From contig JAXHNL010000002.1 of the NCBI GenBank assembly GCA_034520565.1, positions 832,001 to 896,000 of the forward strand: a DNA stretch of 64,000 nt. Reading direction: 5' to 3'. The DNA is from Halodesulfurarchaeum sp. (GTDB lineage Archaea > Halobacteriota > Halobacteria > Halobacteriales > Halobacteriaceae). Every line of letters begins with the position of its first letter. Within the stretch, counting starts at the first letter, position 1. The translations under genes and the position numbers were made by a program. Shown here in pieces: positions 1-64,000 of the stretch. Below the pieces are notes generated by a model. That model was given only the letters and a program-made list of their open reading frames with translations, had not been told where the DNA came from and searched no databases.

Positions 1-2123
1 GAAGCGGAAGTACGCCGAAATCGAGCAGGACGAGCTTCGGCGCCGTCTAGTGTCTATGGCTAACGTTCACACCGCCGAAAGATTTGATATCGATGTACCG
101 AGTGGAGCCTACGAACGAATGGCGAAGGCACTAGAGGATGATAACAGGTGGGGGGGGGGCGGTTGCTGAGACAGATTGGTTCAAAACGGCACAGTCGTTG
201 GCTGAGCAATGGGATTTCTATCATTGGAAACTAGCATTTCCAGAAGTGTTCTATGAAAAAGGAGGCGAGTTGAAAGAAGGAGGCGGATTCGATGCGGTGA
301 TCGGCAACCCGCCTTATGTGTCAAATTGGAAATTAACCGAGATGAATGAACATCTCCCGGACCACTTAGAAAATCTATATCCGGATGTTGCTGTAGGACA
401 TTGGGATTTTTTTGTACCGTTCTGTTACAGAGCGGTTTCTCTTACTAGCCAAAGTGGATATCAATCGTTTATTACTCCGACCTCGCTTGCCACGGAAAAA
501 TATGCAAGAGAACTTCGTGATTTCCTTATAAAAGAATGTCAGTTGGAGTCTTTAGTCAACTTCGGGGAACACCGCGTCTTCAACCACGTAGATAGACAAT
601 ATGTGGTCTATATTGTTTCACCCACTTCACGTAACGAAGAATGTCAAATCGTTACCTATGATGGCGTTGATTTCCGTCCAGAGTACACCATCGATCCTCG
701 CGAATTTCTTGAATATTCGAATTCAATGCTAAGAATCGACATATCCCAACGAGATATTAGTATTAAAAACAAAATTGAGAAACAAAGCATCCGAACTGGT
801 CATCTATGTTGTGTTAATCCCGGAGTAGTTGCTCACAGTGCAAAGGACAGTCCTCTCGATTTCAATAAAGATGACGTAATCGTAGGAAATCCATCCTCAA
901 ACGCTGTGAAGTACCTTTCTGGGAAAGATATTGACCGCCACCAGATTGTATGGGGTGGGAAATATATGGAGTATTATAAGCATCAAAAATATTTCCACCG
1001 TCCAAAATTCCCGGACCTTTTCGAATCACCGAAAATTATGTTCTCCGGCATAAGTAGTGAGAAAAACCGGATAAAGAGTGTTTACGACTCGGAAGGTTAC
1101 TTTACAAATCATAACATCAACCATGCTACCTTATGGAGAGAAAGCATCCAACAGCACCACTCCTCAGCAGATTATGAAATAGCAGACAATGTAGAGAAAT
1201 ATAACATGAAGTACATTTCTGCTATCGTGAACTCAACTTTGATGGCATACTATTTCTCTAACTTCTTAGCAACGGGAACTCTTCAAGGATCATATAGTAG
1301 TGTCTACCCAGAGAATATCCGACAACTCCCCATCAAGATCCTACCTGATAGTGTGAATCTTTCCGATTCCGGAACGGAAGGAAGAGCTCTTATGGAAAAA
1401 GGAGAAGAGATTGAAAAGTTAGAAACGCTCCCTAAAATCTTAAACCAAAAAGATACATCCATTGAAACTTTAGCGAACACATTAGTTTACTTATTGGTTT
1501 CAATTCGAGAGGCAAGTGATGAACGAGGCACACTCTCGTTGGATCTCAGAACGTATCTCAGCGGATATTCACAAGGATCAGTGCTTCCAGAGGTAGCATC
1601 GTATCAGCCCGGTGCCAATCCAGAAAGCATTCTACATTCAACTAAGCAAGATTATAAGAACCTTCGAATCGGCACAGTCACCTGCGAACGCGAAACCGAA
1701 TCCACGGTAGTTGTCCACGCTACAGCCCGCTACAAACCCGACGACGAAGACGCCCACAAAACCGACCAGTGGGGCTACACCGAAACCGAGCCGATCCCAG
1801 CGATGCGCCTCATGGACCTCTCCGAAACCGAGGCCGACCTCGTGGAGGCCTTCGTCCCGGTCGCCGTCGAGAAGGCCGGTGGCTTCGCCGGGTTCCGCGA
1901 GACGGCCACGAAAACGAACTCGCTGATCGACCGCCTGGAGGCGATCACGCTTCCCGATCCCGACGACGTGGCCGACGACCTCGATCGGTACAACGAGGCC
2001 GTCGAACGGGCAGCGGAACTCGATGAGAAGATCCAGCAGACCGACGATCTGATCGACGAGATTGTCTACGAACTCTACGGGTTGACCGAGGAGGAGATCG
2101 AGATCGTGGAGGAATCTGTTTGA
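1..2123 (+). CDS. Eco57I/type IIG-like N6-adenine DNA methyltransferase (restriction-modification), 5'-truncated by the window edge, frameshifted at G10 run 150-159
   Basis: FYHWKLAFPEVF...GFDAVIGNPPY amino-MTase motif IV, TaqI_C-like specificity region, C-terminal DDLIDEIVYELYGLTEEEI tail. The frame starting at nt 2 (…RLVSMANVHTAERFDIDVPSGAYERMAKALEDDNRW) is open up to the G run and joins the 138..2123 frame if one G is removed. Confidence 0.85.
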
Positions 2124-2311
2124 GCGGTAGTCAATGAACGCATCCAATTCAAAGGAACGATAACTCTCCAATCTTATTGTAATCTTCTTCTTACTAAATT
2201 GTCAATTACCTCCTCGTATCGTTAGACGGTGAAGCAACCCTTCTGGACTGGCGAAATCATCAATAGAACTCCGTGGGAATTATTAACAATCAACTCCGTG
2301 AAGGAAATTAG

Positions 2312-4318
2312 ATGAAAGTCAACCGAGTTAGGGTTCAAAATTACAAGCCTATTATCGATAGCGGTTGGGTTGATGTAGAGGGTGGCATAACAACCCTTAT
2401 AGGCGGCAATGAAAGTGGAAAAACTTCGTTCTTAGAAGCGATTCGCTCATTTGGAGACGATGAACCATATTCTGGGTCAGAGATTTGCGATCAAATAGAT
2501 TCGAACAAATCGAAGGACGAACTACCAATTGTCACCATCGAGTTCCAGATGGAGATGGAGGATATTGAGACAATTCAGGAATCAGATAGCGATGTAACAA
2601 ACAAAGAGTTTAAAATAACCAAATTCGCAGATGGCTCAAAGATTAAACAAGATAGAGTGTTCATCGGGGAAGACTACAAATTTTCCAAAGTCATTGAGCC
2701 AACTTTAGCGAGTCTTAAGGATATGACCGATGACTTTGAGGATTTAGCCGAGAGAATGGGTGGTCAATATCGGCAACACTACTCGGAGGAGCTCCAACCA
2801 GTATTAGAGGAGATTGTAAAAAGTGAACATGAAGAAGATGATTTCTTAGATTTGTATAATGAACTTGAAACTGCTCTTAACAATATCCCCGAGGATAACA
2901 ATGAAATCAAAAATAAAAAAGAAGAATATCTACAAATTTGGGAAAATGAAGAAAAGCGCATTTTTGACAAGATTTCAGACTTTCCAAATCTCAACGAATA
3001 CCTGCCTAACATTGTTTACCACTCTGAATTTGACCTAATTTCTGATGAGGTAAATGAGTCATCCTTGGACTCGGAAGAATTCAAAACTTTTAGAAATTTC
3101 TTGGAGATAGTTGGAATTAATCCGGATGAATTCTCAGAGTTAAGTCCAATTGAGCGCAGGAGAGTTACTGATAGGGCTGAAGGGGAAATTGAGGGGGAAG
3201 TGAACAAAATCTGGGAACAGAAGGAGGTAGAGGTAGATTTGTACTATGAAAATGAAATATTCTACGCCCAGATCAAGGATGATCGGATCCGAGATGACCA
3301 AGCGGTGGATAGGGAATTACGACGACCTTCAGAACGTAGCAAAGGATTCCAATGGTTTTTCTCATTTTATATAAATCTCACCGCGCAGTCAGAGAAAAGT
3401 CAAGATAATTCCCTCATACTACTTGATGATCCTGCGGTATTTCTACATCCACAAGGCAAACGCAATTGGCTGGAGGCAATTGAAGATCTGTCGGATGGTA
3501 ACCAAATCATCTATTCAACTCATTCTCCTTTCTTGATTAGAAAAGATTACCCACGTAGGATTAGGTTAGTTTCGGACCAAGGTGATTTAGGCTCGAAGGT
3601 TATGAGTGAACTCCACAAGGGTGATTCAACCACACTAGAGCCTCTTAGGAATGCATTAGGAATCGGGCTAGGTGACTCACCATTTGTTTCGAAAAGAAAG
3701 ATACTCGTAGAGGGGATCTCAGATTATAATATCCTAATCGGGGTGGCGAATTACTTCAGAGACCATCTAGAGGAAGATATTCTTGACTGGTCTGAGGTCA
3801 CAGTTATGCCAACAAATGGTGCGGATCAAATGATACAAGCTGCAAAATGGGTTGCCTCCGAAGAATTCTCTTACGCCCTGTTATTGGATAATGACGAAAA
3901 AGGAAAACAAGTCCAAGATGACATATCGGAGCATCATCAGGATGTAGATGATGATCGGGTATTTTTACTTCATAAGGAAGAGGGACCACCATTCCATCTG
4001 GAAATAGAAGACATGTTCGCTCCCGAATTTCTCATAGATTGCGTCAACGAAGCATATTCGGAACAATTTGACGATTGGTCTCGGATTGACATTGAAGAGG
4101 ACGAGGATGAAACCTGGCTAATTGAGGGTGTGGAATATTCAGGTCGCAAAATCATGTCTAAACTGACCAAAATTTTCGACGAACGAGAACGAGGCGACCC
4201 TGATAAAGTTCTCATCGCAAATGAAATCCGAGACAGACTTACATCTGGCCACAATGATCTTGAGTCAGGAGCCGAATCATTCAAACACATTTTAGGAAAA
4301 ATACGAAATGTAACTTGA
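2312..4318 (+). CDS. OLD-family ATP-dependent endonuclease (ABC/AAA_15 ATPase + TOPRIM)
   Basis: N-terminal VQNYKPI, Walker A GGNESGKT, signature-like SKGFQWFFSF, Walker B LILLDDP, H-loop STHSP, TOPRIM VEGISD and DNDEKG. Confidence 0.85.
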   Translation: MKVNRVRVQNYKPIIDSGWVDVEGGITTLIGGNESGKTSFLEAIRSFGDDEPYSGSEICDQIDSNKSKDELPIVTIEFQMEMEDIETIQESDSDVTNKEFKITKFADGSKIKQDRVFIGEDYKFSKVIEPTLASLKDMTDDFEDLAERMGGQYRQHYSEELQPVLEEIVKSEHEEDDFLDLYNELETALNNIPEDNNEIKNKKEEYLQIWENEEKRIFDKISDFPNLNEYLPNIVYHSEFDLISDEVNESSLDSEEFKTFRNFLEIVGINPDEFSELSPIERRRVTDRAEGEIEGEVNKIWEQKEVEVDLYYENEIFYAQIKDDRIRDDQAVDRELRRPSERSKGFQWFFSFYINLTAQSEKSQDNSLILLDDPAVFLHPQGKRNWLEAIEDLSDGNQIIYSTHSPFLIRKDYPRRIRLVSDQGDLGSKVMSELHKGDSTTLEPLRNALGIGLGDSPFVSKRKILVEGISDYNILIGVANYFRDHLEEDILDWSEVTVMPTNGADQMIQAAKWVASEEFSYALLLDNDEKGKQVQDDISEHHQDVDDDRVFLLHKEEGPPFHLEIEDMFAPEFLIDCVNEAYSEQFDDWSRIDIEEDEDETWLIEGVEYSGRKIMSKLTKIFDERERGDPDKVLIANEIRDRLTSGHNDLESGAESFKHILGKIRNVT

Positions 4319-4346
4319 AATTAGTGATTTAAAGTTTACAATACTG

Positions 4347-4789
4347 ATGTGGGTCGCAGAAGCCAATCTTGAACCGGAAGGTGGTCTATGTCCAGATTAT
4401 GTTGCGTACGATGAGACGGTCGTCAAAGTCAAAGACGAGCGGTTCAGACTCGTGGCGGCGGACGAGTCTAATGCAAACAACATCCTGTGTTTTGGCCTAT
4501 TTTGTTGAGTAATACAACAATGACGAAGATGTTTTTGTGCAATCTCAAAGGAAAACACGCTTGCAAGGATGCCGAATATTTATCGATGGTGCGACGTGGT
4601 TGAATGCTGGGTAATTTGAACTTGGTATGTGCTTTCGAAACGAAACGGTGGAAACCTTGGTAAACGCATATTTCAATTGATAAACCAACGAACTAATTAT
4701 TTTGTAATATATTTTCGCGGACAAGTCTAAACGGTCGAGAACAGGGGTAAGGTGCAAAACTGCTCGGAATTAGTTTATCTGAACACACC
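4347..4789 (+). mobile_element. Degenerate IS6-family transposase remnant (3' part) with right terminal repeat-like sequence
   Basis: Manual translation gives WVAEANLEPEGGLCPDYVAYDETVVKVKDERFRLVAA, then broken frames MFLCNLKGKH…DAE…IDGATWL…KRIFQ…QRT, resembling the haloarchaeal IS6 DDE core. Ends in TTATCTGAACACACC (4775-4789), like haloarchaeal IS6 ends. Multiple stops and frameshifts. Confidence 0.7.
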
Positions 4790-4858
4790 TGCTGAATTTG
4801 GTGGCAGAAATTGATTAGAGATGAGAGTTCATCAACGCAAAATATCTAGTATCACCAT

Positions 4859-5551
4859 CTATTTTTCTGACTCTTTATTTTCATTGAAATATTCCTCAAG
4901 GTTTTCGGAATCAAAACTAAGATAAACCGAATCTGGACGGAATTGGCCAACTAACCCCAATAGTGTCGAGGGCACGAATGTTAGTAGGAGAAGGCCTAGA
5001 AGGGGCCAAAGCCCATGTAGATATGCAACTGATCCTGAAGTCACGGAATCAACTACACTCAATCCAAAGAAAATCACTGCTATTACTGCGGAAGCTGCTG
5101 AAATAGTCAACAGCCAAAAACATTCCCCACTCGTTTGTTTCGATCTATTACTGGTGGCTCCTATGTATTCTCGGAACTCCTTATCATTAATTTCACCGCT
5201 GAGGTAGTTCTCGAAAACTGTTAACTCGGGATTTAATGATGCCCGAGACCTGACGAACGCGCTTGTTGCCGCCCCCGCAGAGAACAGCCAAAAGACTCCT
5301 CCTCCAAACGCATAGAGATTCACGAAGAATAGTTCAAACTGATTGAGCCCTTGAAGTTGGAACAGAACCGGAGCGGCCACTAAGATACTGGCAATAAGTA
5401 GGTTAATTTGTAACATTTTCAGGGCATGATTCGCTTGTTCTGTTTTACGACTCTGTATGTGATCAAGATAGAGACGAGCCCCATCTCCTATTTCGGGCAA
5501 AATTTTGCTTTCGGATGGATCATCTCCCATACTTAATTCCCATTTAGGCAC
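4859..5551 (-). CDS. Hypothetical multi-pass membrane protein (about 4 TM helices)
   Basis: 230-aa ATG ORF in AT-rich DNA, two pairs of hydrophobic segments, acidic tail. Confidence 0.7.
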   Translation of the reverse strand: MPKWELSMGDDPSESKILPEIGDGARLYLDHIQSRKTEQANHALKMLQINLLIASILVAAPVLFQLQGLNQFELFFVNLYAFGGGVFWLFSAGAATSAFVRSRASLNPELTVFENYLSGEINDKEFREYIGATSNRSKQTSGECFWLLTISAASAVIAVIFFGLSVVDSVTSGSVAYLHGLWPLLGLLLLTFVPSTLLGLVGQFRPDSVYLSFDSENLEEYFNENKESEK

Positions 5552-5639
5552 CCCGATTATTCTTTGGGAACCATTGACTGAACTTCATTTATTTCCATTT
5601 CTCGTTTCACCATACCATCTCCGTGTGGGTGCGAGAATT

Positions 5640-5904
5640 GCATACCGCGACGAGCGGCGCGGGTCGCGGTTTCACCGGACGAGCGAAGCGAGTCCGGCCT
5701 TTTTCCCCAAGTTTTGTGAGGAATGGTTCGCCGGAGGCGAATCCGACGAACAAAAAGTGGGATGCCACCTCCCGGATTTGAACCGAAGGAAGACATGCTC
5801 ACTCGCTTCGCTCGTTGCGCGTGCCTTCCAGGGCTCAAATCCGGTCGGGACACGTTCTGGATTCGAACGCTCCTCGCTACGCTCGTCGGTTCGAATCACA
5901 GAAG
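5640..5904. repeat. Hairpin-rich tRNA-linked repeat region with 23-bp direct copy of the tRNA-Phe 3' end (5763-5785, att-like)
   Basis: tgccacctcccggatttgaaccg at 5763-5785 and 5905-5927. Stem-loops carry CGAGCGNAGCGAG at 5680-5692 (+), 5802-5814 (-) and 5873-5885 (-). Confidence 0.85.
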
Positions 5905-5978
5905 TGCCACCTCCCGGATTTGAACCGGGGACAGCTCGATCTTCAGTCGAGTGCTCTCCCAGTCTGAGCTAAGGCGGC
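5905..5978 (-). tRNA. tRNA-Phe (GAA)
   Basis: GCCGCCTTAGCTCAGACTGGGAGAGCA-CTCGA-CTGAAGA-TCGAG-CTGTCCCCGGTTCAAATCCGGGAGGTGGCA folds as a cloverleaf, anticodon GAA, no encoded CCA. Confidence 0.97.
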
Positions 5979-6083
5979 GCATCCAAAAACTGGCTGACCA
6001 CGGCCAAAAGGATTTCGAATCGGTGGATGAACTCGGCGATTCCAACCAGCCGACTCAAGGCAAGCGAGCCCAAAGAACCCGCC

Positions 6084-7112
6084 ATGCAACCGGGGAAGGT
6101 CGATCGCGACTTCTTCGACGCGTTCATCGAGGGCCGTCTGGGGGCCACCCGCGAGGACGTCCTCCTCGGCCCCACCTACGGTGCCGACTTCGGCCTTCTC
6201 TCGATCGACGACCACGCCCTCGCCATCGCGACGGACCCCATCTTCGTGCTCCGCGATCTGGGCCTCGAACGGGCGGCCTGGTTCGCCTTCCACGTCGTCC
6301 TGAGCGACGTCGCCCTCTCCGGACTGGCCCCTTCCCACCTGGCGGTGGATTTGGCGTTGCCTCCCGATACCGACCCCGAGACCTTCGAGACGATTTGGAC
6401 GGTCTTCGACGCCGAGGCTCGCGAATTGGGCGTGAGCATCGTCACCGGGCACACGGGCGCCTACGCGGGCGCGGCGTTCCCGACCATCGGAGCCGGGACG
6501 GCGCTGGCCGTTGGCGACCCGGAGCAGGTGGTCCGGCCCACCGGGGCCGAACCCGGTGACCGACTGCTCGTGACCAAGGGCCCGGCGATCGAGACGACCG
6601 GCATCCTCGCGACCGTCTTCGGCGACGAACTGGACCTCCCGGCAGCGAGCGTCTCGGCGGCCCGGGATCGGTTTTTCGACACCAGTCCGGTCGAAACCGC
6701 CCGGGTGGCCGCGTCGGCGGGGCCGGTGACTGCGATGCACGACGCGACGGAGGGCGGGCTGGCGAACGCACTCCACGAGTTGGCCCACGCGAGTAAGGTG
6801 GGGCTGGCTGTCGAATCCGACCGGGTGCCGGTCATGGACGGCGTCGAGGCAGTCTGCTCGCACTTCGAAATCGATCCGTGGCAGGCCTCGAGTTCGGGGA
6901 CGGTGCTCGTGACGGTGGCTCCTGACGGGGCTGCGGCGGTCCTCGATGGGCTCGAGACGGCCGGTATTCCGGCCGCCGAGGCCGGGACGGTGACCGACAC
7001 GGGGAACGTCCTGGTCGATGGCGACCCCATTACCGTGCCCGAAACCGACCCGTTCTGGCCGACCTACGAACGAGTCCGGGAGCAGTATGGAGCGGGAAGC
7101 CAGAGGAATTAA
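6084..7112 (+). CDS. AIR synthase family protein (HypE/ThiL-like)
   Basis: ATDPI, SDVALSG, VTGHTG, AMHDATEGGL motifs; start set at ATG 6084. Confidence 0.85.
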   Translation: MQPGKVDRDFFDAFIEGRLGATREDVLLGPTYGADFGLLSIDDHALAIATDPIFVLRDLGLERAAWFAFHVVLSDVALSGLAPSHLAVDLALPPDTDPETFETIWTVFDAEARELGVSIVTGHTGAYAGAAFPTIGAGTALAVGDPEQVVRPTGAEPGDRLLVTKGPAIETTGILATVFGDELDLPAASVSAARDRFFDTSPVETARVAASAGPVTAMHDATEGGLANALHELAHASKVGLAVESDRVPVMDGVEAVCSHFEIDPWQASSSGTVLVTVAPDGAAAVLDGLETAGIPAAEAGTVTDTGNVLVDGDPITVPETDPFWPTYERVREQYGAGSQRN

Positions 7113-7175
7113 CCGCACCCGCTCCATGCTCTGCTGTATGCGAATGCGGTCCCGTTCGGATCGGAGGAACACGCG

Positions 7176-9794
7176 ATGACCGGGATCGTCGAGGAGTATC
7201 TCGCACTCGTCGAGGAAGCGGACGCGGACCTGGTCGCCATGCAGGTCGGGGACTTCTACGAGTTCTTCGCCGAGAACGCCGAGACGGTCGCGGAGGAGCT
7301 GGATCTGACCGTCTCCCAGAAGTCCAGCCACGGCTCGAATTTTCCGATGGCCGGGGTTCCCGTCTCGGAACTCACGCCCTATCTGAAGACCCTGGTCGAG
7401 CGGGGCTATCGCGTCGCGGTCGCGGACCAGCACGAGACCGACTCCGGGCACGCCCGGTCGATCACCCGGGTGGTGACGCCGGGGACCCTGCTTGACACCG
7501 TCGACGCGGCCGCCCAGTACCTCGGGACCGTGGTGGAGGGAAGCGCTGACGCCTACGGCCTGGCGTTCGTGGACGTGACGACCGGCCGCTTCCACGTCAC
7601 GCAGGTGTCGAGCCTCGAGGACGCGCTCACCGAGGTCTACCGCTTCGATCCGGTCGAACTCCTCCCGGGGCCGACGCTCCGGGACGCCGACCGGTTCGAC
7701 GCCTTCCGCGACCGGACCGACGCGACTGTGACCGAACACGATCCCGGGGCCTTCGAACCGGGTCGGGCCACTCACACGCTCCGGGAGCAGTTCGGCGACG
7801 GGGCGCTCCGGAGTTTGGGGATCGAGCCGGAGAGTCCGGCCGTCCAGGCCGCCGGAGCCGCGCTCTCCTATGTGGACTCGACGGGCCTGGGCGTCACGCG
7901 CTCGTTCACTCGCCTGCAGCCCTACCGGGCCGACGACCACGTCGAACTCGACGCGACCACGCAGCGCAACCTCGAATTGACCGAGACGATGCAGGGAGAC
8001 AGCGCGGGGTCGCTCTTCGACACGATCGATCACACCGTGACAGCAGCCGGGGCCCGCCTGCTTCGCGAGTGGCTCCAGCGTCCCCGCCAAGCCAGGGATG
8101 ACCTCGAAACCCGTCACGACGCCGTCGAGGTCCTCACCCGGCAGGCACTCACCCGCGATTCGATTCAGGCGACCCTCGACGGGACGCTCGATCTCGAACG
8201 CCTCGCGGGTAAGGTCGCCCACGGCACCGCCGACGCCAGGGATCTCAAAGCCGTCGGCGAGACGCTTTCGGTGCTCCCGTCGCTCGTCGAAACGGCACGC
8301 GGCGATCCCGAGGTTGCTTCCTCGCCGATTGCAAATGCGCTCGAATCCCCCGACTTGGAGGCCGTCAGGGAACTGATCGCCGAACTCGACGGGGCGATCG
8401 CCGAGGAACCGCCGAAAACCGTCCGCGAAGGCGGCCTTTTCACACGTGGGTACGACGACCGACTCGACGACCTCCTGACCGAGTACGAGGAAGCCATCGA
8501 GTGGATCGACTCGCTCGCCGACCGGGAAAAGCGCCGGCTCGGGATCACGCACCTCCAGACGGGGCGCAACCAGACCGACGGCTACTACCTCCAGGTCGGG
8601 CGCTCGGAGACCGATTCGGTCCCCGAGGAGTACCGGGAGATCAAGGCGCTCAAGAACTCCAAGCGGTACACGACCGACGCTCTCGAGGAACGGGAGCGGG
8701 CGATCCTCCGCCTCGAGGAACAGCGTGGCGAACTCGAGTACGCCCTCTTCGAGGACCTCCGTGATCGGGTCGCCGAACGCACCGACCTCCTCCGGGAGGT
8801 CGGCGGTGCGCTCGCCGAGGTCGACGTGTACGCGAGCCTGGCGACCCACGCCGTTCGGAACGATTGGACCCGGCCCGAACTCGCGGAATCGGGGATCGAG
8901 ATCGAGGCCGGCCGGCACCCGGTCGTCGAGAAAACGACCGAGTTCGTCCCGAACGACGCGAACCTGTCGGCTACCCGCCGTCTGCAGATCGTCACGGGAC
9001 CGAACATGTCGGGGAAGTCGACGTATCTGCGGCAGACGGCCCTGATCGTGTTGCTCGCCCAGATGGGGAGCTTCGTGCCGGCGGATTCGGCCCGGCTCGG
9101 CCTCGTCGACGGCATTTACACCCGCGTCGGCGCGCTGGACGAACTCGCCCAGGGTCGTTCGACGTTCATGGTCGAGATGCAGGAGCTCTCGAACATCCTG
9201 CACTCCGCGACCGAAGACTCGCTCGTGATCCTCGACGAAGTCGGCCGGGGGACCGCGACCTACGACGGCATCTCGATCGCCTGGGCCGCGACCGAGTACC
9301 TCCACAACGAGGTTCGGGCGAAGACGCTCTTTGCCACCCACTACCACGAACTGACCACGCTCGCCGACCACCTCGAAGGCGTCGTGAACGTTCACGTCGC
9401 CGCCGAGGAGCGCGACGGCACCGTCACCTTCCTCCGGACGGTTCGCGAGGGCGCTGCTGACCGGAGTTACGGGATTCACGTCGCGGAACTGGCCGGCGTT
9501 CCGGATCCCGTGGTTTCCCGCGCGGACGTCGTCCTCGAAAAACTTCGGGCCGAAAAGGCGATCGAAGCCCGGGGCGGCGGGGGCGAGCCAATCCAGGCCG
9601 TCTTCGACGTGGGGTCGGGGGAGTTCGTCGCCGAGAACGAGGGAGCGAGTGAAATCGAGGCCGCCGATCCCCTCGATCCGGAATCCGAAGCGATTCTCGC
9701 GGAACTCGGGTCCCTGCCGCTCGCCGAAATGACACCCGTCGAGGTCCTCACCGAGGTGCAAGCCTGGCAGGAACGGCTCGGGGGTGAACCATGA
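7176..9794 (+). CDS. mutS: DNA mismatch repair protein MutS
   Basis: QVGDFYEFF mismatch-binding motif, TGPNMSGKST Walker A, STFMVEM, DEVGRGT, SYGIHVA. Confidence 0.97.
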   Translation: MTGIVEEYLALVEEADADLVAMQVGDFYEFFAENAETVAEELDLTVSQKSSHGSNFPMAGVPVSELTPYLKTLVERGYRVAVADQHETDSGHARSITRVVTPGTLLDTVDAAAQYLGTVVEGSADAYGLAFVDVTTGRFHVTQVSSLEDALTEVYRFDPVELLPGPTLRDADRFDAFRDRTDATVTEHDPGAFEPGRATHTLREQFGDGALRSLGIEPESPAVQAAGAALSYVDSTGLGVTRSFTRLQPYRADDHVELDATTQRNLELTETMQGDSAGSLFDTIDHTVTAAGARLLREWLQRPRQARDDLETRHDAVEVLTRQALTRDSIQATLDGTLDLERLAGKVAHGTADARDLKAVGETLSVLPSLVETARGDPEVASSPIANALESPDLEAVRELIAELDGAIAEEPPKTVREGGLFTRGYDDRLDDLLTEYEEAIEWIDSLADREKRRLGITHLQTGRNQTDGYYLQVGRSETDSVPEEYREIKALKNSKRYTTDALEERERAILRLEEQRGELEYALFEDLRDRVAERTDLLREVGGALAEVDVYASLATHAVRNDWTRPELAESGIEIEAGRHPVVEKTTEFVPNDANLSATRRLQIVTGPNMSGKSTYLRQTALIVLLAQMGSFVPADSARLGLVDGIYTRVGALDELAQGRSTFMVEMQELSNILHSATEDSLVILDEVGRGTATYDGISIAWAATEYLHNEVRAKTLFATHYHELTTLADHLEGVVNVHVAAEERDGTVTFLRTVREGAADRSYGIHVAELAGVPDPVVSRADVVLEKLRAEKAIEARGGGGEPIQAVFDVGSGEFVAENEGASEIEAADPLDPESEAILAELGSLPLAEMTPVEVLTEVQAWQERLGGEP

Positions 9795-11809
9795 CCGAGA
9801 TCACCAGACTCGACGATGCGACCATTTCGAAAATCGCAGCGGGGGAGGTCGTCGAGCGCCCGGCGTCCGTCGTGAAAGAACTCGTGGAGAACAGTCTCGA
9901 CGCGGGCGCAACGCGTATCGACGTGACCGTGGCGGCTGGCGGGACCGACCTGATCCGGGTCGAAGACGACGGCCAGGGAATGACCGAGGACGACGTGAAA
10001 CGGGCGGTCGAGCAACACACCACGAGCAAGATCGGATCCATAGAGGACCTCGAGACGGGTGTTGCCACCCTCGGATTTCGGGGCGAGGCCCTGCACACGA
10101 TCGGGGCGGTCTCCCGGATGACCATCGAAACCAGACCGCAGAACGGGCCGGACGTGGGAACGGAGGTCCGGGTCGAAGGTGGCGACGTGACTGACGTCGC
10201 GCCAGTGGGCCGGGCACCGGGAACGACGGTGCGGGCCGCGGACCTCTTCTACAACACGCCGGCCCGCCGGAAGTATCTCAAGCGCGACGCGACGGAGTTC
10301 GCCCACGTGAACCGCGTGGTGTCCCGATACGCGCTCGCGAATCCGGCCGTCGCCATCTCGCTCACCCACGGGGACAACGAGGTCTTCGCTACGGCCGGGA
10401 CTGGCGACCTGCAGGGGGCGGTGCTCTCGGTCTACGGTCGGGACGTCGCCGAGAGCATGATCGGAGTCTCGGCGGACCCAGCCGGGCCGGTTGCGTCGGT
10501 CTCGGGGCTCGTGAGCGACCCGGAAACGACCCGCAGCGGGGCCGAGTACGTCTCGACGTACGTTAACGGCCGCTACGTCAGGGCAGAATCACTTCGCTCG
10601 GCCATCCTGGAGGCCTACGGCAAACAACTCGCGGGCGATCGGTACCCCTTCGCGGTGTTGTTCCTCGAGGTCCCGCCCGAAACGGTCGACGTGAACGTCC
10701 ATCCCCGGAAGATGGCCGTCCGTTTTGACGACGAGGAGGCCGTGACGGAGGCGGTCACGGAGGCGGTCCGCTCGGCACTGCTGGATCACGGCCTCCTGCG
10801 GTCCGGCGCTCCTCGGGGCCGGTCCGCGCCCGGCGAAACGGCCGTGCGTCCCGAAGCCCAAACGGCGGACTCGGCCGACGAGGATGCCACCGCCGAACCC
10901 GAGCAGGCCGGCACGGGGGCGTCGGTCGACAACGAAGCCGGATCGGACTCGGTCCCGCCTGAGTCGTCCAGTGACCATCCGGGGAGCCCTGAGCGGGGCG
11001 ACACAACGTCCGCGGAGTCCGGTTCGCGGATGCGGGATATCGACCGAGGTCGCTCCACGGCTTCGACCACTTCCGAATCGCCGGAAAGCGCCGAGCCCCC
11101 ATCCAGGCACTCGATTCTCGACCGGCCAGGAATCGACCTCGACCCGCTGCAGACTGACCTGTCCGCCGACTCCGGAGACGAGGCGGCGATCGCGGACGTG
11201 GAGACCGATCGGTTGCCCCCGCTTCGGATCCTGGGCCAACTCGATGACACCTACGTCGTGGCCGAATCGCCGGACGGGCTGGTCCTCATCGACCAACACG
11301 CCGCGGACGAGCGGGTGAACTACGAACGCCTGCAGGCGAAACTCGGCGAGGGGACCGGGACCCAGCGGCTCGTCGACCCCGTCGAACTGTCGGTCACGCC
11401 GCAGGAAGCCAGCCAGTTCGAGGCTGTCGACGAGTTCGAAACGTGGGGATTCGAAGCCTCGGTCGAGGACGGTTGGCTGGTCGTCACTGGTGTCCCGGCC
11501 GTGTTCGACGCGACGCTGTCGCCCGAACTGCTCCGGGACGTCCTCGGCTCGGCACTCGATTCCGGCGGTTCGGACGACCTCGAATCGGCTGCGGACGCCC
11601 TGCTCGGCGACATGGCCTGTTACCCCTCGATCACCGGCAACACGTCACTCACCGAGGGATCCATCGTGGACCTCGTCCGGGCCCTCGATTCCTGTGAGAA
11701 CCCATACGCCTGTCCGCACGGCCGACCGACGATCATCGAACTCTCGATTGGCGAACTCGAGGACCGGTTCGAACGGGACTATCCCGGCCACGAACACCGA
11801 CGTCCCTGA
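9791..11809 (+). CDS. mutL: DNA mismatch repair endonuclease MutL
   Basis: IAAGEVVERPASVVKELVENSLDA, GFRGEAL, DQHAADER, CPHGRP; ATGA overlap with mutS. Confidence 0.97.
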   Translation: MTEITRLDDATISKIAAGEVVERPASVVKELVENSLDAGATRIDVTVAAGGTDLIRVEDDGQGMTEDDVKRAVEQHTTSKIGSIEDLETGVATLGFRGEALHTIGAVSRMTIETRPQNGPDVGTEVRVEGGDVTDVAPVGRAPGTTVRAADLFYNTPARRKYLKRDATEFAHVNRVVSRYALANPAVAISLTHGDNEVFATAGTGDLQGAVLSVYGRDVAESMIGVSADPAGPVASVSGLVSDPETTRSGAEYVSTYVNGRYVRAESLRSAILEAYGKQLAGDRYPFAVLFLEVPPETVDVNVHPRKMAVRFDDEEAVTEAVTEAVRSALLDHGLLRSGAPRGRSAPGETAVRPEAQTADSADEDATAEPEQAGTGASVDNEAGSDSVPPESSSDHPGSPERGDTTSAESGSRMRDIDRGRSTASTTSESPESAEPPSRHSILDRPGIDLDPLQTDLSADSGDEAAIADVETDRLPPLRILGQLDDTYVVAESPDGLVLIDQHAADERVNYERLQAKLGEGTGTQRLVDPVELSVTPQEASQFEAVDEFETWGFEASVEDGWLVVTGVPAVFDATLSPELLRDVLGSALDSGGSDDLESAADALLGDMACYPSITGNTSLTEGSIVDLVRALDSCENPYACPHGRPTIIELSIGELEDRFERDYPGHEHRRP

Positions 11810-11834
11810 CTGCCGTCGCCGGTTGGGCCGTCTC

Positions 11835-12647
11835 TCACTCGATCGAAAACGGGTGGACGTAGTCGATCTCGTCGATCGACTCGATCTCGTCATCCGCGCT
11901 GCAGACCGGGCAGTCGGGATTCTGGCTGACTGGAACCTCGTCGGTGGTCATGTCCTCGCCGTCGTAGACGAGGAGTCGACCGTCGAGTGACTCGCCGAAT
12001 CCGACGATCACCTTGAGGGCCTCGGTGGCTTCGATCGTGCCGATCGTTCCGGGCAGCGGGCTCAGGACGCCGTTGACCTCGCAATCGGGGGTCGCCTCCT
12101 CGGGCGGGGCTTCGGCGAAGAGACACCGATAGCACGGGCCGTCATCCTCGGTCCCGAAGGTCGACACCTGCCCCTCGAGACGGTACACCGCGCCGTGGAC
12201 GAAGGGCACGTCGTTGAGCGTACAGGCGTCGTTGATGAGATACCGGGCCCGGAAGTTGTCGGTGCAGTCCACGACCAGGTCTCGGTCCTCCACGAGCGAT
12301 TCGGCGTTCTCGGGACCGAATTCGACCTGGTGGGGGACCACGTCGACCTCGCTGTTGAGCCCCTCGACGAACTCGCGGGCGCTCTCGACTTTCGCCCGCC
12401 CGATGTCGGCCTCCGTGTGGATCACCTGGCGCTGGAGGTTCGAGTTTTCGAGTACGTCCGGGTCGACGACGTGCAGCGTGTCGACGCCGGCAGCCGCGAG
12501 GTAGGATACCACCGGCGACCCGAGTCCACCCGCCCCCACCACGAGAACGTCGGCTTTGCCGATTCGTTCCTGTCCGGCGCCGCCAACGACGTCGATGGAG
12601 AGGTGGCGGGCGTACCGGTACTCGCGGGCCCCGTCGTTGTGACTCAT
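11835..12647 (-). CDS. ubaA: HesA/MoeB/ThiF family E1-like enzyme (SAMP-activating UbaA-like)
   Basis: RYARH, GAGGLG, SNLQRQ, DCTDNF, CYRC and CPVC zinc motifs. Confidence 0.85.
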   Translation of the reverse strand: MSHNDGAREYRYARHLSIDVVGGAGQERIGKADVLVVGAGGLGSPVVSYLAAAGVDTLHVVDPDVLENSNLQRQVIHTEADIGRAKVESAREFVEGLNSEVDVVPHQVEFGPENAESLVEDRDLVVDCTDNFRARYLINDACTLNDVPFVHGAVYRLEGQVSTFGTEDDGPCYRCLFAEAPPEEATPDCEVNGVLSPLPGTIGTIEATEALKVIVGFGESLDGRLLVYDGEDMTTDEVPVSQNPDCPVCSADDEIESIDEIDYVHPFSIE

Positions 12648-12757
12648 TGGGCTCGGATTCGAGTTCGGGCCTCAAAACACTTCCCAGCGCTATCGCTGGA
12701 GTGTCGAGTGCCCGAAAGAATCGGGTAGTCAGAAACGATACCTGAGAGAACGGAGTC

Positions 12758-12952
12758 TTAGACTCGCTCGAGGTTGACCGCGCGCGGACCCTTGGGGGCC
12801 TGGTCGATTTCGAATTCGACATCCTGGCCCTCTTCGAGGTCCTCTCCGCCGACATCTTCCATGTGGAAGAAAACGTCCTCGTCTGCGTCGTCGCTCTCGA
12901 TGAAACCGTAACCCTTCCGCGTGTGGAAGAAGTCGACCGTACCTGTTGCCAT
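12758..12952 (-). CDS. cspA: Cold-shock protein
   Basis: MATGTVDFF…GYGFI…DVFFH…KGPRA, 64 aa. Confidence 0.93.
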   Translation of the reverse strand: MATGTVDFFHTRKGYGFIESDDADEDVFFHMEDVGGEDLEEGQDVEFEIDQAPKGPRAVNLERV

Positions 12953-13070
12953 TGCATTCATCCGAAGTGCCGGGACAGGGATAAGGCTTCCCCGATAGCG
13001 CCTGCCACGGTGACAGCCACCACGTCTGGTGCCCGGCGGCACCGGGTCCGCCCCTCGGATCCCGTTTTTC

Positions 13071-16000
13071 TCACGTTTCCAGCGCGTCGGCCAGCAATTC
13101 CACGGGATGGGGTGGCTGTGTCGCTGCAACGGGGCTGTCGGCGAACTGCGTGCGACACGACCCGCCCGGCGCGACCAGGATGTCCCCCTCGCTCGCGGGG
13201 ACCTGCTCGAAAACGTTTCGCCCGATGGCCATGCTCAACGAGTGATGTTCGGCCTCGTAGCCGAAGGTTCCGGCCATCCCACAGCAGCCCGAATCGAGTT
13301 CGTCGACGGAGAATCCGGCTGCCGACAGGACGCTCGCGGCGTGATGGTCGGTCCCCTCGGCCTTCTGGTGGCAATGGCCGTGGTAGGTAACCGTCTCGCC
13401 CCGACTGTCGAGAGGCAACTGCTCTGCCAGTTCAAAGGTGTCGAGGAACTCCATGGTTCCGTAGGTATTGTCCGCGAGCCGCGAGATCTGCTCCCCGGAG
13501 AGCAGATCCAGGTAATCGTGCTGGAACATGACCGCGTCCGACGGTTCGGTGGTGACGACCGACCAGCCGTCCCGGACCATGGGTTCGAGCGCTGTAACGT
13601 TCTCTTGGGCCGTCTGCCGGGCCACGTCGATGAAGGACTTCGAGTAGGCCGGACGGCCGCTGTCCGATGTTTCGGCCATGGCGACGTGGGCGCCGGCGGC
13701 CTCCAGGACCTCGACAGTGGCTTTCCCGACTGACTGTCGGGCGTAATTCGTGTACGTGTCCGGGAAGACGACGACCCGGTGGTCGGCCTCGTCGGCTGGA
13801 ACCCGGCTGCCCCCACGCCGCTCGAACCAGGTCTGGAGCGACTGGCCCTGGAACCGTGGGAGGGATCGTTCGCTCGCGATGCCGAGCGTGCTTTCGAGGA
13901 GCCGATCGAGACCGGGGAGCTCCATGGCGAGTGTCGAAATCGGCGACAGCGTGGATGCAATCTCGGCAAGCCTGTCGACGTTGGCGAAGAGCTTCGAGCG
14001 AAGATTGGCCCCGTCCCGCTGGTGATGTTCGTGGAGCAACTCGGCCTTGAGTTTGGCCATGTCCACCCCGGAGGGGCAGTCGCGACGACACCCCTGACAG
14101 GAGACACAGAGCGAGAGCACCTCCTCGATGAATTCCGCCTCGAGGGGGTCGGCCGGCAGGTTTCCGTCCATCGCGCTCCGGAGCAGGTTCGCCCGACCGC
14201 GAGTACTCTGGATCTCCTCTCCCGTCGCCCGGTAGGTCGGACACATGACCCCGCCAGTGGTTTCCGTGTAGCCGGTACAGCCACCACAGCCGTGACAGAG
14301 CTCGACCATCCCACGCATGCCGTTCTCGTTTTCCCAGTCGAGCTCGGGCTCGAAAGGCAACTCGAGGTCATAGCCTGGGCCGAATCGTAGATTCGCTGTC
14401 ATGTCCGGGGCTCCCGACTTCGCACCGCCGACCGGGCCCGGATTCAGCAGCCAGTCGGGGTCGACGCTCCGCTTGAGCGAGCGGAAAATCGTCCACAGTT
14501 CCTTCCCGTACCGTTTCTCGTTCCACTGGGTTCGGGCTCGTCCATCGCCGTGTTCGCCGGAGACGGCCCCATCGTATTCGAGCACCAGGTCCGTGATCGC
14601 CGACGCGATCGACGCCATGGAATCGACGCCGTCCTGGGTCTGCAGATCGAGAAACGGCCGGATGTGGAGGACGCCCGGGCCCGCGTGTGCGTAGAAGGTC
14701 GCGTCGGTGCTCTCGGCCGCGAGCAGGTCCTGCACCCGTTCGACGAATTCCGGCAGGTGCTCGACCGGAATCGCCGCGTCCTCGACGAAGGGCCAGGGTC
14801 TGACCGTCCCCGTTTGGGAAAGCAGAATCGGCAATCCGGCCTTCCGGAGGTCCCAGAAGGCGGTCTGTCGGTCCTCGCTCGACGCCTCGAGCGCCCCGTT
14901 TGCCCGCCCCGTCTGGTCACCCGATTCGCCCGCAGAGCCCTCCACGACCCGGTCATCGATGAGGGCCGCGACCGCACCCTCGACGGCGGCCTTCGAGTCC
15001 CCGTCGAACTCCACGAGTAGCGTCGCCCCTGTCTCCGGCGGGAACTCGTCGATGAGCGACTCGAACCGGTCGACCGTGCCGGCCAACTCGAGAAAGCGCT
15101 CGTCCATGACCTCGAGGGCGGCGGGATCGTGGGCGAGGACGGCTTCGAGGTCACGCAGAGCTCCGTCGAGGGTCTCGTAGGTGAGCAGGGCGACCGCCGT
15201 CGCCTCGGGGACCGGTTCGAGCGAGACCGTCGCTTCAGTGATCACGCCGAGTGTCCCCTCGCTTCCGGCGAACAGTCGGGCGACGTTGACACGCCCTTCG
15301 GTTTCGGCCTCTTCGACGAGCACGTCGAGGTTGTATCCCGAAACGTTTCGGTGCAGGTCGGGAAACCGCTCCGTGACCAGATCGTCGTGCTCGGAAAGAA
15401 CGGTGTGGATCTCCGCGTAGAATCGGGCCTCGCAGTCGCCGTCCGGGTTGGCGGCCGCCGCGATTTCCTCGATGGTCATCCAGCCGAACTCGACTCGCTT
15501 GCCGGAGGCGAGGACGACTTCGAGGGATTCGACGTACTTGTCCGCCTTGTCGTAGCAAAGCGAGTGAGAACCGGTTGAGTTGTTCGCGATGCAGCCCCCG
15601 AGGACGCTCTTGTCGCCCCAGGCCGGGTCGGGTGCGTACTGGAGATCGTGGGATTCGACGGCGGCGTTCAGTTCGGCGAGCGTGACCCCCGGCTGGGCCC
15701 GGACGGTTGCTCGGTCCGGGTCGACTTCGACGACGTCGTTCATCCGGGCTTTGAAGTCGAGGACGAGCGCCTCGTTCGTGGTCTGCCCGGCAAGGCTGGT
15801 CCCGGCCCCTCGAGGGAGAACGGCGATGTCGTGCTCGTTGCAGTACTCGAGTACGGCAACCACGTCGCCCGTATCGACGGGTTTGACGACGCCGATCGGC
15901 TCGACCTGATAGATACTTGCGTCGGTCGCGTAGAGCTGTCTCGTGTACTCGTCGAACCGCACTTCGCCGGCGACTCGCCGGTCGAGGGCGGTGGCGAGAT

Positions 16001-16088
16001 CCGGCCGATCGATCGTCCCGCCTCGATAGTCGTAGGTGGCCCGTTCGTCCCCGGCGGGGTCGCTCCCGTCGCCGGACGCCTCAGTCAT
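13071..16088 (-). CDS. FAD-linked oxidase/4Fe-4S/CCG-domain fusion protein (GlcD-GlcF-like 2-hydroxyacid dehydrogenase)
   Basis: PRGAGTSLAGQ, GSEGTLG, SGEHGDG, CHGCGGC and CVSCQGC…CP ferredoxin motifs, HGHCH and CCGMAG. Confidence 0.9.
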   Translation of the reverse strand: MTEASGDGSDPAGDERATYDYRGGTIDRPDLATALDRRVAGEVRFDEYTRQLYATDASIYQVEPIGVVKPVDTGDVVAVLEYCNEHDIAVLPRGAGTSLAGQTTNEALVLDFKARMNDVVEVDPDRATVRAQPGVTLAELNAAVESHDLQYAPDPAWGDKSVLGGCIANNSTGSHSLCYDKADKYVESLEVVLASGKRVEFGWMTIEEIAAAANPDGDCEARFYAEIHTVLSEHDDLVTERFPDLHRNVSGYNLDVLVEEAETEGRVNVARLFAGSEGTLGVITEATVSLEPVPEATAVALLTYETLDGALRDLEAVLAHDPAALEVMDERFLELAGTVDRFESLIDEFPPETGATLLVEFDGDSKAAVEGAVAALIDDRVVEGSAGESGDQTGRANGALEASSEDRQTAFWDLRKAGLPILLSQTGTVRPWPFVEDAAIPVEHLPEFVERVQDLLAAESTDATFYAHAGPGVLHIRPFLDLQTQDGVDSMASIASAITDLVLEYDGAVSGEHGDGRARTQWNEKRYGKELWTIFRSLKRSVDPDWLLNPGPVGGAKSGAPDMTANLRFGPGYDLELPFEPELDWENENGMRGMVELCHGCGGCTGYTETTGGVMCPTYRATGEEIQSTRGRANLLRSAMDGNLPADPLEAEFIEEVLSLCVSCQGCRRDCPSGVDMAKLKAELLHEHHQRDGANLRSKLFANVDRLAEIASTLSPISTLAMELPGLDRLLESTLGIASERSLPRFQGQSLQTWFERRGGSRVPADEADHRVVVFPDTYTNYARQSVGKATVEVLEAAGAHVAMAETSDSGRPAYSKSFIDVARQTAQENVTALEPMVRDGWSVVTTEPSDAVMFQHDYLDLLSGEQISRLADNTYGTMEFLDTFELAEQLPLDSRGETVTYHGHCHQKAEGTDHHAASVLSAAGFSVDELDSGCCGMAGTFGYEAEHHSLSMAIGRNVFEQVPASEGDILVAPGGSCRTQFADSPVAATQPPHPVELLADALET

Positions 16089-16148
16089 GCCCGTCGGTTT
16101 CGATGCCGGCATTGTAAAGCCGCCGGCGACGGGGGGCCACTCCCCCGA

Positions 16149-16571
16149 TCAGTGACCACTCCCGGCCAGATCGTCGACGGGAACCACCGAGTGGTCGAGC
16201 AAGAGCGTGTCCTGGGTGGCCCGCAGCCGGCCGATGAACTCGGAAATCGTCTCGAGATCGCCCTCCAGGACGAACAGCTCCATACACCGGTGATCGCCCA
16301 CGTGGCTGTGGAGGTTCGAGGCGACGAGATCCTCGTACTCGTGGCGGAGGTCGATGAGCGACTCCTCGACGTCGGTCGTCTCGTAGTCGAAGAGTACGGT
16401 GACCACGCCCATGAGATCCCGGTCTTCGAGCCGCTGATCGTCGAATTCCCCCATGAGCGTGCGACTCGCCTCTCTGAGTACCTCGCTCCGGCCGGTGAAC
16501 CCGTGTTCCTCGGCGAACTGGTCGAGGCGCTCGAGGAGGGAATCCGGCATCGAAATGCTGACGACGGCCAT
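16149..16571 (-). CDS. nikR: NikR-family nickel-responsive RHH regulator
   Basis: VVSISMP beta-ribbon, GRSEVLREA, metal site HEY…LHSH…CMELF. Confidence 0.85.
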
Positions 16572-16699
16572 ATATTAACTTCGGGCCCCGTTCTTCATAA
16601 CATTGCATGTTCGGCATCGAGTTCCGGATCCGGTCCCGAAGCGGTGTGACGTCTGCCGTGGCCGCATCACTTAATTGGATCGCCGAGAAGTGATTTCAC

Positions 16700-16900
16700 A
16701 TGAGTGAATCCGCGACAGGTACCGGGACGCTTCCGGGATCCAGTGTGCAAACGATCGGCGGGGTGCTTCTGGCACTCGGTTTTGTCGTGTCACTATTGGC
16801 CTTCGCCAGTGGTGATTTCATCACTGGCGGCATGGTATTGCTCTACATACCTGTCGGGTATCTGTTGTTCAGTATCGGTCGGGGGCGGGATCTGGTCTGA
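16700..16900 (+). CDS. Small 2-TM hypothetical protein
   Basis: 66-aa ORF with two hydrophobic helices; TATA-like ttaatt about 28 nt upstream. Confidence 0.65.
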   Translation: MSESATGTGTLPGSSVQTIGGVLLALGFVVSLLAFASGDFITGGMVLLYIPVGYLLFSIGRGRDLV

Positions 16901-16981
16901 TTGAGGCCGCTTACGCCGAGGTGTGCCGACCAGCATTTACCATCAGTTATTAAATAGGTGGCCAGTGTTGAGGGGTGTGTA

Positions 16982-17524
16982 ATGTCTCACATACTCGACT
17001 GGCCGATTTCACACGAGTCTGCCAGTGACGATGCGAGTACCATCGACGTCTCTCGTCGGCGACTGTTGCAGGGTTCCGCTCTCGTGGGTGCCACGGTTCT
17101 CGCCACCGGGACGGCCGCGGCTGAAGACGAGGATGAACCGGGCGGTGAGGGTGGTCGAGGCGGGCAGGCGGTGGTTGCGAAAGAAGACCACTTCGACAAA
17201 TCCTTCGAAATTCTGGAATGGACCGAGCCAATGTCAGTTCCCGATGAGGATGGTGGGACGATTGATCTCCCTTATAGTGTGAGAAAGTTCACTTGTGACC
17301 GACCCGGGGAGGGAATCACTCTGGTTGGCTGGCGCTTCCGATGTTGACGACGATCCGAGTACAATCCCGACGAAGACGATCCGGAGTTCAAAGTGATGTA
17401 TACCCGTGACAATCGAATCGATACGACTGTCAATTACGAATGGTCTTCGGGGGGCCTAACGTGTCCAGAACCCGATGGGACGTATCTTCAGAAGGGATAC
17501 GTCGCCGGCGGGTCACGACAGTAG
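16982..17524 (+). CDS. Tat-secreted hypothetical protein interrupted by an in-frame TGA (17345-17347)
   Basis: SRRRLLQGSALVGATVLATGTAAA twin-arginine signal; the same frame continues 58 codons after the TGA with acidic sequence to TAG at 17522-17524. Confidence 0.65.
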
Positions 17525-17560
17525 CGCCGATTTGACCCACCAGACAGCCCGGAAACGGGA

Positions 17561-18334
17561 CTACCCGTTCACCCGCTTTGCTTCCCGCTCGGTTAGCGTT
17601 CGGAACGCCCGGAGCAAGCCGAGAATTCCGACTGTCAGTGTTGCAGGGACCAGCCCGGACGTAACATAAAAGATCAGTACGCCGGTCGATTTCACCGCGG
17701 TGACGACGATCGTCCCCAGTTTCCAGCCGAGATACCCGGCCAAGGTGTTTTTGTTCGCCTGCGAGTCACCGAAGCGATCCTTGATGTTTCGGGATTCCAC
17801 TCCCGCGCCGGTAATGAGAAGCCACGCGAGAAAGGGGAACAGCAGAACCTGATCGAGGCGCTGTCCAGTGGAAATGACGACTGTGAAAACGATCACAAAC
17901 GCCCAGGTCGCCCCGACCGCAACCGAGTCGAAGGTTGGCTGTCGTTTGAGGCGATTATAGAGCCCAAGGACGACCAACGGAAGTTGCCCGGCGGCGATGT
18001 ACCACAGTCCCGCACTCGGGTTTCGTGCCACGAGCCATCCCAACAGTGTCTCGTAGCCGAGCAGGGCGAGGAGACCCGTAACAAGAAGTTCTCGCTGATA
18101 CCGCCGGACCAACGTCGTCCGGTATGGGTGGTTGTAGACGTCCTCCGGTTCGACGACGCGACGTTCCTCGACGTACACGAAATAGACAAGGAGCGGTGCC
18201 AAAAAGAACCCGAGACCCGGAGAGAGCGGCGGCTGGGAGAGGGCCATCGCCGTCACAACCACCATGAGAACGGCGGTGAATGCGAGCCAAATGTTCAATT
18301 GAAAGAAAAGTGACTTTGTTTCGACGAGATCCAT
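17561..18334 (-). CDS. UbiA-family prenyltransferase-like membrane protein
   Basis: Multi-TM; degenerate first motif YVEERR…EDVYNHPYR and second motif NIKDRFGD…TL. Confidence 0.7.
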   Translation of the reverse strand: MDLVETKSLFFQLNIWLAFTAVLMVVVTAMALSQPPLSPGLGFFLAPLLVYFVYVEERRVVEPEDVYNHPYRTTLVRRYQRELLVTGLLALLGYETLLGWLVARNPSAGLWYIAAGQLPLVVLGLYNRLKRQPTFDSVAVGATWAFVIVFTVVISTGQRLDQVLLFPFLAWLLITGAGVESRNIKDRFGDSQANKNTLAGYLGWKLGTIVVTAVKSTGVLIFYVTSGLVPATLTVGILGLLRAFRTLTEREAKRVNG

Positions 18335-18414
18335 ATCCCAGTCGTGTATTGTCGTATTCCGTCATAGTAGCTCCGACCGATCATAGCTGGGTGACCGCCC
18401 GTTCGGTATCCCTT

Positions 18415-20070
18415 CTAGCCGGCTCTTTGCAACCGGATTTCGATCCGGGTCCCGTCTTCGGTCTCTTCGACGTGGAAATCGCCGCCCGACCGAGAGACGA
18501 TCCATTGAACCAACCACAGACCGATCCCGGAACTGTGTTCGAGGTCGGTCTCTTCGCCAGACTGGAGCACTTCGATTTCCTCGCTCGGGAGGCCGGGGCC
18601 GTTGTCTTCGATGAGAAGTGTCACGGATGTCTCGGTGAGCTCGGTGGTCAGTGACACTTCCGGGGTGCCGGGACCCGCATAATGGGTCACCGCATTGTCG
18701 ATCAACTCCCGGATCGCGAGTCGGAAATCCGGATGAACGAGGACTTCGGCGTCCGTAACATCGGCCGAAATCCACGTCGTTTCGGCCCCTTCGAACCCGT
18801 CCCTGGCGTCGGCGATCAACTCCCGTAGTGACCGGGTGACGGTCGTTTCGTTTCCGATTACCGCTTCGATCTGCTGGGCCTTTTCCGAATGTTCCACGAC
18901 GTCCAGGGCCGTGTCGCCGATTTTCTCCGCCCAGTCGTCGATTTCGTCGTTCGTCGTCGTTTCCCGGATGAATTCGGTGTACCCGGCGATCACGTTGAGA
19001 TCGTTCCGGATGTTGTGTCGGAGGATTCGCGAGAGGATCTGTTTGAGCAGGTCTAACTCCTCTTCGCGTTCCTTCAGCGCGGTAATCTCGTTGAAGACGA
19101 CCAGCCGCCCGTCGAGACCCCGTCCGTATTCGATCGGGGCCGATCGCCTCGCGAACACGTGTTCTTTGTCTTCGGTTCGGACGCGGATGACCTGTTCATC
19201 ATCGTCCTTCGTGACGGCTTGATTCAGGAAGAGCGATTCGATCGGTTGTCCGAGTATCGCCTCACCGAAGACCGTCCTGGCCGCCGTGTTGCTATCGACA
19301 ATCACGTCGCGTGGGTCGAGGACGAAAATCGCATCCGTAACTTCTTCGAAGGTCTGGTCACGGGCGATCGGTCCGAGTTTCAGGAGTCCACCACGGTGAA
19401 TCGATGCCGCAAAGAACAGTCCTGACAGGGCGAAGACCGCCGGGGTCGGATCGAAGTAAACCGGGACCTGTCCGGTTACCTTGATGATCGTTGCCGCGAC
19501 CATCGACGACAGAAACGCGAGGATGTACAGGGCCTGACGACGGTGTGTCCCCGTGGATTGTATCGTGTCACCCACTAACATCCCCGCGGCAAACATGACG
19601 AGGAGATACCCATAGACCTTGACGATGGCGACCTTGACCGGCCCGCCCAGATTTGGGAAGGAAAGAAACCCGTTCGGATCGACCGTATACGCCTCGGTAA
19701 ACACCAGGTTCGCGGGATTGAACCACGACAATACGAACAGTGCCACCACGGGTGCGAACAGGAGCAGCGCAACCCGACTCGTGACCGTCTTTTTGAACAC
19801 GAACTCGTACGCGCCGAAAAACACGCTGACCGATGCCGCCGGGATAAGTGGCCAGAAGAAATTCCCGAGGGCCAGGGTCACCCCCGAATGTGAGACGTGG
19901 GTCATGGTCGCATAGATCGCCGCCCAGGCCCCACCGATGGCCATCGCCAGGATGAACCAGATGACACTCGGTCTCCTTCGTTCATCCCAGAGCAGAGAAA
20001 TATTCGCAATGGCTGGAACTATCCCCAGGTACATGAGAACCACCGCGAGTTGGGGAGTAAGCCATTCCAT
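18415..20070 (-). CDS. Sensor histidine kinase with N-terminal 7TM (HisKA_7TM) and PAS domain
   Basis: 7 TM segments, RHNIRNDL H-box, ELIDNAVTH N-box, DNGPG, HSSGIGLW. Confidence 0.9.
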   Translation of the reverse strand: MEWLTPQLAVVLMYLGIVPAIANISLLWDERRRPSVIWFILAMAIGGAWAAIYATMTHVSHSGVTLALGNFFWPLIPAASVSVFFGAYEFVFKKTVTSRVALLLFAPVVALFVLSWFNPANLVFTEAYTVDPNGFLSFPNLGGPVKVAIVKVYGYLLVMFAAGMLVGDTIQSTGTHRRQALYILAFLSSMVAATIIKVTGQVPVYFDPTPAVFALSGLFFAASIHRGGLLKLGPIARDQTFEEVTDAIFVLDPRDVIVDSNTAARTVFGEAILGQPIESLFLNQAVTKDDDEQVIRVRTEDKEHVFARRSAPIEYGRGLDGRLVVFNEITALKEREEELDLLKQILSRILRHNIRNDLNVIAGYTEFIRETTTNDEIDDWAEKIGDTALDVVEHSEKAQQIEAVIGNETTVTRSLRELIADARDGFEGAETTWISADVTDAEVLVHPDFRLAIRELIDNAVTHYAGPGTPEVSLTTELTETSVTLLIEDNGPGLPSEEIEVLQSGEETDLEHSSGIGLWLVQWIVSRSGGDFHVEETEDGTRIEIRLQRAG

Positions 20071-20265
20071 CGATACCGACTGGTTCGTTCGACTTGAGTG
20101 GGTTTAGACGTTTGGATACACCCGATTTCGTTCGAGTGGTGCCCACGTCAGTTCTCCAGCAGTCAGCGTGGGTGTCGACCGGTCACGCGTTGGGTGGGCA
20201 GTTTCCCACGGGGACGTCTCCGGCGTGGTAACGGTTTTAAGGCGATCCCCCCGATACCACTCGGT

Positions 20266-21198
20266 ATGCCTGGATTCGACGAGATGGACGTCGAGACGAT
20301 CTGGATGGACGGCGACTACGTGGACTGGGAGGACGCCACCGTCCACGTCCTCACCCACGCGTTGCACTACGGGACCGGGATTTTCGAGGGCGCGCGAGCC
20401 TACGACACCGAGGAGGGGACCGCGATCTTCCGCTGGGACGCCCACCTCGACCGCCTCTTCGACTCCGCGAAGCCCTACGAACTGGACATCCCCTTCTCCC
20501 GTGAGGAACTGACCGAAGCGACCCTCGAACTGCTCCGCCGGAACGACCTCGAATCGGCCTACATTCGCCCGCTGGTCTTTTACGGCTATCACAGCCTCGG
20601 GGTGAGTCCGGCGGACTGCCCGACGAAGACGATGATCGCCACGTGGCCGTGGGGGACCTACCTCGGCGAGGAAGCCCTGCAGGAGGGCGTGGAGGTGACC
20701 GTCTCCTCGTGGCGAAAGCACGCCTCGAGTCAGGTCCCGACCAACGTCAAGACGACCGGCCTGTACGTCAATAGCATGCTCGCGGGCGAGGAGGCCCGAA
20801 AACAGGGCGCGACCGAGGCGATCCTGCTCAACAAGGAAGGTGACGTGGCGGAGGGCCCCGGGGAGAACATCTTCCTCGTCCGGGACGGGGAGATCTTCAC
20901 GCCCGGCCTCTCCGAGAGCATTCTGGAGGGGATCACTCGTGAGACGGTCATCACGCTGGCCGAGGAGCGGGGGTACACCGTCCACGACGACGCCTCGATC
21001 AGTCGGGGCGAACTCTACACGGCCGAGGAACTCTTCTTCACGGGATCCGCCGCGGAAGTCACGCCCATTAGTCAGGTGGACAACGTCGAGATCGGCACGG
21101 GCTCACGAGGACCAGTCACCGAGGAACTCCAGCAGGCCTATTTCGACCTGACCGAGCGGGTCCTCGACGACCACGAAGAGTGGTTCACCTTCGTCTGA
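20266..21198 (+). CDS. ilvE: Branched-chain amino acid aminotransferase
   Basis: HALHYGTGIFEG, YIRPL, KTTGLY, EGPGENIF, LEGITR, FTGSAAEV. Confidence 0.95.
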   Translation: MPGFDEMDVETIWMDGDYVDWEDATVHVLTHALHYGTGIFEGARAYDTEEGTAIFRWDAHLDRLFDSAKPYELDIPFSREELTEATLELLRRNDLESAYIRPLVFYGYHSLGVSPADCPTKTMIATWPWGTYLGEEALQEGVEVTVSSWRKHASSQVPTNVKTTGLYVNSMLAGEEARKQGATEAILLNKEGDVAEGPGENIFLVRDGEIFTPGLSESILEGITRETVITLAEERGYTVHDDASISRGELYTAEELFFTGSAAEVTPISQVDNVEIGTGSRGPVTEELQQAYFDLTERVLDDHEEWFTFV

Positions 21199-21235
21199 AA
21201 CCGGGGGCGAACCTGGTCGAGTCGCTTCTTCGTCT

Positions 21236-21904
21236 TCAGACGGCGTCCGGTTCGACGTCCTCGTCACCGGGCGAGTCGGCCTCGTCGCCGGCTTCTGCAT
21301 CGTCGCCGCCGGCCGACCCATCGCTTTCGAGAAACGACGCGGCGAGTTCCTTCTTCTCGTTCTCGCCGAATCCGGCCGAGAGAACCCTGGTCAGGGCCTC
21401 CTCGACGCTCTCGTCGATCTCGTCGTAGTCGTCGGATTCGAGTTCCACGACGTACCCGGTCGTGATGTTCGGCGAGGTCGGGAGAAAGAGAATGTCACGG
21501 CCGTCTTCGGTCTGTTTGCCCGTCTTGAACGCCGTCATGCGCATGCCTTCCCAGGCTTCGACCCGCACGGGGGCCTGAAGGTCGCCGGTTCCGGTCAGCG
21601 CCGTTTCGACGCCCATCTTCGAGGCGTTGTAGATGATCCGCAATCCGGGGAGCCGGTTGAACAACTGGTCGATGTACCCCTCGAGGATGGAGCCGAGGGC
21701 CGTTCGCATCAGGTAGCCAACGGCCATGACCAGGAGGGCAAAGACGAGGAGGGTCAACAGGGCACTCGCCATCGGCCCGAGCGGTTCCGTGACCGGGGTG
21801 ATACCGGCGAGCTGGGACAGCAGCCAGTAGACCACGTACACGGTCACGAGTATGGGGAGGAGGACCACCAGGCCACTCGCGAAGTCCCGTTTCCAGGTCG
21901 CCAT
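21236..21904 (-). CDS. DUF502 membrane protein
   Basis: WKRDFASGLVVLLP, FLPTSPNITTG, VLSAGF. Confidence 0.85.
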   Translation of the reverse strand: MATWKRDFASGLVVLLPILVTVYVVYWLLSQLAGITPVTEPLGPMASALLTLLVFALLVMAVGYLMRTALGSILEGYIDQLFNRLPGLRIIYNASKMGVETALTGTGDLQAPVRVEAWEGMRMTAFKTGKQTEDGRDILFLPTSPNITTGYVVELESDDYDEIDESVEEALTRVLSAGFGENEKKELAASFLESDGSAGGDDAEAGDEADSPGDEDVEPDAV

Positions 21905-22050
21905 GACCGGACTTCGGCCGGACCCACCAAGAGAACTGTGCTTTCGGCCGGATCCTCGGCCATTGGGGGCTGGGCCGGGGAGCGGGGCTCTCCGGACACC
22001 CGGAACTCGATTCGGACGGGTTTTTGTCGGTCCCCCGCCCATCGACGGGT

Positions 22051-22596
22051 ATGGACCTGGTAGTGCTGGTGGCGACGGCGTTTTGGGCGATGCTGCCCGC
22101 CTACGTCCCGAACAATGCGGCGGTGCTCGGGGGCGGCGGCCGCCCCATCGACGGTGGCCGGGTCTGGGGCGGATCGCGCCTACTCGGGGACGGGAAGACC
22201 TGGCGCGGAACCGCCGTCGGGATCGGTGCGGGAATCGCCGTCGGACTCCTTCTCGGGATCGTTCGGGAACCCGTGAGCGGGCTACTGGGGACGCCCCTCC
22301 CGGCGTTTTCGATGGGCGCGCTCGTGGCGTTGCCGACCGGGGCGATGGTGGGGGACGTCGCCGCCTCGTTTCTCAAACGTCGGACGGGTCGGACCCGTGG
22401 AACGCCGTTTCCGGGCGTCGACCAGCTGGATTTCGTCGTCGGGGCCCTAACACTTGCGGCACTCGTCGATCCGTCGTGGTTCGGAACGGTCTTCACCGTC
22501 CCGGTGATCGCGGTCGTGGTGGTGTTGACGCCGGTGTTGCACGTCGTGACGAACGCCATCGCCTATTGGCTCGGGCTGAAAGACGAGCCATGGTGA
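22051..22596 (+). CDS. carS: CDP-archaeol synthase (DUF46)
   Basis: PAYVPNNAAV…PIDGG…GDGKTWRG, GD…SFLKRR, DQLDF. Confidence 0.9.
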   Translation: MDLVVLVATAFWAMLPAYVPNNAAVLGGGGRPIDGGRVWGGSRLLGDGKTWRGTAVGIGAGIAVGLLLGIVREPVSGLLGTPLPAFSMGALVALPTGAMVGDVAASFLKRRTGRTRGTPFPGVDQLDFVVGALTLAALVDPSWFGTVFTVPVIAVVVVLTPVLHVVTNAIAYWLGLKDEPW

Positions 22597-22690
22597 GTTG
22601 GGCGAGCTGCGACTGGAAGCAAACGGGAACGAGTTTGCCGGCTGGCGAAAGGACGAACCGCTTATTCGCTTCCCACGCACACCCTGAACC

Positions 22691-23212
22691 ATGACCGAGC
22701 AGATCGTGGCAGCCCTTCGAAAGGCTGACGCCGTCCGGTACGGTGAATTCGAACTCTCACACGGCGGGACGAGTTCCTACTACGTCGATAAGTACCGCTT
22801 CGAGACCGACCCACGGGCCCTCGAAACCGTCGCCGAAGCGTTCAAGGACCGAGTGGGCACTGCGACGCTTGCTGGAGTCGCGCTGGGAGCCGTCCCGCTC
22901 GTGACTGCGACCGGCCTTGCGACGGGCAACCCATACGTGATCGTGCGCAAACAGACGAAAGGCTACGGCACGGGCAACCGGATCGAGGGACGACTCCCCG
23001 AAGACGAGCCGGTCGTCGTCCTCGAGGACGTGGCGACCACTGGCAAGAGCGCCCTTTCGGCTGTGGAGGCCCTCCGCGAGGCCGGCGCCCGGGTCGACCG
23101 GGTCCTCGTGGTCGTGGACCGGGAGGAGGGCGCGAAAGAACTGTTGGCCGATCACGAGGTAACTCTCGAATCCCTCATCACCGCGACCGACCTGCTCGAG
23201 GACCAGCAGTAG
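22691..23212 (+). CDS. pyrE: Orotate phosphoribosyltransferase
   Basis: [34 protein letters not shown]. Confidence 0.95.
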
Positions 23213-23295
23213 GTACGACGGCGGGCAGTCGTGCCGGTCCGAGACGCGGATCGCACCCGAGATATTCATGGTTGTGGAACAATGCATACTGAAAC

Positions 23296-24009
23296 ATGAA
23301 CCGAGCCGAGAAAGCGACGCTCCAGCTTCGGGCGCTCTCGGTCCTGCGCTCGCTGAAGGAAACCCGGACCTACGACGAACTCGCCGCGGAAACTGGGCTT
23401 CCGGCGGGTGATCTCAACCGCTACGTCAACGGACACGTCCTCCCGGGTGTGACTCGGGCGCGTCGGATCGTGGGGGAGTTCGGCCGCGAGGCCGTCGAAA
23501 CTGAACTCGCCGAGCGGGTCGAGCGAGACGCGGACGGCTACGTCGACAACTCCGCGATCGTCTTCGACCAGCCGCTACTCGACCTGGTCGGCCCGATCGT
23601 CGCCGAAGCCTTCGACTTCGAGCGCCCGGACGTGGTCCTGACCGCCGCGACGGACGGGATTACGCTTGCAGCGTCCCTCGCCAGCCATTACGGGGCCCGG
23701 TGTGTGTACGCGAAGAAGTCAAAGGAGACGGCCGTCGAGGACTTCATCGAGGCGCGAAACCGGCTCGAGTCGGGCATCGAGATCACGTATTACCTCCCGT
23801 CCTCGGCGGTCGATAGCGGCGACGCGGTCCTGGTCGTCGACGACCTGATCCGCTCGGGTGAGACCCAGGAACTCCTCCTCGACGTGGTCGAAACCGCCGG
23901 GGCGAGGGCGGTCGGCGTGTTTACCCTCATCGCGGTCGGCGAGGACGGCGTCGAGCGAGCGCGGGCGCACACGGACGCCCCGGTCGAAACGCTGGTCGAA
24001 CTGGATTGA
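23296..24009 (+). CDS. HTH-phosphoribosyltransferase fusion (PurR-like regulator / purine PRTase family)
   Basis: N-terminal HTH (TYDELAAETGLPAGDLNRYVNG) and PRPP motif VVDDLIRSGET. Confidence 0.85.
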   Translation: MNRAEKATLQLRALSVLRSLKETRTYDELAAETGLPAGDLNRYVNGHVLPGVTRARRIVGEFGREAVETELAERVERDADGYVDNSAIVFDQPLLDLVGPIVAEAFDFERPDVVLTAATDGITLAASLASHYGARCVYAKKSKETAVEDFIEARNRLESGIEITYYLPSSAVDSGDAVLVVDDLIRSGETQELLLDVVETAGARAVGVFTLIAVGEDGVERARAHTDAPVETLVELD

Positions 24010-24126
24010 GCGGCTGGTGGCACGTCGCTTGGAACTCGGTCCCCCGTGCGGGTTCGTTTCTGGAGATCCCCTCATTCGTGCATAATAATCGTTAAGTGAT
24101 CCCGAAAATCATGCTCGAACGTGGAT

Positions 24127-25563
24127 ATGGGCGTCACAGAAACACTGTCCCGATACTTCGACCTCGAGGAGCGGGGGACGAACCTCCGCACCGAGACACT
24201 CGCCGGGCTGACAACCTTCCTGACGATGAGTTACATCATCATCGTCAACCCGGCGCTTTTGAGCATCGTCATCTCCCCGGAGGGGGTTTCGGACGTTCGG
24301 GTGTTCCAGATGTTGGCCGTCGTGACCATTCTGGCCTCGGTGGCCGGGATGCTCGTGATGGCCTTCTACGCGGACCTCCCGTTCGGGCTCGCCCCGGGGA
24401 TGGGATTGAACGCGTTCTTCGTCGCGGTCGTCCTCTCGCCAACCCTGAACATCACGTGGCAGACGGCCCTCGCGGCGGTGTTCGTGGAGGGGCTCGTCTT
24501 CATTGGCCTGACGCTGGTGGGCGCCCGCGAGTACGTAATTAACCTGTTTCCCGAACCCGTCAAGCTCGGTGTCGGTGCGGGGATCGGGTTGTTCCTCGCG
24601 GCGATCGGCCTCCAGTTCATGCGGATCATCGCGATCGACCCGGACGAGATGGTTACCCTGAGTCCCGTGCTTGCACAGGACCCGGTCGCGATAATCTCGG
24701 TCCTCGGAATCTTGCTCACGTTTTATCTCTACGTTCGGGGGGTGCGGGGGTCGATCGTCCTCGGCATCATTGTGACGGGAATCATGGGCTATTTCGCCGG
24801 CGCTCTGGGGCTTCAACCGTACGGTGGCGGCCTCCCGAAGGACGGGCAGATCCTGGCCCCGAACGTGACCCTCGCTCCCGGCATCGATCAGATCACGTAC
24901 GGCATGTCCGCGTACGACATCTCGCCGCTGGTGGGTGCATTCATCGAGGGCATCCAGGGCGTCGAGGCCATCACGTTCGCCTTCGTCGTCTTCACGTTCT
25001 TCTTCGTGGACTTCTTCGACACGGCGGGAACGTTGACGGGACTCGGTCAGGAGGCCGGCTTCCTCGACGAGGACGGCGATTTCCCCGAGATGAACAAACC
25101 GCTGATGGCCGACGCCGTCGGGACGACTGTCGGTGCCGTGATCGGCACCTCGACGGTCACGACGTTCATCGAGTCGGCGACGGGCATCGAGGAGGGCGGT
25201 CGGACTGGACTCACCGCGCTCGTCATCGCACTGCTCTTCCTGCTCGCGCTGGTGTTCGTCCCGCTGGTGAGTGCGATTCCATCGTTTGCTCCATACGTCG
25301 CGCTGGTCATCGTCGCGGTCTTCATGGTCCGGAACGTCACCGACATCCAGTGGGGGGACCCGGCCCACGCCATTCCGGCGACGCTCACCATCGCGTTGAT
25401 GCCGCTCACGAGTTCGATCGCCACGGGGATCGCCGCCGGCCTGTTGAGTTATCCGATCGCCAAGGCCGCACAGGGTGAAATGCGGGACGTGCGACTGGGG
25501 CAGTGGGTGCTCGCGGCCCTGGTCGTCCTGTACTACTTCGTCCGCACGAACGCGCTGGTCTGA
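24127..25563 (+). CDS. NCS2/AzgA-family purine permease
   Basis: AGLTTFLTMSYII, APGMGLNAFF, DFFDTAGT, IESATGIEEGGRTGL. Confidence 0.92.
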   Translation: MGVTETLSRYFDLEERGTNLRTETLAGLTTFLTMSYIIIVNPALLSIVISPEGVSDVRVFQMLAVVTILASVAGMLVMAFYADLPFGLAPGMGLNAFFVAVVLSPTLNITWQTALAAVFVEGLVFIGLTLVGAREYVINLFPEPVKLGVGAGIGLFLAAIGLQFMRIIAIDPDEMVTLSPVLAQDPVAIISVLGILLTFYLYVRGVRGSIVLGIIVTGIMGYFAGALGLQPYGGGLPKDGQILAPNVTLAPGIDQITYGMSAYDISPLVGAFIEGIQGVEAITFAFVVFTFFFVDFFDTAGTLTGLGQEAGFLDEDGDFPEMNKPLMADAVGTTVGAVIGTSTVTTFIESATGIEEGGRTGLTALVIALLFLLALVFVPLVSAIPSFAPYVALVIVAVFMVRNVTDIQWGDPAHAIPATLTIALMPLTSSIATGIAAGLLSYPIAKAAQGEMRDVRLGQWVLAALVVLYYFVRTNALV

Positions 25564-25624
25564 TCGCGCCCGGTTTTTCGCGTTCGAACGAGGCTTTAAC
25601 CCCTCGCGGCTCTGCCATGCTGAT

Positions 25625-26509
25625 ATGCTGGATCGGGTGCTGGGGCGGGCCGCCCTCAAGGAGCGGATCGAGTCCCTCGAGGAGGCGGCTGCCTCCCTCG
25701 AGGCCCAACTCGAGTCCGCCCAGGAACGCCGGAAAGAAGCGGTCAGGAACCGACAGGAGGCAGAGCGCGAAGTCAACCGCCTCGAGGACCGGGTCACCGA
25801 ACTCGAAGACCGCGTTGAGCGGGCCGAATCCGGAAGCCGGGACGTCGAGTTCCGGGGAAAGACGACCCTGCGTGGCGACCGTCTCGAGGCGGTCCTCTCC
25901 CGACTCGAATCGCTCCGGACCGAGCAGGAAGGGGCCATGACGGCGATGGTCACGGGGAGCGTTCCGGACCCCGTTCGGGACCTGTTGGGGGATCGATCCG
26001 CCCTCGTTTCGCGAGCCGCGCCGGCCCTCGTCCTTGCCGACGACGCGGAACTGGTGACCGTGGCACTGCGGCCGCCCGCACCACCGGAACCGTTTCTCGA
26101 ATTCGGCCCCGCCTTTCGGATCGACCGGGCGTGGTTCCAGCCACGCGGGCGATATACGTTGGCCCTCGTTCGCTCGGATCTGTTCGCGATGGGAACCTAC
26201 GAGGACGGGCACCGGGTGTCCTTTGCGGGGTTTGAGAGCGACGTGAAGGGCGATCACTCGAAGGGCGGCTTTTCCCAGGCGCGCTTCGAGCGCCGCCGAG
26301 ACCAGCAGATCGATGACCACCTGGATCGGGTCTCCGAGGCACTGACGGACGCGGGGGAGACGCGTTACGTCGTCGGCGAATCGACCCTCTTGCCCGAGTT
26401 CGCGGCCGAAGCGACGGTCACGAAGCCCGTCGACGCCACCGGTTCGCCCCGCGAAGCTCTCGAAGACGCCCACGATCGGTTCTGGCGGACGAAGTTCTAT
26501 CGACTGTGA
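25625..26509 (+). CDS. VLRF1 (Vms1/ANKZF1-like) release-factor family protein with N-terminal coiled coil
   Basis: Coiled coil followed by SDVKGDHSKGGFSQARFERRR motif. Confidence 0.8.
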   Translation: MLDRVLGRAALKERIESLEEAAASLEAQLESAQERRKEAVRNRQEAEREVNRLEDRVTELEDRVERAESGSRDVEFRGKTTLRGDRLEAVLSRLESLRTEQEGAMTAMVTGSVPDPVRDLLGDRSALVSRAAPALVLADDAELVTVALRPPAPPEPFLEFGPAFRIDRAWFQPRGRYTLALVRSDLFAMGTYEDGHRVSFAGFESDVKGDHSKGGFSQARFERRRDQQIDDHLDRVSEALTDAGETRYVVGESTLLPEFAAEATVTKPVDATGSPREALEDAHDRFWRTKFYRL

Positions 26510-26590
26510 GTTTCAGCGGGACTTCCGGTCCCGTCAGTTTCCGGACCGGCCTCAATACACTTATGGGGGAAACACCTCCTACCACGCCCC

Positions 26591-28522
26591 ATGAGCACGG
26601 TCACGGTAACCCTTCCCGACGGTTCCGAACTCGCGGTCGAGTCCGGGGCCACGATCGAGGACGTCGCATACGAGATCGGTCCGGGTCTCGGGAGCGACAC
26701 AGTCGCCGGGAAGGTCGACGGCGAGTTGGTGGCAAAGGAGACGCCGATCGAGGACGACGTCGCGGTGGAGATCGTGACCGAGGGGAGCGAGGAGTACCTC
26801 GAGGTGCTCCGCCACACGGCCTCACACGTCTTCGCCCAGGCCCTGCAGCGCCTGTATCCGGAGGCGAAACTGGCCATCGGGCCGTCGACCGACGAGGGAT
26901 TTTACTACGACGTCGACGGCGTCGACCTCGACCAGGACGACCTCGAGGCGATCCAGGCCGAGATGGACGCGATCATCGGGGCGGATTACGACGTCGAGCG
27001 GCGGGAACTCTCGCGGGAGGAGGCCCTGGAATTCTACGGGGACAATCCCTACAAGCAGGAAATCCTCGAGGACGAGGCTGCGGGCGAGGGCCCGATTTCC
27101 TTCTACCGACAGGACGACTGGCAGGACCTCTGCAAGGGGCCACACGTGGAATCCACCAGCGAGGTCGGGGCAATCGCCCTCATCAACGTTTCCGCCGCGT
27201 ACTGGCGCGGGGACGAGAACCGGGAGACGCTGACGCGGATCTACGGGACCGCCTTCCCCACCGAGGAGGAACTCGAGGACTACCTCGAGAAGCGCGAGCA
27301 GGCAAAGGAGCGGGACCATCGCCGGCTCGGCACCGAACTCGAACTGTTCTCGATCCCCGACGTGACGGGCCCGGGGCTCCCGCTCTATCATCCGAACGGC
27401 AAGACGGTCCTCCGGGAACTCGAGCGGTTCGTGACCGAGATGAACCTCGAGGAGGGGTATGACTACACCGAGACCCCGCATCTCTTCCGGACCGAACTCT
27501 GGAAGCAGTCCGGGCACTACGACAACTACGTCGACGACATGTTCCTCCTCGAGGTCAACGACGAGGAGTACGGCCTCAAGCCGATGAACTGCCCGGGACA
27601 TGCGATGATCTTCGACCAGACGACCTGGAGCTACCGCGACCTGCCCGTGCGCTACGCCGAGGACGGCAAGGTGTATCGCAAGGAACAGCGCGGGGAACTC
27701 TCCGGGCTCTCCCGCGTCTGGGCCTTCACCATCGACGACGGGCACCTCTTCGTCCGGCCCGACCAGATCGAGGCGGAAGTCGCGACCATCGTCGACATGA
27801 TCTTCGCGGTGCTGGAAACGTTCGACCTCGAGGCCGAGGTGGCACTTGCCACGCGACCCGAGAAGTCCGTCGGCAGCGACGAGATCTGGGAGACCGCCGA
27901 GAACCAGCTCCGGGACGTGCTCGAAGATCTGGGCCTGGAATACGATCTCGAGGAGGGCGACGGTGCCTTCTACGGGCCGAAGATCGACTTCGCCTTCGAG
28001 GACGCTTTGGGGCGGACCTGGGACGGGCCGACGGTCCAACTGGACTTCAACATGCCCGAGCGCTTCGATCTGACCTACACCGGAGCCGACAACGAGGACC
28101 ACCGGCCGGTCATGATCCACCGGGCGCTCTACGGCAGTTACGAGCGCTTTTTCATGGTGCTCATCGAGCACTTCGACGGCAAGTTCCCGCTCTGGCTCGC
28201 CCCCGAGCAGGTTCGTATCCTCCCCGTTTCGGACGACAACCTCGAGTACGCCCGCTCGGTCGCCGACGAACTCGCCACCCGGGACTTCCGGGTCGAGGTC
28301 GAGGACCGGGACTGGACGGTCGGGAAGAAGATCCAGCAGACCCACGAGGACCGTGTGCCCTATATGCTGGTTCTCGGGGACAACGAGGAGGAGGCCGGTG
28401 ACATCTCGGTGCGCGATCGCGAGGAGCGGGAGCGCAAGGAGGTCGAACTCGATTCCTTCCTCGAACACCTCGAGGGCGAACGCGAGGAAAAGCGGATCAA
28501 ACCGGACTTCCTGGCGGGGTAA
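26591..28522 (+). CDS. thrS: Threonine--tRNA ligase (bacterial type)
   Basis: TGS domain, RHTASH and DLCKGPH editing site, [22 protein letters not shown]. Confidence 0.97.
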
Positions 28523-28652
28523 CGCCTCGAAATTCTGACGGGGGAACGGGAATCCAACGGTCTGATTCGTCCACGATAGATTTTGCGGGCGTTTCCGAGC
28601 TATTTCACCCGCTGGCACAGCGTTTTAGCCCTTTAGGACGGAACGGAACGGG

Positions 28653-29126
28653 ATGACGAATTTCGATCCCGGGGGCTTTCTCATCCTGCTGACGGTGATT
28701 CCGACCGTCATCGCGGGCGCCACCTCCATCGGGGTGGCCCACCTGACGGCGAGGCTCGGGTACGGGGACTACGACCGGAACGTCGTGCTCCTGCTGGTGC
28801 TCATGGTTTCGGTCTGGATCCTGGCGGCACTCCTGGTCACGACGAGTATGCTGGTGATTCTTTCCGTCGTCCTCGCGATGGCCGGGGCGTATGCGGCCAC
28901 GCGGAACGTCACGAGCGCCTCGTATGGATGGGTGCTGGGGGTCCTGCTGCTCTCCGTCGCGTTTGCCCTCTTGAGCGCGGTCTGGGTGTACCAGGGCGTC
29001 GATCAGCTGGGCCGCCCGCAGGGGCTTCTTTCTCGGCACGTCTCTCTCTTCTACGCTGTTGGGTTGGTCGGCTTCGGGGCCCTTGGTGGGACAGTGGTGG
29101 AGTTGGTCGGGCGGCAGTTGGGCTAA
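28653..29126 (+). CDS. Hypothetical membrane protein
   Basis: 157-aa ORF with about 5 hydrophobic helices. Confidence 0.7.
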   Translation: MTNFDPGGFLILLTVIPTVIAGATSIGVAHLTARLGYGDYDRNVVLLLVLMVSVWILAALLVTTSMLVILSVVLAMAGAYAATRNVTSASYGWVLGVLLLSVAFALLSAVWVYQGVDQLGRPQGLLSRHVSLFYAVGLVGFGALGGTVVELVGRQLG

Positions 29127-29380
29127 CTGCGGTCCGAGAAATTTCCGGCCGAATCCACCCACCAGTGTCTCGTCATTGCTGGGGGCTTTCTCCCATTCGA
29201 GACGATTTCCGTTCCCATTAATCCAGCGAACCCTGTTGTACGCTCTTCGTGACAGTGCTTCCAATCCGGTGCTGTATAGGGCGTGTACCGGCCAGAACCG
29301 GCTCCAGAATGAATAGCCAGGTTCAATCAAAACAGGTGAACAACCGAAGGCTTATTCTCCCGTTTCCACGTATTGTGGGT

Positions 29381-29641
29381 ATGGCGAGTGCAACGCGCGA
29401 GGAATCTCCCGAGGAAGGGGTGGAATTCATCCACGAAGCGGATGGGAGTATTACAGCCCGTGACCTCGAAACCGGCGTTGCCTCGTTTGGAGAGACGAAG
29501 ACAAAGGCACTTCGTATGCTTGCGGAGGCGCTGGAATTGCACGAGGGTGCCGGAGAACCAGTTACTGATGAAGATTTAGCAGAGTGGGGGCTTGCGGACA
29601 GGGAGCCCGGCGAGAAGGAGCTTCCCGAGTTCATGCGGTAG
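29381..29641 (+). CDS. hicB: HicB-family antitoxin
   Basis: ITARDLETGVASFGETKTKALRMLAEALELH fits the HicB fold; adjacent to hicA. Confidence 0.85.
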   Translation: MASATREESPEEGVEFIHEADGSITARDLETGVASFGETKTKALRMLAEALELHEGAGEPVTDEDLAEWGLADREPGEKELPEFMR

Positions 29642-29893
29642 ATGGTTCGGACGAATTTTTCAGGGCGTGAAATCGCATCTGTGTTACTTGACCACGGGTT
29701 CGTCCGGACAGGCCGCGTTGGGAGCCATTTAAAACTCCGATATGAGTCACCAGACACGGAGGAGGTGCGGGTCGTGACAGTACCGATGAAATCGGCGGAT
29801 GACATCCCAACCGGGACACTTCAGTCAATCGCCGAACAAAGCGGGGCAACCGATTTCCACGCGTGGTGTCGGTGGATAGATCAGAACCTGTAA
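29642..29893 (+). CDS. hicA: HicA-family toxin (mRNA interferase)
   Basis: FSGREI…GF…GSH…VTVP…GTLQSI. Confidence 0.88.
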   Translation: MVRTNFSGREIASVLLDHGFVRTGRVGSHLKLRYESPDTEEVRVVTVPMKSADDIPTGTLQSIAEQSGATDFHAWCRWIDQNL

Positions 29894-30146
29894 CGTTCAA
29901 TTCGAACGGTCCTTCCCACAGCCCATTCTGGAATCCCCTGTGGAAAATATCGCGGTTTCCATGCTGCATACGATCCCTGTATTTCGCACCCGGATGAGAT
30001 CACCTACCCGTTAGTTTTCGACTCACCACGAAACCAGTTATCCGGCTCGGTCCGAACGGGAGTGCCTTCACGCAAAGCGTTCCCGAAACCTGTTTATCAA
30101 GACTCACTCACTACACGACACCAGCTCGAAGAAGCGACTCGAGCGG

Positions 30147-30974
30147 TCAGGCCCCCTCCTCTTCCTCCCGCAACTCCTCGAGTTCGGCCTCGACCTCCGA
30201 TTCGTCGACCTGAGCTTCGAGTTCCTTCTTGACCTCTTCGGCCTCCGCTTCCTCGGGGGTTGCCGGCTCCGCCTCACCTTCTCCCTCGGTCTCCCGCAAC
30301 GTCTCCAGCTCGGCCTCGAGTTCCCGCTCCTCCCGGCCCGCCTCGAGTTCGCGGTCGATCTGGTCCTGGTCGGAGATGGCACTGTCGAGCACGCCCCGTT
30401 CCTCGAGTTCGTCGAGGGCGGCGGCCCGAGCCTCCATCTCCTCGGTCTTCTCGGTTGCCTGCTCGATCGAGCGGTTGACGTCCTCCATCTCGTCCCCGAC
30501 GCCCGCGATGGCCTCCGAGACACGGGTTTGGGCCTCGGCGGCCTCGTAGCGGGCCTTCACGGTCTCCTTTTTCGTCTTGAATTCCTCTATCTGCCGCTTG
30601 AGGTCGGCCTTCTTCTCCTCGAGTGAGGACTGGGTCGATTCGAGTTCGTGGACCTGAGTCGAGAGGTCCTCGACCTGAGACTGTTTGGCCTGTTTCTTCT
30701 CGAGGGCCCGCTTTGCCAGATCCTCGCGGTCCTGGGCCATCGCCTCCCGGGCCTGCTCGTTGTGCTTCTCGATGTTCTCCTCCAGGCGGTCCCGCTGGAC
30801 TTCGAGGCGCTTTTTCTGGGCGGTGATGTCGGCGATGCCCTTCTCGACGTCGGTGAGTTCGTCCCGCATCTGCTGGTAGGAGTAATCCAGGGTTTCCTTC
30901 GGGTCCTCGGCCCGGCCGATGAGCGCGTTGAGCTTCGACCGGATCAGGAAGGACAGGCGTGAGAGCAATCCCAT
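30147..30974 (-). CDS. pspA: PspA/IM30 family protein
   Basis: MGLLSRLS…AEDPKETLD, long coiled coil, REDLAKRAL, EARAAALDEL. Confidence 0.9.
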   Translation of the reverse strand: MGLLSRLSFLIRSKLNALIGRAEDPKETLDYSYQQMRDELTDVEKGIADITAQKKRLEVQRDRLEENIEKHNEQAREAMAQDREDLAKRALEKKQAKQSQVEDLSTQVHELESTQSSLEEKKADLKRQIEEFKTKKETVKARYEAAEAQTRVSEAIAGVGDEMEDVNRSIEQATEKTEEMEARAAALDELEERGVLDSAISDQDQIDRELEAGREERELEAELETLRETEGEGEAEPATPEEAEAEEVKKELEAQVDESEVEAELEELREEEEGA

Positions 30975-31097
30975 GGGCCCCGATTATGTCTCCATCGTTA
31001 AAACGTCTCTCTCCAACCCGGCGGGTCGACGGAGCCAAAAGCGCCGGGTCGGCACCTCGTCCGAAATGGTTTTTGCCGCCGGCACCGCACGGTCAGT

Positions 31098-32735
31098 ATG
31101 CCGACAGAGACCGGATACGACCCCTCGCTGGGGAACAAGTTCATTTTCGTGACAGGCGGGGTGATGTCGGGGCTCGGAAAGGGAATCACGGCGGCCAGTC
31201 TGGGCCGCCTGCTGGAGAACGCCGGCTTCGACGTAACGGCGGTCAAGATCGACCCCTATCTCAACGTCGACGCGGGCACGATGAACCCCTACCAGCACGG
31301 GGAGGTCTACGTCCTCAAGGATGGCGGCGAGGTCGACCTCGATCTGGGGAACTACGAGCGCTTCCTCGACATCGACATGACCTTCGATCACAACGTCACC
31401 TCGGGGAAGGTCTACCAGCACGTCATCGAGCGCGAGCGGGCGGGTGACTATCTCGGGAAGACCGTCCAGATCATCCCCCATCTCACCGACGACATCAAGC
31501 GGCGCATCCGCGAGGCCGCCGAAGGCCACGACGTCTGTCTCGTCGAGGTCGGCGGGACGGTGGGTGACATCGAGGGGATGCCGTTTCTCGAGGCCCTCCG
31601 GCAGTTCGTCGACGAGGAACCCGACGAGAACGCCCTCCTCACCCACGTGACTCTCGTTCCCTACGCCCCGAACGGCGAACAGAAGACCAAGCCGACCCAG
31701 CACAGCGTGAAGGAACTCCGCTCGATCGGCCTGCGACCGGACATCATCGTCGGTCGGTGTGATGACCCACTGGAGGAGGAAGTCCGGGAGAAGATCGCGC
31801 TGTTCGGTGACGTTCCCACCCGGGCGGTCTTCTCGAATTACGACGTGCCGGACGTCTACGAGGTCCCGCTCCTCCTTGAGGAGGAGGGAATGGACGAATA
31901 CGTGATGGACAAACTGGACCTCACAGAGCGGGCGATCCCCCGAGCCCATCGCAGTACCGAGTGGCGCGACCTGGTAACCCAGGAGACCGACAGGGTACTC
32001 GACATCGCCCTCGTCGGAAAGTACGACCTGCGGGACGCCTACATGTCGGTCCGGGAGGCACTGAAACACGCCGGACTCGACCAGGGTGTCGACGTGAACG
32101 TCGAATGGGTCGAAGCCGACCGGATGGACGACGGCGACGAAACCCGCCTCGCATCGGCGGACGGAATCGTGGTCCCCGGCGGCTTCGGGAGTCGGGGCGT
32201 GGATGGAAAGATGGATGCGATCACCTACGCCCGCGAGAACGACGTCCCGTACCTGGGTCTCTGCTTTGGCTTCCAGCTCGCGGTCATCGAGTACGCCCGC
32301 AACGTGCTCGGGCTGGGGGATGCCCATTCGACGGAGATCGACGAGTCGACACCGCACCCGGTTATCGACCTGCTCCCGGACCAGTACGATCTCGAAGATT
32401 TGGGTGGCACGATGCGGTTGGGCGCCAGGGAGACCCAGATCGAATCGGGGACCCTCGCACACGAGATCTACGACGACGACACCTGTACCGAACGCCACCG
32501 GCACCGCTACGAGGTCAACCCCGAGTACATCGAAAAGTTGACCGAGGGCAAGTTGCGGTTCTCCGGGGAAGCCGGCAATCGGATGGAGATCCTCGAACTC
32601 GACGATCACCCCTTCTTCCTCGGGACGCAGTTCCACCCCGAGTTCCGCTCGCGACCGACCCGGGCGAGCCCACCCTTCGTCGGGTTCCTCGAGGCGATTC
32701 TCGAACGAACGTCCCCGACCCGGGAGGTGGCCTGA
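31098..32735 (+). CDS. pyrG: CTP synthase
   Basis: [40 protein letters not shown]. Confidence 0.97.
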
Positions 32736-32736
32736 C

Positions 32737-33654
32737 ATGGTCGACGTCGAGTCGTTCATCGAGGAAGCCAAGGCCGAGATCGAGAGCGAAATCGGGGACG
32801 AGACGGCCATCATCGCTCTGTCCGGGGGGGTCGACTCCTCGACAGCGGCCGCTCTCGCCTACGAGGCCGTCGGCGAGCAACTCATCCCAGTCTACGTCGA
32901 CACGGGGCTCATGCGAAAGGGCGAGACTGCGGGAGTCAGAGAGACCTTTTCCCACATGGAGTCCCTCCGCATCGTCGAGGCCCAAGAGCGGTTCCTCACG
33001 TCCCTCGCGGGCGTGACCGATCCCGAGGAGAAACGCCACGCCATCGGCGAGCAGTTCATCCGGGAGTTCGAGACCGTCGCCCGCGAGGTCGACGCCTCGA
33101 TGCTCGTCCAGGGAACGATCTACCCCGACCGGATCGAGAGCGAGGGCACGATCAAGTCCCACCACAACGTCGGCGGGCTCCCCGATGTCGTCGATTTCGA
33201 CGGGATCGTCGAACCGATGCGGGACCTCTACAAGGACGAAGTCAGGGAAGTCGCCCGCGAACTCGACCTCGAGGAGGTCGTCTCCGAGCGGATGCCGTTC
33301 CCGGGGCCCGGTCTGGCCGTGCGGATCCTCGGGGAGGTCACCGAGGAGAAACTCCACGTCGCCCGGGAGGCGACCGCGGTGGTGGAGGACGAACTCGAGG
33401 CGTACGACCCGTGGCAGGCCTTCGCGGCGGTGCTGGGCAAAGCGACGGGGGTCAAGGGCGACAACCGGGTCCACGGCTGGATCGTGGCCGTCCGCTCGGT
33501 CGAGAGCCGTGACGGGATGACCGCCCGCGCCCAGCCCCTCGACTGGGACGTTCTCCAGCGGATCCAGAGCCGGATCACCGGCCAGCTCGACTCGGTCTCC
33601 CGGGTCGTCTACGACGTCACCCACAAACCACCGGCGACGATCGAGTACGAATAA
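32737..33654 (+). CDS. guaAb: GMP synthase subunit B (ATP pyrophosphatase)
   Basis: SGGVDS PP-loop, [25 protein letters not shown]. Confidence 0.95.
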
Positions 33655-33656
33655 CC

Positions 33657-33989
33657 ATGACACGTGCACTCATCGTCGGCCCCGATCGAGGGCTCGACGC
33701 GGTTCTCACAGCAAACGACGTGGAAACGACCCAGGTCCCAACCCCCGTCACGGAGACGGATCTCGACGAGGCGGGGCTCGCTGAGGCGGCACTGCTGTTC
33801 GTTACCGACCCCGGAGAGGCGACGGCGATACCCGTCGCGAAACGGCTCCAGCCGGGATTGCGGATCGTCTGGTACGCCCCGGATTCGGTCCCGGAGTTCG
33901 TCACGCGCCAGCTCGATCTGGGCGTGGACCCGTCCCTGATCGAACCCGAGATCCTGATCGAAGAACAGTTGCTTGCACTCGGCGCCTGA
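33657..33989 (+). CDS. Conserved haloarchaeal protein of the pyrG-guaAb operon (receiver-like fold)
   Basis: 110-aa ORF 2 nt after guaAb; EATAIPVAK…SVPEF…DL motif. Confidence 0.75.
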   Translation: MTRALIVGPDRGLDAVLTANDVETTQVPTPVTETDLDEAGLAEAALLFVTDPGEATAIPVAKRLQPGLRIVWYAPDSVPEFVTRQLDLGVDPSLIEPEILIEEQLLALGA

Positions 33990-34032
33990 ATCTACCCGAT
34001 CCGTAGCCAGTCGGTACTCCTCCCCGCCTTCT

Positions 34033-34671
34033 TTAGGCCGATTCGGCCTCGTCCAGCTCCTCGCCAGGATACACCCGGAAGGTGCGGCCCTGCTTTTCCT
34101 TGTAGACCAATCCGCGTTTCTCGAGTTCGGAGAGCGTCTGGCTGACCTTGCTCTTCGAGAAGTCGGAGCGATCGCGGATCTCGATCTGGGTGACGCCCGG
34201 AGAATCGATCACCGGTTCGAGCACCCGCCGCTCGTCATCGGGGAGATAGCGGAGGAGTTCCCGCTCGGGGACCGGATCCGAACCTCGATTCGCCGATTCC
34301 GCCCCTTCGGTTGCTGGTGCTCCCGGGCTCTCGACTGGCCCGGTTTCCGGCCGTGAGTCCGCGGTTTCGCCCATCGGTCCGGCGGCGGGGACCCCGTTCG
34401 ATGCCCGTGTTGCTGACTCGGCCGGCCTCGCTATCTGATCGCGGACGACCAGATACCCGCCGGCGATCACGACGGCGAGGATCACCCCGCCGAGGAGGTA
34501 GACCAACGGGTCGGTGCCGTAGGTTCCCATCGACCCGTCCATCATCGATCCCATCGTGCCGTCCATCATTGTCGAGGGTTGCTGGGCGGCCTGGAAGCTC
34601 CAGACCGCGCCGAGCAGGAGGACGAGCCCAGCGATCCCCGCGACGAGCAGGTCGGCCATGCGGCGGTTCAT
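34033..34671 (-). CDS. Membrane-anchored winged-HTH transcription regulator with Met-rich loop
   Basis: Two TM helices flanking MMDGTMGSMMDGSMG; C-terminal LPDDERRVL…TQIEIRDRSDFSKSKVSQTLSELEKRGLV. Confidence 0.85.
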   Translation of the reverse strand: MNRRMADLLVAGIAGLVLLLGAVWSFQAAQQPSTMMDGTMGSMMDGSMGTYGTDPLVYLLGGVILAVVIAGGYLVVRDQIARPAESATRASNGVPAAGPMGETADSRPETGPVESPGAPATEGAESANRGSDPVPERELLRYLPDDERRVLEPVIDSPGVTQIEIRDRSDFSKSKVSQTLSELEKRGLVYKEKQGRTFRVYPGEELDEAESA

Positions 34672-34867
34672 GGCGGATCGGCCTTCTCGAACGTGGTTCC
34701 TGGATACCGGTCGAGTGTCATTACATCCCTGACGAAACGACCCTTTTTAGGTTGGGTGTTCCATTGTGGCGTGTCGGTCCCGATCCGGTCCCACTGCGGT
34801 GGCCGCAGTGGTCTTCGTCTCTGCCCGATCCGGTGAGCCAATAGGTTCGGGGTTCCAAGGACATCCC

Positions 34868-35725
34868 ATGAGCGAGAACGCGGCCGAACTCCCGGCAGCG
34901 ACCCGCCCGGGACGGGTGGCCATCGCCGTGGCAGACCTGTACGGCACGAGTTCCTTTTACGAGGACGTCGTCGGCCTCGACCTGTTCGAGTACACGGAGT
35001 CGAGTGGCACCCTGGGAGTCGACGGAACGCCGCTGATCGAACTGCTGGACGGGAGCGATCGCGGCCCTCGGACTGACTCACAGGCCGGCCTGTACCACGT
35101 CGCCTTCGAATACCCTTCCAGGGCGGCCCTCGGGGCGGCACTGCTCAGGACCGAGCGCTTCTACGAACTCGACGGGGCCACGGACCACGGCGTGACCCAC
35201 TCGCTGTATCTCACCGACCCGGCCGGCAACGGGATCGAACTGTACACCGTGACACCGCGGGCGGAATGGCCGCGAAACGACGCGGGCGAGGTGGTCATGG
35301 AAACAGATCCATTATCGCTGGACGCGCTGCGGGACGAGGCTGAAGCCGGGATGAATGCCCCGGAAGCCACCCGAATCGGGCACTTCCACCTCGAAGTCAC
35401 GGATCTCCAGGAATCGACCGCCTTCTACCGGGACCGGGTGGGCTTGCCGGTATCCCGCGAGATCGGGGACATGGCCCGGTTTTTCGCCACCGGGCACGCC
35501 CATCACCACCTCGGGGTGACGAACTACCTCGGACGAACCGACCCGGCGACGGGCCGGGGGGTCGACTGGATCGAATTCGTCGTCCCCGAGGAGGAAGCAA
35601 TTGAAGCCGCGAGGAACCGATTCGAGACGGTGGGATCACCCATCGTGGAGATTTCGGGCGGCATCAAAATCACGGACCCGGACGGAATCGGGGTCCAGTT
35701 GCGGTTCGAGGACGGGGACGACTAG
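34868..35725 (+). CDS. VOC family protein (CatE-like catechol 2,3-dioxygenase/glyoxalase)
   Basis: GLYHVAF, DHGVTHSLYLTDPAGNGIELY, IGHFHLEV, HHHLG, DPDG. Confidence 0.88.
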   Translation: MSENAAELPAATRPGRVAIAVADLYGTSSFYEDVVGLDLFEYTESSGTLGVDGTPLIELLDGSDRGPRTDSQAGLYHVAFEYPSRAALGAALLRTERFYELDGATDHGVTHSLYLTDPAGNGIELYTVTPRAEWPRNDAGEVVMETDPLSLDALRDEAEAGMNAPEATRIGHFHLEVTDLQESTAFYRDRVGLPVSREIGDMARFFATGHAHHHLGVTNYLGRTDPATGRGVDWIEFVVPEEEAIEAARNRFETVGSPIVEISGGIKITDPDGIGVQLRFEDGDD

Positions 35726-35757
35726 TCGGCGGACTGCTTCTCGAACGAGGCGGGTAC

Positions 35758-36360
35758 CTACTGCTCCGATTCGTGGCGGGACAGACCCGCCAGATGACCG
35801 ATTTCGGGGAGGATCAACGAGTCCATCGCGAGGGAAACCGCGTCGAGGCTGCCCGGGACGACGAAGACCGGGACGCCGTTTGCGATCCCCGCCGTGGCCC
35901 GGGACGCGATCGCCTTCGAACCGATCTCCTCGGCGGATTTGCGCCGGAAGAGTTCCCCGAAACCCGGCAGGCGCTTCTCGAAGAGCGGTGCCACCGCCTC
36001 GACGGTTACGTCGTCCGGGGTGACGCCGGTTCCGCCGGTCGAGACCAGCACGTCGACGTCGCGTCGATCGATCAGCTGGTTTGCGGTCCCCTGGATCCGA
36101 TCGAGATCGTCTCTCACCAGTTCGCGGGTTACGACCCGGTGACCGTCCGCTTCGAAGGCGTCTCTGATGGCATCCCCACTGGGGTCGTCGTCGAGGGACC
36201 GCGAAGAGGAGACCGTCAGGACGGCGGCCCCGACCGATTCCAGGTCCGGGGCGTGGTGATCGTGGTCGTGTTCCGGTTCCGGTTCGTCCTCGGTCGGTTC
36301 GGGCGCCGCCGAGTCGTCCCGCTCGTCCCGGGACGTGTCCCGCCGCTGAAAGTCGACCAT
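35758..36360 (-). CDS. moaB: Molybdopterin adenylyltransferase MoaB/MogA
   Basis: TVSSSR…DPSG, TGGTGVTPDDVTVEA, PGFGELFR, SRATAG. Confidence 0.92.
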   Translation of the reverse strand: MVDFQRRDTSRDERDDSAAPEPTEDEPEPEHDHDHHAPDLESVGAAVLTVSSSRSLDDDPSGDAIRDAFEADGHRVVTRELVRDDLDRIQGTANQLIDRRDVDVLVSTGGTGVTPDDVTVEAVAPLFEKRLPGFGELFRRKSAEEIGSKAIASRATAGIANGVPVFVVPGSLDAVSLAMDSLILPEIGHLAGLSRHESEQ

Positions 36361-36383
36361 AGGCGGACTTTGCCCCCGGCGCC

Positions 36384-36815
36384 CTAAGTGCTATCGGCGC
36401 CGTGTGGGGACTCGATCGTTTCGAGCGGGATCGATCGAAACGTCTCGCCCGTGAACCACCAGGCGCCCAGTACCGGTTCGCGATCGGCGAGCGAGGCGAT
36501 CAAGACGGCGGAGTTCGCCCAGCCGGCCCCGTCCCGATCGGTCTCGCTCGGAGCCGACGGCCCGACTGGATGGGAGTGGTAAAAGCCCAACAGTGAGAGC
36601 CCAGCCGCTTCGAACGACTCGTGGCCTTCGAGCAGCGCCTCGGGGTCGATTTCGAATCGACGTGTCGGATTGTCGGCGACGTTCGGCGTCCGAATCGAAC
36701 CGAGAACGACCGGCGGATCCCCGTCCCGCCCCCCGAGGAGTCCGCAGGCCTCTTTCGGGTCGGCTTCGCGCGCGTGTTCGAGAATCGAATCCCGGACGGA
36801 CTCGGAGAGTTTCAT
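36384..36815 (-). CDS. JAMM/MPN+ metalloprotease (desampylase-like)
   Basis: EACGLLGG…GFYHSHP…PSETD JAMM motif. Confidence 0.88.
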   Translation of the reverse strand: MKLSESVRDSILEHAREADPKEACGLLGGRDGDPPVVLGSIRTPNVADNPTRRFEIDPEALLEGHESFEAAGLSLLGFYHSHPVGPSAPSETDRDGAGWANSAVLIASLADREPVLGAWWFTGETFRSIPLETIESPHGADST

Positions 36816-36861
36816 GCAGGTCGGCTTTCGGCTGTTCCACCCATTCACCTCCGTCCCTGGA

Positions 36862-37455
36862 TCACACCGATTCGCTCCAGTCCTCCCCCAGGTCCCGGCG
36901 CATCGCGACGTCGAACCAGGGGCAGGTCCGGAGCTGTCGGTAGTTCCGGGGGTTCTCCCAGAGGTCATCGTAGTCGACCCAGAGGGCCCCGCCGACCTCG
37001 TTCGGGTCGGTGTCGAGATCGGTGTCCGTCACCGTCGCCTTGAGGACCGCACAGACCTCCCACTCGACCCCCTCGTCGAGGTAGTGGCGCTTGTACTCGA
37101 ACCGGTCGGTGATCCGGAGGTCCTCGTACTGGTCCGGGGTGATGCCCAGTTCCTCCTCGAGGCGTTCCTCGGTGGCCTCGATCTGGGTCTGGCCCTCCGC
37201 GGGATGGGACGCGACGGTGCCGTCCCAGTGGGTGTCCCAGAGGCGCTTCTCGCGGGCCCGCTGGGCGAGCAGGACGCGTCCCTTCTCGTCGAAGAGCATA
37301 CAGGTGAATGCGCGATGGCGGATGCCGTCCCCGGTGTGGGCGTCGATGCGGTCGACCACGCCCTGCGGGTTGTCCTCGGCGTCGACCGCGATCACCGCCT
37401 CGCCGCCGGAGCGCTCCGACAGCGCACTGTCGCCCGCGTCGTTGGAGAGAGTCAT
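36862..37455 (-). CDS. idi: Isopentenyl-diphosphate delta-isomerase type 1 (NUDIX)
   Basis: AH…HRAF, LLAQRA…K…W…ASHP, RLEEELG, EWEVC. Confidence 0.88.
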   Translation of the reverse strand: MTLSNDAGDSALSERSGGEAVIAVDAEDNPQGVVDRIDAHTGDGIRHRAFTCMLFDEKGRVLLAQRAREKRLWDTHWDGTVASHPAEGQTQIEATEERLEEELGITPDQYEDLRITDRFEYKRHYLDEGVEWEVCAVLKATVTDTDLDTDPNEVGGALWVDYDDLWENPRNYRQLRTCPWFDVAMRRDLGEDWSESV

Positions 37456-37522
37456 GGAGATGGCAACGGCGAGGACGGTTTTGTACCCACCGGTCTGGCC
37501 CGTGAACCGATCGGAACGGCCA

Positions 37523-37936
37523 CTACCCCCGGGTTTCCTCGAGAATGAGTCGCGTTTTCGTCGAGCGAACCTCCTCCTGCTCGCGGGTGCGGGTGATGAG
37601 TTCGTTGACCCGCTCGGTGTCCATCGCGTCGACGACGAGCACCACGTCCTCCTCGCCGGAGACCTGCCAGACGAAATCCACCTCGTGCCACTCGGCCATG
37701 CGGTCGGCGACCTCGTGGGTGTCGACGTCGACGCCGACGCCGACCTCGATCATCGCCTTGACGTTCCCCGTGCGGGTCGCGACGGTGAACCGCTCGATGA
37801 TCCCGTCCTCGACGAGTCGATCGACGCGGTTGCGGACCGTCCCCTCCGAGACGTCGAGGGCGTCGGCGATCTCGGTGTAGGGGGTTCGGGAGTCCTCCCG
37901 GAGCAGCGCCAGGATGTCCCGGTCGAGATCGTCCAT
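37523..37936 (-). CDS. Lrp/AsnC family transcription regulator
   Basis: MDDLDRDIL…DSRTPYTEIA…VSEGTVRNRV, VSGEED; divergent from carA. Confidence 0.92.
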   Translation of the reverse strand: MDDLDRDILALLREDSRTPYTEIADALDVSEGTVRNRVDRLVEDGIIERFTVATRTGNVKAMIEVGVGVDVDTHEVADRMAEWHEVDFVWQVSGEEDVVLVVDAMDTERVNELITRTREQEEVRSTKTRLILEETRG

Positions 37937-37968
37937 GTCAGTCGGTGTGGTGGCCCGACGAAAACTGT

Positions 37969-37995
37969 TTCGAATTTCGTAATTCAACTACGAAA
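37969..37995 (+). promoter_or_regulatory. Putative operator upstream of carA (TTTCGTA-N7-TACGAAA)
   Basis: Perfect 7-bp inverted repeat just upstream of TATA-like TTATATTT (38003-38010); near-copy upstream of carB. Confidence 0.65.
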
Positions 37996-38032
37996 GCAAG
38001 CCTTATATTTCGTCCAACGTTTGAATCTCGTA

Positions 38033-39106
38033 ATGTCGGACGCCTACATCGCCCTGGAGACCGGCGAGGTCGTCGAGGGTCGCACCCGGGCTCCCGGGGA
38101 GACCCACGGCGAACTCGTCTTCACCACGCCGTACACCGGCTACGAGGAGAGCCTGACCGACCCGTCCTACGAGGAGCAGGTGCTGACCTTCGCCTACCCG
38201 CTCATCGGGAACTACGGCGTCCGAGAGGAGCGATTCGAGTCCGACCGCGTCCACCCCAGCGCCGTCGTCGCCCGCGAACTCACCGACGACGTCGCCGAGT
38301 GGCTCACCGAGGAGGGCGTCCCCGCCGTCGACCACCTCGACACCCGCGACCTCGTGCTCGACATCCGCGACGGCGGCGCGATGAAGTGCGGCATCGCCGC
38401 CGGCCCCGACGCCACCCCGAGACGGCCCGCGAACAACTCGACGTCTGCCCGCACATGAGCGATATCGAGAACATCGGGGACATGGTCAGCGTCGACGAGG
38501 TCGAGGTCCACCGCGCGGACGGTGACGGCCCCGACGGTCGCGCTCGATCGACTGCGGCGCCAAGGGCTCCATCGTCGAATCGCTGGTCGAACGTGACGCG
38601 ACCGTCCACGTCCTGCCCTACGATGCGACGCCCGAAGACGTCGAGGCCATCGACCCCGACCTGCTCTTCATCTCGAACGGGCCCGGCGACCCCGCGAACT
38701 TCGACGCCGACCGGAGATCGCTCGTCGAGCGACTTCGTCGGCGAGCATCCCGATCGCCGGCATCTGTCTGGGCATGCAGATCGTCGCCAACGCCGTCGAC
38801 GGCGAGACGACGAAGATGGAGTTCGGGCATCGCGGGGTCAACCAGCCGGTTCTCGACCAGGCGAGCGGTCGGGTCGTCATGACCACGCAGAATCACGGCT
38901 ACATGGTCGCCGACGCCGGCGACCTCGAGGTGACCCAGATCAACGTCAACGACGACACGCCCGAAGGGGCCGAGTCCGCCGATCTCGACGTCATCACCCG
39001 TCAGTATCACCCGGAAGCCCATCCCGGCCCGCACGACACCCTCGACTTCTTCGACGACGTGCTCGCGATGGCCGAGGCGGGCGCCCACCCGAAAGCAACA
39101 CACTGA
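38033..39106 (+). pseudogene. carA: Carbamoyl-phosphate synthase small subunit, multiply frameshifted as sequenced (probably consensus errors)
   Basis: GELVFTTPYTGYEESLTDPSY…YPLIGNYG, SNGPGDP, GICLG, GHRGVNQPV, QNHGY, QYHPEAHPGPHD recovered across different frames; indels at about 38420-38750. Confidence 0.85.
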
Positions 39107-39200
39107 CCGGTCCGGTCGGCACTCTCACCCGTCCGGCGGTTGTGGCCTCGAACCGCGACAACCCGGTTGGCTTTATTCCTCGCGGACGGAATACCCCGCC

Positions 39201-39785
39201 ATGGGACAGGATTACGTCACGTCCATTCGCGAGCAGCGCGAGCAGAAGGCGGCCTATTTCGCCGAGAGCCCGCGGTCGCCCATCCCCCATACGGCCCAGA
39301 GCGAATTCCCGGGACTCGACTACTTTCCCGTCGACGAATCGATGCGTTTCGAGGTGGCGCTCCACGAACACGAGGATCCGGACAGCCTGACCGTCGAGAC
39401 CACCGCCGGCAACGCCAAGGAGTACCTCGAGTGGGGCGAATTCGCCATCGAGATCGACGGCGAGGCGGTCACGCTCCAGGCCTACAAGGGCGATGCGAGC
39501 GAGGACCGGCTCTGGGTTCCCTTCAGAGACGAGACGAACGGGGAGGAAACCTATGCGGCGGGCCGGTATCTCGACCTCGAGCGGGAGAGCCACTCTCGTG
39601 ACGGGGGCTGGGTTCTCGACTTCAACGAGGCCTACAACCCGACGTGTGCGTACAACGAGGGCTACGAGTGTCCCCTCATTCCCATGGAAAACTGGCTCGA
39701 CGTGCGAATCGAGGCCGGCGAGAAAGACTTCCAGGCGAACCGCACGATCCGCATCACCACTGACCGACGACGACCGGCAGACTGA
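39201..39785 (+). CDS. DUF1684 family protein
   Basis: PFRDETNGEETYAAGRYLD, LDFNEAYNPTCAY…CP…EN…IEAGEK; true end may be TGA at 39761-39763 if one base is missing near 39731. Confidence 0.88.
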   Translation: MGQDYVTSIREQREQKAAYFAESPRSPIPHTAQSEFPGLDYFPVDESMRFEVALHEHEDPDSLTVETTAGNAKEYLEWGEFAIEIDGEAVTLQAYKGDASEDRLWVPFRDETNGEETYAAGRYLDLERESHSRDGGWVLDFNEAYNPTCAYNEGYECPLIPMENWLDVRIEAGEKDFQANRTIRITTDRRRPAD

Positions 39786-39811
39786 TTCCTGCTGCCTGGG
39801 CAGTTCTCGGC

Positions 39812-43092
<3,281 letters not shown>

Positions 43093-43141
43093 TACCGATT
43101 GAAACCCGCACATCGTAATAAGTCCGGCGAAAGATTCCAGT

Positions 43142-43168
43142 TTTCGCAACTCGATTTCGAAATTCGAA
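43142..43168 (-). promoter_or_regulatory. Putative operator upstream of carB, matching the carA site
   Basis: Minus strand TTCGAATTTCGAAATCGAGTTGCGAAA vs carA TTCGAATTTCGTAATTCAACTACGAAA (21/27 identical). Confidence 0.65.
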
Positions 43169-43184
43169 GCATTGATCGCCGGTT

Positions 43185-43430
43185 TCAGTGGGTCAGGACC
43201 AGAAGCCTGGAATCGGTGGCCCGGAGACAGATCGGGTCCGCTGGCGCCTTCGAGAACGAAAGCGACTGGCTCTCGGTCACGAGCAGACGGTCGAACGGCT
43301 CGTCACAGACCGGGCAGGTGTACTCCTCGCGATTGGCAAGGGTCATCGTCTCCCCGCCCTGGCGCAGCAGTTTGAGTCCCTCGCGGTAGTCGTGGACGGA
43401 AAACCCGTCCTCGACGTCGAGTGTCGGCAT
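43185..43430 (-). CDS. Small CPxC zinc-finger-like protein
   Basis: [22 protein letters not shown]…[13 protein letters not shown]…IC…LLVLTH, 81 aa. Confidence 0.75.
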
Positions 43431-43537
43431 CGACTGCGCAGAGGGGTCTCCCCGGAATAGGTCCTGTGACAGGCGCTTTCCGGTGTGACCGGCCAGCAAG
43501 GCCGCCCGAATCCCGCACCCGAGTCGCTGCCCCGAAC

Positions 43538-44404
43538 TCAGTAAAACGTCTCGACCAGCTCGTCGTATGCCTTCATCAACCGTTTCGTCACCGGCCCAAT
43601 CGCGAATTCGCGGCCGTCCAGCGTGCCGACCGGCCAGACCTCCCCGGTGGTGTTCGTCAGGAACAGTTCGTCCGCGTCTTCGACCTTCTTTAGGCGGTAG
43701 CGTCCGGTCTCGACCGGAATCTCCAGGTCCGCAGCCAGATCCAGGACCACCTCGCGGGTCACGCCCGGCAGAATCGGTCCCTCGAGGGAGGGCGTGTGGA
43801 GGACGCCATCCGCCACGAAGAACACGTTTGCCGTCGTCCCCTCCGCGACGTACCCGTCGGTATCGAGGAGGAGGGCGTCGTCGGCCTCGACCGTTCCGGT
43901 CTCGTCCCGGAGTTCGAGTCTGGCGAGAATACCGTTGAGGTAGTTGTGGGTTTTCAACCCGGGTGGGATCGCTTCGGGGTGATTCCGCCGCGTTTCGACG
44001 GTCTGGAGCACCGCGGGCCCGTCCCAACGTGGTTCGCCCTCGACGCCGGCTCGGGGGAGTTCCGAGACGATGACCACGACCGTCGGATCGACCTCGGGTT
44101 GCGGGGTCAACGCCCCGGGTTGGACGCCCCGGGTGATCGACACCCGCACGTACGCGTCCGCGAGGTCGTTCGCTTCGAGGGTCGCGTCGACGCGCTCGCG
44201 GAGATTCTCTGGGATCACGTCGGGCATCCCGAGGGCCACACAGGTCCCTTCGAGACGGTTCAGGTGGGCGTCCCACTCGAAAAGCGTGCCACCGTAGGCC
44301 CGCAACGTCTCGAAAGCCGCGTCGCCGTACTTGAATCCACGGTCCGCGACGTTGACGGTCGCCCGTTCGGCGGGCACCAGCTCGCCGTTCACGTGGTACT
44401 GCAT
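43538..44404 (-). CDS. pabC: Aminodeoxychorismate lyase / class IV aminotransferase
   Basis: DRGFKYGDAAFET, KTHNYL, EGTTANVF, LPGVTR; downstream of pabB-pabA. Confidence 0.85.
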   Translation of the reverse strand: MQYHVNGELVPAERATVNVADRGFKYGDAAFETLRAYGGTLFEWDAHLNRLEGTCVALGMPDVIPENLRERVDATLEANDLADAYVRVSITRGVQPGALTPQPEVDPTVVVIVSELPRAGVEGEPRWDGPAVLQTVETRRNHPEAIPPGLKTHNYLNGILARLELRDETGTVEADDALLLDTDGYVAEGTTANVFFVADGVLHTPSLEGPILPGVTREVVLDLAADLEIPVETGRYRLKKVEDADELFLTNTTGEVWPVGTLDGREFAIGPVTKRLMKAYDELVETFY

Positions 44405-45030
44405 ACTCGCGTTACGAACGCCTCGATGATATCTTTCCCCTTCGGTGTCAGGATGCTCTCGGGGTGGTACTGGACGCCGAAGTGTGGTTTGTCCTCGTGG
44501 CGCACGCCCATCACCAGTTCCGGTTCGTCGTCGGTCCAGGCGGTCTCTTCGAGACACGCCGGGAGGTTCCGGCGCTCGACTCCGAGGGAGTGGTACCGCC
44601 CGGCTTCGAATGCCGTGGGGAGCCCTTCGTACATCCCCTCGCCGTCGTGGGTCACGACCGACGATTTCCCGTGCACTACTCCGGGTGCGTGATCGACGGG
44701 GGATCCGTGCACCGCACAGAGTGCCTGATGGCCGAGACAGACGCCGAGGGTGGGATAGTCGAGTTCGTCGAAGACGGGCATGGACACGCCCGCTTCCTGG
44801 GGGATTCCCGGGCCGGGCGAGACGATGATCCCGTCGGGATCCAGCTCCCGGACCTCGTCGATCGAGATCGCGTCGTTTCGCCTGACGGTCACCCGCCCGG
44901 CGAACTCCCCGGCGTACTGGACGAGGTTGTACGCGAAGGAATCGTAGTTGTCGATCACGAGGACGTGGGGGGTACAGTTCTCGTCGGCTTCCACGGCCCT
45001 CGGTCCACCGGTCTCCTCACTCGCGGTCAT
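44389..45030 (-). CDS. pabA: Aminodeoxychorismate synthase component II (glutamine amidotransferase)
   Basis: IDNYDSF, SPGPG, GVCLGHQ, RYHSL, QYHPES. Confidence 0.9.
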
Positions 45031-46478
45031 TCCCCCACCTCCATCTCGCCGGCTTCGAGGGCCGCGTCGACGGCGTTGAGCAGCGCCCGGGCCTTATCGA
45101 GGGTCTCCTCGTACTCCAGATCGGGGACCGAGTCGTGAACGATGCCCCCGCCAACGCGGAGATGGTACTCGTCCTCGTGCCTGACGAGCGTTCGGATGAC
45201 GATGTTGAGCGTGGCGCGCCCGTCAAAGCCGATGGCGGCCATGCTCCCGGTGTAGGGACCGCGCCGGGTCGACTCCACTTCCTCGATGATCTCCATCGTC
45301 CGCGGCTTTGGCGCCCCGGTGATCGTCCCGCCGGGGAACATCGCGCGGATGGCGTCGACCACGCCCGCGTCGGGACGGAGCCGTCCCGAGACGAGCGAAA
45401 CGAGGTGCATCACCTCGGAGTAGCGATCGACCCGGCGGTACTCGTCCACGGTAACGGTCCCGTACTCGGAAACCTTCCCGAGATCGTTTCGCTCGAGGTC
45501 CACGAGCATGGCGTGCTCGGCCCGCTCCTTCTCGTCGCCGGTGAGATCTGTCTCGAGCGCCTGGTCGTCAGCGTCGGTTTCCCCGCGCGGTCGCGTGCCG
45601 GCGATCGGTTCGGTCTCGACGCGATCACCCTCCCGCTCGAGGAGGAGTTCGGGACTCGCGCTCACGAGGTCGACGCCGGGGAATTCGATCAGTCCCGAAT
45701 AGGGGGCGGGGTTCACCGTCCGGAGTGCGTCGAAGGCCTCGACGGGATGGACCGCAGCTGGGGCCTCCAGCCGCTGTGAGATATTGACCTGGAAGGTGTC
45801 TCCCTCGCGGATGTACTCCTTGACGGTGCCGACCCGCTCGGCGTAGGCCACCCGGTCGGTCGAACTCTCGAACTCGGCGGTGTTCGTGGCGACCGGCGGC
45901 TCGCCCGCGTCGGGATCGCCCACCCGTATCCGCTCTGCGAGCGCTTCCAACCTGCCGACGCCGTGCTCGTAGGCCGCTTCGGGATCCTCCCCGATCCGGG
46001 GCGAGGCCACGATCGAGAGGGTCGGCTCGCCCTCGATCGGCATCCGCCAGGCGGCGATGGCGTCGTAGATCCCCATCTGGAGGTGCGGGAGCCCGCGGTC
46101 GTCCACCGCGTCCGCGGGCAGATCCTCCAGATCCCGGACCACGTCATAGGAGAGCCAGCCGAAGAGCCCACCCGGGTACGGGATCTCGCAGTCGGTCTCG
46201 ACCAGGTCCTCGTCCGCCAGATAGGTTTCGAGCCGGTCCAGGGCGCCCGGGCCGTCGACGGTCAGGAAGTCGCTCGGGTCGACGCCGAAGTAGCCCCACC
46301 CCTCGCGGCCGCCGGAGGTCTCGAAGAAGACGGACGGCTCCGACCCGCGTGCCCGCCGATAGGCCGCCCAGGGATCCGCTTCGACGGTCCCGACGATCGG
46401 GGCCCGGGCGTTCGCGGGGGCGCCGGCGGCCCGTTCGAGGAACGTCGAACGGGACGTCGTTACCGTGAACGCAGCCAT
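45027..46478 (-). CDS. pabB: Aminodeoxychorismate synthase component I
   Basis: [50 protein letters not shown]. Confidence 0.9.
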
Positions 46479-46579
46479 TAGTCGTGGAAGGTTTGCGCCG
46501 ATTCAAGACACTTTGGGTCTTGCTCGGTCCTGCCGTTGGTTGGGTACACAGGTGGGCGTGATCGACTTGCCCGGCAACT

Positions 46580-46727
46580 TCGCCCGCTACGCGGGCTCGT
46601 CCCACTCGTCCTCGAAAAACTGGTGGACGAGGTCCACCATTGTCCCCCTCGCTCCGCTCGCGGGACTCCCCTGGATTTCGAGGCCGCCCTCGCCCGCTAC
46701 GCGGGCTCGTCCCACTCGTCCTCGAAA
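46580..46727. repeat. 38-bp direct repeat duplicating the 3' end of the upstream CDS, separated by a hairpin-rich spacer
   Basis: tcgcccgctacgcgggctcgtcccactcgtcctcgaaa at 46580-46617 and 46690-46727; spacer has ggtggac/gtccacc and gtccc/gggac stems and ctcgctccgctcg. Confidence 0.92.
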
Positions 46728-47239
46728 TCCCGCACCGACCGGTATTCCTCGACGAACTCGCGCACGTCGAACTCGGCCCGGTGCTCGCTGAAGGCGTCGG
46801 TTGCCGAATCGTCCCCGGCCGCCGTCACCGCCTGGGCCATCACCTCGAGGACGGTCCGGACGACGATCTCGTGGAACTCGCGGGCGTCGAAGTCCGCGAT
46901 CCAGGCCGCCGCGTAACCGACGGAGCCGTCCTCGCTCGCGTCGTGGGCGACGACCTGCTCCGGATGGGCGTCCATCACGAGTCCCATGAGCGGGACCATG
47001 CCGAACTCCGCCATTTCCGTGCCCTCGGCCGCGAGGGTCTCCGCGAGGACCTCGGTCACCGATTCCGGCAGGAATCGAGAGGGCGGGTGGGGATCGAGCA
47101 CGACGGCGTGCTGTTTTCCACAATCACACCTGAACTCTCGGAGGCCCAGATCCAGGTCGTCGCTCACGATGGTCTCGCCACAGGACAACTCGATCGGCTG
47201 GCCGCTCGGTCCCGTCGGAACCCCGGGTTGGGCCGTCAT
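46697..47239 (-). CDS. Conserved haloarchaeal protein (DUF5815-like) with Cys/His cluster
   Basis: LSCGE…DLDLGLREFRCDCGKQHAVV.D.HPPSRF; ATGA overlap with upstream gene. Confidence 0.8.
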   Translation of the reverse strand: MTAQPGVPTGPSGQPIELSCGETIVSDDLDLGLREFRCDCGKQHAVVLDPHPPSRFLPESVTEVLAETLAAEGTEMAEFGMVPLMGLVMDAHPEQVVAHDASEDGSVGYAAAWIADFDAREFHEIVVRTVLEVMAQAVTAAGDDSATDAFSEHRAEFDVREFVEEYRSVRDFEDEWDEPA

Positions 47240-47649
47240 GGCCAATCCTCCCGGTCCGGTTCGCCATCAGGCTTCCGCTGTTCGCCCACTGTCCAGCCCG
47301 CCGCGTCGGCGGCCTCCTCGACTGGCAGGTACTCCCAGCCCGCGGCCTCGGCCCGTTCGCGATCCCGTTCGGTCGTCCCGATCATGACGTAGCGGTCGGA
47401 TTCGAACTGTTCGCGAACGCTTTCGAGTGTGTCCTGGGCGCCCTTCGGCCCCGAAAAGAAGTCCTCGCGGATGCGTCGCTTCCGGGTGAAGTTCGTCAGC
47501 ACGTGTGTCGGTTCCTCGGCCGACACGACGCCTGCATACCGGGTCCATTGCCGGGCGTCCGCGAATGCGGTCCCCGGCTCGGCCAGGGCCTGCAGAGCCG
47601 AGAGGTCGAAGGCAAGCGTCATTTCCCCGCCCGCGTCCGGCGTGTCCAT
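47236..47649 (-). CDS. Conserved haloarchaeal protein (degenerate HAD-like)
   Basis: MTLAFDLSAL…DARQWTRYAGVVS…DFFSGP…RYVMIG…GWEYLPVEEAA. Confidence 0.8.
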   Translation of the reverse strand: MDTPDAGGEMTLAFDLSALQALAEPGTAFADARQWTRYAGVVSAEEPTHVLTNFTRKRRIREDFFSGPKGAQDTLESVREQFESDRYVMIGTTERDRERAEAAGWEYLPVEEAADAAGWTVGEQRKPDGEPDREDWP

Positions 47650-47700
47650 GTACCGGTCTCGGGGAGAATCGCGCAAAACGGCTTCGGTCCGGAACGGTGA

Positions 47701-48957
47701 TTAGAGATCGACGTCGACGTCCAGATCGTCCAGATCGAAGGTCTCCTGCAGGAGGACGTCCTTCTGGTCGGCCACGTCGGCGCCGCTCAGGATGAGTTTC
47801 TTGTACTTGGACTGGGCGGAGAGATCGCCGATGAGGACGCCACCGATGAGCTGGCCGTCCTCGAAGGTGAGCCGCCGCCAGGAGGTCTCGTTGTACTTCC
47901 GCTCGGCCTCGTCGTCACCCTCGGTGGGGTAGCCAAAGGAGAGGAACGGGAAGTCGAAGTGGGTGATCGAGTAGGAGGAGACCCAGCGGAACTCCTCGGT
48001 CTCGACGTCAGCTCCCTGATCGGCCAGCATCGTCCGGGCGGCCAGGCTGCCCTGCTCCTTCGCCGACCCCCACGAGCCGTTCTGGGCTTCCCCGCCGATG
48101 ACCGGGTCGTAAAAGGTTACGATGTCGCCGGCCGCGTAGATGTCCTCGGCGTCGGTCCGCATGTACTCGTCCGTGTGGATGCCGCCGTTGGTCTCCACGC
48201 TCGTCCCCTGGAGGAGTTCGGTGTTAAAGTTGAGCCCGATGGCGGCCCCGACGAAGCGGCTCTCGTAGCGGTCGTCGTTGGCGTCGATCGTGGCCACGAC
48301 GTGGTCCTCGTCGTCGGTTTCGAATCGCTCGACGCCGGACTCGAGGACGAGTTCGACGCCTAGGTCTCGCATCGCCTCGTGCATGATCTCCGCGCCCTCG
48401 AGGCTCAGCGCGTAGCGCCACCAGCGGTTGCCACGCATGATGTACCACGCGTCATCGAGGTCGTGGGCGCCGGCGATTGCGGCCAGGTCGATGCCGAGCA
48501 GGCCGGCCCCGACGATCACGGCGGTGTCCGCTTTCTCCATCCCCTCGCGGATGTCCCGGGCGTCCTCGAACGTCCAGAAGTGGTGGATTCCGTCGGCGTG
48601 GCTCCCGGGGACCGGAAGCTGGGCGGGCGTTCCGCCCGTAGCGACCAGCAGCTTGTCGTAGCCGATCGTGTCGCCTTGGTGGGTATGGACCTCGTGGGCC
48701 TCCTCGTCCACGCTCGTGACGTAAGTGTTCAACTGGAGGTCGATGTCCCGATCCGCGTACCAGCTATCCTCGTGAATCGACACCGGCCCCTCGGGCATCT
48801 TGCCTTTCGCGTACTCCTTGATCAGGATCCGGTTGTAAAGCGCCTCGCCCTCGTCGGTGATGACGGTGACCTCGGCGTCATCGTCGTGTTTCCGGATTTC
48901 CTCGGCGGCGGTGCTCCCCGCGATTCCATCGCCAACAATCACGAACGATCCACTCAT
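47701..48957 (-). CDS. NAD(P)/FAD-dependent oxidoreductase (ferredoxin reductase-like)
   Basis: IVGDGIAG, YDKLLVATGG, VGAGLLG, IYAAGD. Confidence 0.9.
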   Translation of the reverse strand: MSGSFVIVGDGIAGSTAAEEIRKHDDDAEVTVITDEGEALYNRILIKEYAKGKMPEGPVSIHEDSWYADRDIDLQLNTYVTSVDEEAHEVHTHQGDTIGYDKLLVATGGTPAQLPVPGSHADGIHHFWTFEDARDIREGMEKADTAVIVGAGLLGIDLAAIAGAHDLDDAWYIMRGNRWWRYALSLEGAEIMHEAMRDLGVELVLESGVERFETDDEDHVVATIDANDDRYESRFVGAAIGLNFNTELLQGTSVETNGGIHTDEYMRTDAEDIYAAGDIVTFYDPVIGGEAQNGSWGSAKEQGSLAARTMLADQGADVETEEFRWVSSYSITHFDFPFLSFGYPTEGDDEAERKYNETSWRRLTFEDGQLIGGVLIGDLSAQSKYKKLILSGADVADQKDVLLQETFDLDDLDVDVDL

Positions 48958-48993
48958 ACCTCGGCACTTCTCCGTCGCCCTTAATGTGGATTG

Positions 48994-49692
48994 CTATATC
49001 CGCCAGGGAGTGTCTCCTGTGACCGATTGTCGGGGGTCGGCGCCCCTGAGTATTTGGGTGGCGTCCCCCCACAGTGGCTCGCCGTGACCTGGCGCAAGCA
49101 GCGAGACGGGTGGCAGTCTCTCGGCCACCGTCTCGATGCTGTCCGCGAGTCTGTCCCCGTCCTCGTTGAAAAACCAGGGTGGCAGCGAGAGCGATTCCCC
49201 GTCGCTCATCGCGAGATCGCCGATGAAGGCAACCTCGTGTTTTTCACTCGCGTAGACGACGTGGCCCATCGTGTGCCCCGGCGAATGGATCGCGGTGAAA
49301 CTGCCGAATTTCTCGCCGTCTTCTATGGGCCTCACCGACGACGCGGGTGGTCGCGTGACGAACGCGCCGAGGTGCTGGGATCCTCGCTTGAGACTGTCAA
49401 ACCCAGGTCGACGGGTTCCCGCGACGAACGCGGCGTCCGGCTCGCCGGCGTGGATCTTTGGCCTCCCTGGAAGTGCGGAAAGCGCCCCGACGTGATCGAG
49501 ATCGTAATGGGTCAGGAGGACGCGTTTGACGGCGGCTGGATCGAACCCGGCCCGTTCGATCTCGGCACGTATCCGTCTCCCACTCCAGGGAAGCCCCGCG
49601 TCGAACAGCACGAGCACGTCATCCCGGACGAGATAGGCGTTCACGTACCCCAGTTCGAGCAGCCAGATGTCCTCGGAGAGCGCTCGTGGCAT
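48994..49692 (-). CDS. MBL-fold metallo-hydrolase
   Basis: VNAYL, DAG, THYDLDHVG, PGHTMGH, GD, PGHG. Confidence 0.88.
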   Translation of the reverse strand: MPRALSEDIWLLELGYVNAYLVRDDVLVLFDAGLPWSGRRIRAEIERAGFDPAAVKRVLLTHYDLDHVGALSALPGRPKIHAGEPDAAFVAGTRRPGFDSLKRGSQHLGAFVTRPPASSVRPIEDGEKFGSFTAIHSPGHTMGHVVYASEKHEVAFIGDLAMSDGESLSLPPWFFNEDGDRLADSIETVAERLPPVSLLAPGHGEPLWGDATQILRGADPRQSVTGDTPWRI

Positions 49693-49724
49693 TCCAGCTT
49701 GAAAGCAAACCCCAGCGATAGGTT

Positions 49725-49964
49725 TCAGGTCCCGCCGTAGACGATTTCGGCGATCACCCGTCGTTCGCCTTCGTCGTCATCGTTCTCGTACTTGTAGCGA
49801 ACGTCCGATTCCTCGTCGGCGGTTGCAGCGTGGGAACCGTCACAGAAGGGGTACTCCGCGGAGAGCCCGCACATGCAGATGGCGACGTCGCCTTTCGTCT
49901 CGTCGATGTCGCTCTCGTCGATGCGTAAGGGGCCGCGCGCGTCGTGAGTGATCTCCCGGGGCAT
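49725..49964 (-). CDS. CDGSH iron-sulfur domain protein
   Basis: ICMCGLSAEYPFCDGSH. Confidence 0.92.
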   Translation of the reverse strand: MPREITHDARGPLRIDESDIDETKGDVAICMCGLSAEYPFCDGSHAATADEESDVRYKYENDDDEGERRVIAEIVYGGT

Positions 49965-50021
49965 AGGTCGATTTTTGTCGGCCGGCTACTTATATTGGGT
50001 CGCTACTGTCGGTTTTCCGTG

Positions 50022-51329
50022 CTACCGCCCGAGGATCAGGTCGGCGACTTCGTACCCCGCAACGATTCCGCCGTCGAGACTCCGCTCTGGATACTGCGCC
50101 CGCGAGGCCATGCCGGCGTAGTAGACCCCCTCCCCGACCGCATCGCCCAGATCGGACGGAACGACTTTTTCGAGGTACCCTCGCTCGTAGACCGGCGCGG
50201 TTCGCGGGTTGCGGGCCGTCTCGATCCAGTTCACCGACTCGCGATCGAAATCGGGGAAGAGGAACTCGATCCCCTCGAGCCACTGCTCCTCGATCTCCGA
50301 GTCCTCGGCTTCGAAGAGCGGGTCGAATGCGGACTGGACGTACTTCGGCACGTAAAGCAGGTGCTCGCCACCGTATCGGTCCGGATCGACGAAGTTCGTA
50401 TGCTCGATGAGCGCGCCAAAGGGCGCCTCGTCGCCGATGTTCAGCCAGTAGGTGTCCGTCAGCGGTTCGTCCATCGAGAGCACCGAGCAGACCGTGCCCT
50501 GGAAGTCGATCTCGCAGGTGTAGCCGGTCAGGGCTTCGAGCACGTCGGGCATCGTCGCGACGACGACGTCCTCGACCGGTCGCGTCCCGGACTCCTCGCC
50601 ATCGACAGTCACCGATTCGACGCCCGCGTCCCCCACCGTGACGTCGGTCACGCGAGTGCCGGTGACGATTCGCTCCTCGCCGATCTCCTCGACCAGCGCC
50701 TCCACGAGCCGACCGAAACCCCCTTCGAGGTAGCCGAGTGGCTCCCCGCGGAGCAGGTCTCGTTCGCCGCGGAACCGGACCCGTCCGAGGAGCCAGGCGG
50801 CACTCACGTCGTCCTTGCGCGAGCCGAACTTCGCTTCGAGGAGTGGCAGGAAGAAGTTCTCGTAGACGCCGTCGGTCGTATGCTCTCGGACGAACGCCTC
50901 GAGGGGAACGTCCTCGTAGGCGTCGAGTTCCTCGTAGGCGTCGAAGTCCGGAATCCCGCCCCGGACGTCGACCCCGAGCACGAGCATACCCAGTCGAAAC
51001 GTGTCGTAGAGGCTCAAGTACGGGTACGCCGCGATCTCCCAGGGCGTATCGAGCGGATAGACGGTCCCCTCCATGTAGTAGGCGTTCTTGCCGATCGGCC
51101 AGTCCAGATCCGCCCCGAGCCCGAGTTCCTCGATCAACTCGACGATCGTCTCCTCGGACTTCGAGAGGTGGTGGTAGTACTGCTCGATCGGATCGCCGCT
51201 CGTCTCGTAGGTCCCCGCCAGCCCGCCGATCTGGTTGGCCGCCTCGTAGATCCGCACGTGGCGGCCCGCACGCGTGAGTCGATACCCGGCGGCGAGTCCG
51301 GCGATGCCGCCGCCGACGATGGCGATCAT
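50022..51329 (-). CDS. FAD-dependent oxidoreductase (amine oxidase/protoporphyrinogen oxidase-like)
   Basis: MIAIVGGGIAGL…YEA…GGLA, IEQYYHH, YPERSLDG. Confidence 0.88.
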   Translation of the reverse strand: MIAIVGGGIAGLAAGYRLTRAGRHVRIYEAANQIGGLAGTYETSGDPIEQYYHHLSKSEETIVELIEELGLGADLDWPIGKNAYYMEGTVYPLDTPWEIAAYPYLSLYDTFRLGMLVLGVDVRGGIPDFDAYEELDAYEDVPLEAFVREHTTDGVYENFFLPLLEAKFGSRKDDVSAAWLLGRVRFRGERDLLRGEPLGYLEGGFGRLVEALVEEIGEERIVTGTRVTDVTVGDAGVESVTVDGEESGTRPVEDVVVATMPDVLEALTGYTCEIDFQGTVCSVLSMDEPLTDTYWLNIGDEAPFGALIEHTNFVDPDRYGGEHLLYVPKYVQSAFDPLFEAEDSEIEEQWLEGIEFLFPDFDRESVNWIETARNPRTAPVYERGYLEKVVPSDLGDAVGEGVYYAGMASRAQYPERSLDGGIVAGYEVADLILGR

Positions 51330-51422
51330 ATCTTCGTGTCCGCGAGCCGGGTGGAATAGGATTGTGGTCCGTCTGCCGGGGAATCTTAAAACCTTTCCCC
51401 GTCCAACTGCTCCGTACGCACA

Positions 51423-52562
51423 ATGGATATCGCCGATATTGCGACGACGGATTACATCGAGGTTCCCGTCGACCGACGACTCGGAAAGGTTCGTTCGCTC
51501 TTCGATACGGAACACCCCAAGGGAATTATCGTCACCGAAGACGGCGCGTACCGCGGGGTCATCACCGAGCGGGCCTTGCTCCAGTCTCACGTCGAGGACG
51601 ACGCGAAGGCAGAAGCGTTGGCGGATCACGCCCCGAAGGTGTCCCGGACCGAGGACATCCGCGACACCGCTCGGATGCTCGTGGAGGGCAACACCAAGGT
51701 CGCGCCGGTGTTCGAGGACGACTCGCTCTGGGGGATCATCACGGAGGATCTGATCCTCGAGGCGGTTCTCGACAACCTCGACGCGCTCGACGTGGCCGAC
51801 ATTTACACGACGGATCCCGTCACCATCTCTCAGGACGCGACCGTCGGGCGCGTCATCAATCAGCTCCGCGAGAACGGCGTCTCTCGACTTCCGGTCCTCG
51901 ACGACGGGGCGCTTTCCGGTGTCGTGACCGTCCACGACGTCGTCAACGTCGTGGTCCGGGACATGTCCAAGGCCACCGTGGGCGACCGCCGTGGCGAGGT
52001 CGAGCGAGTGCTCGACCTGCCGGTCTACGATATGATGTCGAGCCCGGTCGAGACTGTCACCCCGGGGGTCAGCGTGGAGGACGCCGTCCGCCGGATGCTC
52101 GAGGGCGACTTCGGCGGGCTCGTCGTCGTCGATCCCCAGGACGACAGCCGCGTCGACGGGGTCCTTACGAAGACCGACGTCCTGCGGGCGCTCACCTACA
52201 CCGAGGAGACCCAGATGGACGTTCAGATCACCAACATCGCCCTCCTTGACACCATCTCCCGGGCGGAGATCCGCGAGCAGATCACCGGCATCAGCGACAA
52301 GTACAGCGACATGCAGGTCCAGCACGCCCACGTGCGCTTCCACCAGCACAAGGAGAAACTCCGCGGGACGCCGCTCGTGCAGGCCCAGATCCGGCTCCGG
52401 ACCAACCGCGGGCAGGTCGCCGGGACTGGCGAAGGCTACGGCGCGGACAACGCCTTCTACGTGGCGATCGACAAACTCGAGCGGAACGTTCTCGAACTGA
52501 AGGACATTCGCGCGGACGAGGAGTACGAGGGCCAGCTGCTCCGCAAGCTCAACGAGCTGTAG
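51423..52562 (+). CDS. Multi-CBS domain protein with C-terminal HPF/RaiA-like domain
   Basis: Four CBS repeats; C-terminal AQIRLRT…GEGYGA…AIDKLERNV resembles the HPF fold. Confidence 0.85.
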   Translation: MDIADIATTDYIEVPVDRRLGKVRSLFDTEHPKGIIVTEDGAYRGVITERALLQSHVEDDAKAEALADHAPKVSRTEDIRDTARMLVEGNTKVAPVFEDDSLWGIITEDLILEAVLDNLDALDVADIYTTDPVTISQDATVGRVINQLRENGVSRLPVLDDGALSGVVTVHDVVNVVVRDMSKATVGDRRGEVERVLDLPVYDMMSSPVETVTPGVSVEDAVRRMLEGDFGGLVVVDPQDDSRVDGVLTKTDVLRALTYTEETQMDVQITNIALLDTISRAEIREQITGISDKYSDMQVQHAHVRFHQHKEKLRGTPLVQAQIRLRTNRGQVAGTGEGYGADNAFYVAIDKLERNVLELKDIRADEEYEGQLLRKLNEL

Positions 52563-52616
52563 CAACGCGTCTTCTCACGGTTGTCGCGACTCGATTCCCT
52601 CCAACCCGCCGACTGC

Positions 52617-53312
52617 TCACCGACCCGACCCGGATTCGATCCCCTGGCCGGTGATCCTGAACTCGACGCTCTCGCCCTCCGCTTTCGCCCGGTGTTTCTC
52701 AAGGACCGCCTTCCGGTTTCCGCCGCGGTACCGGTCGAGGCGAACGATCGTTCCGGTCCAGTGAGAGAGCGTGTGCCCCCCGAGCGGGCGTGGACGGCCG
52801 TCTTCCCGGTCCGGGTCGCTGAAGACCTGGTTCGTGAGAACCACCGCGAGATCGTGTTTCCGGGCCAGTCCGAGGAGGTGGGTGACCTGGTCGGCCACGG
52901 CTCGCAGCGCGTCACCTACTTCGACGTCCGCCGCCCGCTCCACGCGATAGAACCCCGTCGCGCTGTCGAGGACGATCAGGTCGAGCTGGTCGCCGAACTC
53001 CGCGGCGTCCCTGACCGCCTCGGCCTGTTCGTCGAAGTCGATGGCCTCGCTGACGATCACGTCACGGGCGACGCGGTCCGGGTCCTCGGTCTGCCCGGCA
53101 AGCACCTGCTCGAACCGGTCGATCGAGAGCCCCTCGGTGTCGATGTAGAGGGCCTGCCCTCCACTGGCGGCGACGGCCACGGCGCTGCTCAGCGCGACGT
53201 TCGTCTTGCCCGCTCCCGGCGGGCCATAGAACTGCGTCGCGGTTCCCCGCTCGAGGCCGCCGCCGAGGAGGTCATCGAGCCCCGCACAGCCAGTGGGCAC
53301 GTCGGCTGTCAC
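52617..53312 (-). CDS. radB: DNA repair and recombination protein RadB
   Basis: PTGC..LDDLLGGG, YGPPGAGKT, LIVLDS, TNQV, KHR motif; GTG start inferred. Confidence 0.92.
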   Translation of the reverse strand: MTADVPTGCAGLDDLLGGGLERGTATQFYGPPGAGKTNVALSSAVAVAASGGQALYIDTEGLSIDRFEQVLAGQTEDPDRVARDVIVSEAIDFDEQAEAVRDAAEFGDQLDLIVLDSATGFYRVERAADVEVGDALRAVADQVTHLLGLARKHDLAVVLTNQVFSDPDREDGRPRPLGGHTLSHWTGTIVRLDRYRGGNRKAVLEKHRAKAEGESVEFRITGQGIESGSGR

Positions 53313-53420
53313 ACTGCCTTCTTCTCCGTGATCCCCTGAAAACCCCCCGGTCTCCCGCCGGAACCGGCGCAACGTTCTTCCGTGGTGGCATCACACCCTA
53401 ACACAACCCATCTGCCGACC

Positions 53421-55649
53421 ATGAACGAAGTCCAACTCGAGGTGGCAAAGGCCTACCCGAACGATTCGGGCCGGGGCATCGCCCGCCTCGACCCCGATAC
53501 GCTGTTGCACCTGAAACTCAGCCCCGGCGACATCATCGAGATCGAGGGAGCGGAGTGGACCGCGGCGAAGGTCTGGCGGGCCGACCGCCAGGACTGGAAC
53601 AGCGACACCGTCCGCATCGACGGGTTCACCCGCCAGAACGCAGACGTCGGCATCGGCGAGCGGGTGACGATCCGGAAGGCCGACACCCAACCCGCCGAGC
53701 GGCTGGTGCTGGCCCCGCCCGAAGACGCCAGCGTGCAGTTCGGCTCCGATGCAGCCGGCATGGTCAAACGCCAGATCCTCAAGCGGCCCGTGGTCGCCCG
53801 CGACATCGTCCCCGTGATGTCGAGCACGAATCACCCCTTCATGCGCTCCCCGGGGCAGGCGATTCCGCTGATCGCCGTCGAGACCGAGCCAGAAGGCACC
53901 GTTCTCGTCGACGAGGACACCGAGGTGGAGTTGCGCGAGGAGCCGATCGCCGGCTTCGAACGTACCGGCGGCGGCATTACCTACGAGGACATCGGCGGCC
54001 TCGAAAACGAGATTCAGCGGGTCCGGGAGATGGTCGAACTCCCGATGAAACACCCGCAGGTGTTCAAGAAACTCGGGATCGAACCGCCACAGGGCGTCCT
54101 CCTCCACGGCCCGCCGGGAACGGGCAAAACCCTGCTCGCGAAGGCCGTGGCCAACGAGACGGCGGCGAGTTTCTTCTCCATCGCCGGTCCGGAGATCATC
54201 TCGAAGTACTACGGGGAAAGCGAACAGCAACTCCGGGAGATCTTCGAGGACGCGAAAGACGAGTCCCCGGCGATCGTCTTCATCGACGAACTCGACTCCA
54301 TCGCACCCAAGCGCGAGGACGTGACCGGCGAGGTCGAGCGCCGGGTCGTCGCCCAACTGCTGACGATGATGGACGGCCTCGAGGGACGGGGCGAGGTCAT
54401 CGTGATCGCGGCGACGAACCGCGTTGACGCCGTCGATCCGGCACTCAGGAGACCGGGCCGCTTCGACCGCGAGATCGAGATCGGGGTGCCCGACGAGACC
54501 GGGCGGGAGGAGATCCTCCGCATCCACACGCGGGGGATGCCCCTCGCCGACGAGCGTGAGCCTCGCCGAGCTTGCCGATGACACCCACGGCTTCGTCGGC
54601 GCGGACATCGAATCACTCTCGAAGGAGGCCGCGATGCGGGCGCTTCGGCGGTACCTCCCGGAGATCGACCTCGACGAGCAGGACGTCCCGCCCTCGCTCA
54701 TCGACCGGATGATCGTCACGCCGGGTGACTTCGAGGGCGCGCTCAACGAGGTCGAACCGAGCGCGATGCGGGAGGTGCTCGTCGAACTGCCGAAGGTCTC
54801 CTGGGACGACGTCGGGGGCCTCGAGAACGTCAAGAGCCAGATCAAAGAGAGCGTCGAGTGGCCGCTTTCCGACGCCGAAGGCTTCGATCGGCTCGGCGTC
54901 AATCCGCCAGCAGGGGTCCTCCTCTACGGCCCGCCGGGACTGGAAAGACGCTGATGGCAAAGGCGGTCGCCAACGAGACCGACGCCAACTTCATCAGCGT
55001 TCGGGGCCCCCAACTCCTCTCGAAGTGGGTCGGGGAAAGCGAGAAGGCGATCCGACAGACCTTCCGGAAGGCCCGGCAGGTCAGCCCGACGGTCGTCTTC
55101 TTCGACGAACTCGACAGCCTCGCTCCGGGCCGGGGGCAGGACGCCGGAAACAACGTCTCCGAGCGGGTGGTCAACCAGCTGTTGACCGAACTCGACGGGC
55201 TCGAACAGATGGAGGGGGTGATGGTGATCGCGGCGACGAACCGTCCGGACATCATCGACCCCGCCCTCATCCGGTCGGGGCGGTTCGACCGGCTCGTGAT
55301 GGTCGGCCAGCCGGACGAGGCCGGCCGGGAAGAGATCCTCCAAATCCACACCGCCGACACGCCACTGTCCCCGGACGTGAGTCTCCGGGAGATAGCCGAG
55401 CGCACCGACGGCTACGTCGGCTCGGACCTGGCGACGGTCGCCCGCGAGGCCGCAATCGAGGCCCTTCGTGACGACCACGAGGCAGAAACCGTCGAGATGT
55501 CACATTTCCGCGCCGCGCTCGAGGACGTCCGACCCACCGTGACCGAGGAACTCCTCGAGTACTACGACCAGGTCGAGGAGGATCTCGCCGGCGGGACCGG
55601 CCCGGCAGTCGCGAGCCGGGACCACGAACGCCACCTCGGCTTCCAGTGA
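53421..55649 (+). CDS. cdc48: CDC48/VCP family AAA+ ATPase with two compensating frameshifts (about 54554 and 54937)
   Basis: N-domain, D1 [19 protein letters not shown]2 (Y)[18 protein letters not shown] across ORFs 53382, 54424 and 54858; first and last frames are identical. Confidence 0.9.
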
Positions 55650-55722
55650 TCTCGGCAGGCAGTCTTCGGGTTTTGAGCTATTGGTTGAGAAGAGGGAGAA
55701 AAAATCGACCGATTCGGCGCGG

Positions 55723-56112
55723 TCACTCCTCGTCGGGTTCCCAGTCGACCGCGATGGCGTTGACCTGGCCGGTCTGACCTGGGCGGGAGGTCACGCGGGC
55801 ATAGCCGAGTTCGGTCTCGATGATAGCGCCCTTGGTGATGATGTTCCGTCGGGCGTAGTTCGGGTTCGCGGGGTTGTCGACGACGTTCTCGATGTCGACC
55901 CGTTCGGTCTCGCCGTCCGTCGTGACGTTCGCGACGTCGGTCGCGAGCGCCCGGATCTTCGACGTATTGCCACGGGCGTCGACCGTCCGAAAGGACGGTT
56001 CGTCGAACTGCGTTTCGGTGGGGTTCCGACCCAGCTGGTGTTTCTTCTTCGTGCCGTGGGGGTGAATGCGGCCACCGGTCTTGGTTCGCGTGGAGCGGCC
56101 CTGGTCTTGCAT
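55723..56112 (-). CDS. rps8e: 30S ribosomal protein S8e
   Basis: QGRSTRTKTGG…RGN…NPNYARRNIITKGAII…VTSRPGQTG. Confidence 0.96.
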   Translation of the reverse strand: MQDQGRSTRTKTGGRIHPHGTKKKHQLGRNPTETQFDEPSFRTVDARGNTSKIRALATDVANVTTDGETERVDIENVVDNPANPNYARRNIITKGAIIETELGYARVTSRPGQTGQVNAIAVDWEPDEE

Positions 56113-56215
56113 ACCCCTAGGGAGCCCCAGCGCGCACTAAAACCCCTCGTTTCGTGCACTGCTCCATCTCCGGTCGATGACAACCGTTTAGGGTCGGGCG
56201 GTCGTTCGTCCGTCG

Positions 56216-56662
56216 ATGAGTCTCCGCGTCGCCGTGGCCGCACCCTTCAAACGATCCGGGCGGGACCGTCTCGCCGAGCAGGCATTCGTGGTCGACCTGG
56301 CCGTGGATCGCAACTGGGTCTCGCCCGACCAGGCAAAGCGCCTGGTCGAGTTGGGGACCAGCCGCGGCCTCCTCGAGGCCGAGGCAGACGACCTCGTCGC
56401 GACCTTCGACGTGACCGAGGTGACGATTCCGGACGGGTTCACCCCCGAGGAAACGCTCTTTCAGCGCCGCTCGCCGGTCGAAGTCGTGATCGACGCGCTC
56501 GTCGATGCCGGGACTGACCGTCGCGAGGCGGTCGCCTCGATCAACGCGCTCCAGCAGGACCTCTCGATCACCGCCGGAACGGCTGCGGTCCTGCGGGCCC
56601 GAGGGGCCGGCCTCGACGTTCCCGAGGCCGAGGCTGACGTGAAACGGGAGGTTGGATTCTGA
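56216..56662 (+). CDS. DUF2240 family protein
   Basis: MSLRVAVAAPF…W.SPDQAKRLV…IPDGFTP. Confidence 0.82.
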   Translation: MSLRVAVAAPFKRSGRDRLAEQAFVVDLAVDRNWVSPDQAKRLVELGTSRGLLEAEADDLVATFDVTEVTIPDGFTPEETLFQRRSPVEVVIDALVDAGTDRREAVASINALQQDLSITAGTAAVLRARGAGLDVPEAEADVKREVGF

Positions 56663-57030
56663 TGGTCGAGGAGCAAATCCGCGACCCTGACAGGATCGCG
56701 TCCCTTCTGCGTGCCGAACTCGAAGGGCTCGCCGACCCGCCGTTCGATTCGCTCGCCGTCGAAACACGGACGGAATCCCGCGGGGTTGGCGATCCCGCGT
56801 TCGACGTTCTCGCCGGCGAAAAGCTGGTCTTTGCGGCCACGAACCAGGACGATCGGCTCGTGCTGGAGTTCCGGCGACGGCCGGACGCGGTTCTCGATGC
56901 CGCAGACGCGGCCGGGTTGCCGGCCAGGCCGAAAGCGACCACGCCGCCGGCGACGGTGCTCTTCGTCGAGCGTGCAGCGGCGGTAAAGCGCGTGATTGAT
57001 GTGCTCCGGGCGACCCACGAGTCCCAATGA
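56662..57030 (+). CDS. Hypothetical protein
   Basis: Translationally coupled between DUF2240 and pyrF; RIASLLRAE…AAVKRVIDV. Confidence 0.72.
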   Translation: MVEEQIRDPDRIASLLRAELEGLADPPFDSLAVETRTESRGVGDPAFDVLAGEKLVFAATNQDDRLVLEFRRRPDAVLDAADAAGLPARPKATTPPATVLFVERAAAVKRVIDVLRATHESQ

Positions 57031-57830
57031 GCTTCTTCTCGGACCTCGCGGATCGGATCGACCGGGCCGACAGCGTCCTCAGCGTCGGGCTGGACCCCGA
57101 CCCGAACCGGCTCCCGGCCTCGGTCAGGGACGCCGACCTCCCCCGATGGGCGTTCAACCGACGGATCATCGACGCGACCCACGAGTACGCCGCGGCGTAC
57201 AAACCGAACGCCGCCTTCTACGAGGACCCCGACGGCTGGCGGGCCCTCCGCGAGACGGTGGCCTATGCCGAAGGGAAGGGCGTTCCAGTGGTGCTCGACG
57301 CCAAGCGAGGCGACATCGGCAAAACGGCCCGCCAGTACGCCGACCTCCTCGATGTCGTCGATGCCATCACGGTCAATCCCTATCTGGGCGGTGACTCCCT
57401 CCAGCCGTTTCTCTCGCGGGCCGAGAAGGGTGTTTTCGTCCTCTGTCGAACCTCGAACCCGGGTGGTGCTGACATCCAGAACCGGGAACTCGCGGACGGG
57501 CGGCGGGTCTACGAACAGGTCGCCGATCTCGCGCTGGGCTGGAACGAGCACGGAAACGTCGGCCTCGTCGTGGGCGCGACGGCTCCCGAGGAACTCGAAT
57601 CGCTGCGCGAGCAGGTCCCCGAACTGCCCTTCCTGGTTCCCGGCGTGGGGGCCCAGGGCGGCGACGTCGAGGCGGCAGCGACCGCCGGACTCGCCGACGG
57701 GGTCGGTCTCGTGAACTCTTCGCGGGGCATCATCTTCGCGGGCGAGGACGGCAAGGAGTGGGCCCCGGCAGCGGGCGTCGCCGCCCGACGGCTTCGGGAT
57801 CGCCTCAACGAGTATCGAACGGACGCCTGA
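57027..57830 (+). CDS. pyrF: Orotidine-5'-phosphate decarboxylase
   Basis: VGLDP, KPNAAFYE, LDAKRGDIG, RTSNPG, PGVGAQGG, NSSRGI. Confidence 0.95.
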   Translation: MSFFSDLADRIDRADSVLSVGLDPDPNRLPASVRDADLPRWAFNRRIIDATHEYAAAYKPNAAFYEDPDGWRALRETVAYAEGKGVPVVLDAKRGDIGKTARQYADLLDVVDAITVNPYLGGDSLQPFLSRAEKGVFVLCRTSNPGGADIQNRELADGRRVYEQVADLALGWNEHGNVGLVVGATAPEELESLREQVPELPFLVPGVGAQGGDVEAAATAGLADGVGLVNSSRGIIFAGEDGKEWAPAAGVAARRLRDRLNEYRTDA

Positions 57831-57909
57831 TCGGGCCGGCTCCGAACTCGACGGCCCGTTTGCCGCCTGCGGGGGTAGGCTTAACTCCCGCGCTGGCCAA
57901 CTCGCGAGC

Positions 57910-59505
57910 ATGGCCGGTGACAGGGCCCTGCTCCGCGAGGCCCTTTCGAAGGGCGAACGCACTGACGGCCGCGTCGAGTTCAAGGAGCGGCTCTCTCGGG
58001 AGGTCCACCTCTCCGAGGCCCGCTTCGAGAGTCTGGCCGCACAACTCCGCCACCGTGTTCTCTCAGGTGACGGCGAGGCCACCTACGTGGTCGGGGTCAC
58101 CGACGAGGGGCACGTGGCCGGCATTCCGCCGGCGGCCTTCTCCGAGTCGATGGAAGTGCTGAACTTGATCGCCGAGGAGGCCGGCGCCCACCTCGCCGAC
58201 GTCGAAACCTGGGGGACCAAAGACGGGATCGTCGGCGTGGCGACCGTGCGGGACGGCGGCTCGCTCGAGATCGCCTCGGATCATCTCATCGTCGGCACCG
58301 CCGGGCACGTCGATCACGGCAAGAGCACGCTCGTCGGGAGTCTCGTGACGGGTCGCCCCGACGACGGCGAAGGGGGGATGCGCTCGTATCTCGACGTGAA
58401 ACCGCACGAGGTCGAACGGGGCCTGAGCGCGGATCTTTCATACGGCGTCTACGGTTTCGACGACGCTGGCCCCGTCCGGGTGGACAAGCCCGACCGCAAA
58501 TCCGACCGGGCCACCGTCGTGGAATCGGCCGATCGCGTGGTCTCCTTCGTCGACACCGTCGGTCACGAACCCTGGCTCTCGACGACGATCCGGGGCCTGC
58601 TCGGCCAGAAACTCGATTACGGGCTGTTGACCGTCGCGGCCGACGACGGCCCGACCGAGACGACCCGGGAGCATCTGGGTGTCCTGCTCGCGACCGATCT
58701 CCCAACGATCGTCGCGATCACCAAGACGGACCTCGTCGCCGAAGAGCGGGTCGAGGAGGCCCAGCGGGACGTCGAACGCCTGCTCCGGCAGGCCGGCCGG
58801 AGCCCGCTTTCCGTCGCCCGCCACGGGGTCGAGGCGGCACTCGAAGAGATCGGCGACGGCGTGGTGCCGATCGTCCGGACGAGTGCGGTCACGATGGCGG
58901 GACTTCCGACCCTGGACACGCTGTTCGAGGCCCTCCCAAAGACGGCCGCTGCGGGCGGGGAATTCCGGATGTACATCGACCGGACTTACCGGATTACGGG
59001 CGTCGGACCGGTGGCCTCCGGCACGATCGAATCCGGGACGGTCGCCGCCGGCGACGAACTGCTGGTCGGCCCGGTCAACGACGGTACCTTCGAGCACGTC
59101 GAGGTCCGGTCGATCGAGATGCACTACCACCGGGTCGACCGGGCGGAGGCGGGGCGAATCGTCGGCATCGCGCTCAAGGGTATCGACGAGTCAGACCTCG
59201 AGCGGGGGATGGCACTCGTCCCTCGGTCGGCCGACCCGACGCCGACCCGGCGCTTCGAGGCGGAGGTTATGGTGCTCAATCACCCCACTCGCATCCACTC
59301 GGGCTACGAGCCGGTGGTCCACCTCGAGACGGTGAGCGAGGCCGCACGATTCGAGCCGCTCGACGGGCAGCTCTTGCCGGGAGATACCGGGGAAACCGAG
59401 GTCGAGTTCAAGTTCAACTCCTATCTCATCGAACCGGGCCAGCGCTTCGTGTTCCGGGAGGGACGGAGCAAAGGTGTCGGCACGGTGACCAGACGGCTGG
59501 AGTAA
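57910..59505 (+). CDS. GTPBP1-family translational GTPase
   Basis: VEFKE N-domain, GHVDHGKST, DTVGHE, TKTD, EF-Tu-like domains II/III, FREGRSKG. Confidence 0.92.
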   Translation: MAGDRALLREALSKGERTDGRVEFKERLSREVHLSEARFESLAAQLRHRVLSGDGEATYVVGVTDEGHVAGIPPAAFSESMEVLNLIAEEAGAHLADVETWGTKDGIVGVATVRDGGSLEIASDHLIVGTAGHVDHGKSTLVGSLVTGRPDDGEGGMRSYLDVKPHEVERGLSADLSYGVYGFDDAGPVRVDKPDRKSDRATVVESADRVVSFVDTVGHEPWLSTTIRGLLGQKLDYGLLTVAADDGPTETTREHLGVLLATDLPTIVAITKTDLVAEERVEEAQRDVERLLRQAGRSPLSVARHGVEAALEEIGDGVVPIVRTSAVTMAGLPTLDTLFEALPKTAAAGGEFRMYIDRTYRITGVGPVASGTIESGTVAAGDELLVGPVNDGTFEHVEVRSIEMHYHRVDRAEAGRIVGIALKGIDESDLERGMALVPRSADPTPTRRFEAEVMVLNHPTRIHSGYEPVVHLETVSEAARFEPLDGQLLPGDTGETEVEFKFNSYLIEPGQRFVFREGRSKGVGTVTRRLE

Positions 59506-59579
59506 CCGGACAAGGGGCGCGTTTTACCTTTACCCCTACAGCAAACCCCTCTTGCCCCATACTAGTGACACGACCAATC

Positions 59580-60530
59580 ATGCCAACCCGGTCACAACTC
59601 GCTCGCAGTGAACGGATCCATCGTCGCACCGGACGGACGTTCTACCTCGCGACACGCATGTTTCCGCGCCGGATCCGTCATTCGACCTACGTCCTCTACG
59701 CGTTTTTCCGGGTGGCTGACGACGTCGTCGACACGACCGAACCGATGGCCGCGGCCGCCCAGCGCGAACGCCTCGAAGGGATCAGGGACGCGGCACTCGG
59801 GCGGGAGGAGACGGACGAACCAGTCCTCGATGCCACGCGGGATCTGCTCGATACCCACGACGTTCCGGATGCAGAAGTCGAACGGTTCATCGACGCGATG
59901 ATCGCGGACATCGATCACGAACCCTACGGGTCCCGGGCGGCCCTCGAGGACTACATGCGCGGGTCGGCCGTGGCCGTCGCGAACATGATGCTCGCTGCGA
60001 TGGGGACACAGGATATCGAGCGGGCAAAACCCCACGCGGCAGCGCTCGCGAAGGCGTTCCAGTTGACGAACTTTCTCCGGGACGTCCGCGAGGACATTCG
60101 CGATTACGACCGGGTCTACCTCCCCGGGGTCATCCGCGAAGCCTATGGCGTCACCATCGAGCAACTCGAGGCGGGCGTTGCGGACGCTGGTTTCCGACGT
60201 GCGATGCAAGTCGAACTCGGCCGAACCGAGGATCTCTACCGGACGGGTGTCGCCGGCATTCGGCACCTCCCGGCGGACACCCAGTTTGCCGTCCTCGTCT
60301 CCGCCGTCCTGTATGCGGACTACCATCGGGCGATCGTGGCCCAGAACTACGACGTCCTCTCGGAGCGACCGACGCTGTCGACCCGTCGAAAACTGTGGTT
60401 GCTCGCCAGAGCCCGGTTTCACTGGGCACTGTCGGGTGATCCGGTCGCTGTCTTCGAACGTGTGGCGGCGATCGACCGGGTGGACCATCTCGAGGCCGAA
60501 CTCTTAGCGCCGGTCGAATCGACGATCTAA
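59580..60530 (+). CDS. crtB: Phytoene synthase
   Basis: TFYLAT, LYAFFRVADDVVD, FQLTNFLRDVRED…RVYLP; start may be GTG 59565. Confidence 0.92.
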   Translation: MPTRSQLARSERIHRRTGRTFYLATRMFPRRIRHSTYVLYAFFRVADDVVDTTEPMAAAAQRERLEGIRDAALGREETDEPVLDATRDLLDTHDVPDAEVERFIDAMIADIDHEPYGSRAALEDYMRGSAVAVANMMLAAMGTQDIERAKPHAAALAKAFQLTNFLRDVREDIRDYDRVYLPGVIREAYGVTIEQLEAGVADAGFRRAMQVELGRTEDLYRTGVAGIRHLPADTQFAVLVSAVLYADYHRAIVAQNYDVLSERPTLSTRRKLWLLARARFHWALSGDPVAVFERVAAIDRVDHLEAELLAPVESTI

Positions 60531-61346
60531 CAGTCGAGGACTCACGTCGAAGTCGAACCGTTCCGTCCGAAGCAGGCCGACGCCGATCAGCACCGCAACC
60601 GCCACCGGCAGCCACTGGCCGAAGTACAGGTTGACACCGCCCCAGAGGATGACGAAGCTGATCAGATCGTCGAGCATGAACCGGCAGGTCGCGAGCCGTT
60701 CGAGGACCCGTTCGCGGACCAGCATTCGGTCGAAAACCCACACCGAGATGGCACCGGAGAGCAGCCAGCCGGCGAAATTGCTCACCGGGACGCCGTAATA
60801 GCCGCCCCCGTCTACGTATCCCCAGAATCCCAGTCCCACGGCCCCCGGATCGAGGACCAGATCCATCGCCATGACCATCGCCAGCGTGCCACCGAGCCGG
60901 AGGCGGGTCGCGGTGGCCCGGGACCCCAACAACAGGACGACCAGTAGATAGCTGTTCAACACGAGCGGGAGGAAAAAGATCGGTAGCCCCAGGGGCACGT
61001 CGCCGAACAGCATCGGTCCCAGGTCGATGAGATAGTCGAACTCACCGTAGGGCAGCCCAGTTCTCACGCCAACCAGCTCGATCCCGTAGGCGTATCCTGT
61101 CAGGGCGAGCAGCCCGATCGTTCCCCGACGGTCGAGCAGGGGCAGAACGCCCGCGATGAGGGGTAACCGCATGACGGCGGTCCCGAAGAGGATGAGCGTG
61201 GGCTCGAAGGAGAGCGGGGCCGGGACCCAGCCCTCTGCACTGCCGATCAACAGGAGCGCCCCCACCGTTGGGAACACCACGGCGATGGTGAACCGGTTGT
61301 CGGCGACAGTGGTTTCCAGTCGCGTTTCGATCGCCCGCCTATCCAT
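60504..61346 (-). CDS. cruF: Bisanhydrobacterioruberin hydratase
   Basis: E..GV.TG.PYG, DLVLDPGAV, YYGVPVSNFAGW; in crtD-lyeJ-cruF operon. Confidence 0.9.
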   Translation of the reverse strand: MDRRAIETRLETTVADNRFTIAVVFPTVGALLLIGSAEGWVPAPLSFEPTLILFGTAVMRLPLIAGVLPLLDRRGTIGLLALTGYAYGIELVGVRTGLPYGEFDYLIDLGPMLFGDVPLGLPIFFLPLVLNSYLLVVLLLGSRATATRLRLGGTLAMVMAMDLVLDPGAVGLGFWGYVDGGGYYGVPVSNFAGWLLSGAISVWVFDRMLVRERVLERLATCRFMLDDLISFVILWGGVNLYFGQWLPVAVAVLIGVGLLRTERFDFDVSPRLLDRRFDRR

Positions 61347-62166
61347 AGACGAGCCTCCAGAGCCCCCCGATCGTCAACAGCCCGCCGACGAGCGTGTTGA
61401 CTGCCGGATACCACCAGTAGGCCCGGTCCACCGGCACGCCCGACCTGACGACGGCTGCGAGTAAGATCGAGTACGTTCCGAACGCCAGGCCGAGCCGCCA
61501 TTCGAGCGTCAGGAAGGCGAGCGCGGCCACGCTCCAGAGGAGCCCGCAGTACCGGAGCGCTCCTCGCTCTCCGAGCCGCGTGGCCGTCGTTTCGAGTCCG
61601 GCGGCGCGGTCGGGCTCGATGTCCGGGATGGCCGAAAACGTGTGCATGGCCATCGCCCAGACCCACCCGCCCACCACGGCGGCGAGCGGTGGGTGGGTCC
61701 CGGCAAGCGCCGTGTAGGCGGCGAACCCGGGGAGGACGTAGAGTCCGTTCGAGAGCGAATCGAGATATGGCCGCCCCTTCAGGCGGAGCGGTGGGGCGCT
61801 GTAGGCAGTCGCCATGACGGCCCAACCGCCCAGGTATCCCCACGTCGCCGCAGGTACCAATGCCGTCACAGGGACGAGCATCAGGCCAGTGGCGATCACG
61901 GCGCCAGGCACCAGCCGACCGCCCCGATATCTGGTCTCTCGGTCCTCCTTCTTCGGATTGTACTGGTCCGTATCCGTGTCGAACAGGTCGTTGATACCGT
62001 AGAGATAGACGTTGGCCGGGAGGAGGAAGTAGAGAAAAAGCACCCCGACAGTCGGCGACAGGAGCCGTTCCAGGCTCGTGGCTCCGTAGGCGGCTCCGAC
62101 GAGAACGGGTCCTGCGAGGTAGAGCCAGAAGCGTGGACGGGACAGGACGAACAGGTACCGGAGCAT
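61339..62166 (-). CDS. lyeJ: Lycopene elongase (UbiA-type prenyltransferase)
   Basis: LSRPRFWLY, YGINDLFDTDTD..NPKK, YSAPPLR, SAIPDIEPD. Confidence 0.9.
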   Translation of the reverse strand: MLRYLFVLSRPRFWLYLAGPVLVGAAYGATSLERLLSPTVGVLFLYFLLPANVYLYGINDLFDTDTDQYNPKKEDRETRYRGGRLVPGAVIATGLMLVPVTALVPAATWGYLGGWAVMATAYSAPPLRLKGRPYLDSLSNGLYVLPGFAAYTALAGTHPPLAAVVGGWVWAMAMHTFSAIPDIEPDRAAGLETTATRLGERGALRYCGLLWSVAALAFLTLEWRLGLAFGTYSILLAAVVRSGVPVDRAYWWYPAVNTLVGGLLTIGGLWRLVYG

Positions 62167-62168
62167 CC

Positions 62169-63710
62169 TCAGCTCGTTGTTTCGTCCTTGAGCAGGTAGT
62201 TCGCCGTGTGTTCGCCGCTGATAAGTGTCATCGGCACACCGATGCCCGGCGTCGTGTACGAACCCGTGAAGTACAGCCCATCGAGGGCCGAGGAGCGGTG
62301 ACCGGGGCGGAAGACCGCGGTCTGTCTGAGCGTGTGGGCCAGGCCGAGGGCCGTGCCCTGCATGCTGTTGTACAGCTCCCGATAGTCCGAGACCGAAACC
62401 GAGCGCTCGAAGACGATGCGGTCACGGAGGTCGGTGCCGGTTTCCTCGGCCAGGTCGGCGAGGATCTGCTCCCGGTAGGCCGAGCGAGCGTTCTCGTCGT
62501 CATCGAGGCCGGGGGCGATCGGGACGAGAACGACGAGGGCGCTGTGGCCGTCCGGGGCGACGGTATCGTCGGTCTCGGAGGGGACCGAGACGTAATAGGC
62601 CGGGTCCTCTGGCCACGACGGCTCGTCGAAAATCGTTTCGAAGTGGTCCGACCAATTGCCCGGAAGAACGAGGGTGTGATGGGCCAATTCGGGAACCTCG
62701 CCTTCGACGCCGAGATACAGCATGAAGGCCGAGGGTGCATACGTCCGTGACTCCCAGTAGGCTTCGTCGTACTGCCTGTCCCTCGGTTGGAGCAGTGCCT
62801 GTTCGGTGTGGGCGTAGTCGGCATCCGAGACCACCAGGTCGGCGCGATAGTCTCGGTCCGCCGTGTGCACGGTGAAATTCCCTCGCGATCCACGGACCGC
62901 GGTCACCGGCGTGTCGGTCACGAACTCGACCCCGAGGTCCTCGTTCAGCGTCACCATCGCGTCGACGACGCCGCCGATCCCGCCCTCGGGATAGTACACA
63001 CCGAGGTTGAAATCGACGTGGCTCATCAGGTTGTAGAGGGCCGGCGTATTTCGCGGCGCACCCCCGAGAAAGACGAGGGTGTACTGCATGATCTGGCGGA
63101 GTTTCGGGTGCTCGAAGTACTTCTCGACGTGGTCCTGCATGGTGCCCAGAAGTGTCAACCCCCTGGCGTATTTGGCCAGTCGCGGGTCGAGGAAGTCACG
63201 GATCCGAGACCGGTCTTCGTAAACGAAGTGCTCCATGCCGATCTCGTAGTTTTCCTTCGATTTCGCCAGATAGCGCTCCAACGCGTCCCCGGCCCCGTCC
63301 TCGTAGGCCTCGAAGAGCTCGATCGAGGCCTCGAGATCGGGGGTGATGTCGATGCGGTCGCCGTCGGGATCTTTTTCGAGCCCCGGTGGGTTGCCGTCGG
63401 CTGCTGGACCGACGTTCTCCTTGAAGAAGAGCCGATAGTGTGGGTCGAGGTGTTCGAGTTCGTAGAACGCCGCCGGCGAGCGGTCAAAGTGCCCGAAGAA
63501 CCGCTCGAAGACGTCGGGCATGAGGTACCACGACGGCCCCAGGTCGAAGCGGAACCCATCGGCCTCGAGGACCGCAGCGCGGCCCCCCAACCGCTCGTTT
63601 TTCTCGAGTACGGTCACGTCGGCTCCGGCGTCGGCGAGATACGCGGCCGTCGAGAGGCCACCGAACCCGGCCCCAACGATCACGACGGACCGGCCGGATA
63701 GTGGGTTCAT
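62169..63710 (-). CDS. crtD: Carotenoid 3,4-desaturase / phytoene desaturase family
   Basis: VGAGFGGL, GFRFDLGPSWYLMP, GLAHTLRQTA.FRP, PGIGVPM; first gene of the crtD-lyeJ-cruF operon. Confidence 0.88.
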   Translation of the reverse strand: MNPLSGRSVVIVGAGFGGLSTAAYLADAGADVTVLEKNERLGGRAAVLEADGFRFDLGPSWYLMPDVFERFFGHFDRSPAAFYELEHLDPHYRLFFKENVGPAADGNPPGLEKDPDGDRIDITPDLEASIELFEAYEDGAGDALERYLAKSKENYEIGMEHFVYEDRSRIRDFLDPRLAKYARGLTLLGTMQDHVEKYFEHPKLRQIMQYTLVFLGGAPRNTPALYNLMSHVDFNLGVYYPEGGIGGVVDAMVTLNEDLGVEFVTDTPVTAVRGSRGNFTVHTADRDYRADLVVSDADYAHTEQALLQPRDRQYDEAYWESRTYAPSAFMLYLGVEGEVPELAHHTLVLPGNWSDHFETIFDEPSWPEDPAYYVSVPSETDDTVAPDGHSALVVLVPIAPGLDDDENARSAYREQILADLAEETGTDLRDRIVFERSVSVSDYRELYNSMQGTALGLAHTLRQTAVFRPGHRSSALDGLYFTGSYTTPGIGVPMTLISGEHTANYLLKDETTS

Positions 63711-63762
63711 ACTGCTGCTAACGGGCGGACACCCCAAAAAGCGATGGGCACCGGTAAGGGCG

Positions 63763-64000
63763 TCAATCGAGGTCGAAACTCTCGACCAGGATCGACTCGT
63801 ACACCTCGCCGGCGGTGTAGGTCGGCCCCCCCACCACGTCGATCGTGACCTGGGCGGGGCCGAAGACCGCCGGATCGATCGCCGAGAGGTCCCAGTCGAC
63901 GTGCTCGTAGATGGCTCCGAAGGGCTCGCCGTAGGTGACGGCTGCCGTTGAGGCCACGTCCTCCAGTACCGTGTCGTCCTCGCGGACAGTCAGGTGAACC
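63763..64000 (-). CDS. Hypothetical protein, 3' end (truncated by window)
   Basis: Open acidic frame running off the window edge (…VHLTVREDDTVLEDV…ESFDLD*). Confidence 0.55.
   Translation of the reverse strand, partial: VHLTVREDDTVLEDVASTAAVTYGEPFGAIYEHVDWDLSAIDPAVFGPAQVTIDVVGGPTYTAGEVYESILVESFDLD

Follow-up and report, generated by a model that had tools for sequence, protein, structure and literature searches.

The window, a 64,000-nt stretch of a Halodesulfurarchaeum sp. genome, contains on its minus strand a gene for a DUF5815 protein of 182 aa (positions 46697-47245; Pfam PF19132, E 2.4e-63). The protein ends in DFEDEWDEPA, followed by a TAG stop codon, and orthologues were present in 35 of 41 relatives. 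The 3' end of this gene occurs twice on the same strand. The gene-proximal copy of a 38-bp repeat, T1 (46690-46727; repeat family D1), comprises the final 28 coding bases, the stop codon (46697-46699) and the 7 bases past it. The distal copy, T2 (46580-46617), was recognized both by repeat search and from the empty alleles of relatives. Both copies are 100% identical over 38 nt at a spacing of 110 bp, and they enclose 72 bp. Past T2 lies the flank that adjoins the gene directly in relatives, and the gene and its 3' context are intact despite the insert, which we refer to together with the duplication as the cassette.

The elements of the cassette are described here in gene-strand order (minus strand). 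The inverted piece T' (CCTCGAAATCC, 46673-46683) is the exact 11-nt reverse complement of GGATTTCGAGG at 46720-46730 within the gene, with which it can form an 11-bp helix; the inverted-repeat search extended the match (pair I9) to 14 nt at 93%. The in-gene partner runs 3 bases past the repeat, and 3 bases of T' therefore pair outside the 38-bp repeat and 8 nt inside it. T' inverts the start of T1, and the two pair as a long hairpin around the stop codon, which itself sits at the tip of a small hairpin, GCCCGC-GTA-GCGGGC (46692-46706). A comparable stop-codon hairpin is present in some cassette-free genomes (the empty alleles of G009, G067 and G064). The 72-bp insert is taken up by two hairpins, its sole reading frame being 17 codons that run into T2. 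Hairpin H (46642-46666) has the stem GTCCCG/GGGGAC in minus-strand letters; its arms GTCCCC and CGGGAC, at 46642-46647 and 46661-46666, enclose the 13-nt tip CGAGCGGAGCGAG (46648-46660). Near-copies of H were detected elsewhere (29 nt at 97% in G043 and 28 nt at 96% in G003). The second hairpin, h2 (TGGTGGAC-CTC-GTCCACCA, 46621-46639), shows two-sided changes at 4 of 8 pairs across nine genomes. The order is T1, T', H, h2, T2 and then the original downstream flank, which gives a direct, inverted, direct layout. The gene end, inverted copy, capped hairpin and 38-bp copy described in the initial annotation are all in place.

An inverted match of at least 11 nt between adjacent 60-nt and 72-nt stretches arose at 0.28% of 20,000 random genome places. 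The cassette also folds more stably than its shuffles (z = -2.6 as RNA and -3.4 as DNA). The assembly was checked against contigs of public runs built with 31-letter words. In run X1, one contig piece spans 46588-46719, the entire insert and 30 nt of repeat on either side, with zero differences, and the depth of the 38-mer alone (13.9) is about twice that of the flanks (7.6 and 6.6). The contigs agree with the assembly, with linkage unproven because the 38-bp repeat exceeds the word size; independent support comes from the identical layout in eight other, separately assembled genomes.

The insert is absent in all ten other Halodesulfurarchaeum genomes holding the gene, each of which has a single copy of the repeat. 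The closest relatives compared have proteins 91% and 86% identical, and in the closest ones the post-T2 flank directly follows the gene. Nine genomes of other genera included in the allele comparison likewise lack the insert. Among 48 orthologous loci, nine carry full cassettes (this genome and eight others), three carry decayed ones and 36 have none, including sister species with almost identical proteins. Loci with a cassette are scattered on the gene tree over at least five genera and two families. Filled and empty alleles, whose comparison had been proposed, thus both exist, and a fresh isolated event was discarded in view of the homologous cassettes, full or decayed, at this gene end. In G002 and G004, which have different DNA behind the gene, neither an island nor a second gene-end copy was found in 7 and 17 kb downstream. 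G012, which is cassette-free, has a different, tandem duplication of the DUF5815 gene end. In runs X2 and X4, a relative's contig matches both flanks (97% on the gene side) and has 112 other letters in place of 46628-46689; it looks like a filled allele with a different interior.

In H, its tip and h2, 98% of cells are paired and 9 of 17 pairs have changed on both sides. None of 500 shuffles reached the observed paired cells, both-side changes or covariation score, and slid controls were 30-44% paired; as many further pair types as observed were obtained in 469 of the 500 shuffles. Three compensated states show T' in step with the local gene (ACTTCGA:TCGAAGT, ATTTCGA:TCGAAAT and AGTTCGA:TCGAACT), the central base of the T1:T' pair being C:G, T:A or G:C. 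T' follows T1 in place in G061 and G055, and in G061 it fits the present end of the gene, not the distal copy. In G061, G189 and G227, nearly all of T1 is repeated in inverted form after the stop codon (helices of 16+7, 10+8 and 11+6 bp). The cassette core is 77% identical between G059 and G053, with coding DNA at 92%, and 73% identical between G000 and G227, with coding DNA at 60%. This uncoupling of cassette and gene divergence suggests that cassettes turn over horizontally or are strongly constrained. Among close species, the core evolves faster than third codon positions, and the H stem and tip are 71-88% identical between genomes with coding DNA 49-65% identical. Mismatch counts on the sense strand, a crude and noisy test, gave 10 G-T vs 9 A-C behind tRNA genes and 4 vs 12 in the DUF5815 set.

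Comparable units are found behind tRNA genes. On the minus strand of the window, tRNA-Phe (5904-5978) is followed by a cassette (5786-5903) with two hairpins, tipped by CGAGCGTAGCGAG and CGAGCGAAGCGAG, and an inverted T-loop piece (5832-5844), and then by a direct copy of the last 23 nt of the tRNA (5763-5785; repeat family D1). In the whole genome, 17 of the 44 tRNA genes have one to three units each, with 3'-end copies 80-180 nt downstream and some arrays of two or three. Unit sizes are about 80-180 bp, with none between these and islands of 8-20 kb. At tRNA-Cys the order is T, stem-tip-stem, inverted T, stem-tip-stem, T. The units duplicate 12-23 nt of the tRNA, lacking CCA, and are located between the tRNA and its conserved T-rich trailer. 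In many of them the 22-23-nt repeat is partly a cassette-borne, T-loop-like sequence, about the last 12-16 nt alone being tRNA-specific. The tRNA-Val(CAC) cassette bears the 3' end of tRNA-Val(GAC), with one mismatch to its own tRNA. A module of the DUF5815 cassette, GGGAGTCCCG-tip-CGGGAC plus TCCCCT, recurs behind tRNA-Arg(TCT) in G055 and G067. Several tRNA end copies of the genome are followed by low-GC islands; true islands use 14-nt tRNA end copies only. A genome-wide scan for direct-inverted-direct 9-mers retrieved 42 loci, 17 of them at tRNA genes, and its four non-tRNA loci with at least two words were AT-rich or coding chance matches. The scan overlooks the DUF5815 locus because just 8 nt of T' fall inside the repeat.

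The layout that the initial annotation saw in common between the protein gene and tRNA-Phe is therefore that of one family with shared hairpin modules. Its view that the arms derive from the local target holds for the flanking copies; for the inverted piece it holds at DUF5815 and only partly behind tRNA genes. At DUF5815, the 110 bp are very probably a single member of a 'gene-end hairpin cassette' family of haloarchaea, which is apparently undescribed and whose other members lie behind tRNA genes.

The window contains four exact 13-mers of the tip, differing at the centre only (GAA, GAA, GTA and GGA). Allowing at most one mismatch, seven matches were found vs 1.49 expected, a number reached in none of 100 shuffles. 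A pattern fixing the other 12 bases retrieved 29 exact tips genome-wide, 17 of them within 500 nt behind a tRNA gene vs 0.34 expected (p = 8e-26). A stem of at least 4 pairs underlies 15 of the 29, vs 2.3% at random places. The tip is on the tRNA strand in 13 of the 17 cases and antisense in 4; it is also antisense in G055 and G067. That only the central base varies is true within the window and for these 29 copies, found with 12 bases fixed, but in the family the five central bases vary (CGGAG, TAACG, TGGAA, CAGCG, CGAAG, CGACG and TGCAG). The flanking CGAG...CGAG is retained in 7 of the 10 tips tabulated, and stem positions covary. PMC13037366 describes GCGNAGC as a DNA mini-hairpin of extraordinary stability. 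Instead of the GNA triloop put forward earlier as the selected feature, the constant part is CGAG-N5-CGAG, in most tips (7/10).

Several known systems resemble the cassette in part. Insertion with long target duplication was reportedly described by Nobusato et al. in 2000. In Furuta et al. 2010 (PMC2853133), such insertions have a variable direct repeat of >30 bp, often overlapping a gene 3' end or tRNA, and no mobility gene. The same paper describes present and absent alleles with a single repeat in the empty genome. Here too the repeat is long (38 bp at 100%), the insert has no transposase or integrase and empty relatives are single-copy. However, the inserts in PMC2853133 are kilobase restriction-modification units, whereas the cassette consists of 72 bp of non-coding hairpins and has an inverted target copy. 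It also recurs at one gene across families and has modules common to many tRNA loci.

Integrase elements and cis-mobilisable remnants (CIMEs) produce attachment-site duplications in tRNA genes. Like them, the cassette directly repeats a gene 3' end, is stacked in arrays at tRNA genes and leaves the gene intact; unlike them, it has neither integrase nor cargo, is tiny and of narrow size, has an inverted target copy and shares modules between many targets. The repeat covers the gene 3' end, as attL and attR do, but between the repeats there are hairpins only, not an integrase-bearing element or its remains. In integron attC sites and the folded CTX attP, an imperfect palindrome folds single-stranded and rebuilds a recombination site. 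By analogy, the cassette would share with them a variable sequence, conserved structure and tandem arrays, although those sites do not duplicate tens of target bases.

With bacterial REP, BIME and REPIN sequences (see PMC3733652), the cassette shares short palindromes behind genes, mosaic arrays, alternating orientation, compensatory stems and a possible role in ending or stabilizing transcripts. REPs are fixed sequences with a GTAG or CGTC tag and Y1 (RAYT) transposases, and they do not copy the target, whereas the cassette arms do. No match to the Y1 (HUH) transposase profile PF01797 was detected in the genome, which is 81% complete. IS200/IS605-derived elements lack a target duplication, in contrast to the 38 bp seen here, and the ends of the three TnpB-bearing IS copies, considered as a hairpin source, have different hairpins. 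Haloarchaeal MITEs such as MITEHsal2 are, according to PMC7002104, small non-coding inserts that vary between strains, as the cassette is, but with IS-related fixed terminal inverted repeats and 5-7-bp duplications. The cassette has no fixed ends, and the genome has no second copy of the 72-bp insert; short-word BLAST returned the tip region alone, up to 16 nt. A MITE or other DDE transposon was rejected on this basis and on the length of the duplication (38 bp, and 12-23 nt at tRNAs), in line with the earlier judgement that ordinary cut-and-paste transposition does not fit. Target-primed reverse transcription was likewise set aside: PF00078 had no match in the 81% complete genome, and the tRNA end copies lack CCA. 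Rfam 15 gave no match up to E = 10 in 46450-46800, and in the window tRNA alone passes the threshold.

DUF5815 was considered as the cassette enzyme by analogy with RAYT and REP, and the search returned no PDB sequence match below E = 0.27 and no Foldseek match below E = 0.3; the protein model has a mean pLDDT of 80 and a best VIA-align Z of 3.8. Another candidate, that the gene end was picked for its likeness to a tRNA T-loop, was dropped: it has 3 mismatches in 12 to the nearest T-loop, and since about 20% of random 48-nt windows (610/3,000) do equally well, T-loop mimicry is not supported. G283 and G227 alone reach 2 mismatches, a 3% tail. A metagenome scan with the stop-codon hairpin pattern retrieved 121 unrelated GC-rich loci, and BLAST of the fetched loci gave three matches of 26-45 nt and no relative. 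A literature search, supplements aside, found no description of gene-end hairpin cassettes. The nearest case is in Methanopyrus kandleri, where a palindromic motif follows tRNA genes at a distance of about 10 bp (PMC5217627).

As to origin, we tentatively favour polymerase strand switching, which we regard as possible rather than probable. During copy-choice DNA synthesis, a nascent strand extending past the gene end would switch template twice: a fold-back at the stop-codon hairpin would yield T', and a turn at the very stable mini-hairpin would yield T2. Hairpin modules of other cassettes might be picked up during copying. Once established, the cassette would be inherited and quickly reshaped, with arm complementarity upheld by selection or arm-to-arm correction, and recombination between T1 and T2 could remove it cleanly, restoring the empty allele. 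The inverted T1 copies after the stop in G061, G189 and G227 are the signature of such a fold-back, and gene-end duplications without H in G012 and G397 are as expected for a strand-switching hotspot. Against a plain fold-back, T' is just 11 nt long here, and where such a fold-back should have left 13 copied nt between the hairpin and T', 8 unrelated bases are found. The 13-nt tip and the modules common to several loci cannot come from a local fold-back and must be copied from elsewhere; the simple model leaves them unexplained. The tRNA-Val(GAC) end in the tRNA-Val(CAC) cassette is easier to reconcile with a cassette moving together with its copy than with local copying. The uncoupling of cassette and gene divergence likewise counts against the model. 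No enzyme or intermediate was observed in this sequence analysis. Taken as a whole, a gene-end hairpin cassette with copy-choice origin, upkeep and loss is a reading that we hold with some reserve, as a little short of probable.

It is rather unlikely, though conceivable, that the cassettes form a new class of mobile DNA that has no fixed ends. Hairpin modules of a few tens of bases would then move between gene ends by a dedicated enzyme reading CGAG-N5-CGAG, the arms being rebuilt by copying the target once inverted and once directly. With arms rebuilt at each landing, the target gene would never be damaged.

The main rival to strand switching is that a mini-element recombines as a folded single strand. 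In this reading, a tiny, non-autonomous integrative element might fold so that its target copy, paired with T', mimics a double-stranded site, and a host or provirus tyrosine recombinase might join it to the gene end, making the repeats attL and attR. The discrete units of about 80-180 bp without intermediate sizes, their arrays and the foreign end in the tRNA-Val(CAC) cassette would suit such an element, as would the scattered presence on the gene tree, the divergence uncoupled from that of the gene, the prevalence of the tip on the tRNA strand (13/17) and the four tyrosine recombinase loci in the genome. However, at least 17 tRNA ends and a protein gene would need equally many attachment sites or a recombinase guided by structure only, and the recombinase genes are not linked to cassettes. 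Both window copies are of the local gene type at 38 of 38 positions, where a crossover at a foreign site would leave hybrids; T' in G061 matches the present gene end, and the true islands of the genome use just 14-nt copies. We consider this origin unlikely.

Alternatively, the cassette could be a selected RNA (or DNA) structure at the transcript 3' end, either a REP/BIME-like hairpin stack that ends or protects the transcript or a switch between T':T1 and T':T2, with duplication as the way it was built rather than evidence that it moves. In favour of this are the compensatory changes that H, h2 and T1:T' show across two families, together with the in-place tracking of T1 by T' in G061 and G055, the conservation of the H stem and tip beyond that of coding DNA and the stability of the fold; lying between tRNA and T-rich trailer, tRNA cassettes should also be co-transcribed. 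Nevertheless, 36 of 48 orthologous loci do without a cassette, including those of sister species with near-identical proteins, and the core outpaces third codon positions between close species. In 4 of 17 cases here, and again in G055 and G067, the tip runs antisense to the tRNA; G-T is not in excess over A-C mismatches on the sense strand (10 vs 9, a noisy count); and pairing does not account for the exactness of the copy, since T' leaves 27 of the 38 repeated bases unpaired. A functional structure seems quite improbable.

A scar of an ordinary virus, plasmid or island, mostly deleted between its attachment sites, is very unlikely: integrase elements do usually leave gene 3' ends directly repeated, and low-GC islands occur past several tRNA end copies, but merely 72 bp separate the copies, unit sizes stay within about 80-180 bp with nothing up to the islands of 8-20 kb, the same 72-bp content is conserved at DUF5815 in other genera, and the downstream DNA of G002 and G004 holds neither island nor second gene-end copy. 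Off-target Cas1-Cas2 integration duplicating about one repeat length is hardly credible, for although the genome encodes Cas1 and its CRISPR array has a 37-nt repeat, close to the 38-bp duplication, the insert is 72 bp of conserved hairpins where a spacer would measure about 36 bp, only 12-23 nt are duplicated in tRNA units, and genomes from other genera have the same cassette.

Small structured inserts carrying a copy of their target's end seem to be common at haloarchaeal tRNA genes, and the DUF5815 locus indicates that the process is not bound to tRNA sequence. It also offers filled and empty alleles that contrast cleanly, along with a series of related cassettes to compare. Should the cassettes be mobile, they would represent DNA insertion that is harmless to its target, by a novel route; if they are functional RNA ends, they would constitute an unrecognized layer of archaeal 3'-end control. 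Either way, they would account for many of the short archaeal 'tRNA fragments' that are usually taken as integrase scars.

The DUF5815 gene (182 codons, 46697..47245, minus strand; end DFEDEWDEPA-TAG; Pfam DUF5815, E 2.4e-63) is followed by a direct repeat of its own end. Read on the plus strand, 46580-46617 is identical to 46690-46727 over 38 nt, at a distance of 110 bp. The gene-proximal copy, T1, spans 28 coding bases up to the stop codon, that codon itself and 7 bases past it, and the 72 bp between it and the distal copy, T2, contain an inverted piece, T', and two hairpins, H and h2. Read on the gene strand, T' (CCTCGAAATCC, 46673-46683) is the exact reverse complement of GGATTTCGAGG at 46720-46730, 3 bases of which extend past the 38-bp repeat. 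Hairpin H (46642-46666) has the stem GTCCCG/GGGGAC and the tip CGAGCGGAGCGAG, and h2 (46621-46639) reads TGGTGGAC-CTC-GTCCACCA. The direct copy, inverted copy and capped GTCCC...GGGAC stem described in the initial annotation are thus all present. An equally long inverted match between adjacent stretches occurred at 0.28% of 20,000 random genome places. Fold stability of the cassette region against shuffles gave z = -2.6 (RNA) and -3.4 (DNA), and the helix between gene end and T' is present in both folds. On the minus strand, an ATG ahead of T2 opens a 17-codon frame (MVDLVHQFFEDEWDEPA, 46587-46640), which is probably incidental, since the cassette of genome G059 has no in-frame start.

Gene ends were compared at 20 loci. 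The DUF5815 gene is present in 10 other Halodesulfurarchaeum genomes, all of them empty, with a single copy of the gene end, and in the closest relatives (91% and 86% protein identity) the gene end runs straight into the flank that stands after T2 in the window. This points either to an insertion of 110 bp (72 + 38) with a 38-bp target duplication or to precise deletions between the copies in the empty alleles. In the likely source sample, one contig piece covers the whole insert and 30 nt of each copy with zero differences, and the 38-mer depth is about 2x. Contigs of the public runs were built from 31-letter words, shorter than the repeat, so that linkage is not provable from them; contigs and depth agree with the assembly, short of proof. 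Over window positions 46350-46950, runs X2 and X4 contain a close relative (97% identity on the gene side) that retains both flanks, with 112 different letters replacing 46628-46689. X4 also contains a further relative, whose site at the DUF5815 end is empty.

Searches with the 72-bp insert retrieved near-identical copies of H outside the source genome (in G043, 29 nt at 97%), as well as longer matches, of 58-62 nt at 80%, in three genomes from a different genus; these longer matches sit at the orthologous DUF5815 gene end with the parts in identical order. A wider search covered 401 genomes of the order, with 30 loci then inspected. Among 48 orthologous loci on the gene tree, full cassettes were found in nine genomes (the source genome G000, G053, G056, G059, G061, G189, G227, G255 and G283) and decayed cassettes lacking the distal copy in three (G055, G057 and G251). 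The 12 carriers belong to at least five genera and two families, and their distribution is patchy: G000 branches within a set of relatives that lack the insert, and in the other genus the protein hardly differs between genomes with and without a cassette. Two further genomes have the DUF5815 end duplicated differently, without H: a 29-nt copy past a 24-nt spacer in G012 (locus L019), and tandem 38-nt units, each closed by the gene's last 11 nt, in G397 (L206). At another locus (L179, G014 C1:76175-76198), the hairpin GTCCCG-CGAGCGGAGCGAG-CGGGA lies within an apparent open frame of a larger gene.

The cassette is conserved with compensatory change. When the nine full cassettes are aligned, 98% of the cells that make up H, tip and h2 prove to be paired (30-44% in slid controls), and 9 of the 17 stem pairs have both-side changes. 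Cells paired, both-side changes and covariation score were each matched by 0/500 shuffles; for the number of further pair types, 469/500 did at least as well. Three compensated states (ACTTCGA:TCGAAGT, ATTTCGA:TCGAAAT and AGTTCGA:TCGAACT) show T' tracking the local gene. In G061, T' agrees with the gene's present end, not with the distal copy (five differences from the proximal copy in about 38 positions). In G061, G189 and G227 the post-stop bases repeat nearly the entire gene end in inverted form, so the short T' of the window is apparently what is left of a longer inverted copy. Cassette divergence is not coupled to gene divergence: core and coding DNA identities are 77% and 92% between G059 and G053, and 73% and 60% between G000 and G227.

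The likeness to the tRNA-Phe locus proposed in the initial annotation was borne out, the DUF5815 cassette forming one family with units behind tRNA genes. The exact 13-mer tip has 29 copies in the source genome (central base A 14, G 9, C 5, T 1), 17 of them no more than 500 nt past a tRNA gene, where 0.34 were expected (p = 8e-26), and 13 of these 17 follow the tRNA strand. Tips stand on at least 4 flanking base pairs in 15/29 cases, against 2.3% of random places. The claim that only the central base of the cap varies holds for these exact copies, whose search pattern fixed the other 12 bases, but not across DUF5815 cassettes, where the five central bases differ and CGAG...CGAG is kept in most. 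Tip positions 4 and 10 covary (variants CGAGCGAAGCGAG, CGAACGAAGTGAG and CGACCGAAGGGAG), which fits a putative mini-stem C-G, G.A, A.G, N-N', C-G closed by three bases.

An exact 3'-end copy (12-23 nt) lies 80-180 nt downstream of 17 of the 44 tRNA genes, in some as arrays of 2-3. Typical units run from the tRNA end through at least one hairpin, an inverted T-loop piece (GGATTTGAGCC...) and the tip hairpin to GGTTCAAATCC plus the tRNA-specific end; that of tRNA-Cys reads T, stem-tip-stem, inverted T, stem-tip-stem, T. Different tRNAs share identical unit types. Several of these types carry the T-loop portion of the 'copy' themselves (e.g. GGTTCACAATCC, with an additional C), which leaves only the final 12-16 nt as the tRNA-specific part. 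Antisense to the tRNA, the tRNA-Arg(TCT) cassettes of G055 and G067 also contain the module GGGAGTCCCG-tip-CGGGAC with TCCCCT after it; modules hence pass between tRNA and DUF5815 cassettes. A genome-wide scan for direct-inverted-direct 9-mers gave 42 loci, 17 at tRNA genes; the non-tRNA loci inspected were chance matches, so the DUF5815 locus is the only non-tRNA case found in the source genome.

Across the genus, tRNA-Phe is followed by 0, 1 or at least 2 units (nine loci read, of which those of G009 and G004 end inside the tRNA at a contig end). No unit adjoins it in G011, where only 21 downstream bases are present, or in G007. In G001, an orthologue of the window's unit (5786-5903) has a different first stem that still pairs. 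An island of 40% GC (window 1-5600; genome 62%) begins directly behind the distal tRNA-Phe end copy, and no third copy of this end was found for it in the assembly. At 5690-5762 and in other tRNA trailers, a conserved module, (T)CCACTTTTT..TCGTCGGGTTC..GAACCACTC..CAAAAACTTGGGGAAAAAG, common to many tRNA genes, stands after the last end copy. Outside the window, 42 nt of the tRNA-Cys 5' half are repeated 166 nt upstream (G000 C2:792959-793203); together with the hairpin and decayed 3' half that follow, they resemble a broken tRNA copy whose intron position is occupied by an insert. Two genes with Gly/Met-rich GGM-type repeat ends, presumably thermosome genes, are followed by tip-type hairpin arrays without a gene-end copy (C2:355700-356100 and C2:762600-762800).

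For the origin of the cassettes, our tentative preference is gain by polymerase strand switching. Two switches, the first nucleated at the stop-codon hairpin and the second at a very stable mini-hairpin, would yield the order direct, inverted, direct; loss would occur by recombination between the two gene-end copies. According to PMC13037366, GCGNAGC is of extraordinary stability in DNA. The weak point of strand switching is that it leaves the source of the tip and the shared modules unexplained. The main rival, in which a recombinase joins a mini-element folded as a single strand, is possible but less probable. The unit behind tRNA-Val(CAC), which bears a tRNA-Val(GAC) end, and the uncoupled divergence fit such a transferable unit better than strand switching. 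The source genome has four tyrosine recombinase loci and three TnpB genes, whose IS-end hairpins are unlike those of the cassettes; no reverse transcriptase or Y1 transposase was found in it (81% complete; 1.86 Mb, 2 contigs). None of its tyrosine recombinases, TnpB or Cas1 could be linked to a cassette, and the predicted DUF5815 structure (mean pLDDT 80, confident) gave no clear fold match. A selected RNA 3' structure, also possible but less probable, would be compatible with both modes of gain. That the insert is the scar of a large element is very unlikely. The DUF5815 locus fails the tested features of integrase scars. True islands of the source genome, one of 20 kb at tRNA-Pro and one of 8 kb at tRNA-Arg, have bounding copies of only 14 nt. 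Still more improbable is a by-product of Cas1, encoded outside the window (C2:481594-482419) beside a CRISPR array with a 37-nt repeat (C2:482948-484056). Misassembly is unlikely, the sequences arguing against an artefact because eight separately assembled genomes show the identical layout.

The cassette region had no match in Rfam, and our literature search found no description of cassettes in which a gene end is copied both directly and in inverted form. The DUF5815 locus fails the tested features of MITEs, IS200/IS605-REP elements and retroelements, and agrees with the descriptive definition of an insertion with long target duplication, as given in PMC2853133. We rate the insert as a long-target-duplication insertion built of REP-like hairpins, and there is a fair chance that the cassettes are a class of their own. 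The DUF5815 locus extends this family to a protein-gene target, and it provides a clean empty allele together with a comparative set that shows covariation.
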